Origin: Octopus bimaculoides
Lineage: Eukaryota
Assembly: GCF_001194135.2 (NCBI RefSeq)
Contig: NC_068991.1
Location: 61,302,322-61,342,578, forward strand
DNA: 40,257 nt
Direction of reading: 5' to 3'
Numbering within the stretch: position 1 is the first letter of the stretch; the number at the start of each line of letters is the position of its first letter. The notes beneath the pieces are model-generated. The model ran no database searches and had not been told where the DNA came from. It was given only the letters and a program-made list of their open reading frames with translations. This document shows positions 1 to 40,257 of the stretch, in pieces. Both the position numbers and the translations under genes were made by a program.

Positions 1-26
1 TATATATGTATATATATATACATATC

Positions 27-78
<52 letters not shown>

Positions 79-297
79 CATATGTATATATATATATGTA
101 TGTATATATATGTGTGTGTGTGTATGCACATGCTCACACATATATATGTATCATCATCATCATCATCGTCGTCGTCGTCATTGTCATCATTTAACGTCCA
201 TATATATATATTTATATACATATACATATTTTTTTTAATTATTTTTTTTATAGTTTCAGCTTAGAGCTGCGGCCATGCTGATGCACCACCGTATATG

Positions 298-353
<56 letters not shown>

Positions 354-515
354 CATTTATATATATGTATGTATATTTGTGTGTGTGTGCATGTGTGTAT
401 ATTATATATGTATATGTGTATATATATATACATATATATATACATATTTACACATATATATACATACATATACATATGTATATATACATATATGTATATA
501 TATATATATATATAT
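1..515. repeat. Mixed (TA)n/(CA)n/(CAT)n microsatellite running into an assembly gap (516-853)
   Basis: Directly visible. The [10 protein letters not shown] ORFs here are repeat translations. Confidence 0.95.
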
Positions 516-940
516 NNNNNNNNNNNNNNNNNNNNNNNNNNNNNNNNNNNNNNNNNNNNNNNNNNNNNNNNNNNNNNNNNNNNNNNNNNNNNNNNNNNNN
601 NNNNNNNNNNNNNNNNNNNNNNNNNNNNNNNNNNNNNNNNNNNNNNNNNNNNNNNNNNNNNNNNNNNNNNNNNNNNNNNNNNNNNNNNNNNNNNNNNNNN
701 NNNNNNNNNNNNNNNNNNNNNNNNNNNNNNNNNNNNNNNNNNNNNNNNNNNNNNNNNNNNNNNNNNNNNNNNNNNNNNNNNNNNNNNNNNNNNNNNNNNN
801 NNNNNNNNNNNNNNNNNNNNNNNNNNNNNNNNNNNNNNNNNNNNNNNNNNNNNTAGAACACTTTTGAAGCAATGGCATTATCTGTTTAGTTTAAAATGAA
901 GAATCCATTGTGTGGGCGGCAACCTTTTTTTTTCTTCCAG

Positions 941-1018
941 GTGGCAATTGAATTCCTAGCGTTGGATAATGCATTAATCATGTTTACTAAATTACCCAAT
1001 CTTGGAGAATACATCTGA
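941..1018 (+). CDS. Possible terminal coding exon of an unidentified host gene (VAIEFLALDNALIMFTKLPNLGEYI*)
   Basis: Strong acceptor (T-run)-CTTCCAG at 925-940, then the only open frame (25 codons) ending in TGA, followed by UTR-like AT-rich unique sequence. No homology recognised. Confidence 0.2.
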   Translation: MAIEFLALDNALIMFTKLPNLGEYI

Positions 1019-1280
1019 AAATGGTATCAAACACTGGTTTTTAGACCGTCATTTATTGTATTGTTGTTTAATTGTTTTGTTGTACTTTCTGTCAAATCTT
1101 GTTTGTTTTACAAGTCAACAATTTGAAAACAAATATTCTGGATTAGTGCATTTTCGTAATCTGTTTGTTAGTGGAACATTTCAAATGAAATCTGATTGAA
1201 GCTAATGATGTGTTCTTTGGTTTCTCTCCTGTGTTTGGCAAGTGATTAAGATCTAAGATTGTGTGTTGGGACTAAAATGA

Positions 1281-1327
1281 TTTCATCATGGAGGAGTCAT
1301 TGCAGTGATTAAAAAAGGAATTTAAGC

Positions 1328-1369
<42 letters not shown>

Positions 1370-1817
1370 CACACACACATGTGCACATACACACATACAC
1401 ACATTCACACACTACACACATACACGCACATACACTCACACATGCATACAAACAAACTTATACAAACTTTCATCATGGTGGAGTCATTGCAGAGATTAAA
1501 AAAAATTTAAGCAAAAGACATACACAAACACACACATACACTCATGTGCACATACACACATACACACACTCCCACACACATACACACACACACACGCACA
1601 TACACACACACACATGCATACAAACAAACTTATTACAAACTTTCATCATGGTGGAGTCATTGCAGAGATTAAAAAAAATTTAAGCAAAAACACACACACA
1701 CACACACATACACTCATGTGCGCATACACACATACACACACTCACACACACATACACACACATGCACATACACACACACACACACACACACATGCATGCA
1801 AACAGACAAACTTATAC
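1281..1817. repeat. Composite minisatellite, 3 units of about 175-187 bp, each with an embedded (CA)n tract
   Basis: TTTCATCATGG(A/T)GGAGTCATTGCAG...TTTAAGCAAAA recurs at 1281, 1468 and 1641. Confidence 0.85.
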
Positions 1818-1989
1818 AGGGAGTCACACAAGAAAGTAGTCTGGATTACGTAACATACTGTAAATACAGAAATAAATTTACACGTCCCAAAAAAAGCACC
1901 CAGCCATATCGCTTAAAACTTGTAACAGCCGAACAAAGATGTCGTGTTTGTTGACCATTTGCTAAGTTATCATCATCGTATCCTCACCA

Positions 1990-3190
1990 CATCAGTTCAT
2001 TGTGTAAGATTGCATTGAATGAATTATCTTTAGTCTATGTTGTAAGGTGAAGTACTCAATACTTGAAAGAGTGGAGATAGTGGAAGCTTATGAGACAGCA
2101 GGTTCTGTTAAGCAAACGAGTGAAATTTTTGAAGACGAGTTTCCAGGTAAAGGCATACCAGCAAAGATAACAATACAAATGTTGGTTAAGACGGCAAGCT
2201 GTCAGAATCGTTAGCACGCCGGGCAAAATGCTTAGCGGTATTTCGTCTGCTGTTACGTTCTGAGTTTAAATTCCACCGAGGTCGACTTTGCCTTTCATCC
2301 TTTCAGGGTTGATAAATTAAGTACCAGTTATGCACTGGGGCTGATGTAATCGACTTAATCTCTTTGTCTGTCCTTGTTTGTCCCCTCTGTGTGTAGCCCC
2401 TTGTGGACAATAAAGAAATAAGAAACATTAGCATGCCGGGCAAAATGCTGAGCAGTATTTTGTGTCTTTATGNNNNNNNNNNTAATCGACTTAATCTCTT
2501 TGTCTGTCCTTGTTTGTCCCCTCTGTGTGTAGCCCCTTGTGGACAATAAAGAAATAAGAAACATTAGCATGCCGGGCAAAATGCTGAGCAGTATTTTGTG
2601 TCTTTATGTCCTGAGTTCAAATTCGACTGAGGTCAACTTTGCCTTTCATCCTTTCAGGGTCGATAAATTAAGCACCAGTTGCATACTGGGGTCGATCTAA
2701 TTGACTACCCCCCCCCCCAAAAAAAAAATTGGGGGCCTTGTGCCTAAAGTAGAAAAGAATACAAATGTCGGTTAAGAAGTGGTACACTATAGGGTCAGTG
2801 TACAACACCCAAAAACAAAGAAACCCTACAATTCAAATGCAGGAAGTTATTCAGGACATTTGGCAAAGGATTACTCCAAGTCCAGAAAAGTCAATATGTA
2901 ACTTGGCACAGCAGTCCCACATAAGCAGGAGGTCATGCTAATGGGTGTTGAAAAGTCTAAAGTTGAAGCCATATCATTTTGCATGTGCTCAGCAATTAGA
3001 AGTGAATGACAAGAGCAAATGAGTAAATTACTGCCCATGGCTTCTGAATAGCATTGCTAATGATGAGCTACACCCATTCCAGTGAATAGTGAGTAATGAG
3101 GCATGGTTTCCTCTTTCCAGCCATGTAAATTCTTAATATACATGGTACTAGGTGGTGGAGAATCCTCACCTTGTATATGCGCAGCTGCTC
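1990..3190 (+). mobile_element. Decayed Tc1/mariner-superfamily transposase (DUF4817-type N-terminal HTH plus first catalytic block), split by a SINE
   Basis: 2044-2190 reads VKYSILERVEIVEAYETAGSVKQTSEIFEDEFPGKGIPAKITIQMLVK. It resumes at 2777 as KWYTIGSV...LKLKPYHF...SNEAWFPLSSHVNS...ENPH with several in-frame stops. Confidence 0.8.
2191..2757 (+). mobile_element. Head-to-tail dimer of a tRNA-derived SINE (B box GTTCAAATT, core GCCTTTCATCCTTTC-GGGTCGATAAATTAAG-ACCAG, Nin/Sauria-like)
   Basis: Two head-plus-core units, flanked by a 19-bp TSD AATACAAATGT(T/C)GGTTAAG at 2172-2190 and 2758-2776. Includes a 126-bp gap-flank duplication. Confidence 0.85.
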
Positions 3191-3365
3191 AGTCAACTCA
3201 GCTGTAAATGGGTGGCCCTGCAATGGACTGGTGTTCTGTTCAGGTCTAATGTTGATCTGCCCACCTACAGCAGGGTGTTAGGAAGGGCATCCAGCCATAA
3301 AAAAAACATGTCAAAGCAAATACTGGAGTTTGACACAGCCCTGTGGCTTGCTGGATCCTGTTGAA
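3185..3365 (+). mobile_element. 3' part of a SINE with a CTCAGCTGTAAATG core and an RTE-like tail
   Basis: GTCAACTCAGCTGTAAATGGG and GTTAGGAAGGGCATCCAGCC motifs; related to 32820-33060. Confidence 0.5.
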
Positions 3366-3453
3366 CCTTTCTTAAATTTCCCTGGTGCTGTTGCTGCTAC
3401 TGCAGCCACAGCTGCTCCCGATGATAATGTTCATAGTCTGTAATTATACACTT

Positions 3454-3501
<48 letters not shown>

Positions 3502-4725
3502 ACACACACACGCAAACACACACACACACACAAACACAGACACACACACACAAACACAAACACACACATACAGTGGTTTTTCTATATATGAGTGTACATA
3601 CATATTGGAGATTCAATACCTCAATACCAAGGTGTTGGAAGTATTGATCACATAGCCAGAGACAGTTGAAATTTTGCTATAATTATCGTGTTGTGCCTCT
3701 GGACAAGACATATACAAACACCGTTCATTCATAGTAGTTTGAGTAACTGACAAAATCAGATTCCATTTGAGTGGGTTAGCAATAGGCAAAGACTTCCAGC
3801 TGTGGAAACAATAACATCGTCCACATGCAAGCCAGTGGGTGTGCGTGTGTTAAGATGAATGTTTGAATGTAAAATAGCCAGAAAAATACGTACAGGCAAG
3901 TACAAACACGTGTATATATTAGCTTGTGTATAGATTTACACACACACACACATACACAAAAAAAAATAATAAATCCTTAAAAATTTCAAGGAAATCAAAT
4001 TTTAAATTCTTCCCAACATGCAGTTGATAGGAAAGATACTATTATCATGTGCGGACATTGTTTTTTTTTTTGTTCTTTTCTCCATTTTATCATATCAAAA
4101 ATAAAATAACGTTAAAACATATCTTTTTCATTGATTTAAGTTGTCATTATTAATAGAAAAATTTTTCGACTGGTAGAATTTGATTCCATTAGCAGAAAGA
4201 GTCTTTGCTGGATCAGAATATCTTTGTTGATAGCTTTAAAATTGTCTCCATTCTGAAAGTATCATTTAGTTTGAAATGTTGTCACTAACCATACATAGAT
4301 ACTTTCTCATAACATTGGTAGCTATGTAATCATTTTACCAATTCTTCGTTCCATCAATACCAATGTCCATTAGAAGATGTCATAATTGATTAATTAGGTA
4401 TTCCTTCTAAATGATAAACGATGTCTACAATAGCTTGGGTGATAGGAAATATTGTTCGCAATTGTTAATAACCAGGTTGTCTCTGACCAAGCAGACCTAC
4501 AGTCATAGACATTCTAACCATGACCATCCTGTTCCTCTTTGTGGATTATAGAACAATACTGTTCAATGTGGTTATTCTTTTTTTTAAATAAAATTTTGAA
4601 TTTATATAATTGCAAGCATGGCTGTGTGGTAAGAAGTTTACCTTCAACAAGTGTCTTTTACAAGAACCCTGGGTTGATCAAAACCATGTGAGTGGATTTT
4701 TTAGACAGAATCTGAAAGGAGTCTG

Positions 4726-4730
<5 letters not shown>

Positions 4731-4802
<72 letters not shown>
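4731..4802. repeat. (TA)n microsatellite
   Basis: Pure TA run. Confidence 0.95.
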
Positions 4803-4805
<3 letters not shown>

Positions 4806-5785
4806 TCATCATCATCATCATCGTTTAACATCTGCTTTCCATGCTAGCATGGGTTGGATGATTTGACTGAGGACTGGCGAACCAGATGGCTGCACCAGGC
4901 TCCAATCTGATCTGGCAGAGTTTCTACAGCTGGATGCCCTTCCTAATGCCAACCACTCCGAGAGTGTAGTAGGTGCTTTTACGTACCACCGCCATGAGGG
5001 CCAGTCTGGCAGTACTGGCAACGGCCACGCTCAAATGATGTTTTTACGTGCCACCTGCACAGGAGTCAGTCCAGCAGTGCTGGCAATAACCTTGCTCGAA
5101 TGTTTTGTTCACATGCCACCGGCACAAGGACCAGTAAGGCAACGCTGGTAACGATCACGCTCAAATGGTGCTTTTTATGTGTCACCGGCATGGAAGCCAG
5201 ACAACAGCTCTGGCAGTGATCATGCTCGGATGGTGCTCTTAGTGCTCCACTGGCACAAGTGCCAGTCATCAAATTTGGTTCAGTTATGATTTCACTTGCC
5301 CCAACAGGTCTTCACAAGCAGAGTTTAGCGTCCAATGAAGGAAGGTTGGCATGGGTGCCAGTCATCGAATTTGGTTTGATTTCAATTTCATTTGCCTCAA
5401 CAGGTCTTTGCAAGCAGGATTTTGTGTCCAAAGAAGGAAGGTACGCATAAGTGGGCTGGCTACATCCCTGGTAAAGGCCACGAGTTATGGTCACACTTGT
5501 CTTGCCGGGTCTTCTCATGCAGAGCATATTTCCAAAGGTCTCAGTCACTAGTCATTGCCTCGGTAAGGCCTAATGTTCGAAGGTCATGCTTCACCACCTC
5601 AACCCAGGTCTTCCTGGGTCTAGTTCTTCCACAGGTACCCTCAACTGCTAGGGTGTGGCACTTTTTTACACAGCTATCCTCATCCATTCTCGCCACATGA
5701 CCATACCAGTGCAATCGTCTCTCTTGCACACCACAACTGATGCTTCTTAGGTTCAACTTTTCTCTCAAGGTACTTACACTCTATC
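4803..5785 (-). mobile_element. 5'-truncated RTE-clade LINE: ORF C-terminus, 3'UTR with internal tandem subrepeats, (GAT)n tail
   Basis: ORF 5541-5768 ERRLHWYGHVARMDEDSCVKKC...EGTCGRTRPRKTWVEVVKHDL is the RTE C-terminal motif. The tail GTTAGGAAGGGCATCCAGCTGTAGAAAC ends in (GAT)n. Confidence 0.85.
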
Positions 5786-5921
5786 TAGTTATAGATAAAT
5801 AGATAGATAGATAGATAGATAGTCAATTAAGGCAAATACACTGCGGTTACCATGGAAAAAATCTCTCTTATTGTAAAAAGGTGTGAAAATACCCAATTCA
5901 TTCAGTGTTGCCTTCTCTCAG

Positions 5922-6058
5922 GAATCTCAGACATCGATGTTTCAAGTCTATTGACTCTTGTCGATGAGATGTACCAAAGAGAGACAACTCTGAACGAATT
6001 GAATAAAGTTTATAGCTTTTTATATAATTCAGTCAACGCATTGACTGATTTGCACTAG
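5922..6058 (+). CDS. Candidate terminal exon, or end of a 68-aa ORF starting at 5852 (ISDIDVSSLLTLVDEMYQRETTLNELNKVYSFLYNSVNALTDLH*)
   Basis: Acceptor GTTGCCTTCTCTCAG ends at 5921. The peptide is non-repetitive and helix-like, CpGs are retained, and it ends in a double stop TAGTAG. No homology recognised. Confidence 0.3.
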
Positions 6059-6520
6059 TAGATCGCCCAATCAAGAAAAATATCGGCGTCATGAAACTAA
6101 GCAGTGTTAACATATAATCACAATTTAGGTTAGTTGATATATGTTTGTCACATATTTCAACTAAATTATGACAATACATAAACATTGCTTCGCTACATTA
6201 CTCCAATATGTATATATATNNNNNNNNNNNNNNNNNNNNNNNNNNNNNNNNNNNNNNNNNNNNNNNNNNNNNNNNNNNNNNNNNNNNNNNNNNNNNNNNN
6301 NNNNNNNNNNNNNNNNNNNNNNNNNNNNNNNNNNNNNNNNNNNNNNNNNNNNNNNNNNNNNNNNNNNNNNNNNNNNNNNNNNNNNNNNNNNNNNNNNNNN
6401 NNNNNNNNNNNNNNNNNNNNNNNNNNNNNNNNNNNNNNNNNNNNNNNNNNNNNNNNNNNNNNNNNNNNNNNNNNNNNNNNNNNNNNNNNNNNNNNNNNNN
6501 NNNNNNNNNNNNNNNNNNNN

Positions 6521-6862
6521 GCCTTTCTGGCACTTGTGCTTGCAGCATGTGTAAGAACTTTTGAGCGAGATCGTTGCCAGTGCCCCTGGACTGGCTCTTG
6601 TGCGAGTGGCACATAAAATACACCATTTTGAGCATGGCCATTGCCAGTACCGCCTGACTGGCCTTCGTGCGCGTAACACGTAAAAGCACCCACTACACTC
6701 TCTGAGTGGTTGGCGTTAGGAAGGGCATCCAGCTGTAGAAACTCTGCCAAATCAGATTGGAGCCTGGTGTAGCCATCTGGTTTCACCAGTCCTCAGTCAA
6801 ATCGTCCAACCCATGCTAACATGGAAAGCGGGCGTTAAACAATGATGATGATGATGATGATA
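6521..6862 (+). mobile_element. RTE-derived 3'UTR/tail element ending in (GAT)n
   Basis: Near-identical to the tails at 4803-5000, 19289-19454, 34085-34276 and 37648-37830. Confidence 0.8.
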
Positions 6863-7121
6863 TTTTTATATACATATATATTTATATATATATACACACA
6901 CACATATGTTGGTTAGATGAGTTATAGGTTAAAACAACCATCTAAGGGATAGAAGTATCAATTGCACTACTGGTATATCACCTATGTTCAACCGTAGGCA
7001 TCCAAATGCAAGCATGTTATGCTCATAAATTATAGGTAAAGACAAGGATAAACATGGGTTTATCAAGAATCAAAATTTAAAGAAGACAGAAAATGGAGAA
7101 GTACTGATGAACATCAATTGA

Positions 7122-7504
7122 CTTACATCAATTATTATTTATTAACTCAATACAAACAGACTGCATCCCATCTAACAGCTGTTTGTGCTTCCAGTATTGT
7201 ATGATATCGCCACTGATATGCTAAAAATATTCATCATATTTGGTAATAAGATCAATCTGAAACATCGAGCTTCATCAGAGGGAAGAAGAAAGAACAATAT
7301 TTAACTTTTCCCTTTTTCTTCTCTACGTTCTTCTTTATTCTTCACTCTGATGAAGCTCCAATTTTTTGGATTGGTTTTATTACCAAATATGATAAATATT
7401 TTTAGCATATCAATGGTAATACCATACAACATTAGAAGCAGAAACAACTGTTAGATGGGATGCAATCTATTTGTACTGAATTAATAAATAATTATTGATA
7501 TAAG
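7122..7504. repeat. Long imperfect inverted repeat (arms 7122-7295 and 7327-7504, 31-bp spacer), possibly a Penelope-like inverted pLTR
   Basis: The arms align in reverse complement along their length, e.g. TGCATCCCATCTAACAG / CTGTTAGATGGGATGCA and GATATGCTAAAAATATT / AATATTTTTAGCATATC. Confidence 0.85.
7347..7452 (+). ncRNA. Hammerhead-ribozyme-like core with a long stem II insert
   Basis: CTGATGA at 7347-7353 and GAAAC-AACT-GTT at 7441-7452. The opposite arm supplies the palindromic variant AACAGCTGTT. Stem I pairing is weak. Confidence 0.35.
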
Positions 7505-7614
7505 ACGCAGTAAATATTTTCTGCGGATATATTCCTGGAATTAGCGTGCCAAAACGAAGACTTTTGAATTTTACCATTAAGCTGTAATTAGCAGAACCAT
7601 ATGCACGCGCATCA

Positions 7615-7692
7615 ATGGCAGTGGGAAACTCTGTATACGATTCTGATGATTACGGTTCATTACAAATCAGGCTGATGAGGAATAGACAAATG
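7615..7692 (+). CDS. Candidate first coding exon (MAVGNSVYDSDDYGSLQIRLMRNRQM)
   Basis: ATGG at 7615, open frame to a good donor ATG|GTAAGA at 7692/7693, in locally CpG-retaining unique sequence. No partner exon identified. Confidence 0.25.
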
Positions 7693-7985
7693 GTAAGAAT
7701 TTGTTAAATCCGAAACTAGTTCCTGTTTAATAATGCTTTTTTAGGTGACTTTAAATGTCTTGCCCGCTCACGTTTTTGGTATGCTGCTATATTTCATGTT
7801 GAGAGCAATTTAGGTCTTAATAGACACAAGATGTGATCTATTTCTAGCGCATTAATTGTCCACGTTAGTGGTCNNNNNNNNNNNNNNNNNNNNNNNNNNN
7901 NNNNNNNNNNNNNNNNNNNNNNNNNNNNNNNNNNNNNNNNNNNNNNNNNNNNNNNTATGCGTATGTGCGTATACATGTACATATA

Positions 7986-9238
7986 TCAGGTCATTAAGAA
8001 TGAAATGTCGGATTTTGAACTGAAAGTTTATTTTACTTTATCTCAGCAAAAAGAAATGCAGTTAATCAAAATATGCACCTAAATTATCAACACAATTTTG
8101 CCATTTTATCGATAGCTTATTTATGCCAGCAGTGAAGAATTCTGGAGAGCAAGAGGTGATGAAATAACAAAAGGCTGTTTTTGTAGCTTCTTTAGATTTG
8201 AAGTTTTTTTCCTTGCAAAAAGTTGTCTAATGCCTGGAAAATGTGATAGTCAGTTGGTGCAAGGTCTGGTGAATAAGGTGGATGACAAAGTACTTCTAAG
8301 TTCACTTCCTGTAACTTGAGTAGCGTTCTTTGTGCAGTATGTAGTCAAGCACTGTCTTGCAAGTGAATTGGTCTGACTCTATTGACCAAGTTCACTCATC
8401 ATTTCATCCAATTGGTTGATGTATACATCTGCTGTAACTGACTTACCAGATCTCATGAAGCTGTAGTGGATGACACCAGCACTGGACCACCAAACAGACA
8501 CCATTAGCTTTTTTGGTGAATATTCTTTTTTGGATTTTGTTTTGGCACTTCGTCTCTATCCAATCACCATGCAGAACACTTGCTATTGTTGAAAAAGAAT
8601 CCACTTTTCATCACACATAACAATACAATGCAAAAATGGTTCGCTTTTATGCTGTGACAGCAAAGAACAGCCAGTTTCAAGATGACATATCATTTGATGC
8701 TCATTCAGTTCATGTGGTACTCACTCATCCAGCTTCTTTACTTTGCTGATGGTTCAATACAGTTGGAATCAAAACTTCAAACCTTGCTGCTAACTCACAA
8801 ATAGTTTGAGATGTATCCGCTTCCACTGCAGTTTCTAGCTCATCATTATCCACCTTGGTCTCAGGTCTACCACGGGGCTGATTTTCAAGAGTAAAGTCAC
8901 CAGACTGGAGCTTCTCAAACCATCAACGTACAGTGCACTCATTCACCACATCTTCACCAAACACCTCATTGATGTTTCAAGTTGTCTGGGATGCACTGGT
9001 TCCATGACAGAACTCAAATTCATAAACAACACAAATTTTTGATCTTTCCATTGGTTCACAAAAATTGATTTACAAGAGAAAACTCACAATATAATCAGAC
9101 ACCATGAATTGCCTTTTGAAAAGTAATGATGTAACTCTTCAATGTTGTTAAACAAAGAAATGTCAAGATAAAACATTAGAGTTAATGACTGTCAAACTTG
9201 GTGCATAAGAAAATCGAACATTTGATTCTTAATGACCT

Positions 9239-9240
<2 letters not shown>
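7986..9240 (-). mobile_element. Full-length decayed mariner (DD34D-type) transposon, 1255 bp
   Basis: 31-bp TIRs (7986-8016 and 9210-9240, 28/31 identical) flanked by TA on both sides. Motifs *VPHEL, IVMCDEKW, LMVSVWWSSAGVIHYS and HPPYSPDLAPTDY are present, with stops and frameshifts. Confidence 0.9.
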
Positions 9241-9286
<46 letters not shown>

Positions 9287-9508
9287 TACAAGTAGAAAGA
9301 TATATTTTTCAACACATAATTACTGATAGAACAGTATATATGGGATAATATCCCTTACAGAGCAGAAAAATCTGTCAGCAATCAGCCATATATACTGTTT
9401 TATCAGTATTTACACGTTGAAAAATATATCTTTCTACTTTTACTACAATACATTTCAGTGCTTCAAAAACAAACTTAAGTTTGTCTACATATGACGTAAT
9501 ATATATAT

Positions 9509-9754
9509 AAATCATTTGGATGGAAAGAGTATGAATTCTGTAGATGAGGTCAGAACAGTACTGAAGAAGTATTTTTCATAACAGACAAGTGAATTTTGGA
9601 AGAGGAGCTTTGCAAGTCTACCAGATAGATGGAAGAGCATTGTAGAAAATGAAGGAGAGTATATTTTAGATTTTAAAATAACTGTGTTTATTGTAATTTT
9701 GGAAAATAAAAGAAGTATAAAAAAAACCCGCATTATTTATGGAATGACCTAATA
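9509..9754 (+). mobile_element. 3' fragment of a second mariner
   Basis: NHLDGKSMNSVDEVRTVLKKYF...FWKRSFASLPDRWKSIVENEGEYILD followed by a TIR-like end TTTATGGAATGACCTAATA. Confidence 0.75.
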
Positions 9755-9769
9755 AATATACGTAACCAC

Positions 9770-9960
9770 CACTTGACAAGCGGTGCTGATGTGTTGATGT
9801 CTCCATAACTTAGCACTTCAACTGAAAGAGACAGCTAGAATAAGCACCAGACCTAAACTAAAAACAAGTACTGGGGGTGACTCATTTGTCCAAAATTCTT
9901 CAAGACGATGCCCCAGCATGGCCACAGTCTGATGACAGTAACAAATAAAAAAATAAATAA
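9770..9960 (+). mobile_element. 3' half of the abundant tRNA-derived SINE (CTTGGGCAAGTG family)
   Basis: CATAACTTAGC...AATAAG-ACCAG...CCCCAGCATGGCCACAGTC motifs shared with 28891-29277. Confidence 0.7.
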
Positions 9961-9977
9961 AAAATATACAAATATAA

Positions 9978-10138
9978 TGCGTCTTTCAATTTCTGTCTAC
10001 CAAATCCATTCACAGGGCTTCGGCCAGCCTGTGGCTATAGTAGAAGACATTTGCCCATGGTGTTATGCGGTGGACCCAAGACTGAACCCCAGACCACATG
10101 GTTAAGAAGCAAGCTTCTCTACCACACAGCCACACGTG
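9978..10138 (-). mobile_element. 5' half of the CTTGGGCAAGTG-family SINE
   Basis: Reverse complement of GGCTGTGTGGTAG-GAAGCTTGCTTCTTAACCATGTGG...GGGCAAATGTCTTCTACTATAGCC. Confidence 0.75.
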
Positions 10139-10339
10139 CATCTATTAATAATAACAACAAGAACAAAAACAACAACAACATGCATATGCCTCCAGGATTG
10201 TTCAACAAATGCCAGATTATTGAGTTGTAATTATTTTAACTGTCTTAATTACTTCAGTCACCAATCCTACAGAATATTCTAATTAAAGGATTTTTACACC
10301 TGTCTTTTATTTTGTTGATTTAACTTTACACAACTGATG

Positions 10340-11117
10340 GTTAAGTGGTGGAGAGTAAGAGAGAGAGAGTGAGAGAGAGGAGAGAGAGACAGAGAGAGAT
10401 GGAGGGAGGGAGAGACTGAGAGACAAGAGAATGATTCTAAAAGATACAACGATGGAACAGATAATGATCATCATCATACTCTTCAGCATCATCATCTCTG
10501 CCACCACCACCACCACCACAACCACCACCACCACCACCACCACCACGGCCACCACCACCACNNNNNNNNNNNNNNNNNNNNNNNNNNNNNNNNNNNNNNN
10601 NNNNNNNNNNNNNNNNNNNNNNNNNNNNNNNNNNNNNNNNNNNNNNNNNNNNNNNNNNNNNNNNNNNNNNNNNNNNNNNNNNNNNNNNNNNNNNNNNNNN
10701 NNNNNNNNNNNNNNNNNNNNNNNNNNNNNNNNNNNNNNNNNNNNNNNNNNNNNNNNNNNNNNNNNNNNNNNNNNNNNNNNNNNNNNNNNNNNNNNNNNNN
10801 NNNNNNNNNNNNNNNNNNNNNNNNNNNNNNNNNNNNNNNNNNNNNNNNNNNNNNNNNNNNNNNNNNNNNNNNNNNNNNNNNNNNNNNNNNNNNNNNNNNN
10901 NNNNNNNNNNNNNNNNNNNNNNNNNNNNNNNNNNNNNNNNNNNNNNNNNNNNNNNNNNNNNNNNNNNNNNNNNNNNNNNNNNNNNNNNNNNNNNNNNNNN
11001 NNNNNNNNNNNNNNNNNNNNNNNNNNNNNNNNNNNNNNNNNNNNNNNNNNNNNNNNNNNNNNNNNNNNNNNNNNNNNNNNNNNGACCACCACGACCACCA
11101 CTACCACCACCACCACC

Positions 11118-11149
<32 letters not shown>

Positions 11150-11215
11150 CACTGCCACTATCATTGTCACCTCATCATCATCATCATCATCTTCTTTACC
11201 ATCATCATCCTTATG
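10340..11215. repeat. (GA)n, (CAC)n, (CAA)n and (CAT)n microsatellite cluster spanning gap 10562-11083
   Basis: Directly visible. Confidence 0.95.
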
Positions 11216-11427
11216 AAGTCAATGACTGAAAGTCTATATGGTTGCACAAAAGGCTAAAAATAGCAGTTAAATATCTCTTATGTTATGTTGGACCATCTTA
11301 GAAGAAAAATCTGAAGACATACATTAGATAATGTATCGGACCAAACAAAGGGAGACCTAAAGATTGAACAGCAGCAGCAGCAGCAATAACAGCAGCAACA
11401 TTGACAAGATAAGAGCAACAACAGATG

Positions 11428-11590
11428 CAGGCTTGGCTGTGTGGTTAAGAAGCTTGCTTTTCAACCATGTGGCTTCAGGTTCAGTCCTACTGCACAGCAT
11501 CTTGGACAAGTGCCTCCTACTATAGCCCCAAGATGACCAATGCCTTGTGAGTGGATGGAAACTGTACAGAAGCCTGTTGTACACACACAC
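11428..11590 (+). mobile_element. 5' half of the CTTGGGCAAGTG-family SINE
   Basis: GGCTGTGTGGTTAAGAAGCTTGCTTT...GGTTCAGTCC...CTTGGACAAGTG...CCTTGTGAGTGGA. Confidence 0.75.
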
Positions 11591-11704
11591 ATAATATATG
11601 TACATACCTTCTAGCACTTGTACTGGTGGCACGTTACAAAATCATTCGAGCAAGGTCGTTGCCAGTGCTGCTGGACTGGCTCCCGTGCAGGTGGCATGTA
11701 AAAA

Positions 11705-12669
11705 AGTCAAGGGAAGCCAGGATACTTTGGGTGTTCTATCTCTTGGTCTGTGGATCATAGCAGTAGATCCAGCTTTCATGACAAGCCACTAGATACCTGA
11801 GTGCTCTTGGATTGGAGGTAACAAGCTCAACTATCTCCCTGCTATCACCTATGCATCTTTCATTCTGTTCATCACTGAACACACTGGGAACAAACTTAGT
11901 ACAAATTTTATTCATCTTCAAATCTTCATGAATAATTCTGTGTACAGTTGTCTCATTTTTCTTATTCCATTATTATCCACAGGGGTCTAAACATAGAGGG
12001 GACAAACAAGGACAGACAAAAGGATAAAGTCGATTACATCAACCCCAGTGTTTCACTGGTACTTATTTAATTGACCCCAAATGGATGAAAGGCAAAGTTG
12101 ACCTCAACGGAATTTGAACTCAGAATGTAATGGCAGACGAAATACCACTAAGCATTTTGCCTCGCATGCTAACATTTCTGCCTGTATGCTTATTGTCCTT
12201 ATAAACACATCATAGTCTTCATCCAGAAAATTGCTAATCTTCTCAACCAGCTCTGATGTTCTGATGTCCTTCCAATTCCCACCCCTCTCATCATCTCTCA
12301 CATCCTCTCTACCTTCCTTGAACCTCTTATTCCAGTGATAAACAGATGCTCAGCTCATACAAGTTAATCCTTAAGCAGTTTGGAGCATTCCATAAGTTTC
12401 TGTACTGATTTTTAGCTCAGTTTAAATGCAAACCGTTATTGCTTAGCAAGCTTCTAAATTGTCCTCCAATTGCATTCTGCAATCTAGTCAGATGTGACAA
12501 GCTGTGTTTACCAGAATGTGTTCAAAGTCCTGCTACAGCCGTCTCTTTCAATCTGTAATAACAAAATTTGGCAGGTCAGCTTATTAGATGTATAGTAAAA
12601 TTACAATAATCAAGAGTGGCTATAACTGCTGATCCTAAAAAAGTCTCAAAGCTTCTGGAATGCACCTTG
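11705..12669 (-). mobile_element. 5' two-thirds of a decayed mariner, interrupted by a SINE
   Basis: TIR-like start (TA)CAAGGTGCATTCCAGAAGCTTTGAGAC ending at 12669. Motifs WNKRFKEGREDVRDDERGG, TVHRIIHEDLKMNKICTKFVP and HESWIYCYDPQTKR. Confidence 0.85.
11955..12183 (-). mobile_element. Nin/Sauria-like-core tRNA SINE inserted into the mariner
   Basis: Same head, core and tail as 18480-18711 and the first unit at 2191. Confidence 0.85.
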
Positions 12670-12930
12670 TACCAGTCAAAAAAACAAACAAAAACAACAA
12701 AACCATCATTGAAGGAAATAAAAACAACAATAAAGTGTATTAAAATATCATAACACAAACAAAAACCCTCATTGCATCAACAACAACAACATAAACATTA
12801 GCAATAAACACTAAATACACCATACTAATTAACAATCTGTCTGTTTAGTGAATGTCTTGAGTTAATTGTTTTATCATTAGACCTTAATTGGCTACTTAAC
12901 GGCATGTGTGACTTGTGCGTGTGTCTGTGG

Positions 12931-12961
<31 letters not shown>

Positions 12962-13339
12962 TGCAAGTGAACAAATGTGAGCATGCATGTGTGTGTGTGT
13001 ATGTGTGTGTGTGTGTGTGTGTGCATGCATGTATGTGATGTTGATTGTGTGTGCATATACGTGAGTGTATATGTTTTTGTGTGTTAGTGTAAGAACTTTT
13101 GAGCTTGGTTTTACTGATACGCATACATACAAACATGTGGACACGTCCTCATGCACAAACATAACACACACACACATGTATATATACACACACCAATACA
13201 TTCATACTTTCATACACCCACATTCCCTACACATCACACAAGTATGCATACACACACTCACACACACACACACACACACACCCACACATACAGGTACTCA
13301 CACACAGATATTCATACTAGGATGGAAAACAGGAGGTAA

Positions 13340-13380
13340 AAATGATGATGATAATGATGATGGTGGTGGTGGTGGTTGTG

Positions 13381-13424
<44 letters not shown>

Positions 13425-13720
13425 GGNNNNNNNNNNNNNNNNNNNNNNNNNNNNNNNNNNNNNNNNNNNNNNNNNNNNNNNNNNNNNNNNNNNNNNNNNN
13501 NNNNNNNNNNNNNNNNNNNNNNNNNNNNNNNNNNNNNNNNNNNNNNNNNNNNNNNNNNNNNNNNNNNNNNNNNNNNNNNNNGTGGTGGTGGTGGTGGTGG
13601 TGGTGGTGGTGGTGGTGTTAGCGGTGGCGACAGTGGTGGTGGTATTAAACAATAATGATGATGATGATGATGATGGTGGTAGAAATGTAGAAATAGTGGT
13701 GGTGGTGGTGGTGGTGTTAA
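13340..13720. repeat. (GAT)n/(GGT)n/(GTA)n trinucleotide repeats around gap 13427-13581
   Basis: Directly visible. Confidence 0.95.
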
Positions 13721-13959
13721 ACGATCACAGTAGCATAGACATATATATATATACATATATATACACACACGCACACAGTTTCATATATACATAACTGAGT
13801 GTTTCTGCGAGTCAGTTCCTCTTTTTTATTTATACCCTTTATTTTTTTATGTTTGTACATTTATATATATCATATATATGAAAATATATGCAAATGGGTT
13901 TGTCTGTTTTTGTACATGTGTACGTTTGTGTGTGTCTAAATATGTCTATGAATAATACA

Positions 13960-14271
13960 TGTATGTATACATACATGCATACATACATACATACATAACA
14001 ATATATATATATATATATTGTTATGTATGTATGTATATATGTATATATGTACATACATATATATGTATATATTTATATATATGTAAATGTGTGTGTTGTG
14101 CGTGTATGTGTGCATATACATACATACATTACGTACACATATTATATTATATAAATATATATAACATTTGTATGTATGTGAGTATTTGCAACCTAGACCA
14201 AATGAAGTAGCTGCCAACACAGTGAAGAGAGCATTTTATTATATATATATATATATGTATTTATATATATG

Positions 14272-14349
<78 letters not shown>

Positions 14350-14450
14350 CATATATATATATACATATATATATATTATATATACGCACACATATATACA
14401 TACATACATATATATATACACAGACACACTTATATATATATATATATCTA
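13960..14450. repeat. (TA)n/(TACA)n degenerate microsatellite field
   Basis: Directly visible. Confidence 0.9.
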
Positions 14451-14870
14451 GACGCACACACATGTTAAACAGAAGCACAGTTTAACCAATCGTATTCATT
14501 AAAAGTTTAAACTATTATCATTGTTCTCAACATTTTTCTCATTGCGTAGAACAAATTGAGTTAATGCTGTATTTATAACATACTCTACATAGAAGACAAT
14601 AGTAGGTTTATTGAGTAAGGGCTGGTGGGGGAGTGTGCTTTAATAATTGATCACTTTATCACGTAGTTTCAGATTGGGTGAAGTCTTCTAAGTAGCTCTA
14701 TTTAAGTACAAATAGGCATCTATTATATTCATGTGCATTCACATTATACATACACACTCGTTGGCACACATGCACACGCTCGTGCACACTCACACACACA
14801 CACACACACACAAACACACATGCATGTTCATATATATATATGTAAATATACACCTGTTTGTATCATGAAA

Positions 14871-14916
<46 letters not shown>

Positions 14917-15254
14917 GCACACACATATATGCACACATACATATCTATACACATATATATAAATATATAAATATATACTTGTTTCTATCACCAAACATAT
15001 ATATGTTTGTGTGTCTGTGTATACACACACACACACACACACAAAACATGTGTACGCACACACACGTGTGCACACACACATATATTATTAATCCACAGGA
15101 GTTACTGAGTCACTCAAGGGCTGAGAATTTCATATATTGACACTTACCAGATTCAAAGGTGCCAATACACGAATTATGTGTTAATACACGAAGCTCTCAG
15201 CACTTGAGTCACTCTGTAACTCCTGTCACTTACTGATTATCAATAATAAATGAA

Positions 15255-15455
15255 TGCTGGTGTTGGTGTGTTTGCATTCCTGTAACTTCACAGTTCAGCA
15301 AAAGAGATCAATAGAATAAGTACCAGGCTTTACAAAGAAATAATCAGAACTGGAGTCAATTCATTTGAGTAGAATCTTTTAAGGCCATGCCCCAGCATGG
15401 CTACAGTCTAATGACTGAAACAAGAAAGGATAAAAATAAAGATAAAGATAAAAAG
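15255..15455 (+). mobile_element. 3' half of the CTTGGGCAAGTG-family SINE
   Basis: GCTGGTGTTGGTGTGTTT...AATAGAATAAGTACCAGGCTT...GCCCCAGCATGGCTACAGTCTAATGACTGAAACAAG. Confidence 0.7.
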
Positions 15456-15479
15456 ATATATATATATATATATATATCA

Positions 15480-15770
15480 ACAGTGACCCCTGCTAGACTC
15501 GGCTGCTCCACACTGATAAGGGGCAACTACCCCGAAACCGGTCTGTGGATGCCAAGCCAGCAAGGGGAAGTTGATGACCTCCCCTGTTTGAAGGTCTTAT
15601 GGATGCAGATTTGTGTGACATATAGCTAGCTAGAGGTGATTGCTTCTCGGAGCTAATCAACAGCAACATTCATCCTATTTCTCTGGGCTGCTACGTTAGT
15701 TCGGCAATAAGTATTAATACCTAGAGCTGCTGCTTATCTCTCCTTTAGATAGCGTTAGGAATTATAACAC
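15480..15770 (+). mobile_element. Probable Penelope-like element pLTR fragment
   Basis: Carries a minimal type-I hammerhead motif of the kind characteristic of Penelope-like elements. Boundaries are approximate. Confidence 0.5.
15507..15549 (+). ncRNA. Minimal type-I hammerhead ribozyme motif with a G8A core substitution
   Basis: TCCACA (stem I) CTGATAA (core) GGGG-CAACTA-CCCC (stem II) GAAA C-CG-G TC (palindromic ACCGGT stem III, GUC site) TGTGGA (stem I partner). All stems pair perfectly. Confidence 0.7.
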
Positions 15771-16329
15771 ACACGCACGCACACATATATATAAATATAT
15801 ACGTATCATCATATCACCATCATCATTTAGCATCCACTTTTCCATGCTTTCATGAGTCAGATTAGTGAATGTTGGGTCTGAGTTGTTTTCTGTGGCTGGA
15901 TGCTTTTCTTGCCACTAGCTCTGGTCTATTTCCTAAAGATGTCATAATCCTCTAGGCTATCAAACAACAAATAGTCCAGGTATGTTTATGAGAAGAACAG
16001 GAAACAAACAAGTCCCACCATTCTTTACAATCAGTGAGCACATCTGATGACCAGAGAAATATTAACTCATGCTCATCCCCCCCACTCCACACACAGAGAC
16101 ACTTATGCAAGTGCTAACATGCTATTTATAAATAGTGTTTTGGCAGCAGTAGGGGCTTTTGTATATTAAGCTTGTTCAGTGTATTATCAAAGTAGCTGGT
16201 TGGATTCTGAGATTATTTAGAACCAGGGAAAAGGATACCATATTGCTCCTACACAAATCATTTCTTCTCAGTCACAAAAAATTCTGCTTCTAATTGTGGT
16301 TACCACCAAGTACTAAATGAACAACAGAA

Positions 16330-16620
16330 TCTAAGGTAATCCAACACCACAACACAAAGAAAACTGACTCGATGCAACAAGTGAGCTACCGGGAGAAGCT
16401 AAAATAACTGAGGGCTCTGCTCCCTTGGAAGAAGGCACGAAAGATATATGGTGATTGCCACTTCTGTACAGAAGATGGTCATCTCTTCAATTAGTGAAAA
16501 CTGTCATGTGATCTCATATGATTAGCAAGTTCAGCTTTGGACAAACAAACCCTGCTGCAGATGTTACAAACATTTTCAGGCAGAAAATTAACTGGAAGTG
16601 AAGTTGATGAAGTCCTGTTT
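16330..16620 (+). mobile_element. Highly decayed CR1/L2-type LINE ORF2 C-terminal fragment
   Basis: RKxDSMQQVSYREKLK*LR resembles the LSYxERLKxL motif of CR1/L2 ORF2 ends. Confidence 0.45.
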
Positions 16621-17342
16621 ATGAAGGGCTTGTTTCAAGATGAATTGTTTGATATATATCGGAGTCAAATAACTTAAACAAGTAAAAGAATCTATAAAAA
16701 TAAAAGAATATATATAATAAACACACACACACACACACACACATGTATGTCTGTCTGTGTGTATGTGTGTAAGTGTGTGAAATATATCTGATGTTATGTA
16801 GAAACCAAAATATTAAATGAATGAATAATGAAGCCATTTATATCCAATAATATAAAATTTATCTCACCATCTCAATTAAATATAAATCTAATATTTAAAA
16901 ATGAAATGCCATTTCTGAAGTATAAGTTTTCAAAGCATTAGACAACCACTAAGACACAGCTGGACATGATAGGGTCAAAGACTTTTCTGGTAGTCACCTT
17001 CTCACCAAAAACTGATACCATTTTGTCAAAGTGCCTTCTTAATGGAATATGAGAGAGGATAAGATAACATTTGAAACAGGTGTTTGTCTTGAAATCAGAA
17101 GTAGCATCTCTATTGCTATGGTGATATGTTCTGTTGTCATGGTAAAATATCATAGAGGTCTTGTGTTGCTATAATGTATGCTCAGTTATGGCATTCTGTG
17201 TTCCCCTCTTCCCTTTGCTGGGATTATTATGGAAAAATGTTAAATTTGAATTAATTTGAGATATTGAGTTATGTTGTATATAATGAACTGAGAGGCTCCT
17301 CTATTTTTTCATGAATTCCAAATATATACAAATCTAAATCTT

Positions 17343-17387
<45 letters not shown>

Positions 17388-17410
17388 GTAATGTTATATA
17401 TTATATATGA

Positions 17411-17452
<42 letters not shown>

Positions 17453-17944
17453 ACGTATACATACACACACATGTATATACATACATAGATATATATGTAT
17501 GTATACATACATATATATTATATCATATACATATNNNNNNNNNNATATGTGTGTGTGTATGTATGTATGTATGTATGTATGTATCCAATCCATCACAGAG
17601 AGGAAAGAAATAAAATGTGTACACATGGTTAATGGCATATTTGCTATTAGTGATTCTGAAAAGAAAGAGCCATGCAAGTGCATTTATTGAAGGCTATTAA
17701 AAGTAGAGAATGCACAGGAGAAAGAGAGTCCTACCAGTCTGTACCTAACAAAATCCCAGCTATTCTATATATCAGTTTCTATGATATACAATTATAGATA
17801 AAGCAACTAAGGATATGAAGGCAGGGAAAGCTTCTGAACTATCAAGAACTACTGGTGAGATACTTAAGATATCTGGCTGATAAGGATATGGCCTAATCAC
17901 CCATGTAGCCAATTAAGTTGTACTGGAAGGTGTCGTAATCTGCT

Positions 17945-18320
17945 CTGATTGATAAGAAGTTTGCTTTCCGACCACATGGTTCTGGGTTCGGCATGACTTC
18001 TTGGGCAAGTGTCTTTTACTATAGGTTTGGGCTGACTAAAGCCTTGTGAGCTGATTTGGTAGATGGATGCATGCCATATATGTGTGCGTGTCGTTGTGTC
18101 TGTCTTTGTCCCCCCCCCCCCACCACCACTACCACCACTACAGCTTGATGACTGGTGTTGATGTGTTTAAGTTCCCATAACTTACCAGTTTGGCAAAAGA
18201 TACCAATAGAGTAAGTACTAAGCTTTGGAAAAAATAATTACTGGCATCGATTCATTTGACTAAAAATTCTTCAAGGTGATTGATATAGTCTTATGACTGA
18301 GACATAAAAAGGCAAAACAA
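17945..18320 (+). mobile_element. Near full-length diverged CTTGGGCAAGTG-family SINE
   Basis: Head GATAAGAAGTTTGCTTTCCGACCACATGGTTCTGGGTTC, core CTTGGGCAAGTGTC, and the 3' body. Confidence 0.75.
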
Positions 18321-18434
18321 AAAAGAGGTGAGAACAGCATCATGGTCAAACTACTACAAGGTGAAGACAATGTCTTGGAGAAATAATTGCAGAGGAATCA
18401 AATTGCTATTCCAAATTATGAATGTTATGGGAAG

Positions 18435-18969
18435 AATAAGTACACACACTAGATATTTGTTCTTCACTTGTTTATTATTTATTTCTTTATTGCCCACAGG
18501 GGGCTAAACATAGAAGGAACAAACAAAGACTGACAAAGGGATGAAGTCGATTACATCGACCCCAATGTGTAACTGGTACTTATTTAATCGACCCCAAAAG
18601 AATGAAAGGCAAAGTTGACCTTGGCGGAGTTTGAACTCAGAATGTAACAGCAGATGAAATACCGCTAAGCATTTCACCTGGCGTGCTAACGTTTCTGCCA
18701 GCTCGTCGCCCTGTTTATTATTGTTCTTATTTTATGTCCTTTGTCTGGAAATTTTTTGTTACACATCCTGTGACCTCTTCAGCTATGCTCCATCCCATGT
18801 GTTTCCTCTTGAATAGGAGTAGACACATGGGATGGAGGGTTCTGAACAGGAGGAGAAACATGGGATGGAGGTTCGATGAAGAGATCACAGGATCTGTAAT
18901 GAAAGATTTCCAGACAAACGACACAAAATAAGAACAATAATAAATAAGTGAAGAACGAACATGTGTATG
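18435..18969. mobile_element. Foldback/MITE-like palindromic insert with a 12-bp TSD
   Basis: TGTTATGGGAAG at 18423-18434 and 18970-18981. The arms 18714-18810 and about 18845-18944 are reverse complements, and the left arm continues to the left of the nested SINE. Confidence 0.75.
18480..18711 (-). mobile_element. Complete Nin/Sauria-like-core SINE with an 11-bp TSD
   Basis: Head GGCGACGAGCTGGCAGAAACGTTAGCACGCC and B box GAGTTCAAACTCC. TSD TGTTTATTATT at 18469-18479 and 18712-18722. Confidence 0.9.
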
Positions 18970-19288
18970 TGTTATGGGAAGGGTTATAGCTCAACTAATT
19001 AGGAAGAGATTTAGACTGGATAAAATGCAGTTTGATATGGTGCCTGAGAGAAGTACTACAGATATCTCTTCTAGGTGTGTTTAGCCACTGAACTTACCAT
19101 TTATCTACCTAGAAATAGCCTTTGACATGTTCACGCTCTATGTGGTTCTAGTGGGTCCTGAAGAAGCTAGGGGTAGGTGAGTTGCTCATGAGAGCCAGAC
19201 AATCTATGGACAAAGTTGCCAGAGCTACTGCTAGTAATGTGAGAGTTATCAACAAATAAATACATTAATGAATTAAGCATGCAGGTAG

Positions 19289-19454
19289 TACTACACTCTC
19301 TGAGTGGTTGGTGTTAGGAAGGGCATCCAGCTGTAGAAACTCTGCCAAATTTAGATTGGAGCCTGGTGTTGCCATCCGGTTTCACCAGTCCTCAGTCAAA
19401 TCGTCCAACCCATGCTAGCATGGAAAGCGGACGTTAAACGATGATGATGATGAT
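19289..19454 (+). mobile_element. Young RTE-tail fragment inserted into the GVHQG codons of the older RTE
   Basis: Near-identical to 34085-34276; flanked by GTAG at 19285-19288 and 19455-19458. Confidence 0.85.
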
Positions 19455-20618
19455 GTAGGGTTCACCATGGTTCAGATCTCAGTTCTCTTCTGCTCATCAT
19501 AGTCCTCCAGACCATAATTGAATTTGTGGTATAATTAGAGAAATTCCTGGTGCAGAAGCAAAATTTGGAACCAAAATGTCTCAATGTTAATTTTGCAAAG
19601 ACTACAGTGTTAATAAGTAGGATAGGAAAGCAAACAGAGCCCAGCTTCCATCAGGGAAATGGCCTTGCTATATATGTTGAAAAGGAGTGGATAGAAATTC
19701 CATACAGTATACTCAGTGTAAATTATGGATGCACAAAAGGAACAATAGAATCATATACAGGTTAACAGAATCCGTGTATACAGAAGATGTGTAGGTGCTA
19801 TAAACACCAAGATTACTTGGGAAATAGTTTTTCTCAAATGCCCAGGAAGATCTTTAGAAGTAGTAGGTAGCTTCTTTTAGTGAGATGGCCTCATTAGTAG
19901 TGGAGGAAGATGTTCTGAAAGCATAGTAGCCAGAGTAAGAGCAGGCTGGAGAAAGTTTAGGGAGCTGTTACTTCTGTTGGTAATAAACCTTTTTTTTTTT
20001 TAAGAAAGGCTGCTTGTGTGTGAACAGCAGTGTTACATGGTAGTGAGACGTGATCTTTGAATGCAGAAGACTTGCAAAAACTTGAAAGAAATGAAGCAAG
20101 CAAGTTCCAGTGGATGAGCAATGTCAATATAGATGAACAGCAGAATACAAATGCATTGAGAGAAAAAAGCTGGGCATAAGAGAAATTAGATGTTGGGTGT
20201 AAGTGAAAAGATTGCACTGGCATGGGAACGTGATGCATATGTATGAGAGTAGCTCTATAAAGAAAGTTCAATCACCTGTAGCAGATGTAACCTGTGGAAG
20301 AGGGAAATGTTGGAAGAGATGAGATGAAGTGCCTTTTCATATCTGTTAACCACTCTCAACACACGCTCATATCTGCTGTTGATACCTCCCCCCACACACA
20401 ATAGCCACCACAATGTACCACTGAGCTCCACCTATGTCCTTGTGCATTTCTCTCTCTCTCTCTCTACTCTATCCTGCAATTCATCTCCCTATTTTCTGAT
20501 CTGTCTTCAAGTCTATTATACTTCTGCCCTCCACCCTTTCTGTACTGTCACTTATCACCTCCTCCTTCCTGAGCTATTTCTTTTACCTTCTTCCCTATCC
20601 TGATATTTATCGGCTGTT

Positions 20619-20701
20619 CTGTTACATTTTCTATCCTGTTACATCTCTATCCTGTTACATTTTCTATCCTGTTACATTTTCTATCCTGTTACATTTTCTA
20701 C
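20619..20701. repeat. 17-bp minisatellite CTGTTACATTTTCTATC, about 5 copies
   Basis: Units start at 20619, 20636, 20652, 20669 and 20686. Confidence 0.9.
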
Positions 20702-20844
20702 ATTCACTTCTGCCCTCATCACTAACTATCTTTCTCTCTTTTCACCTGCATTTACGAACCTATCTACCCCACCCCTAATATGTATGTATGTATTCTGTAT
20801 GTATGTATGTATGTATGTATGTATGTATGTATGTATGTATGTAT

Positions 20845-21530
20845 GTCTCTTCTATTTTTCTAATTATTATAAATCTTCCACTGTCGAGGGAGCTAGTTTC
20901 CAACAAAGATACAAGGCTCTATCTTTGGGATGTAATTAACAGACAAATTCACATTTGGAACTTGAGAAAAGTCTTGCATATTTTTACTGTTCCGCTCACA
21001 GATTGCACTTGTAATGTACGAATTAGCTGATCGATTTCTCTTTCTGAAAATCTCAGTTCATCCATATTCTCCTTTAAGCATTTACTAACAAAACCTAGTG
21101 CTCCAATTATTATTGGTAGGAATATGAATTCATAATTTGGATATAGAAGATGGAAGTTTCGAAGCAGTTGACCATAGATATCCTCTTTTTCTTTGATTTT
21201 CAAGGAGATATTTATATCTACAGGGCAGCTGACCTCTATGACAGTACATACCATTGTCCCTCTGTCCCAAACAACAATATCCGGCCTGTTAAGTTTACAT
21301 TTGACCGAAGTTTTGATGGGAATATTCCACCAGTATTCCTTGAGTTGGTGTTTATGAATGTATTCCATAGCAGAGGGATTTTCTAAGTTTATTTCAGGAC
21401 AGTCTTTTCTGCAGATGGCATTGTAAATTGTTTTAGCAACAACATCGTGCCGTATAGGGAGGTAGTACTGTGATGACATTTTAGGACAGCTGCTAATCTC
21501 ATACGTGTTGTCTTCCACAGAAACATGACA
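20845..21530 (-). mobile_element. 5'-truncated R4/Dong-type (R2 group) non-LTR retrotransposon: partial CCHC knuckle, restriction-like endonuclease, 3'UTR
   Basis: Uninterrupted frame CHVSVEDNTYEISSC...RHDVVAKTI...WWNIPI...NRPDIVVWDR...IEVSCPVDINI...KEKEDIY...PIIIGALG, stop at 20949. Flanked by (TATG)n on both sides. Confidence 0.85.
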
Positions 21531-21560
21531 TATATGTATGTATGTATGTATGTATTTATA

Positions 21561-21775
21561 TGAGGAGGTGCTGAAAAGGCCCTGGTTTTGGGTAAAAGAA
21601 AATACAGGAGAATCAGTTAATTATGATCTTATTCAATATATTCCCCTCTTAGATTCTCACACTTATTGCAGCTGTCCTTCAGTTTTTCTAAGCCTTGTAA
21701 AAGAACTTGGAAGGTTGGGCCTCCAACCAGGCCTTTTGCAATACCCTTAAAGCCAGGAACTTTTCAGCACTCTCA
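21561..21775. mobile_element. 215-bp mariner-derived MITE
   Basis: TIRs TGAGGAGGTGCTGAAAAGGCCCTGGTTT and AAAGCCAGGAACTTTTCAGCACTCTCA; TA on the left, CA on the right. Confidence 0.75.
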
Positions 21776-21782
21776 CACGTGT

Positions 21783-21831
<49 letters not shown>

Positions 21832-21845
21832 TTTGGTGTGAATAG

Positions 21846-22069
21846 TTTTTTATACGGCGCCATTTTTACAATCCTGTAAATGATAATAATGGTATTTTTA
21901 TATAAGCTTAAAGCTTATGGCAATCACTGTGCAATGACTAAGGAAAATAGTCTAATAAAGGGGCATAGAATCCCTTGGCAGAAAAAAGAAGGCTTTCCTA
22001 TCCACGTGGGAGTCGAACCCACAACCCACATTATTCACAGGATTGTAAAAACAGCACCGTATAAAAAAA
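21846..22069. repeat. About 40-bp inverted repeats enclosing a 140-bp tRNA-derived segment
   Basis: TTTTTTATACGGCGCCATTTTTACAATCCTGTAAAT at 21846 versus ATTCACAGGATTGTAAAAACAGCACCGTATAAAAAAA ending at 22069. Confidence 0.75.
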
Positions 22070-22165
22070 CCATTTGCCCCGAAAGCATATAGAAAGTTTG
22101 TTTAAATATAGAAAAAGCAAACATGAACTATTATAGTTCTTAAATTTGACAGGAAAAGGGAGGCT

Positions 22166-22237
22166 GATTCACTGGTGTAAAGGTAACACACTTAGTCACA
22201 TTAACAAAAGGATGTGGGTTCAACTCGTACATGGATA
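22166..22237 (+). pseudogene. Degenerate tRNA-like sequence (possibly Val-CAC derived), head of a 180-bp repeat unit
   Basis: 72 nt with A box TGGTGTAAAGG, TCACA loop, B box GGGTTCAACTC, partial acceptor pairing ATTCAC/ATGGAT (GTGGAT in the sister copy), and T6 about 10 bp downstream. Confidence 0.4.
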
Positions 22238-22345
22238 GGAAAGCCTTCTTTTTTCTGTCGAGGGCTTATATGCCTCTTTATTAGACTATTTTCCTTAGTC
22301 ATTGCATGGTGATCGCCATAAGCTTTAAGCTTATATAAAAATACC

Positions 22346-22388
<43 letters not shown>

Positions 22389-22999
22389 CATAGATATGTA
22401 GATAGATAGCTGTACATGTATTCCTATGTGTGTGTGGATGCATCAGTTATCTCATAGACGCAGTATTAGCAACTTTTCTAAGATTCTGCGACATTGATTC
22501 CTTCTTTTTCTTTTTTCCTTCTTCATTTTTCCAAAGTATTTAACAAAGAACTTGAATCTGTTTGTTTTCACACAGAGGTATTGAATCCTGGTTGTTGGCA
22601 AACTTTGATTCCAGGAAAATAATGGAATAATATTACGTTTTTTTTTTTCTTTCTGTGGTAATTAAATTATACAAAGTGAGAACTTAATTATAAAACTAAT
22701 TAAAAAATATTTCAAAGTTAAAAGGAGTGTTTTTTTTTTTTTCAGCATTTAAGGACCAAAAGCCCCCATAAATTTCTAATTGCATATTGAAGGTCAGCCC
22801 AAACTTCTATTCTAGAATTATCTTCATACAGTCAATTGACTTTATATTTCTCATATTTAGTGAATAGCATGTTAGAGGTTAAATGGAAAGCTTAGCTTCC
22901 AGTTACTGCCAACATTGTATTGAATATACTTCTCATTTCTTTTCAGCGTTTGTTGCTGTAGTTTTTAGAATTGGTCTTGTTGTTGTTATTTTTCATAAT

Positions 23000-23496
23000 G
23001 ATGGTAGTGATGATGATGATAATAATGATGATGATGATGATGATGACGACGATGATGATGACGATGTTGTAGCTGTTGTTGTTACTTTTAATGATGATGA
23101 TGATGACAACGACGACGACGACGGCGGCGGTGGTGGTGGTGGTGGTGGTGGTAGTGGTGGTGATGATGATGACGATGATAATGCTGTTGTTGTTACATTT
23201 AATGATGATGATGATANNNNNNNNNNNNNNNNNNNNNNNNNNNNNNNNNNNNNNNNNNNNNNNNNNNNNNNNNNNNNNNNNNNNNNNNNNNNNNNNNNNN
23301 NNNNNNNNNNNNNNNNNNNNNNNNNNNNNNNNNNNNNNNNNNNNNNNNNNNNNNNNNNNNNNNNNNNNNNNNNNNNNNNNNNNNNNNNNNNNNNNNNNNN
23401 NNNNNNNTGGTAGTGGTGGTGATGATGATGACGATGATAATGCTGTTGTTGTTACATTTAATGATGATGATGATGATAATGATGATGATGATGATA

Positions 23497-23536
<40 letters not shown>

Positions 23537-23770
23537 CGATGTTGCAGCTGTTGTTGTTACTTTTAATGATGATGATGATGACAACGATGACGACGACGGC
23601 GGCGGTGGTGGTGGTGGTGGTGGTGGTAGTGGTGGTGATGATGATGACGATGATAATGCTGTTGTTGTTACATTTAATGATGATGATGATAATAATGATG
23701 ATGATGTTATTGTTGTTGTTATTTTTAATGATGATGATGATGATGATGATGATGTTGTTGTTATTGTTGT
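23000..23770. repeat. (GAT)/(GAC)/(GGT)/(GTT) compound repeat with a higher-order period of about 216 bp
   Basis: TGGTAGTGGTGGTGATGATGATGACGATGATAATGCTG recurs at 23149, 23408 and 23624; spans gap 23217-23407. Confidence 0.85.
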
Positions 23771-24116
23771 TATTTCAGCACCGCAAAATTAGTTTTCATA
23801 ATTTCCGATTAAATTGGCCATCTTCAAAAGCAGTCAAACCTTACTTGCTTTCTAATTTATTCCACTAGAGTGAGCTTGCAAAAACACCCATCGATTTTAT
23901 AGTGCTCTCACTGTCTACAGTGATGAAGTATGCAAGTGTGCATCTTGCCTTGAGGTCATGTCTTTCAGAAAAGGCTGTAAAGTGGAATTGCTCTCTATTC
24001 CAAGACAGACCAAAACATGTGTGTCTAGAATACAAAAATCTTACAGCAGACCCTATGTTTTTGATTGGCAGCCTTGATGCTGTAGGTCTGCAAGAGCAGA
24101 ACATATTGAGGGCTAC

Positions 24117-24130
24117 TCAGCAACAACAGC

Positions 24131-24173
<43 letters not shown>

Positions 24174-24299
24174 GCAGCAGCAGTAACAGCAGCAACAATA
24201 GCACTAATAATAATGTTTTCTAAGATGGGTAAAAGGCCTGAAATTTTGTGGGTGGGGACTAGTCAATTACATTGACGCCAGTGTTTCGTTGGTATTTAG

Positions 24300-24362
<63 letters not shown>

Positions 24363-24372
24363 TGATAATAAT
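24117..24372. repeat. (CAG)n tract (24117-24200) and (AAT)n tract (24303-24372)
   Basis: Directly visible. Confidence 0.9.
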
Positions 24373-24895
24373 GGCTTCTCATCTTAACTGATTGGAAGTG
24401 TTATCACGTACAATGTTTTGTCTTGGTATAAAAGATGGGCTGCAGCAAATATTCTGCTCAAAACCACAGATTTGCTTGTCAGTTATTTGTCCTTAACCAG
24501 TTGAACATGTCCCTTAGTGGCTGACAATATGTGCATCTCTGATCACGAGCAGAAGTAGTGGGGGAACATCATAGTCATGTGTTGAGAGGAATTCTCTGGT
24601 GTTTGAATAATTCAGATTTGGAAACATGGGTGTTTCGTTTGACAGCCTCAAACAACTTTTATTCAAGGATCTTTTGAGCAGGATGGGCTACTCGACCTGA
24701 AGAAAAATTCTAACTGAGCCCCACCTGCGAGGTCATACGCTGTTTATCTTGATATGAGATCACCATGTAGCGCACATATGGTTGTGATGCATGTGCCTCG
24801 TGTACCCTTATCACGCGGGGAGTCATGAAGGGTTTAATGGGTCTCGTAAATTGTACCCCAGTGTCATTTTGATGGCATGCACTGCTTTCCCACTC
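24372..24895. mobile_element. About 525-bp GC-richer block embedded between (AAT)n tracts; probable interspersed repeat
   Basis: Sharp boundaries into AAT repeats on both sides. Family identity is from recall only and is not repeated within the window. Confidence 0.4.
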
Positions 24896-24906
24896 AATAA
24901 TAATAC

Positions 24907-24947
<41 letters not shown>

Positions 24948-27900
24948 TTAATAATGTTTTCTACTAGAAGCACAAAGCCTGAAACATTTTAAGGGAGATT
25001 AGTAGATTATATCGAAACTAGTGTTTACATGGTGCATCTTTTATCAAACCTGAAAGGATGAAAGGTAAAGTCGACACTGGTGGAATTTGAACACAGAATG
25101 TAAATATGGATAAAAGGATGCTAAGCATTTTGTCTGGGGTTCAAATGATGCCATCAGCTCACAACCTTTGTAATATAGGCACAAGGCCTGAAATTTCGGG
25201 AAAGGGGATGAGTCGATTAGATCGAACCCAGTGCGTAACTGGTACTTATTTCATCAACCCTGAATGGATGGAAATCAAAGTTGACCATGGTGGAATTTGA
25301 ACCCAGAACGCAGCAGTAGACAAAATACCACTAAGCATTTTCCCTGGTGTGCTAACGATTCTTTTGTAATATAGGCACAAGGCCTGAGATTTCGGGGAAG
25401 GGGATGCGTGGATTAGATCGACCCCAGTGCGTAACTGGGACTTATTTCATCAACCCTGAATCTTTGGAAAGCAAACTGGACCATAGTGGAATTCGAACGC
25501 AGCTCACAACCTTTGTAATATAGGCACAAGGCCTGAAATTTCGGGAAAGGGGATGAGTCGATTAGATCGAACCATGGTGGAATTTAGACCCAGAACGGAG
25601 AAGCAGACGAAACACCACAAAGCGTTTCACCTGGAATGCTAACGATACTTTTGTAATATAGGTACAAGGCCTGAAATTTCGGTGAAGGGATTGAGTCGAT
25701 TAGATCGACACCAGTGCGTTTGAATCCAGAACGCAGCAGCCGACGAAATAATACTCAACATTGCACCTGGTATGATAACAATTTTTTGGAATATAGGCAC
25801 AAGTACTGAGATTTCGCGGAAGGCGATGAGTCGATTAGATCGACCCCAGTGCGTAATTGGTACATATTTCAACAAACATGATTGGATGGAAAGCAAAGTC
25901 GACCATGGTGGAATTTGAACCCAGAACGCAGCAGCAGATAAATAAAACTAAGCATTTCACCTGATATGCTAAAGGTGCTTTTGTAATATAGGCACAAGGC
26001 CCGAATTTTCGGGGAAGGGGATGAGACGATTAGATCGACGCCAGTGCGTAACTGGTACTTATTACATCAACCCAGAGTAGATGGAAAGCAAAGTGGACCA
26101 TGGTGGAATTTGAACCCAGAAGGCAGCAGCAGACGAAATACCACTAAGAATTTCACCTGGTATTCTAATGAATCTTTTGTAATATAGGCACAAGGCCCTA
26201 AATTTCGGGGAAGGGGATGAGTGGATTAAATCGATCCCAGTACGTAACTGGTACTTATTACATCAAACCTGAATTGATGGAAAACAATGTCGACTATGGC
26301 GGAAATTGAGCCCAGAACGCAGCAGCAGACGAAATACCACTAAGCATTTCATCTGGTATGCTAACAATTTTTTGGAATATAGGCACAAGGCTTGAAATTT
26401 TGGTGAAGGGGTTGAGTCGATTAGATCGACCCCAGTGCGTAACTGGTACTTATTTCATCAGCCCTGATTGGATGGAAGACGAAATACCACTAAGCCTTTC
26501 ACCTGGCATGATAACGATTCTTTTGTAATATAGGCACAAGTACTGAGATTTCGGGGAAGGGGAGGAATCGATTAGATCGACACCAGTGCGTTTGAACCCA
26601 GAACGCAGCGCCCGAAGAAATAATACTAAGCATTGCACCTGGTATGATAAAGATACTTTTTGTAATATAGGCACAAGTCCTGAAATTTCGGGAAAGGGGA
26701 TGAGTCGATTAGACCGACCCCAGTGCGTAACTGGTACTTATTTCATCAACCCTGATTGGATGAAAAGCAAAGTGGACCGTGGCGGAATTTGAACCCAGAA
26801 CGCAGCAGCAGACGAAATACAGCTAAGCATTTCATCTTGTGTGCTAACGATTATTTTGTAATATAGGCACAATGCTTGAAATTTCGGGGAAGGGGATGAG
26901 ACGATTAGATCAACTCCAGTGCGTAACTGGTACTTATTACATCGACCCTGAATAGATGGAAAGAAAAGTGGACCATGGTGGAATTTGGACCCAGAACGGA
27001 GAAGCAGACGAAATACCACTAAGCATTTCATCTGGTATGCTAACGATTCTTTTGTAATATAGGCACAAGGCTTGACATTTCGGGAAAGGGGTTGAGTCGA
27101 TTAGATCGACCCCAGTGCGTAACTGGTACTTATTTCATCAACCCTGATTGGATGGAAAGCAAAGTGGACCATGGTGGAATTTGGACCCAGAACGGAGAAG
27201 CAGACGAAACATCACTAAGCATTTCATCTGGTATGCTAACGATACTTTTGTAATATAGGCACCAGGCCTGAAATTTCGGTGAAGTGATTGAGTCGATTAG
27301 ATCGACACCAGTGCGTTTGAATCCAGAACGCAGCAGCCGACGAAATAATACTCAACATTGCACCTGGTATGATAACAATTTTTTGGAATATAGGCACAAG
27401 GTCCGAAATTTCCGGGGAGGGGATGAGTCGATTAGATCGACCCCAGTTCGTAACTGGTACTTATTTCATCAACCCTGAATGGCTGGAAAGCAATGTGGAG
27501 TAAGGTGGAATTTGAACCTAAAACGCATCAGCAGACGAAATACCACTAAGAATTTCACCTGGTACGCTAACGATTCTTTTGTAATATAGGCACAAAGCCC
27601 GAAATTTCGGTGAAGGGGTTGAGTATTAGATCGACCCCAGTGCGTAACTGGTACTTATTTTATCTACCCTGAATGGTTGGAAAGCAAAGTGGACCAAGGT
27701 GGAATTTGAACCCAGAACGCAGCAGCAGACGAAATACCACTAAGCATTTCATCTGGTATGCAAACAATTTTTTGGAATATAGGCACAAGGCTTGAAATTT
27801 CGGGGAAGGGATTGAGTCGATTAGATCGACACCAGTGCGTAACTGGTACATATTTCATCAAATATGATTGGATGGAAAGCAAAGTCGACCATGGTGGAAT

Positions 27901-28375
27901 TTGAACCCAGAACGCTGTAGCAGATAAATAACACTAAGCATTTCACCTGATATACTAAGGGTGCTTTTGTAATATAGGCACAAGGCCCGAAATTTCGGGG
28001 AAGGGGATGAGACTATTAGATGGAAACCAGTGCGTAACTGGTACTTATTACATCAACCCTGAATAGATGGAAAGCAAAGTGGACCGTGGTGGTATTTGGA
28101 CCCAGAACGGAGAAGCAGACGAAATACCACTAAGCATTTCATCTGGTATACTAACGATTCTTTTGTAATATAGGCACAATGCCTGAAATTTTGGTGAAGG
28201 GATTGAGTCGATTAGATCGACACCAGTGCGTAACTGGTACATATTTCATGAAACATGATTGGATGGAAAGCAAAGTCGACCATGGTGGAATTTGAACCCA
28301 GAACGCAGCAGCAGACGAAATACCACTAAGAATTTTGACCGGTGTGCTAACGATTCTGCCAGCTCACTATCTTAG
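24896..28375 (-). repeat. Tandem array of about 19 copies of a Nin/Sauria-like-core SINE body (unit mostly 193-196 bp; deletion variants 135-151 bp)
   Basis: The (T/G)AATATAGG anchor occurs at 25171, 25367, 25516, 25654, 25789, 25984, 26180, 26375, 26526, 26663, 26859, 27055, 27251, 27386, 27582, 27775, 27970 and 28166, plus a diverged unit at 24961. One (ATT)n tail on the left, one intact SINE head on the right. Confidence 0.95.
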
Positions 28376-28414
28376 CAATAGCAATAACAATAACAATAAT
28401 GATTATAATAATAG

Positions 28415-28525
28415 TTTCAGATTTTGGCACAAGGTCAGCAATTCTGAGGAAAGGTTAAGTCAATTATATAATTAATATTTATTTTAGTTTATTGACCCTC
28501 AAAGGACAACAGGCAAAGTTGACCT
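28415..28525 (-). mobile_element. Diverged fragment of the same SINE family
   Basis: GGCACAAGG...TTGACCCTCAAAGGA...GGCAAAGTTGACCTCAG. Confidence 0.6.
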
Positions 28526-28539
28526 CAGTGAAATCTGAA

Positions 28540-28645
28540 AAGCTTATATATATATATCTATATATTTATCTATCTATCTATCTGTCTGTCTCTCTATCTA
28601 CATATCTATCTACCTACATTTTTACCTACCCATCTGTCTGTCTAG

Positions 28646-28688
<43 letters not shown>

Positions 28689-28762
28689 GTCTGTCTGTCT
28701 CTCTGTCTGTCTGCCTGCCTGTCTGTCTGTCCTTTTGTCTCTCTGCCTGCCTGTCTGTCTAT

Positions 28763-28814
<52 letters not shown>

Positions 28815-28860
28815 GTGTCTGTCTATCTGTCTATCTGTCTATCTGTCTATCTATCCATTT
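28540..28860. repeat. (TATC)n/(TGTC)n tetranucleotide microsatellite
   Basis: Directly visible; source of the [11 protein letters not shown]. Confidence 0.95.
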
Positions 28861-28890
28861 ATTTCTATGTATGTATATACATAAGTATAT

Positions 28891-29277
28891 AGGAGTGGCT
28901 GTGTGGTAAGTTGCTTGCTTACCAACCACATGGTTCCGGGTTCAGTTTCACTGCGTGGCACCTTGGGCAAGTGTCTTCTACTATAGTCTCGGGCCGACCA
29001 AAGCCTTGTGAGTGGATTCGGTAGACGGAAACTGAAAGATGCCCGTCGTATATATGTATATGTATATATATATATGTGTGTGTGTTTGTCCCCCCCAACA
29101 TTGCTTGACAACCGATGCTGGTGTGTTTACGTCCTCGTAACTTAGCGGTTCGGCAAAAGAGACCGATAGAATAAGTACAAGGCTTACAAAGAATAAGTCC
29201 TGGAATAGATTTGCTCGACTAAAGGTAGTGCTCCAGCATGGCAGCAGTCAAATGACTGAAACAAGTAAACAAGTAAC
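28891..29277 (+). mobile_element. Full-length young CTTGGGCAAGTG-family tRNA SINE with an 8-bp TSD
   Basis: Head AGGAGTGGCTGTGTGGTAAG...CCGGGTTCAG, core CACCTTGGGCAAGTGTCTTC. AAGTATAT at 28883-28890 and 29278-29285. Confidence 0.9.
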
Positions 29278-29614
29278 AAGTATATGTTAACCAAAATACA
29301 CGTGAAAATTGAGGATTGTATATATTTCTGTCTGTCAACCTGTCTGTCAGTTTCTCTTTCTTTCTATATATATATATGCATGTGTTTGTGTGTGTGTGCA
29401 TGTGTATGCATGTGTATAACAAATGTATTCAGAGAGTAAACTATACTTTTATTGTCAAATAGTGCCTTTCCATTTGCACACACACACACACACTCACAGA
29501 CACAAAGACACACACACATAGATACATACATCATCATCATCATCGTTTAACGTCCACTTTCCATGCTGGCATGGGTTGGACGGTTTGACTGAGGACTGTG
29601 AGTGTACATATGTA

Positions 29615-29830
29615 TGTGTGTCCTTGTCTTGACATCAGGTGATAGTTGTAAATGAGTGTCACTGTCATACAAGCAGTGTCAGTCATTTCTAATATTCTGC
29701 ATCAACATACCTGGCCATAGAGAAAAAGCTTGGAAAAGGATTAGCAATTGGAAAGGGCATCAGGCTATAGAAAATCTGCTTTAATAAACTCCATCCAACT
29801 CATGCAAGCATAGAAATGCAGGCACCAATA
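29615..29830 (+). mobile_element. SINE-like repeat with an RTE-type tail (related to 39975-40215)
   Basis: TCCTTGTCTTGACATC...GATAGTTGTAAA...GGAAGGGCATC-A-CTATAGAAAATCT motifs shared with the copy at the window end. Confidence 0.5.
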
Positions 29831-31319
29831 CAATGATGATGAAGATAATATGAATCTGAAGACTTATGGACTCTCAAATGCAACAGGCTAGCTTTATCAC
29901 TTTATCCCAACATACATAACTGCACATTTCCCTGACTGTTTTCCCTGTTTTTCTTCTGAAGATGGGCATTTGCACCTGAAACATAAAGATTTTAGTAAAC
30001 TTTCTGCATTGTCAGAAGCTTTCTACTTTCTCTCTTTTTGCCTTTTTCCATATTACAATGCTTCACGCAAACTACAACATTCTTTTATCACTATATTTAG
30101 TTTACAGAAAATGTGCGTGGGTATTGTCTTTACAAGCTTGTTTGCACATCAGAGGAGATCTACGGGTAGTCTATAGACCATTATTGAACAAGACCATGTG
30201 CTTAGGTTGTAATCTGAACACACGTCTCTTTAGTATCACAACATAAGTTTTGTATATGTTTAGTAGGATTCACTGGGTTACAAGTATCTATCCATGTGTT
30301 TCTTTTCTCTTTTCCAGCTGAGGCAGCTATGCATCTCTGCTACATGTTCCTGTCATACTTTAACCTTACATTATCAGACATAAAGCCACCTCTTTCAATA
30401 CTACTCCCTCATTCAGTCAGAGGTCTTGCTTTGCAAGTCACTTGGTGACCTCACTGGTGCTGGTGCCACATAAAAAGTACATTCAGTGCACTCTGTAAAC
30501 TGATGGGTGTTAGGAAACTATGCCAAAGCAGGCAAATAAAAAAAGAAAAACACAAAATAAAGTACACAAATATTGTCAATATTTTAAATTCACACCATAA
30601 AACAATGCCTAGAACAGAGTTTGAACCTATAATATATAAATTAATAGCAGAGTATATTAAACTCTCGGTTGCACATATGCTTTTATATTACCTATTTTTA
30701 AAGCTATTAAATTTTTTTCTCCATTCCTTCATGTCGTCGTAAAATATGAAAATAAAAGAGATTTTGAAAAAGATGCAAAAAAAGCAATTTATCTGCTATT
30801 TTTGGTTAATGTTTTAAACATTTGAAGGAATTTTATGGCAATTTTCTTTAATTTTATATTCACATTAACAAAACTTCTTTCAATATATCACTGAAAATAG
30901 TTGCTGTCTAGCTTGTTTGGTATGAGCTGCAAGAATTTGTTTCACTTTGATATTATTCTGAGAAGTTATTTCATTTCACAGGGGAGCTGCTGTTAGAAAA
31001 ATGTCCCTTTAAATTGTATATCAAAGTTAATAGAAAATAGGATACCCATTAATACAAACTGACAATATTCTGGCACCAGGCTGCACCATTGCATGGTAAC
31101 CAAAATGACGCAAAGAGACACATTCATTTCATTCTTTTTCTTCCTCTTGTTTTTCTTCTTCTTTTTCCCAACTACGATTGGAGATATTGGTTTCTGAATG
31201 AGTAGGTTTATAAATTTCTCGTAACTTTTGAAAACCAGGACTTTCTCTATGATGTGTGAATGTGTGTGTGTNNNNNNNNNNAGTGCATATGCGTGAGAGA
31301 AAGAGAGATTATGTTCGTA

Positions 31320-31566
31320 TATAGCTTTTATCTTTTAACTTTAACTTGTTTCAGTTATTTGACTGAGGCCATGCTGGGGCACTACCTTCGAAGTTTTTTT
31401 TTACTCAAACAAATTGACCCCAGGACTTATTCTATCAGGCTCATTTACCAAACTATTGAGTTATGGGGACATAAACACACCATCAACAGCTGTCAAGCAG
31501 TGGTGGGGGACAAGCACAGACACAAGGACAAACACACATTGCTATTTATATACACACACGCATGCA

Positions 31567-31601
<35 letters not shown>

Positions 31602-31770
31602 ACACACATACACACATACACAAACATATACAAACGATGGGCTTCTTTCAGTTTCTATTAACCAAATCCACTCGCAAGGCTTTGGTTGGCCCAAGGCTAT
31701 AGTAGAAGACGCTTGCTCAAGGTACCATGCAGTAGGACTGAACCTGGAACCATGTGGTTGTGAAGCAAGC
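31320..31770 (-). mobile_element. Full-length diverged CTTGGGCAAGTG-family SINE
   Basis: Reverse complement of the 28891-29277 sequence, with an internal (CA)n tract. Confidence 0.8.
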
Positions 31771-32019
31771 TTTTTGTTTTTTAGAATCCTACTAACGGCA
31801 AAAAATAAGGTTGTGTTATCGCTTCCTCTGTCTTTGTTCTCTTTTCTTTTCTATTCCAATATTCTAGCATATCTATAGTTGGTAGGGACACTGCATTTTG
31901 TTTGTGCAGCCATAATATACTCCCAGTATATTGTGGTTGCATGACAAAATATAATGCCCTTACCAGCAATTAATTTGTATGTACCAGTTTCTAGGAATGT
32001 GTTTAATATGTAAAAATTG

Positions 32020-32520
32020 GTATATCCAAAATGGATAGACGAATGTTGAGGTGGTTTGACTACATGGAGAGGATGGATAAGGAGTGGATGGTAAGGAGGG
32101 TGATAAAGGCAGAAGTGGTAGGCAGCAGAACCGGAGGCAGACCTCAGTTTGTGTGGATGGATGGAGTGAGGAAAGCTTTGGTGGTTAGAGGTGTTGAAGT
32201 GAAAGAGGCAAGAGAGTTTATAAATGATAGAAAAGCTTGGAGAGTGTTTATGGACAGATGAGTGAATTTATGTTGCTCAAAGGAATACGGAACCAGCATG
32301 ATGCGGCAGGGATAAACCAGCATATGCTGTCGGGCCCCACTGCTAATATTGGGGGTTGTGTTCTATGCCTTGGCCCAAGCAAAGAATGGGGCTCGCCTCT
32401 TTGAGGGAAATGAATGGAATAGGAAATGAAATGGAATGCCTGGTGTATGTCTTGTTGTGGCTACCCCCTCCTAAAAAAATGGGGAATAGACCTGGGTATA
32501 AAGAAAAACAATTACATTAC
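32020..32520 (+). mobile_element. 3' end of a second RTE-clade LINE family
   Basis: ORF 32031-32261 RMLRWFDYMERMDKEWMVRRVIKAEVVGSRTGGRPQFVWMDGVRKAL...DRKAWR is the RTE C-terminal signature, followed by a 3'UTR. Confidence 0.8.
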
Positions 32521-32819
32521 ATCACTGTATTTAGTGGGTCTTTAAGCAATGTGTTTGTGGATTTTTAATGGGTTGGATGTGATGCTGAAGAAGGAGCAAG
32601 AACTCTTGAAATATGCATATACACCTATTATCTATTTTTCTATCTATGATTGCATTGTTTACATGGATGTATTTATATATTAAAGGCTATAACTTTCAGT
32701 GTTGGCTCTAGTTTCGATAGAAAATGTATAGGATTAACTTTAAAAGTAAATATTCTAACGTCTCTACAACTACTGCAGGCCTGTCATGAGCATGAAAATT
32801 CATAGGGCTCAGGATTAAA

Positions 32820-33060
32820 CTGGTTTCTATGGCATGTAAATGATTGAGATTGCAACACCCCCTCTCCTGAAAGAGATGCCCAACTTGTCACAGGATTAAT
32901 TTCCAAGCTATTGCTGGGGTCTCATTTACAGTTCAGTGGACTGAAGCAACATGAAATGAAGTGTTTAGCTCAAGAACACAACATGCCACCCAGCATGGGA
33001 ATTGAATTCATGATTTTATGATCAAGAACGTAACACCCTAACCACAAGACCATGTGCTTT
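32820..33060 (-). mobile_element. tRNA-derived SINE of a third family (V-domain-like core)
   Basis: Minus strand reads GTGGTTAGGGTGTT...GAATTCAATTCCC...TTGTGTTCTTGAGC...CAGTCCACTGAACTGTAAATGAG. Confidence 0.55.
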
Positions 33061-33479
33061 CATATATTAGCATGCCACTGTGGACCTTGAAAAAAATATG
33101 GACCCACTACTGATTTTTTTTAATCCCCTATGTTTTGAAGCTAAAACTTTGAAAAGATCCAGCACAATTCTTGATTTACTTTTTGCAGCTGCTGCAGCAC
33201 TAATTGCAAATCAACCAAAGGAGAATAAGAGCTCATAGATTCTTTTTTGCTTACATCAAAACACCCTAAATAGTGCACCAATTAAAGATTATTCCAACAC
33301 AGATCAGAGAGTGAAACAAGCAGCCTGTTCACAAATTCTAAGATATATATTGAAATTGATTGAAACAACCTTCAAGTACTTCGGAAAACACAATCAATTC
33401 ATGTACCTCTCTTGGCAATGAGGTTATCATCTGAAATTCCCAAGACATTAAAGCTCTTTAGAAAGTTTAGATTGCCTAT

Positions 33480-33830
33480 ATAACTGCAACCTCTGTTGTA
33501 GCAGTATATAAAAGGTGGAATCTTGGTTGTCTCTCAGAACAAAGGATATCCAACCCTGCTTCTCTTCTAGCTACATGATATTGTTACCTGCTCTATCTTT
33601 CTTCCAACCTTTCCAGGCCTGACTCCTAGTTTGAAGAGCTGTAACTATAGTCATTTCTTCACCTTGCCAACAGCCATCTGGACAGTATCTAATTTCAAAC
33701 ACAAAGCTGTTCTATGAGCCATAACAGATTGTTTTGCAGAAATCCCATATGTTCTCTGTGTTGTTAGTCTCTATCTTCTTCTAGACATGCATGTCCCCTA
33801 GAATTTCTCAGACCCTTTGTTTAGCAGAAA
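33480..33830 (-). mobile_element. Old RTE LINE fragment (linker between endonuclease and RT)
   Basis: Residual motifs ENIWDF, ALQTRSQAWKGW and QYHVARREAG with many stops. Confidence 0.5.
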
Positions 33831-34084
33831 TATTCTTAAGTTTCCAGGAATTGCTGCGTAATTAAAAAGCTTGTTCTCCAACAACATGATTTGGGGTTCA
33901 GTCCTAATGCATGGAATCTTGGGCAAGTATCTTCTAATATATCCTTGAGTCAATCAATGCTCCATGAATGGATTTGGTTGATGGAAACTTTGTAGAAGAC
34001 TCTTAAATACTTACATACATACGTACGTACATACACACACACACACATACATACATACATACATACATACATACATACATACAT

Positions 34085-34276
34085 CTTCGTGCCGGTGGCA
34101 CGTAAAAGCACCCACTACACTCTCGGAGTGGTTGGCATTAGGAAGGGCATCCAGCTGTAGAAACCCTGCCAAATCAGATTGGAGCCTGGTGTAGCCATCC
34201 GGTTCACCAGTCCTCAGTCAAATCGTCCAACCCATGCTAGCATGGAAAGTGGATGTTAAACGATGATGATGATGAT
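34085..34276 (+). mobile_element. RTE-tail element inserted next to (TACA)n
   Basis: CGTGCCGGTGGCACGTAAAAGCACCC...GTTAAAC(GAT)n. Confidence 0.85.
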
Positions 34277-34745
34277 ATAATAAATATTAGTAATGGAAGC
34301 AGTTTTAATACCAGATGCCTATGTATTTATAAATGTTTTTATATATTTTTAAATATCTAAGTGTTTTTAAATATTCTATGTGCTTATATTCTGACCTCTA
34401 AATTTTTATTCCTCCATAGTATATCGTGTGAACTTATAACTCACTATGTTTTATATAATATCAATGTTTTTATATCTTATGTGTATATTTTGTACTTATT
34501 TTACTTATATATTTTTTAAAATGCTTATGTATTTATAAATGTTTTTAGATATAATATTTTTAGATATTTACGGGCTTATAAAAATATGTATATGTCTATA
34601 TGCCTGTATCTTATTAATACTTCTGTTATGTTGAGCTTTATGCCACTTTATTAATGCCAAAGTAAGTGTGTATATATATATTGTATATTCTGCTGGATAA
34701 TAGGTCATGTCCCTCTAGTTTTCCGCTCATATTGCCTCCACTCAA

Positions 34746-34798
<53 letters not shown>

Positions 34799-34892
34799 GT
34801 TCTTAGATGTACACATGCCCAATTATATGGCTACGTATCTATATACCCATTATAAATGCTTATCCTAAAAGAAAATAATAACATATATAGGT

Positions 34893-35390
34893 CAGGCACA
34901 TCACGTAACTTTTAGAGGCCCCTGCAACTTTTTGTTTCGAGGCCCCATCTCTTCAATCAAAATTCATAATATATGCGCCTTTTATTCCTAGATGTATTTT
35001 ACTTTATTCTATCTGAAGTCCAATATTTCACATTATCCTAAAGAACATCTTTTAAAGTACAACAAGTTAAATTTATTTAGGTCTATTACAAATTTCAATA
35101 AGTAAAACTTCCAGATATGTGAGTAATAAGGACCAGAATATACAAAGCCAATTTAGATAGGGACGTTTGTGGTACAATGTAATATTTTTACAAGAGCTTT
35201 TGTAGGTACAATGTATTACTCTTTTATTTCCTGATATTTTCAGTTAATATAGAAAGTTTAATTCTAGTTCAACATCTTAACCAAAGTAAATAGATGACTC
35301 ATCTATGCACTTTAATCTTAAAATGGGGCCCCCTCAACTGTGGAGGCCCCCTGCAACCCCTGCAGTTGCAGGGGCTTAGCAATAGCCCTG
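34893..35390. mobile_element. 498-bp non-autonomous hAT-type element
   Basis: Perfect 8-bp TSD ATATAGGT at 34885-34892 and 35391-35398, termini CAGG...CCTG, and subterminal GGCCCCTGCAAC / GTTGCAGGGGC repeats. Confidence 0.8.
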
Positions 35391-35859
35391 ATATAGGTAC
35401 TTGCACACACACAGACCTGCACGTAAATCTCCACAAATGAATGCCATCATAAGATTAAGTTTAATATCAAGTATGTATGTAAACACAAAATCATATATGC
35501 AGACATATGGAAGTTAATTAAAGATAATGGCAAAAATAAGAAATCATAAGACGAAAAAACTGGAATGAGACAGGTGAACAGAGTTACATGTATAGTTATA
35601 AATGCATAAATTTATATGTATGTGTGTAACCCACACATACACACACTCACACGCACATATACATGCATTTAAAGTCTTGGGTATATAGAAAAATGTAACA
35701 TGAAAATATATTCTTTTATTCTTTTATTCTTTTATTTGTTTCAGTCATTTTGACTGCTGCCATGCTGGAGCACCGTCTTTAGATTTCCTTTCAAAGAGTA
35801 TTACATTCATGAAACGATCGTAATATATCTCAAACCATTTAAATAATCATACTTTATAT

Positions 35860-36063
35860 ATCTTTTATTCTTTTACTTGTTTCAGTCTTTTGACTGTGGC
35901 CATGCTGGAGCACCACCTTTAGTCAAGCAACTCGACCCCAGGACTTATTCTTTGTAAGCCTAGTACCTATTCTATTGGTCTCTTTTTTTGTTGAACCGCT
36001 AAGTTACAGGGACATAAACACACTAACATCGATTGTCAAGCGATGGTGGGGAGACAAACACAG

Positions 36064-36096
<33 letters not shown>

Positions 36097-36262
36097 CATA
36101 CGACAAGCTTCTTTAAGTTTCCGTCTACCAAATCCACTCACAAGGCTTTGGTCAGCCCGAGGTTATAGTGGAAGATACTTACCCAAGGTGCCACACAGTG
36201 GGACTGAACCCAGAACCATGTGGCTGGTAAGCAAGCTACTTACCACACAGCCACTCCTGCAC
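35860..36262 (-). mobile_element. Full-length young CTTGGGCAAGTG-family SINE (a second 3' fragment lies at 35705-35785)
   Basis: Close reverse complement of 28891-29277. Confidence 0.9.
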
Positions 36263-36599
36263 CTATAGTTAGCAAGAGTTAAAATATAAGAAGAGACTCA
36301 AAGGAAACAGAAAATGGCCAAAGTAATAAATTAGTTACCAGGAGTAAAAGGTGTGGAAAGTGTGTTAATTTCAGCCTGATCCCCTTATCACCACGAAGTA
36401 GTAACATAGAGGAATAATATCAAATAGATAAAATTGAGAAAGGCCATATTGTGATAATGTAATCTAGATTTGACGTCAATGAAACAACACCTATGTAAAT
36501 GCATCTAACTTAATTTGTAATAATTACACATTGCTAATGTTATCCATTAGGCTCTTATTATCTAACAGACAAAAAGAGGGATATTTACAATCACACAAT

Positions 36600-37172
36600 C
36601 TATTTTAGGGTCCACACGGAGTGTAGTTCAGACTGTTGCACTCCATTACTGCCTTCACCAAATGCATCCCTGATCTCATCAATGACAGGGTTTGTAGGAT
36701 TATAGAAGTCATGTTTAGTCCCAGTGATGTTGTTCTCATTCAGAAGGTTACCATGCATAGGACTTGAACCACAGTCATTTCTCTTGAATCGAATGCAAAG
36801 TGGATCTGTTACATCAGTTACCTCTCTGATTTGACAAGGATATCCTAGGTTATTGTGTATTCTGGGATATTGTGTACATGTCTTGTTAGGGGAATTATCA
36901 TGTAGGCAATGTAGAATGTATATCCAAGTAAGGTCTGTAATCTGGGCAGAGTTTCTAGACTCCTTAATGATAGCTAAGTTATTTAGAGTGTCCATTCTGG
37001 TCCATAGCTTCCCATTGAACTTAATAACAATGCAATGGTCTGTGAGAGAAGTGTTTGTTTCTTTTCTAGTAAGATCAGAGATTTTCATTGCAAATATAAG
37101 TGATTCATTTAGTAAGATCAGAGTAACACTAAAATAATAGTTATCAAAATGTTGACTTGAATGTATTTACAT
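36600..37172 (-). pseudogene. Unexplained coding-like frame: ATG-TAA then 188 open codons; secreted or viral glycoprotein-like, candidate endogenous viral element
   Basis: The ATG at 37172 is in frame with the listed 162-aa ORF. Hydrophobic YYFSVTLILL lies near the N-terminus, with 6 Cys and 4 N-glycosylation sequons (NES, NTS, NKT, NIT). No TE motif recognised; product identity unproven. Confidence 0.45.
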
Positions 37173-37191
37173 TTGCCCCTATTTTTTAAAC
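37171..37191 (-). promoter_or_regulatory. Pneumovirus-like gene-end / gene-start junction
   Basis: Minus strand reads GTTTAAAAAA TA GGGGCAAAT, overlapping the in-frame ATG. The RSV gene-start consensus is GGGGCAAAT preceded by an A-run gene end. Confidence 0.25.
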
Positions 37192-37647
37192 ATCTAAACC
37201 AATTAATAACATTGCTGGTATTATACTATAGGCCTAGTTTAAGTTTGAGACTAAGTTGAGGTATGATCCTACCCAGTAGTACTTTGCTTCTTCTGCCAAT
37301 ATCTAATCTAGATAGGCAAATCAGATGAACAGAAAGTTTGGCAATAAAGTTGTCCTTGTGATCCTTGAGATTGATTTATGGGGATCCAGACTTGAAAGGC
37401 TACAAACCCTTACTCTAATTTAATATTACTAGTTAATCCCGCTTCGTTTGTAGTTAACGATGACTTCTCAAAGAAATTCAATTTCCCTCTCTAGATAACT
37501 CATTAGAAGATGTATGCATAGATTATGCAACACTTTCATTCTCAACAAACACTAGTTCCTATTAAACAATTCCTATCACTTCTTATTTATTCCTAGTTCA
37601 TCAAAATTTCATAAGAATATCGCCTTCCTTTCTCTTTTGGACCGTAT

Positions 37648-38105
37648 TCATCATCATCATCATCATCATCATTTAACGTCCACTTTCCATGCTAGCATGG
37701 GTTGGCCGATTTGACTGGGGAATGGCAAACCAGATGGCTACACCAGACTCCAATCTGATCTGGCAGAGTTTCTACAGCTGGATGCACTTCCTAATGCCAA
37801 CCACTCCGAGAGTGTAGTGGGTGCTTTTTACATGCCACTGGCACGAGGGCCAAGTCCGGCGGTACTGGCAACGGCCATGCTCAAATGGTGTTTTTTACGT
37901 GCCACCTGCACAGGTGTCAGTCACATGTTTTGTTCACATGCCACCGGCACAAGTGCCAGTAAGGAGAAGCTGGAAACGATCGCGCTCAAATGGTGCTTTT
38001 TACATGCCACTGGCACAGAAGCAAGACTGCTGCTCTGGCAGTGATCCTGCTCAGATGGTGTTGTTAGCGTTCCACTGGCACAGGTGCCAGTCATTAAATT
38101 TGGTT
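37648..38105 (-). mobile_element. RTE 3'UTR/tail element with internal subrepeats and a (GAT)n tail
   Basis: Collinear with 4803-5270. Confidence 0.85.
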
Positions 38106-38389
38106 CGAATTCATTTAACATTATTTCATCTAATTATAATGTTCCCTTGTATACTTTTCCTCCAATTTTATTGTCAAGAACACCAAAAACTGAATCCTGT
38201 ATCACTCCTCTATCTTACTGCTTTGTGACAATGAAAGGATCTGGCTATGATTTGTATGCTCGTTACACCTTCTGCTTCTGATAGTTAACTTATTATTTCA
38301 GTTACTTTCCATTTTCCCTGAGTGTTATGTTATATCCTAACTCTTTACTACCTATGTGTTTTCACTTGGTTTTTCTATATACTCAACGA

Positions 38390-38878
38390 TCTTAAATATA
38401 TGTATATGTGTGTATGCATGTGTATGTGTGTGTGTTTTTTGTGTGTATGGATTTATGTGTCTATAACTATACATGTAACTTTGTTCACCTGCCTCGTTTT
38501 AGCTTTTTGTCACATGGATTTTTTTTTTATGTCTGCCATTATGTTTAATTAACTTCCAGTGTACGTCTGCATATATGTATGTATGTGCAACGGGTATGTA
38601 GATATATATTCATGTATTTCACTGTGTGTATATCTAAAAGTATACATGCATGTGCTTCTTTTCTGATATATGCTTCATTGACGATATATCTGTGTGTGTG
38701 TGTGTGTGTGTATGCATATATATATNNNNNNNNNNNNNNNNNNNNNNNNNNNNNNNNNNNNNNNNNNNNNNNNNNNNNNNNNNNNNNNNNNNNNNNNNNN
38801 NNNNNNNNNNNNNNNNNNNNNNNNNNNNNNNNNNNNNNNNNNNNNNNNNNNNNNNNNNNNNNNNNNNNNNNNNNNNNN

Positions 38879-38909
<31 letters not shown>

Positions 38910-39185
38910 CATATATTTATACGTATGTATTATGTATGTATGCTTGCATGTATGTATGTGTGTATGCATGTATGTATGCCTGTGTATATGTATATATGTA
39001 TGTATTATGTATGTATGTATGTATGTATATCTACATACATGTGTATTTGTTTAAACATGTTTATATGTGTAGCTATAGTGATATGTATTCACTGATATAC
39101 CTCATATGTGTGCATCTACATAGTTTGTGTGTGTGCATGTGCCTGTGTAGAATACTGTCTTCATGTGCATATATATATGTACACA
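38390..39185. repeat. (TG)n/(TA)n/(TATG)n degenerate microsatellite field around gap 38726-38878
   Basis: Directly visible. Confidence 0.85.
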
Positions 39186-39974
39186 TACCAGTAACTTACT
39201 ACTGGCACCTTTGTCCTTATTCTTATTCTTTCTTTGTTTCTGTTTTCATTCCCTTTCTTTCCTCTTTCCCATTTCTCCATATGAGTTTTTATTGCTCCTC
39301 TTTATCCTAAGCAATGAATATCCCAGCTTTTGGCCTGCCGGCTTCTCATTGTTGATGCAACATATACATTTATGAGATTATAGTCTGCTGCAGTCACTAC
39401 AATAATTTGTGTATGCTGAGAACAAAATGAAATCACACCCCTAAGGTAATCAGTGAGTAAGTACACCATTGGTTCTTTACCTGTTCCAATCCCCACTCCA
39501 ACCTTTTCTTTATTCTTTCTGCTAGCTCAGCTTTTTTTTGCATTCTTCATTATACCACGCTATTTACAAATAAACAGTCATATCAACCCGATGAAAAAGT
39601 ACACCAGATGGCTACAAGACATTTGCAATGTTACATAAGATAAAGCTGAACTACTTTTGAAACAAATGTAGAGCTTGACTACCTCTCCCGTTCTTTTTTA
39701 TTTACAGTTTTGATTACCATGTTATAAGCAATCTTTGTTGCTTACAAAATAGAGCTGTATAGCAGCTGTTATCTTCTTGAAATTATATGTCTTATCAGGA
39801 TATGAGATAAACTGTATTTGATGCATTGATTAATAAACTTCATTGATTAAATAATAAGTGATGTGTATTTTCTATAAAAGCTGTGTTTATGCTAGAGACT
39901 AACTGTGTTATCCCACAATGCTTTGACTGATCCTGTGCATGTGTGTGTGTGTGCATGTGCGTGTGTGTGTGCAT

Positions 39975-40215
39975 GCACACATGTCTGTGTGTGTTAGTGT
40001 CCCCTTGTCTTGACATCGTGTCATAGTAGTAAACAAATATCACTATCATACAAGTGGTAGCTTTCATTTCCTATCTTCTGTTAAAACCTGTCTGGCACTG
40101 GGGAAAGCGTACCTTACTTTAAAAACACTGAGGGTTGGCAACTGGAAAACCAGCCAGCTATAGAAAATCTTCCTCAATAAATTACATCTGACCCATACAA
40201 ACACAGAAAGGAGGA
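39975..40215 (+). mobile_element. SINE-like repeat with an RTE-type tail, followed by (TA)n to the window end
   Basis: GTCCCCTTGTCTTGACATC...GGGTTGGCAACTGGAAAACCAGCCAGCTATAGAAAATC, similar to 29615-29830. Confidence 0.5.
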
Positions 40216-40222
40216 TATATAC

Positions 40223-40257
<35 letters not shown>

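What the first reader, a model, noticed from the sequence alone, without database searches (positions are those of the whole stretch)
24896..28375. One SINE amplified in place into a 3.4-kb satellite of about 19 units
Seen: a single (ATT)n tail at the left, a single intact head (GAGCTGGCAGAATCG, A box) at the right, and about 19 bodies of about 196 bp between them. Internal units keep the B box but start at GAATCGTTAGC, so they lose half of the A box. The junction ...ACAAAAGAATCGTTAGC overlaps tail-like AAAAGAAT and head AGAATC. Inference: a microhomology junction created a repeat unit that expanded by unequal exchange or rolling circle, i.e. a satellite caught at birth. Pol III from the only intact promoter would meet its first T4 near 27520, so a multimeric transcript of about four units is conceivable. 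An array of B boxes could also act as a TFIIIC or insulator cluster.
Basis: partly seen in the sequence, partly recalled or inferred. Interest (0 to 1): 0.7.

Follow-up and report, generated by a model that had tools for sequence, protein, structure and literature searches.

The report
Decayed tandem array from one SINE
One short retroposon (SINE) of an octopus-type genome has been copied head-to-tail 18 times in place into a 3.2-kb mini-satellite; such SINE-derived arrays are already known from clams and reptiles, and this one is old and decaying, not newborn.

Summary
The repeat is real. On the minus strand, 28373..25167 holds 18 head-to-tail units of a 196-nt monomer. The monomer is an octopod SINE without its first ~16 nt and without its (ATT)n tail. 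Only the first unit has the full head.

The junction ACAAA[AGAAT]CGTTAGC lies in a 5-nt motif that canonical copies carry both in the head (GGCAGAATCG) and at the body/tail boundary (GAAAAGAAT-TATT).

Three corrections:
- The (ATT)n tail at the left belongs to a separate, more diverged SINE copy (25168..24957). That copy has its own full head.
- A third head fragment lies inside the array.
- Six of the 18 units carry internal deletions.

The array is not "caught at birth". Units are 80-98% identical (mean 86%). Interspersed unit subtypes and 91-98% identical multi-unit blocks show repeated unequal exchange over a long time.

A TSD-flanked SINE dimer at 2192-2757 has the same kind of truncated-head junction, so this junction type recurs.

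The architecture matches tandem SINE multimers in a blood clam and SINE-derived satellites in squamates. It is a new member of a known kind. Whether the junction occurs elsewhere in the genome could not be tested. The Pol III and TFIIIC ideas remain untested.

The parts
25167..28373 (-). The tandem array proper: 18 head-to-tail SINE-derived units (u01-u18). The consensus unit is 196 nt.
   Evidence: TRF, blastn of a unit against the window, segmentation and alignment. Pairwise identity 80.5-97.8%, mean 85.7%.
28161..28373 (-). u01, the only array unit with the complete SINE head (AAGATAGTGAGCTGGCA at 28373..28357, then the 196-nt unit). The B-box-like motif GGTTCAAATTCC is intact.
   Evidence: The head aligns with canonical heads of dispersed copies in the window and in O. 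vulgaris.
27039..27055 (-). Example of the canonical internal junction, ACAAA[AGAAT]CGTTAGC. The SINE 3' end is joined to head position ~12-16 through the shared AGAAT.
   Evidence: Canonical 3' ends ...GAAAAGAAT and head GGCAGAATCG in independent copies.
27246..27380 (-). u06, a 135-nt unit with a deletion of unit positions 67-125 that removes the B box. The same deletion is in u10 (26521-26657) and u15 (25649-25783). u06 and u15 are 98% identical.
26370..26520 (-). u11, a 151-nt unit with a different internal deletion (positions 45-88).
25512..25648 (-). u16, a 137-nt unit with a third deletion (positions 79-138).
25362..25511 (-). u17, a 150-nt unit. It starts with a full-head fragment (GGTTGTGAGCTG) joined directly to unit position ~56.
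25500..25573 (-). A 74-bp exact copy of the boundary between the last array unit and the flanking SINE (identical to 25155-25228). It marks a recent exchange that involved the array edge.
   Evidence: Longest exact match found by script.
27520..27523 (-). First TTTT on the SINE strand downstream of the full head (AAAA on the + strand). This is the first possible Pol III stop, about 850 nt from the head.
24957..25168 (-). u19, an independent and more diverged SINE copy. It has its own complete head and a canonical 3' end (TCTAGTAGAAAAC). It is not an array unit.
   Evidence: 60-71% identical to array units. 71% identical to a rough family consensus, against 82% for the array consensus. It lacks the array-specific 3' end.
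24896..24956 (-). (ATT)n tail, contiguous with u19. Read on the + strand it is (AAT)n.
   Evidence: TRF, sequence.
28378..28540 (-). A 5'-truncated SINE fragment (28540..28415) with its (ATT/GTT/GCT)n tail (28414..28378). The array's head abuts this tail.
2192..2757 (+). Related evidence: a SINE dimer flanked by a single 20-bp target-site duplication (2172-2191 and 2758-2777, 19/20 identical). The second monomer's head is cut at the same motif as in the array (...GAAATAAG|AAACATTAGCA at 2422/2423). An N gap at 2473-2482 is bordered by a 126-bp exact duplicate, which is an assembly artefact.

Best explanation
This is a SINE-derived tandem array, a small and decaying 'SINE satellite', in an octopod genome. 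The monomer is one SINE of the abundant octopus family (head GGCGGCGAGCTGGCAGAATCGTTAGC..., B-box-like GTTCAAATTCC, 3' end ...CCTATAGTAGAAAAGAAT, tail (ATT)n).

Founding event (inferred): the end of the SINE body was joined to position ~12-16 of a SINE head through the 5-nt motif AGAAT, which occurs at both places. This made a 196-nt unit that lacks the first part of the head and the tail. Three routes give the same junction and cannot be told apart here:
- slipped-strand or microhomology-mediated duplication within one resident SINE;
- a 5'-truncated second copy joined by microhomology at the start of the first copy's tail;
- a reverse-transcriptase template switch during one retroposition event.

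Growth (shown by the unit pattern): the array grew and turned over by unequal exchange or replication slippage, in register shifts of one to several units, over a long period. It also accumulated point changes and internal deletions.

Setting: the array lies in a chain of SINEs that sit in each other's (ATT)n tracts. The tail at the left belongs to a different SINE copy.

Function: nothing indicates one. The default reading is a neutral by-product of SINE density plus recombination.
For: REAL TANDEM ARRAY WITH THE STATED ANATOMY
-.

THE MONOMER IS A GENUINE DISPERSED SINE
- The window holds 5 further copies.
- A 20-kb Octopus vulgaris locus holds 7 copies at 72-78% identity.
- Individual copies have target-site duplications: window 18479-18712 with AATAATAAACA, two O. 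vulgaris copies, and the dimer at 2192-2757.

LOCAL DNA-LEVEL AMPLIFICATION OF ONE FOUNDER
- All 18 units share the 3' end CCTATATT[A/C]CAAAA.
- The 17 internal units (u02-u18) have no tails between them. All but u17, which carries a head fragment from the 74-bp patch, share the same head truncation.
- None of 11 dispersed copies has these features.

MICROHOMOLOGY AT THE JUNCTION
- Canonical head GGC[AGAAT]CG. Canonical 3' ends are GAAA[AGAAT] in 2 of 6 copies, with GAATT, AGATT and ACATT in the others.

REPEATED UNEQUAL EXCHANGE
- Subtype clusters {u02,u07,u08,u16}, {u01,u03,u14} and {u06,u10,u15} are interspersed along the array.
- One deletion is shared by u06, u10 and u15. Their divergences range from 2% to 14%.
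- Blocks 25605-25787 and 27202-27384 are 96% identical. Blocks 25719-26018 and 27705-28004 are 91% identical.
- A 74-bp exact patch copies the array edge.

AGE
- Mean pairwise identity 85.7%. Mean identity to the array consensus 91.9%.

PRECEDENT
- The same architecture is described in the clam Scapharca broughtonii: first SINE with a full head, internal units truncated at both ends, last unit with a full tail (PMC11481361).
- SINE-derived satellites with a longer terminal unit are described in squamates (PMC10702118).
Against: - The array's own tail is missing. The last unit ends ...ACAAA and abuts the head of another SINE. The simple model 'one SINE, head at one end, tail at the other' needs an extra event: insertion of u19 at the very start of the tail, or a chimeric founder.
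- No target-site duplication could be identified around the array, because both flanks are (ATT)n-like microsatellite.
- Identity does not fall with distance between units. That fits an early burst, by any mechanism including rolling circle, as well as it fits stepwise exchange.
- The window comes from a gap-rich scaffold with 10 N runs, so the copy number could be mis-assembled.
- Uniqueness of the junction in the genome was not testable.
Confidence: 0.78

Rival explanations
1. The founding multimer, at least a dimer, was made at the RNA/cDNA level in one retroposition event. Either reverse transcriptase switched from the AGAAT of one SINE RNA head to the AGAAT at the 3' end of another SINE RNA, or a read-through transcript of a genomic tandem was retroposed. 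DNA-level exchange only expanded it afterwards. In this reading u19 and the array founder could be parts of one chimeric insertion.
For: - The same window holds a SINE dimer (2192-2757) bounded by one 20-bp target-site duplication. Its second monomer is truncated at the same head motif and joined to the A-rich end of the first. Such junctions are therefore carried by units that retropose as a whole.
- The two monomers of that dimer have different 3' modules, so they came from different templates.
- The array's last unit abuts the exact 5' end of u19 with 2 nt of overlap and no tail. A template jump at an RNA 5' end would give this.
Against: - No target-site duplication is recognisable around the array.
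- All array units share private changes, which is more simply explained by copying of DNA in place.
- The rough family consensus is too heterogeneous to tell whether u19 and the founder are the same age.
Confidence: 0.25
2. The 196-nt unit with this junction is a genome-wide satellite or multimeric SINE family. The window shows only one of many loci, so the junction is not a local event.
For: - In squamates, SINE-derived satellites often occupy many loci (PMC10702118).
- In the clam, 3% of high-scoring SINEs lie in tandem or palindromic structures (PMC11481361).
- A truncated-head junction of the same type occurs a second time in this 40-kb window.
Against: - No other copy of the array-specific junction or of the array-specific 3' end was found in the remaining 36 kb of the window, in 20 kb of O. 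vulgaris or in 20 kb of Argonauta hians. This is a very small sample.
- The second junction in the window joins different modules, so it is not derived from this array.
Confidence: 0.2
3. The array was built by serial independent insertions of 5'-truncated SINE copies into the tail of the previous copy. This would be target-specific retroposition into (ATT)n, not duplication.
For: - Heads of this SINE subtype are often preceded by (ATT)n: u01 and 3 of 5 O. vulgaris heads.
- O. vulgaris L001 6692-7066 is a head-to-tail pair with an (ATT)n spacer.
Against: - Independent insertions would not give the same truncation point at nearly every junction, no tail or target-site duplication between units, and shared private substitutions in all 18 units.
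- The independent pair in O. vulgaris keeps its spacer and a full second head.
Confidence: 0.03
4. The array is functional. It could be a Pol III unit giving multimeric RNA from the single intact head, or a cluster of B boxes bound by TFIIIC that acts as an insulator.
For: - u01 keeps GAGCTGGCAGAATCGTTAGCAC identical to canonical heads, and an intact GGTTCAAATTCC.
- There is no TTTT for ~850 nt.
- 13 of 18 units keep a B-box-like motif.
Against: - Units decay freely, with 8% divergence from the consensus and a third carrying deletions, several of which remove the B box. There is no sign of constraint.
- tRNA or promoter homology could not be shown with Rfam or ARAGORN.
- No expression or binding data are available here.
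Confidence: 0.04
5. The copy number or the array itself is an assembly artefact of a short-read scaffold.
For: - The window has 10 N runs.
- At 2473-2482 a 126-bp exact duplicate flanks a gap, which is a typical scaffolding artefact.
Against: - No N lies inside 24896-28414.
- Units differ from each other by 2-20% and carry distinct deletions. Collapsed or duplicated reads would not produce that.
Confidence: 0.05

Closest known systems
Tandem SINE multimers of the type TSD1-(SINE)n-TSD1 in the blood clam Scapharca broughtonii (Mob DNA 2024, PMC11481361)
   Same: - The host is a mollusc and the element is a tRNA-related SINE.
- The first unit has a complete head but no tail.
- Internal units are truncated at the same point of head and tail.
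- Arrays have 4-15 units there and 18 here.
   Different: - There the last unit carries the complete tail and one target-site duplication brackets the whole array.
- Here the last unit abuts the head of another SINE, the tail belongs to that other copy, and no target-site duplication is recognisable.
- The SINE family and the host class (cephalopod) differ.
SINE-derived satellites (sSat) of squamate reptiles (Mob DNA 2023, PMC10702118)
   Same: - Tandem repeats derived from a SINE, with a longer terminal unit that reaches the SINE terminus.
- Modest arrays, poorly homogenised.
- Proposed origin by initial duplication followed by unequal recombination.
   Different: - Squamate units are usually only part of the SINE, occupy many loci and tend to be subtelomeric.
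- Here the unit is almost the whole SINE. Locus number and chromosomal position are unknown.
Multimeric or dimeric SINEs that retropose as units (Alu; Dip/B1 multimers of jerboas, as cited in PMC10702118)
   Same: - Head-to-tail SINE monomers joined without a full second promoter.
- The TSD-flanked dimer at 2192-2757 of this window is of this kind and shares the junction position with the array.
   Different: - The 18-unit array shows DNA-level block duplications.
- It is far longer than any retroposed multimer described in those sources (up to eight).
Amphibian tRNA-like tandem families (PolIII/TAN of newt, Rana/polIII, Xenopus OAX), as reviewed in PMC10702118
   Same: Tandem units of 200-360 bp that carry Pol III promoter-like boxes. 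Some are transcribed in vitro.
   Different: - Those are abundant genome-wide satellites with no demonstrated SINE parent.
- Here the dispersed parent SINE is evident and the array is small.

Membership tests
SINE (non-autonomous, LINE-dependent retroposon) | Short non-coding element dispersed in many copies, also in related species | tested here: met
   Five further copies in the window. Seven copies in 20 kb of Octopus vulgaris at 72-78% identity.
SINE (non-autonomous, LINE-dependent retroposon) | Individual copies flanked by target-site duplications | tested here: met
   - Window copy 18479-18712: AATAATAAACA on both sides.
- O. vulgaris copies at L001 ~3186-3387 and ~6139-6339.
- Dimer at 2192-2757: 20-bp TSD, 19/20 identical.
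- For the array itself: inconclusive, because the flanks are microsatellite.
SINE (non-autonomous, LINE-dependent retroposon) | Head derived from a Pol III gene (tRNA) with A and B boxes | tested here: inconclusive
   - A B-box-like GTTCAAATTCC and a D-arm-like GAGCTGGCAGAATCGTTAGC are visible.
- Rfam found no tRNA match even at E<=5-10 on the copies tested, and none at gathering thresholds over the whole window.
- ARAGORN found none in the window, and none in a family-consensus head at its normal thresholds.
- The literature classes octopus SINEs as tRNA-Core and tRNA-Deu (PMC8967140). Assigning this family to them is my inference.
SINE (non-autonomous, LINE-dependent retroposon) | 3' simple-repeat tail and a 3' region shared with a partner LINE | tested here: inconclusive
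   - (ATT)n tails occur on several copies.
- No partner LINE was identified.
- The only LINE fragment in the window (20949-21518) ends in (ATAC)n and shares no 3' sequence with the SINE.
Tandem SINE multimer / SINE-derived satellite | Head-to-tail units all derived from one SINE, with the same truncation point at every internal junction | tested here: met
   17 internal junctions at the same position. All but the one that carries the 74-bp patch are variants of ACAAAAGAATCGTTAGC.
Tandem SINE multimer / SINE-derived satellite | Terminal unit(s) extend to the true SINE terminus (full head at the 5' end, full tail at the 3' end) | tested here: inconclusive
   - 5' end: met. u01 has the full head.
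- 3' end: not met. u18 ends at ACAAA and abuts the head of the unrelated copy u19, which owns the (ATT)n tail.
Tandem SINE multimer / SINE-derived satellite | One target-site duplication brackets the whole multimer | tested here: inconclusive
   Both flanks are (ATT)n-like tracts (28378-28414 and 24896-24956). No unambiguous duplication can be read.
Classical satellite DNA | Long arrays at many loci, high copy number, homogenised by concerted evolution, heterochromatic location | not testable with these tools
   - No eukaryotic genome collection was searchable by DNA.
- Within the window the array is only 3.2 kb, units are 86% identical on average, and identity does not depend on distance. This does not look like a homogenised satellite.

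The most novel reading that the evidence does not exclude
In octopods the motif AGAAW, present in both the SINE head and the SINE 3' end, would act as a recurrent switch point. At this point reverse transcriptase, or Pol III read-through followed by retroposition, would make head-to-tail SINE multimers. Such multimers would seed tandem arrays. Arrays with one intact head and no T4 for ~850 nt would in turn produce multimeric RNAs that retropose. SINE families and satellites would then feed each other. The array and the TSD-flanked dimer in the same window would be two stages of that cycle.
Probability: 0.1. Interest if true: 0.55.

Novelty: new member of a known kind. Interest (0 to 1): 0.3.

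Why it matters
It adds a cephalopod example to the short list of documented transitions from SINE to tandem array (squamates, a bivalve). The founding junction can be read to the base: a 5-nt motif shared by the SINE head and the SINE 3' end. A TSD-flanked dimer with the same kind of junction lies in the same window, which hints that the junction is recurrent rather than accidental. Octopus genomes are unusually rich in SINEs, so a genome-wide census of such junctions would be cheap. It could show how often dense SINE populations seed satellites. By itself, one decayed 3.2-kb array with no sign of constraint is ordinary repeat biology.

Tried and rejected
1. tRNA origin of the head. Rfam at gathering thresholds over the whole window found nothing. 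Rfam at permissive E values on the head unit, a clean dispersed copy and the whole O. vulgaris locus found nothing relevant. The only hits were chance bacterial sRNAs and microsatellite 'miRNAs'. ARAGORN found nothing in the window or in a family-consensus head, apart from a meaningless hit at 80% threshold with introns allowed.

2. Finding the junction elsewhere through translated junction-spanning ORFs. A 66-aa consensus ORF across the junction had no candidate in the 5.8-billion-protein collection. Exact look-ups of window ORFs 26738-27031 and 20949-21518 found no contig.

3. Metagenome scan for TANAAAAGAATCGTTAGCA. It gave 28 hits. None contained SINE sequence, so all are chance matches.

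4. Sampling octopus DNA through protein look-ups.
   - Only one O. vulgaris locus and one Argonauta locus could be fetched.
   - The ENA hits belong to other animals without this SINE.
   - The last protein search, with a GPCR-like ORF of L001, returned a single hit and was wasted.

5. The LINE fragment at 20949-21518 as partner of the SINE. Rejected, because its 3' end is (ATAC)n with no similarity to the SINE 3' end. It has no Pfam or PDB match.

6. 'The founder was already old when amplified', argued from CpG-like differences to the family consensus. Dropped, because at least one such difference (CCAGGTGAAATG) is shared with a dispersed copy and so marks a subfamily.

7. Literature. No paper in the held library describes SINE-derived tandem arrays or satellites in cephalopods, and none contains the head sequences.
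Full report
WHAT IS THERE

Tandem Repeats Finder reports overlapping arrays of period 195-196 bp (and 135-137 bp) between 25512 and 28357, with scores of 1045-1450. blastn of one unit against the window tiles 24957-28356 without gaps in coverage.

Read on the minus strand, the region resolves into 18 head-to-tail units (u01-u18, 28373..25167), followed by a nineteenth SINE (u19, 25168..24957) and an (ATT)n tract (24956..24896).
- Twelve units are 193-196 nt long.
- Six units carry internal deletions. u06, u10 and u15 lack the same 59 nt. u11, u16 and u17 each lack a different segment.
- Only u01 starts with the complete head, AAGATAGTGAGCTGGCA.
- The other units start at GAATCGTTAGC or a variant of it (GTATCG, TAATCG, AATTGTT, GCACC), directly after ...CCTATATTACAAAA of the preceding unit.
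- The first TTTT on the SINE strand after the head is at 27523-27520.

CORRECTIONS TO THE OBSERVATION

1. The (ATT)n tail is not the array's tail. It follows u19, which differs from the array units in several ways.
   - It has its own complete head (AAGGTTGTGAGCTGATGGCA).
   - It has the canonical 3' end TCTAGTAGAAAAC, not the array-specific TATATTACAAAA.
   - It is only 60-71% identical to the array units, while these are 80.5-97.8% identical to one another.
   - The last array unit ends ...TATATTACAAA and abuts u19's first base.

2. The head motif GTGAGCTG occurs three times on the SINE strand, at + 28360, 25500 and 25155. The middle one lies in a 74-bp stretch (25500-25573) that is an exact copy of the u18/u19 boundary (25155-25228).

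3. Immediately 5' of u01 lies the (ATT/GTT/GCT)n tail of another, 5'-truncated SINE (28540..28378).

The array is thus embedded in a chain of SINEs that sit in each other's (ATT)n tracts.

WHAT THE MONOMER IS

The unit is a real dispersed SINE.
- The window holds further copies at 2192-2421, 2423-2757, 11952-12182, 18479-18712, 24216-24283 and 28415-28540.
- A LINE-derived ORF in the window (20949-21518, minus strand) has its named relatives in Octopus vulgaris (70% identity) and Argonauta hians.
- The O. vulgaris locus fetched through that relative (OX597815.1, 20 kb) contains seven copies of the same SINE at 72-78% identity to the array consensus.
- Individual copies have target-site duplications.

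Together these copies give three canonical features:
- the head, (AA)GGCGGCGAGCTGGCAGAATCGTTAGCACGCCGGGCAAAATGCTTAGCGG;
- a B-box-like GTTCAAATTCC;
- for the subtype that gave the array, the 3' end GGCCTTGTGCCTATAGTAGAAAAGAAT followed by (ATT)n.

A second subtype shares the head and body but has a different 3' module.

No tRNA homology could be shown with Rfam or ARAGORN. 'A box' and 'tRNA-derived' therefore rest on motif resemblance and on the literature's classification of octopus SINEs as tRNA-Core and tRNA-Deu (PMC8967140).

The window has ten N runs. I infer that this gap density fits a short-read scaffold such as the O. bimaculoides assembly. That assembly has 713,915 contigs for 2.34 Gb according to the table in PMC10700109.

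THE JUNCTION

The canonical head contains GGC[AGAAT]CG. The canonical body/tail boundary reads GAAA[AGAAT]TATT. It is exact in two of six independent copies. The other four read GAATT, AGATT or ACATT.

The array junction ACAAA[AGAAT]CGTTAGC can therefore be assigned to either parent over five bases.

Three routes lead to exactly this product:
- slipped-strand or microhomology-mediated duplication between the two AGAAT motifs of one resident SINE, which lie 196 nt apart;
- a second, 5'-truncated copy whose cDNA end was joined by microhomology at the start of the first copy's tail, or deletion of tail plus head start between two tandem copies;
- a template switch of the reverse transcriptase from one SINE RNA to the 3' end of another.

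A second junction of this kind bears on the choice. At 2192-2757 a full-head monomer of the other subtype is joined to a monomer of the array's subtype, whose head is cut at the same motif (...GAAATAAG|AAACATTAGCA). The pair is bracketed by a single 20-bp target-site duplication, AATACAAATGT[T/C]GGTTAAGA. That dimer was inserted as one unit. Junctions of this type are therefore made at, or survive, the RNA/cDNA stage in this genome.

I cannot decide which route founded the array. I give the RNA-level route about one chance in four.

HOW THE ARRAY GREW, AND ITS AGE

All 18 units share the 3' end CCTATATT[A/C]CAAAA, which none of 11 dispersed copies has. All internal junctions except that of u17 share the same truncation point. 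There is no tail or target-site duplication between units.

This excludes serial independent insertions and shows copying of one founder in place.

The units fall into subtypes that are interspersed along the array: {u02,u07,u08,u16}, {u01,u03,u14} and the deletion subtype {u06,u10,u15}.
- Within the deletion subtype, u06 and u15 are 98% identical, and u10 is 86-87% identical to both. The same variant was therefore copied at very different times.
- 25605-25787 matches 27202-27384 at 96%. 25719-26018 matches 27705-28004 at 91%. Two units are present in one copy of this block and absent in the other.
- The 74-bp exact patch shows that even the array edge was recently involved.

These are the marks of repeated unequal exchange, or slippage, in steps of one to several units.

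Mean identity does not decline with distance between units. It is 84-87% at all lags, with peaks at lags 9 and 11 caused by the block duplication. This is compatible with an early burst by any mechanism, rolling circle included, followed by decay.

Mean pairwise identity is 85.7% (Jukes-Cantor distance 0.16), and units average 8% from the array consensus. For comparison, dispersed copies are 68-86% identical to a rough family consensus.

The array is therefore of middle age on the SINE family's time scale. My rough inference is tens of millions of years, with no calibrated rate. It is not a satellite caught at birth.

FUNCTION

u01 keeps the canonical head from GAGCTGG onwards and an intact B-box-like motif.

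The units decay freely, however. Five have lost the B-box-like motif, and deletions removed or truncated it in four of those. Nothing in the sequence indicates constraint. Transcription, TFIIIC binding and insulator activity remain untested speculation.

COMPARISON WITH WHAT IS KNOWN

The architecture has been described for the blood clam Scapharca broughtonii. [quoted passage not shown]

Squamate reptiles have SINE-derived satellites with a longer terminal unit reaching the SINE terminus. These are explained by initial duplication followed by unequal recombination (PMC10702118).

The present array fits this kind with three differences:
- its 3' terminal unit lacks the tail;
- no bracketing target-site duplication is visible;
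- the host is a cephalopod.

For cephalopods I found no report in the held literature. I therefore rate it a new member of a known kind.

WHAT COULD NOT BE DONE

It could not be run, because no eukaryotic genome collection is searchable by DNA here.

The indirect attempts failed or had negligible power: junction-spanning ORFs, exact ORF look-ups, a metagenome scan, and sampling of octopus loci through proteins.

In the 36 kb of window outside the array, 20 kb of O. vulgaris and 20 kb of Argonauta, the array-specific junction does not recur.

VERDICT

The finding is a genuine, well-delimited SINE-derived tandem array founded at a 5-nt microhomology and remodelled by unequal exchange. It is old and decaying, with no evidence of function.

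The 'at birth' framing and the single-head/single-tail argument are wrong.

Interest 0.3.

Noticed in passing
window 2192-2757 (+), TSDs at 2172-2191 and 2758-2777: A SINE dimer inserted as one unit. A full-head monomer with the 'GTAGCCCCTTGTGGACAATAAAGAAATAAG' 3' module is joined to a head-truncated monomer with the (ATT)n-type 3' module. One 20-bp target-site duplication (19/20 identical) brackets the pair.
   Followed up: partly
window 2347-2608, N gap at 2473-2482: A 126-bp stretch is exactly duplicated on both sides of a 10-N gap (2347-2472 = 2483-2608). This is almost certainly an unmerged contig overlap, that is, an assembly artefact. The window has ten N runs in all.
   Followed up: yes
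window 20949-21518 (-), with 3' UTR and (ATAC)n at 20779-20846: An ORF of 189 aa is the C-terminal part of a non-LTR retrotransposon ORF2. Some relatives carry Pfam zf-RVT, and full-length relatives carry RVT_1. From memory, it contains a PD...E.K-like restriction-endonuclease motif. It ends in an (ATAC)n tail. Relatives are in O. vulgaris (70%), Argonauta hians and many unnamed marine assemblies. It has no Pfam or PDB hit of its own.
   Followed up: partly
window 28373 (u01); L001 ~4296, ~6852, ~17292: Heads of the (ATT)n-tailed SINE subtype are very often directly preceded by (ATT)n-like tracts, even where no SINE body lies upstream. This suggests that the partner LINE targets (TAA)n/(ATT)n repeats. 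From memory, Dong/R4-type elements do this. It would favour head-to-tail SINE chains.
   Followed up: partly
L001 6692-7066 (Octopus vulgaris OX597815.1): A head-to-tail pair of SINEs separated by an (ATT/ATC)n spacer. The second copy has a full head. This looks like an independent insertion into the first copy's tail, and so may be the raw material for tandem arrays.
   Followed up: no
window 4769-5442, 6521-6894, 19289-19455, 34087-34287, 37645-38106: Another dispersed repeat family (84-95% identity between copies). One copy carries internal tandem repeats of 65 bp (4977-5190) and 96 bp (5259-5442). It could be a second example of a mobile element that becomes tandem internally.
   Followed up: no
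window 28891-29285, 35856-36258, 31594-31771, 9964-10145, 11426-11556: A third dispersed repeat family (76-85% identity). One copy lies just to the right of the array.
   Followed up: no
window 25167-28373: Differences between the units and the array consensus are more often transversions than transitions (about 153 against 106). This is unusual for neutral decay. It may reflect AT-biased mutation, alignment effects or sequencing and assembly errors.
   Followed up: no
window 23008-23775 and 24118-24372: Dense microsatellite and minisatellite block just left of the array: (TGA)n with a 51-bp higher-order period, (CAG)n and (TAA)n. 23008-23216 is 98% identical to 23483-23691 across an N gap.
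   Followed up: no
L001 37-711 (+): An unannotated 224-aa ORF in O. vulgaris looks like the C-terminal half of a rhodopsin-type GPCR. Its only relative in the protein collection is a 388-aa Logan-assembled protein at 94% identity.
   Followed up: no
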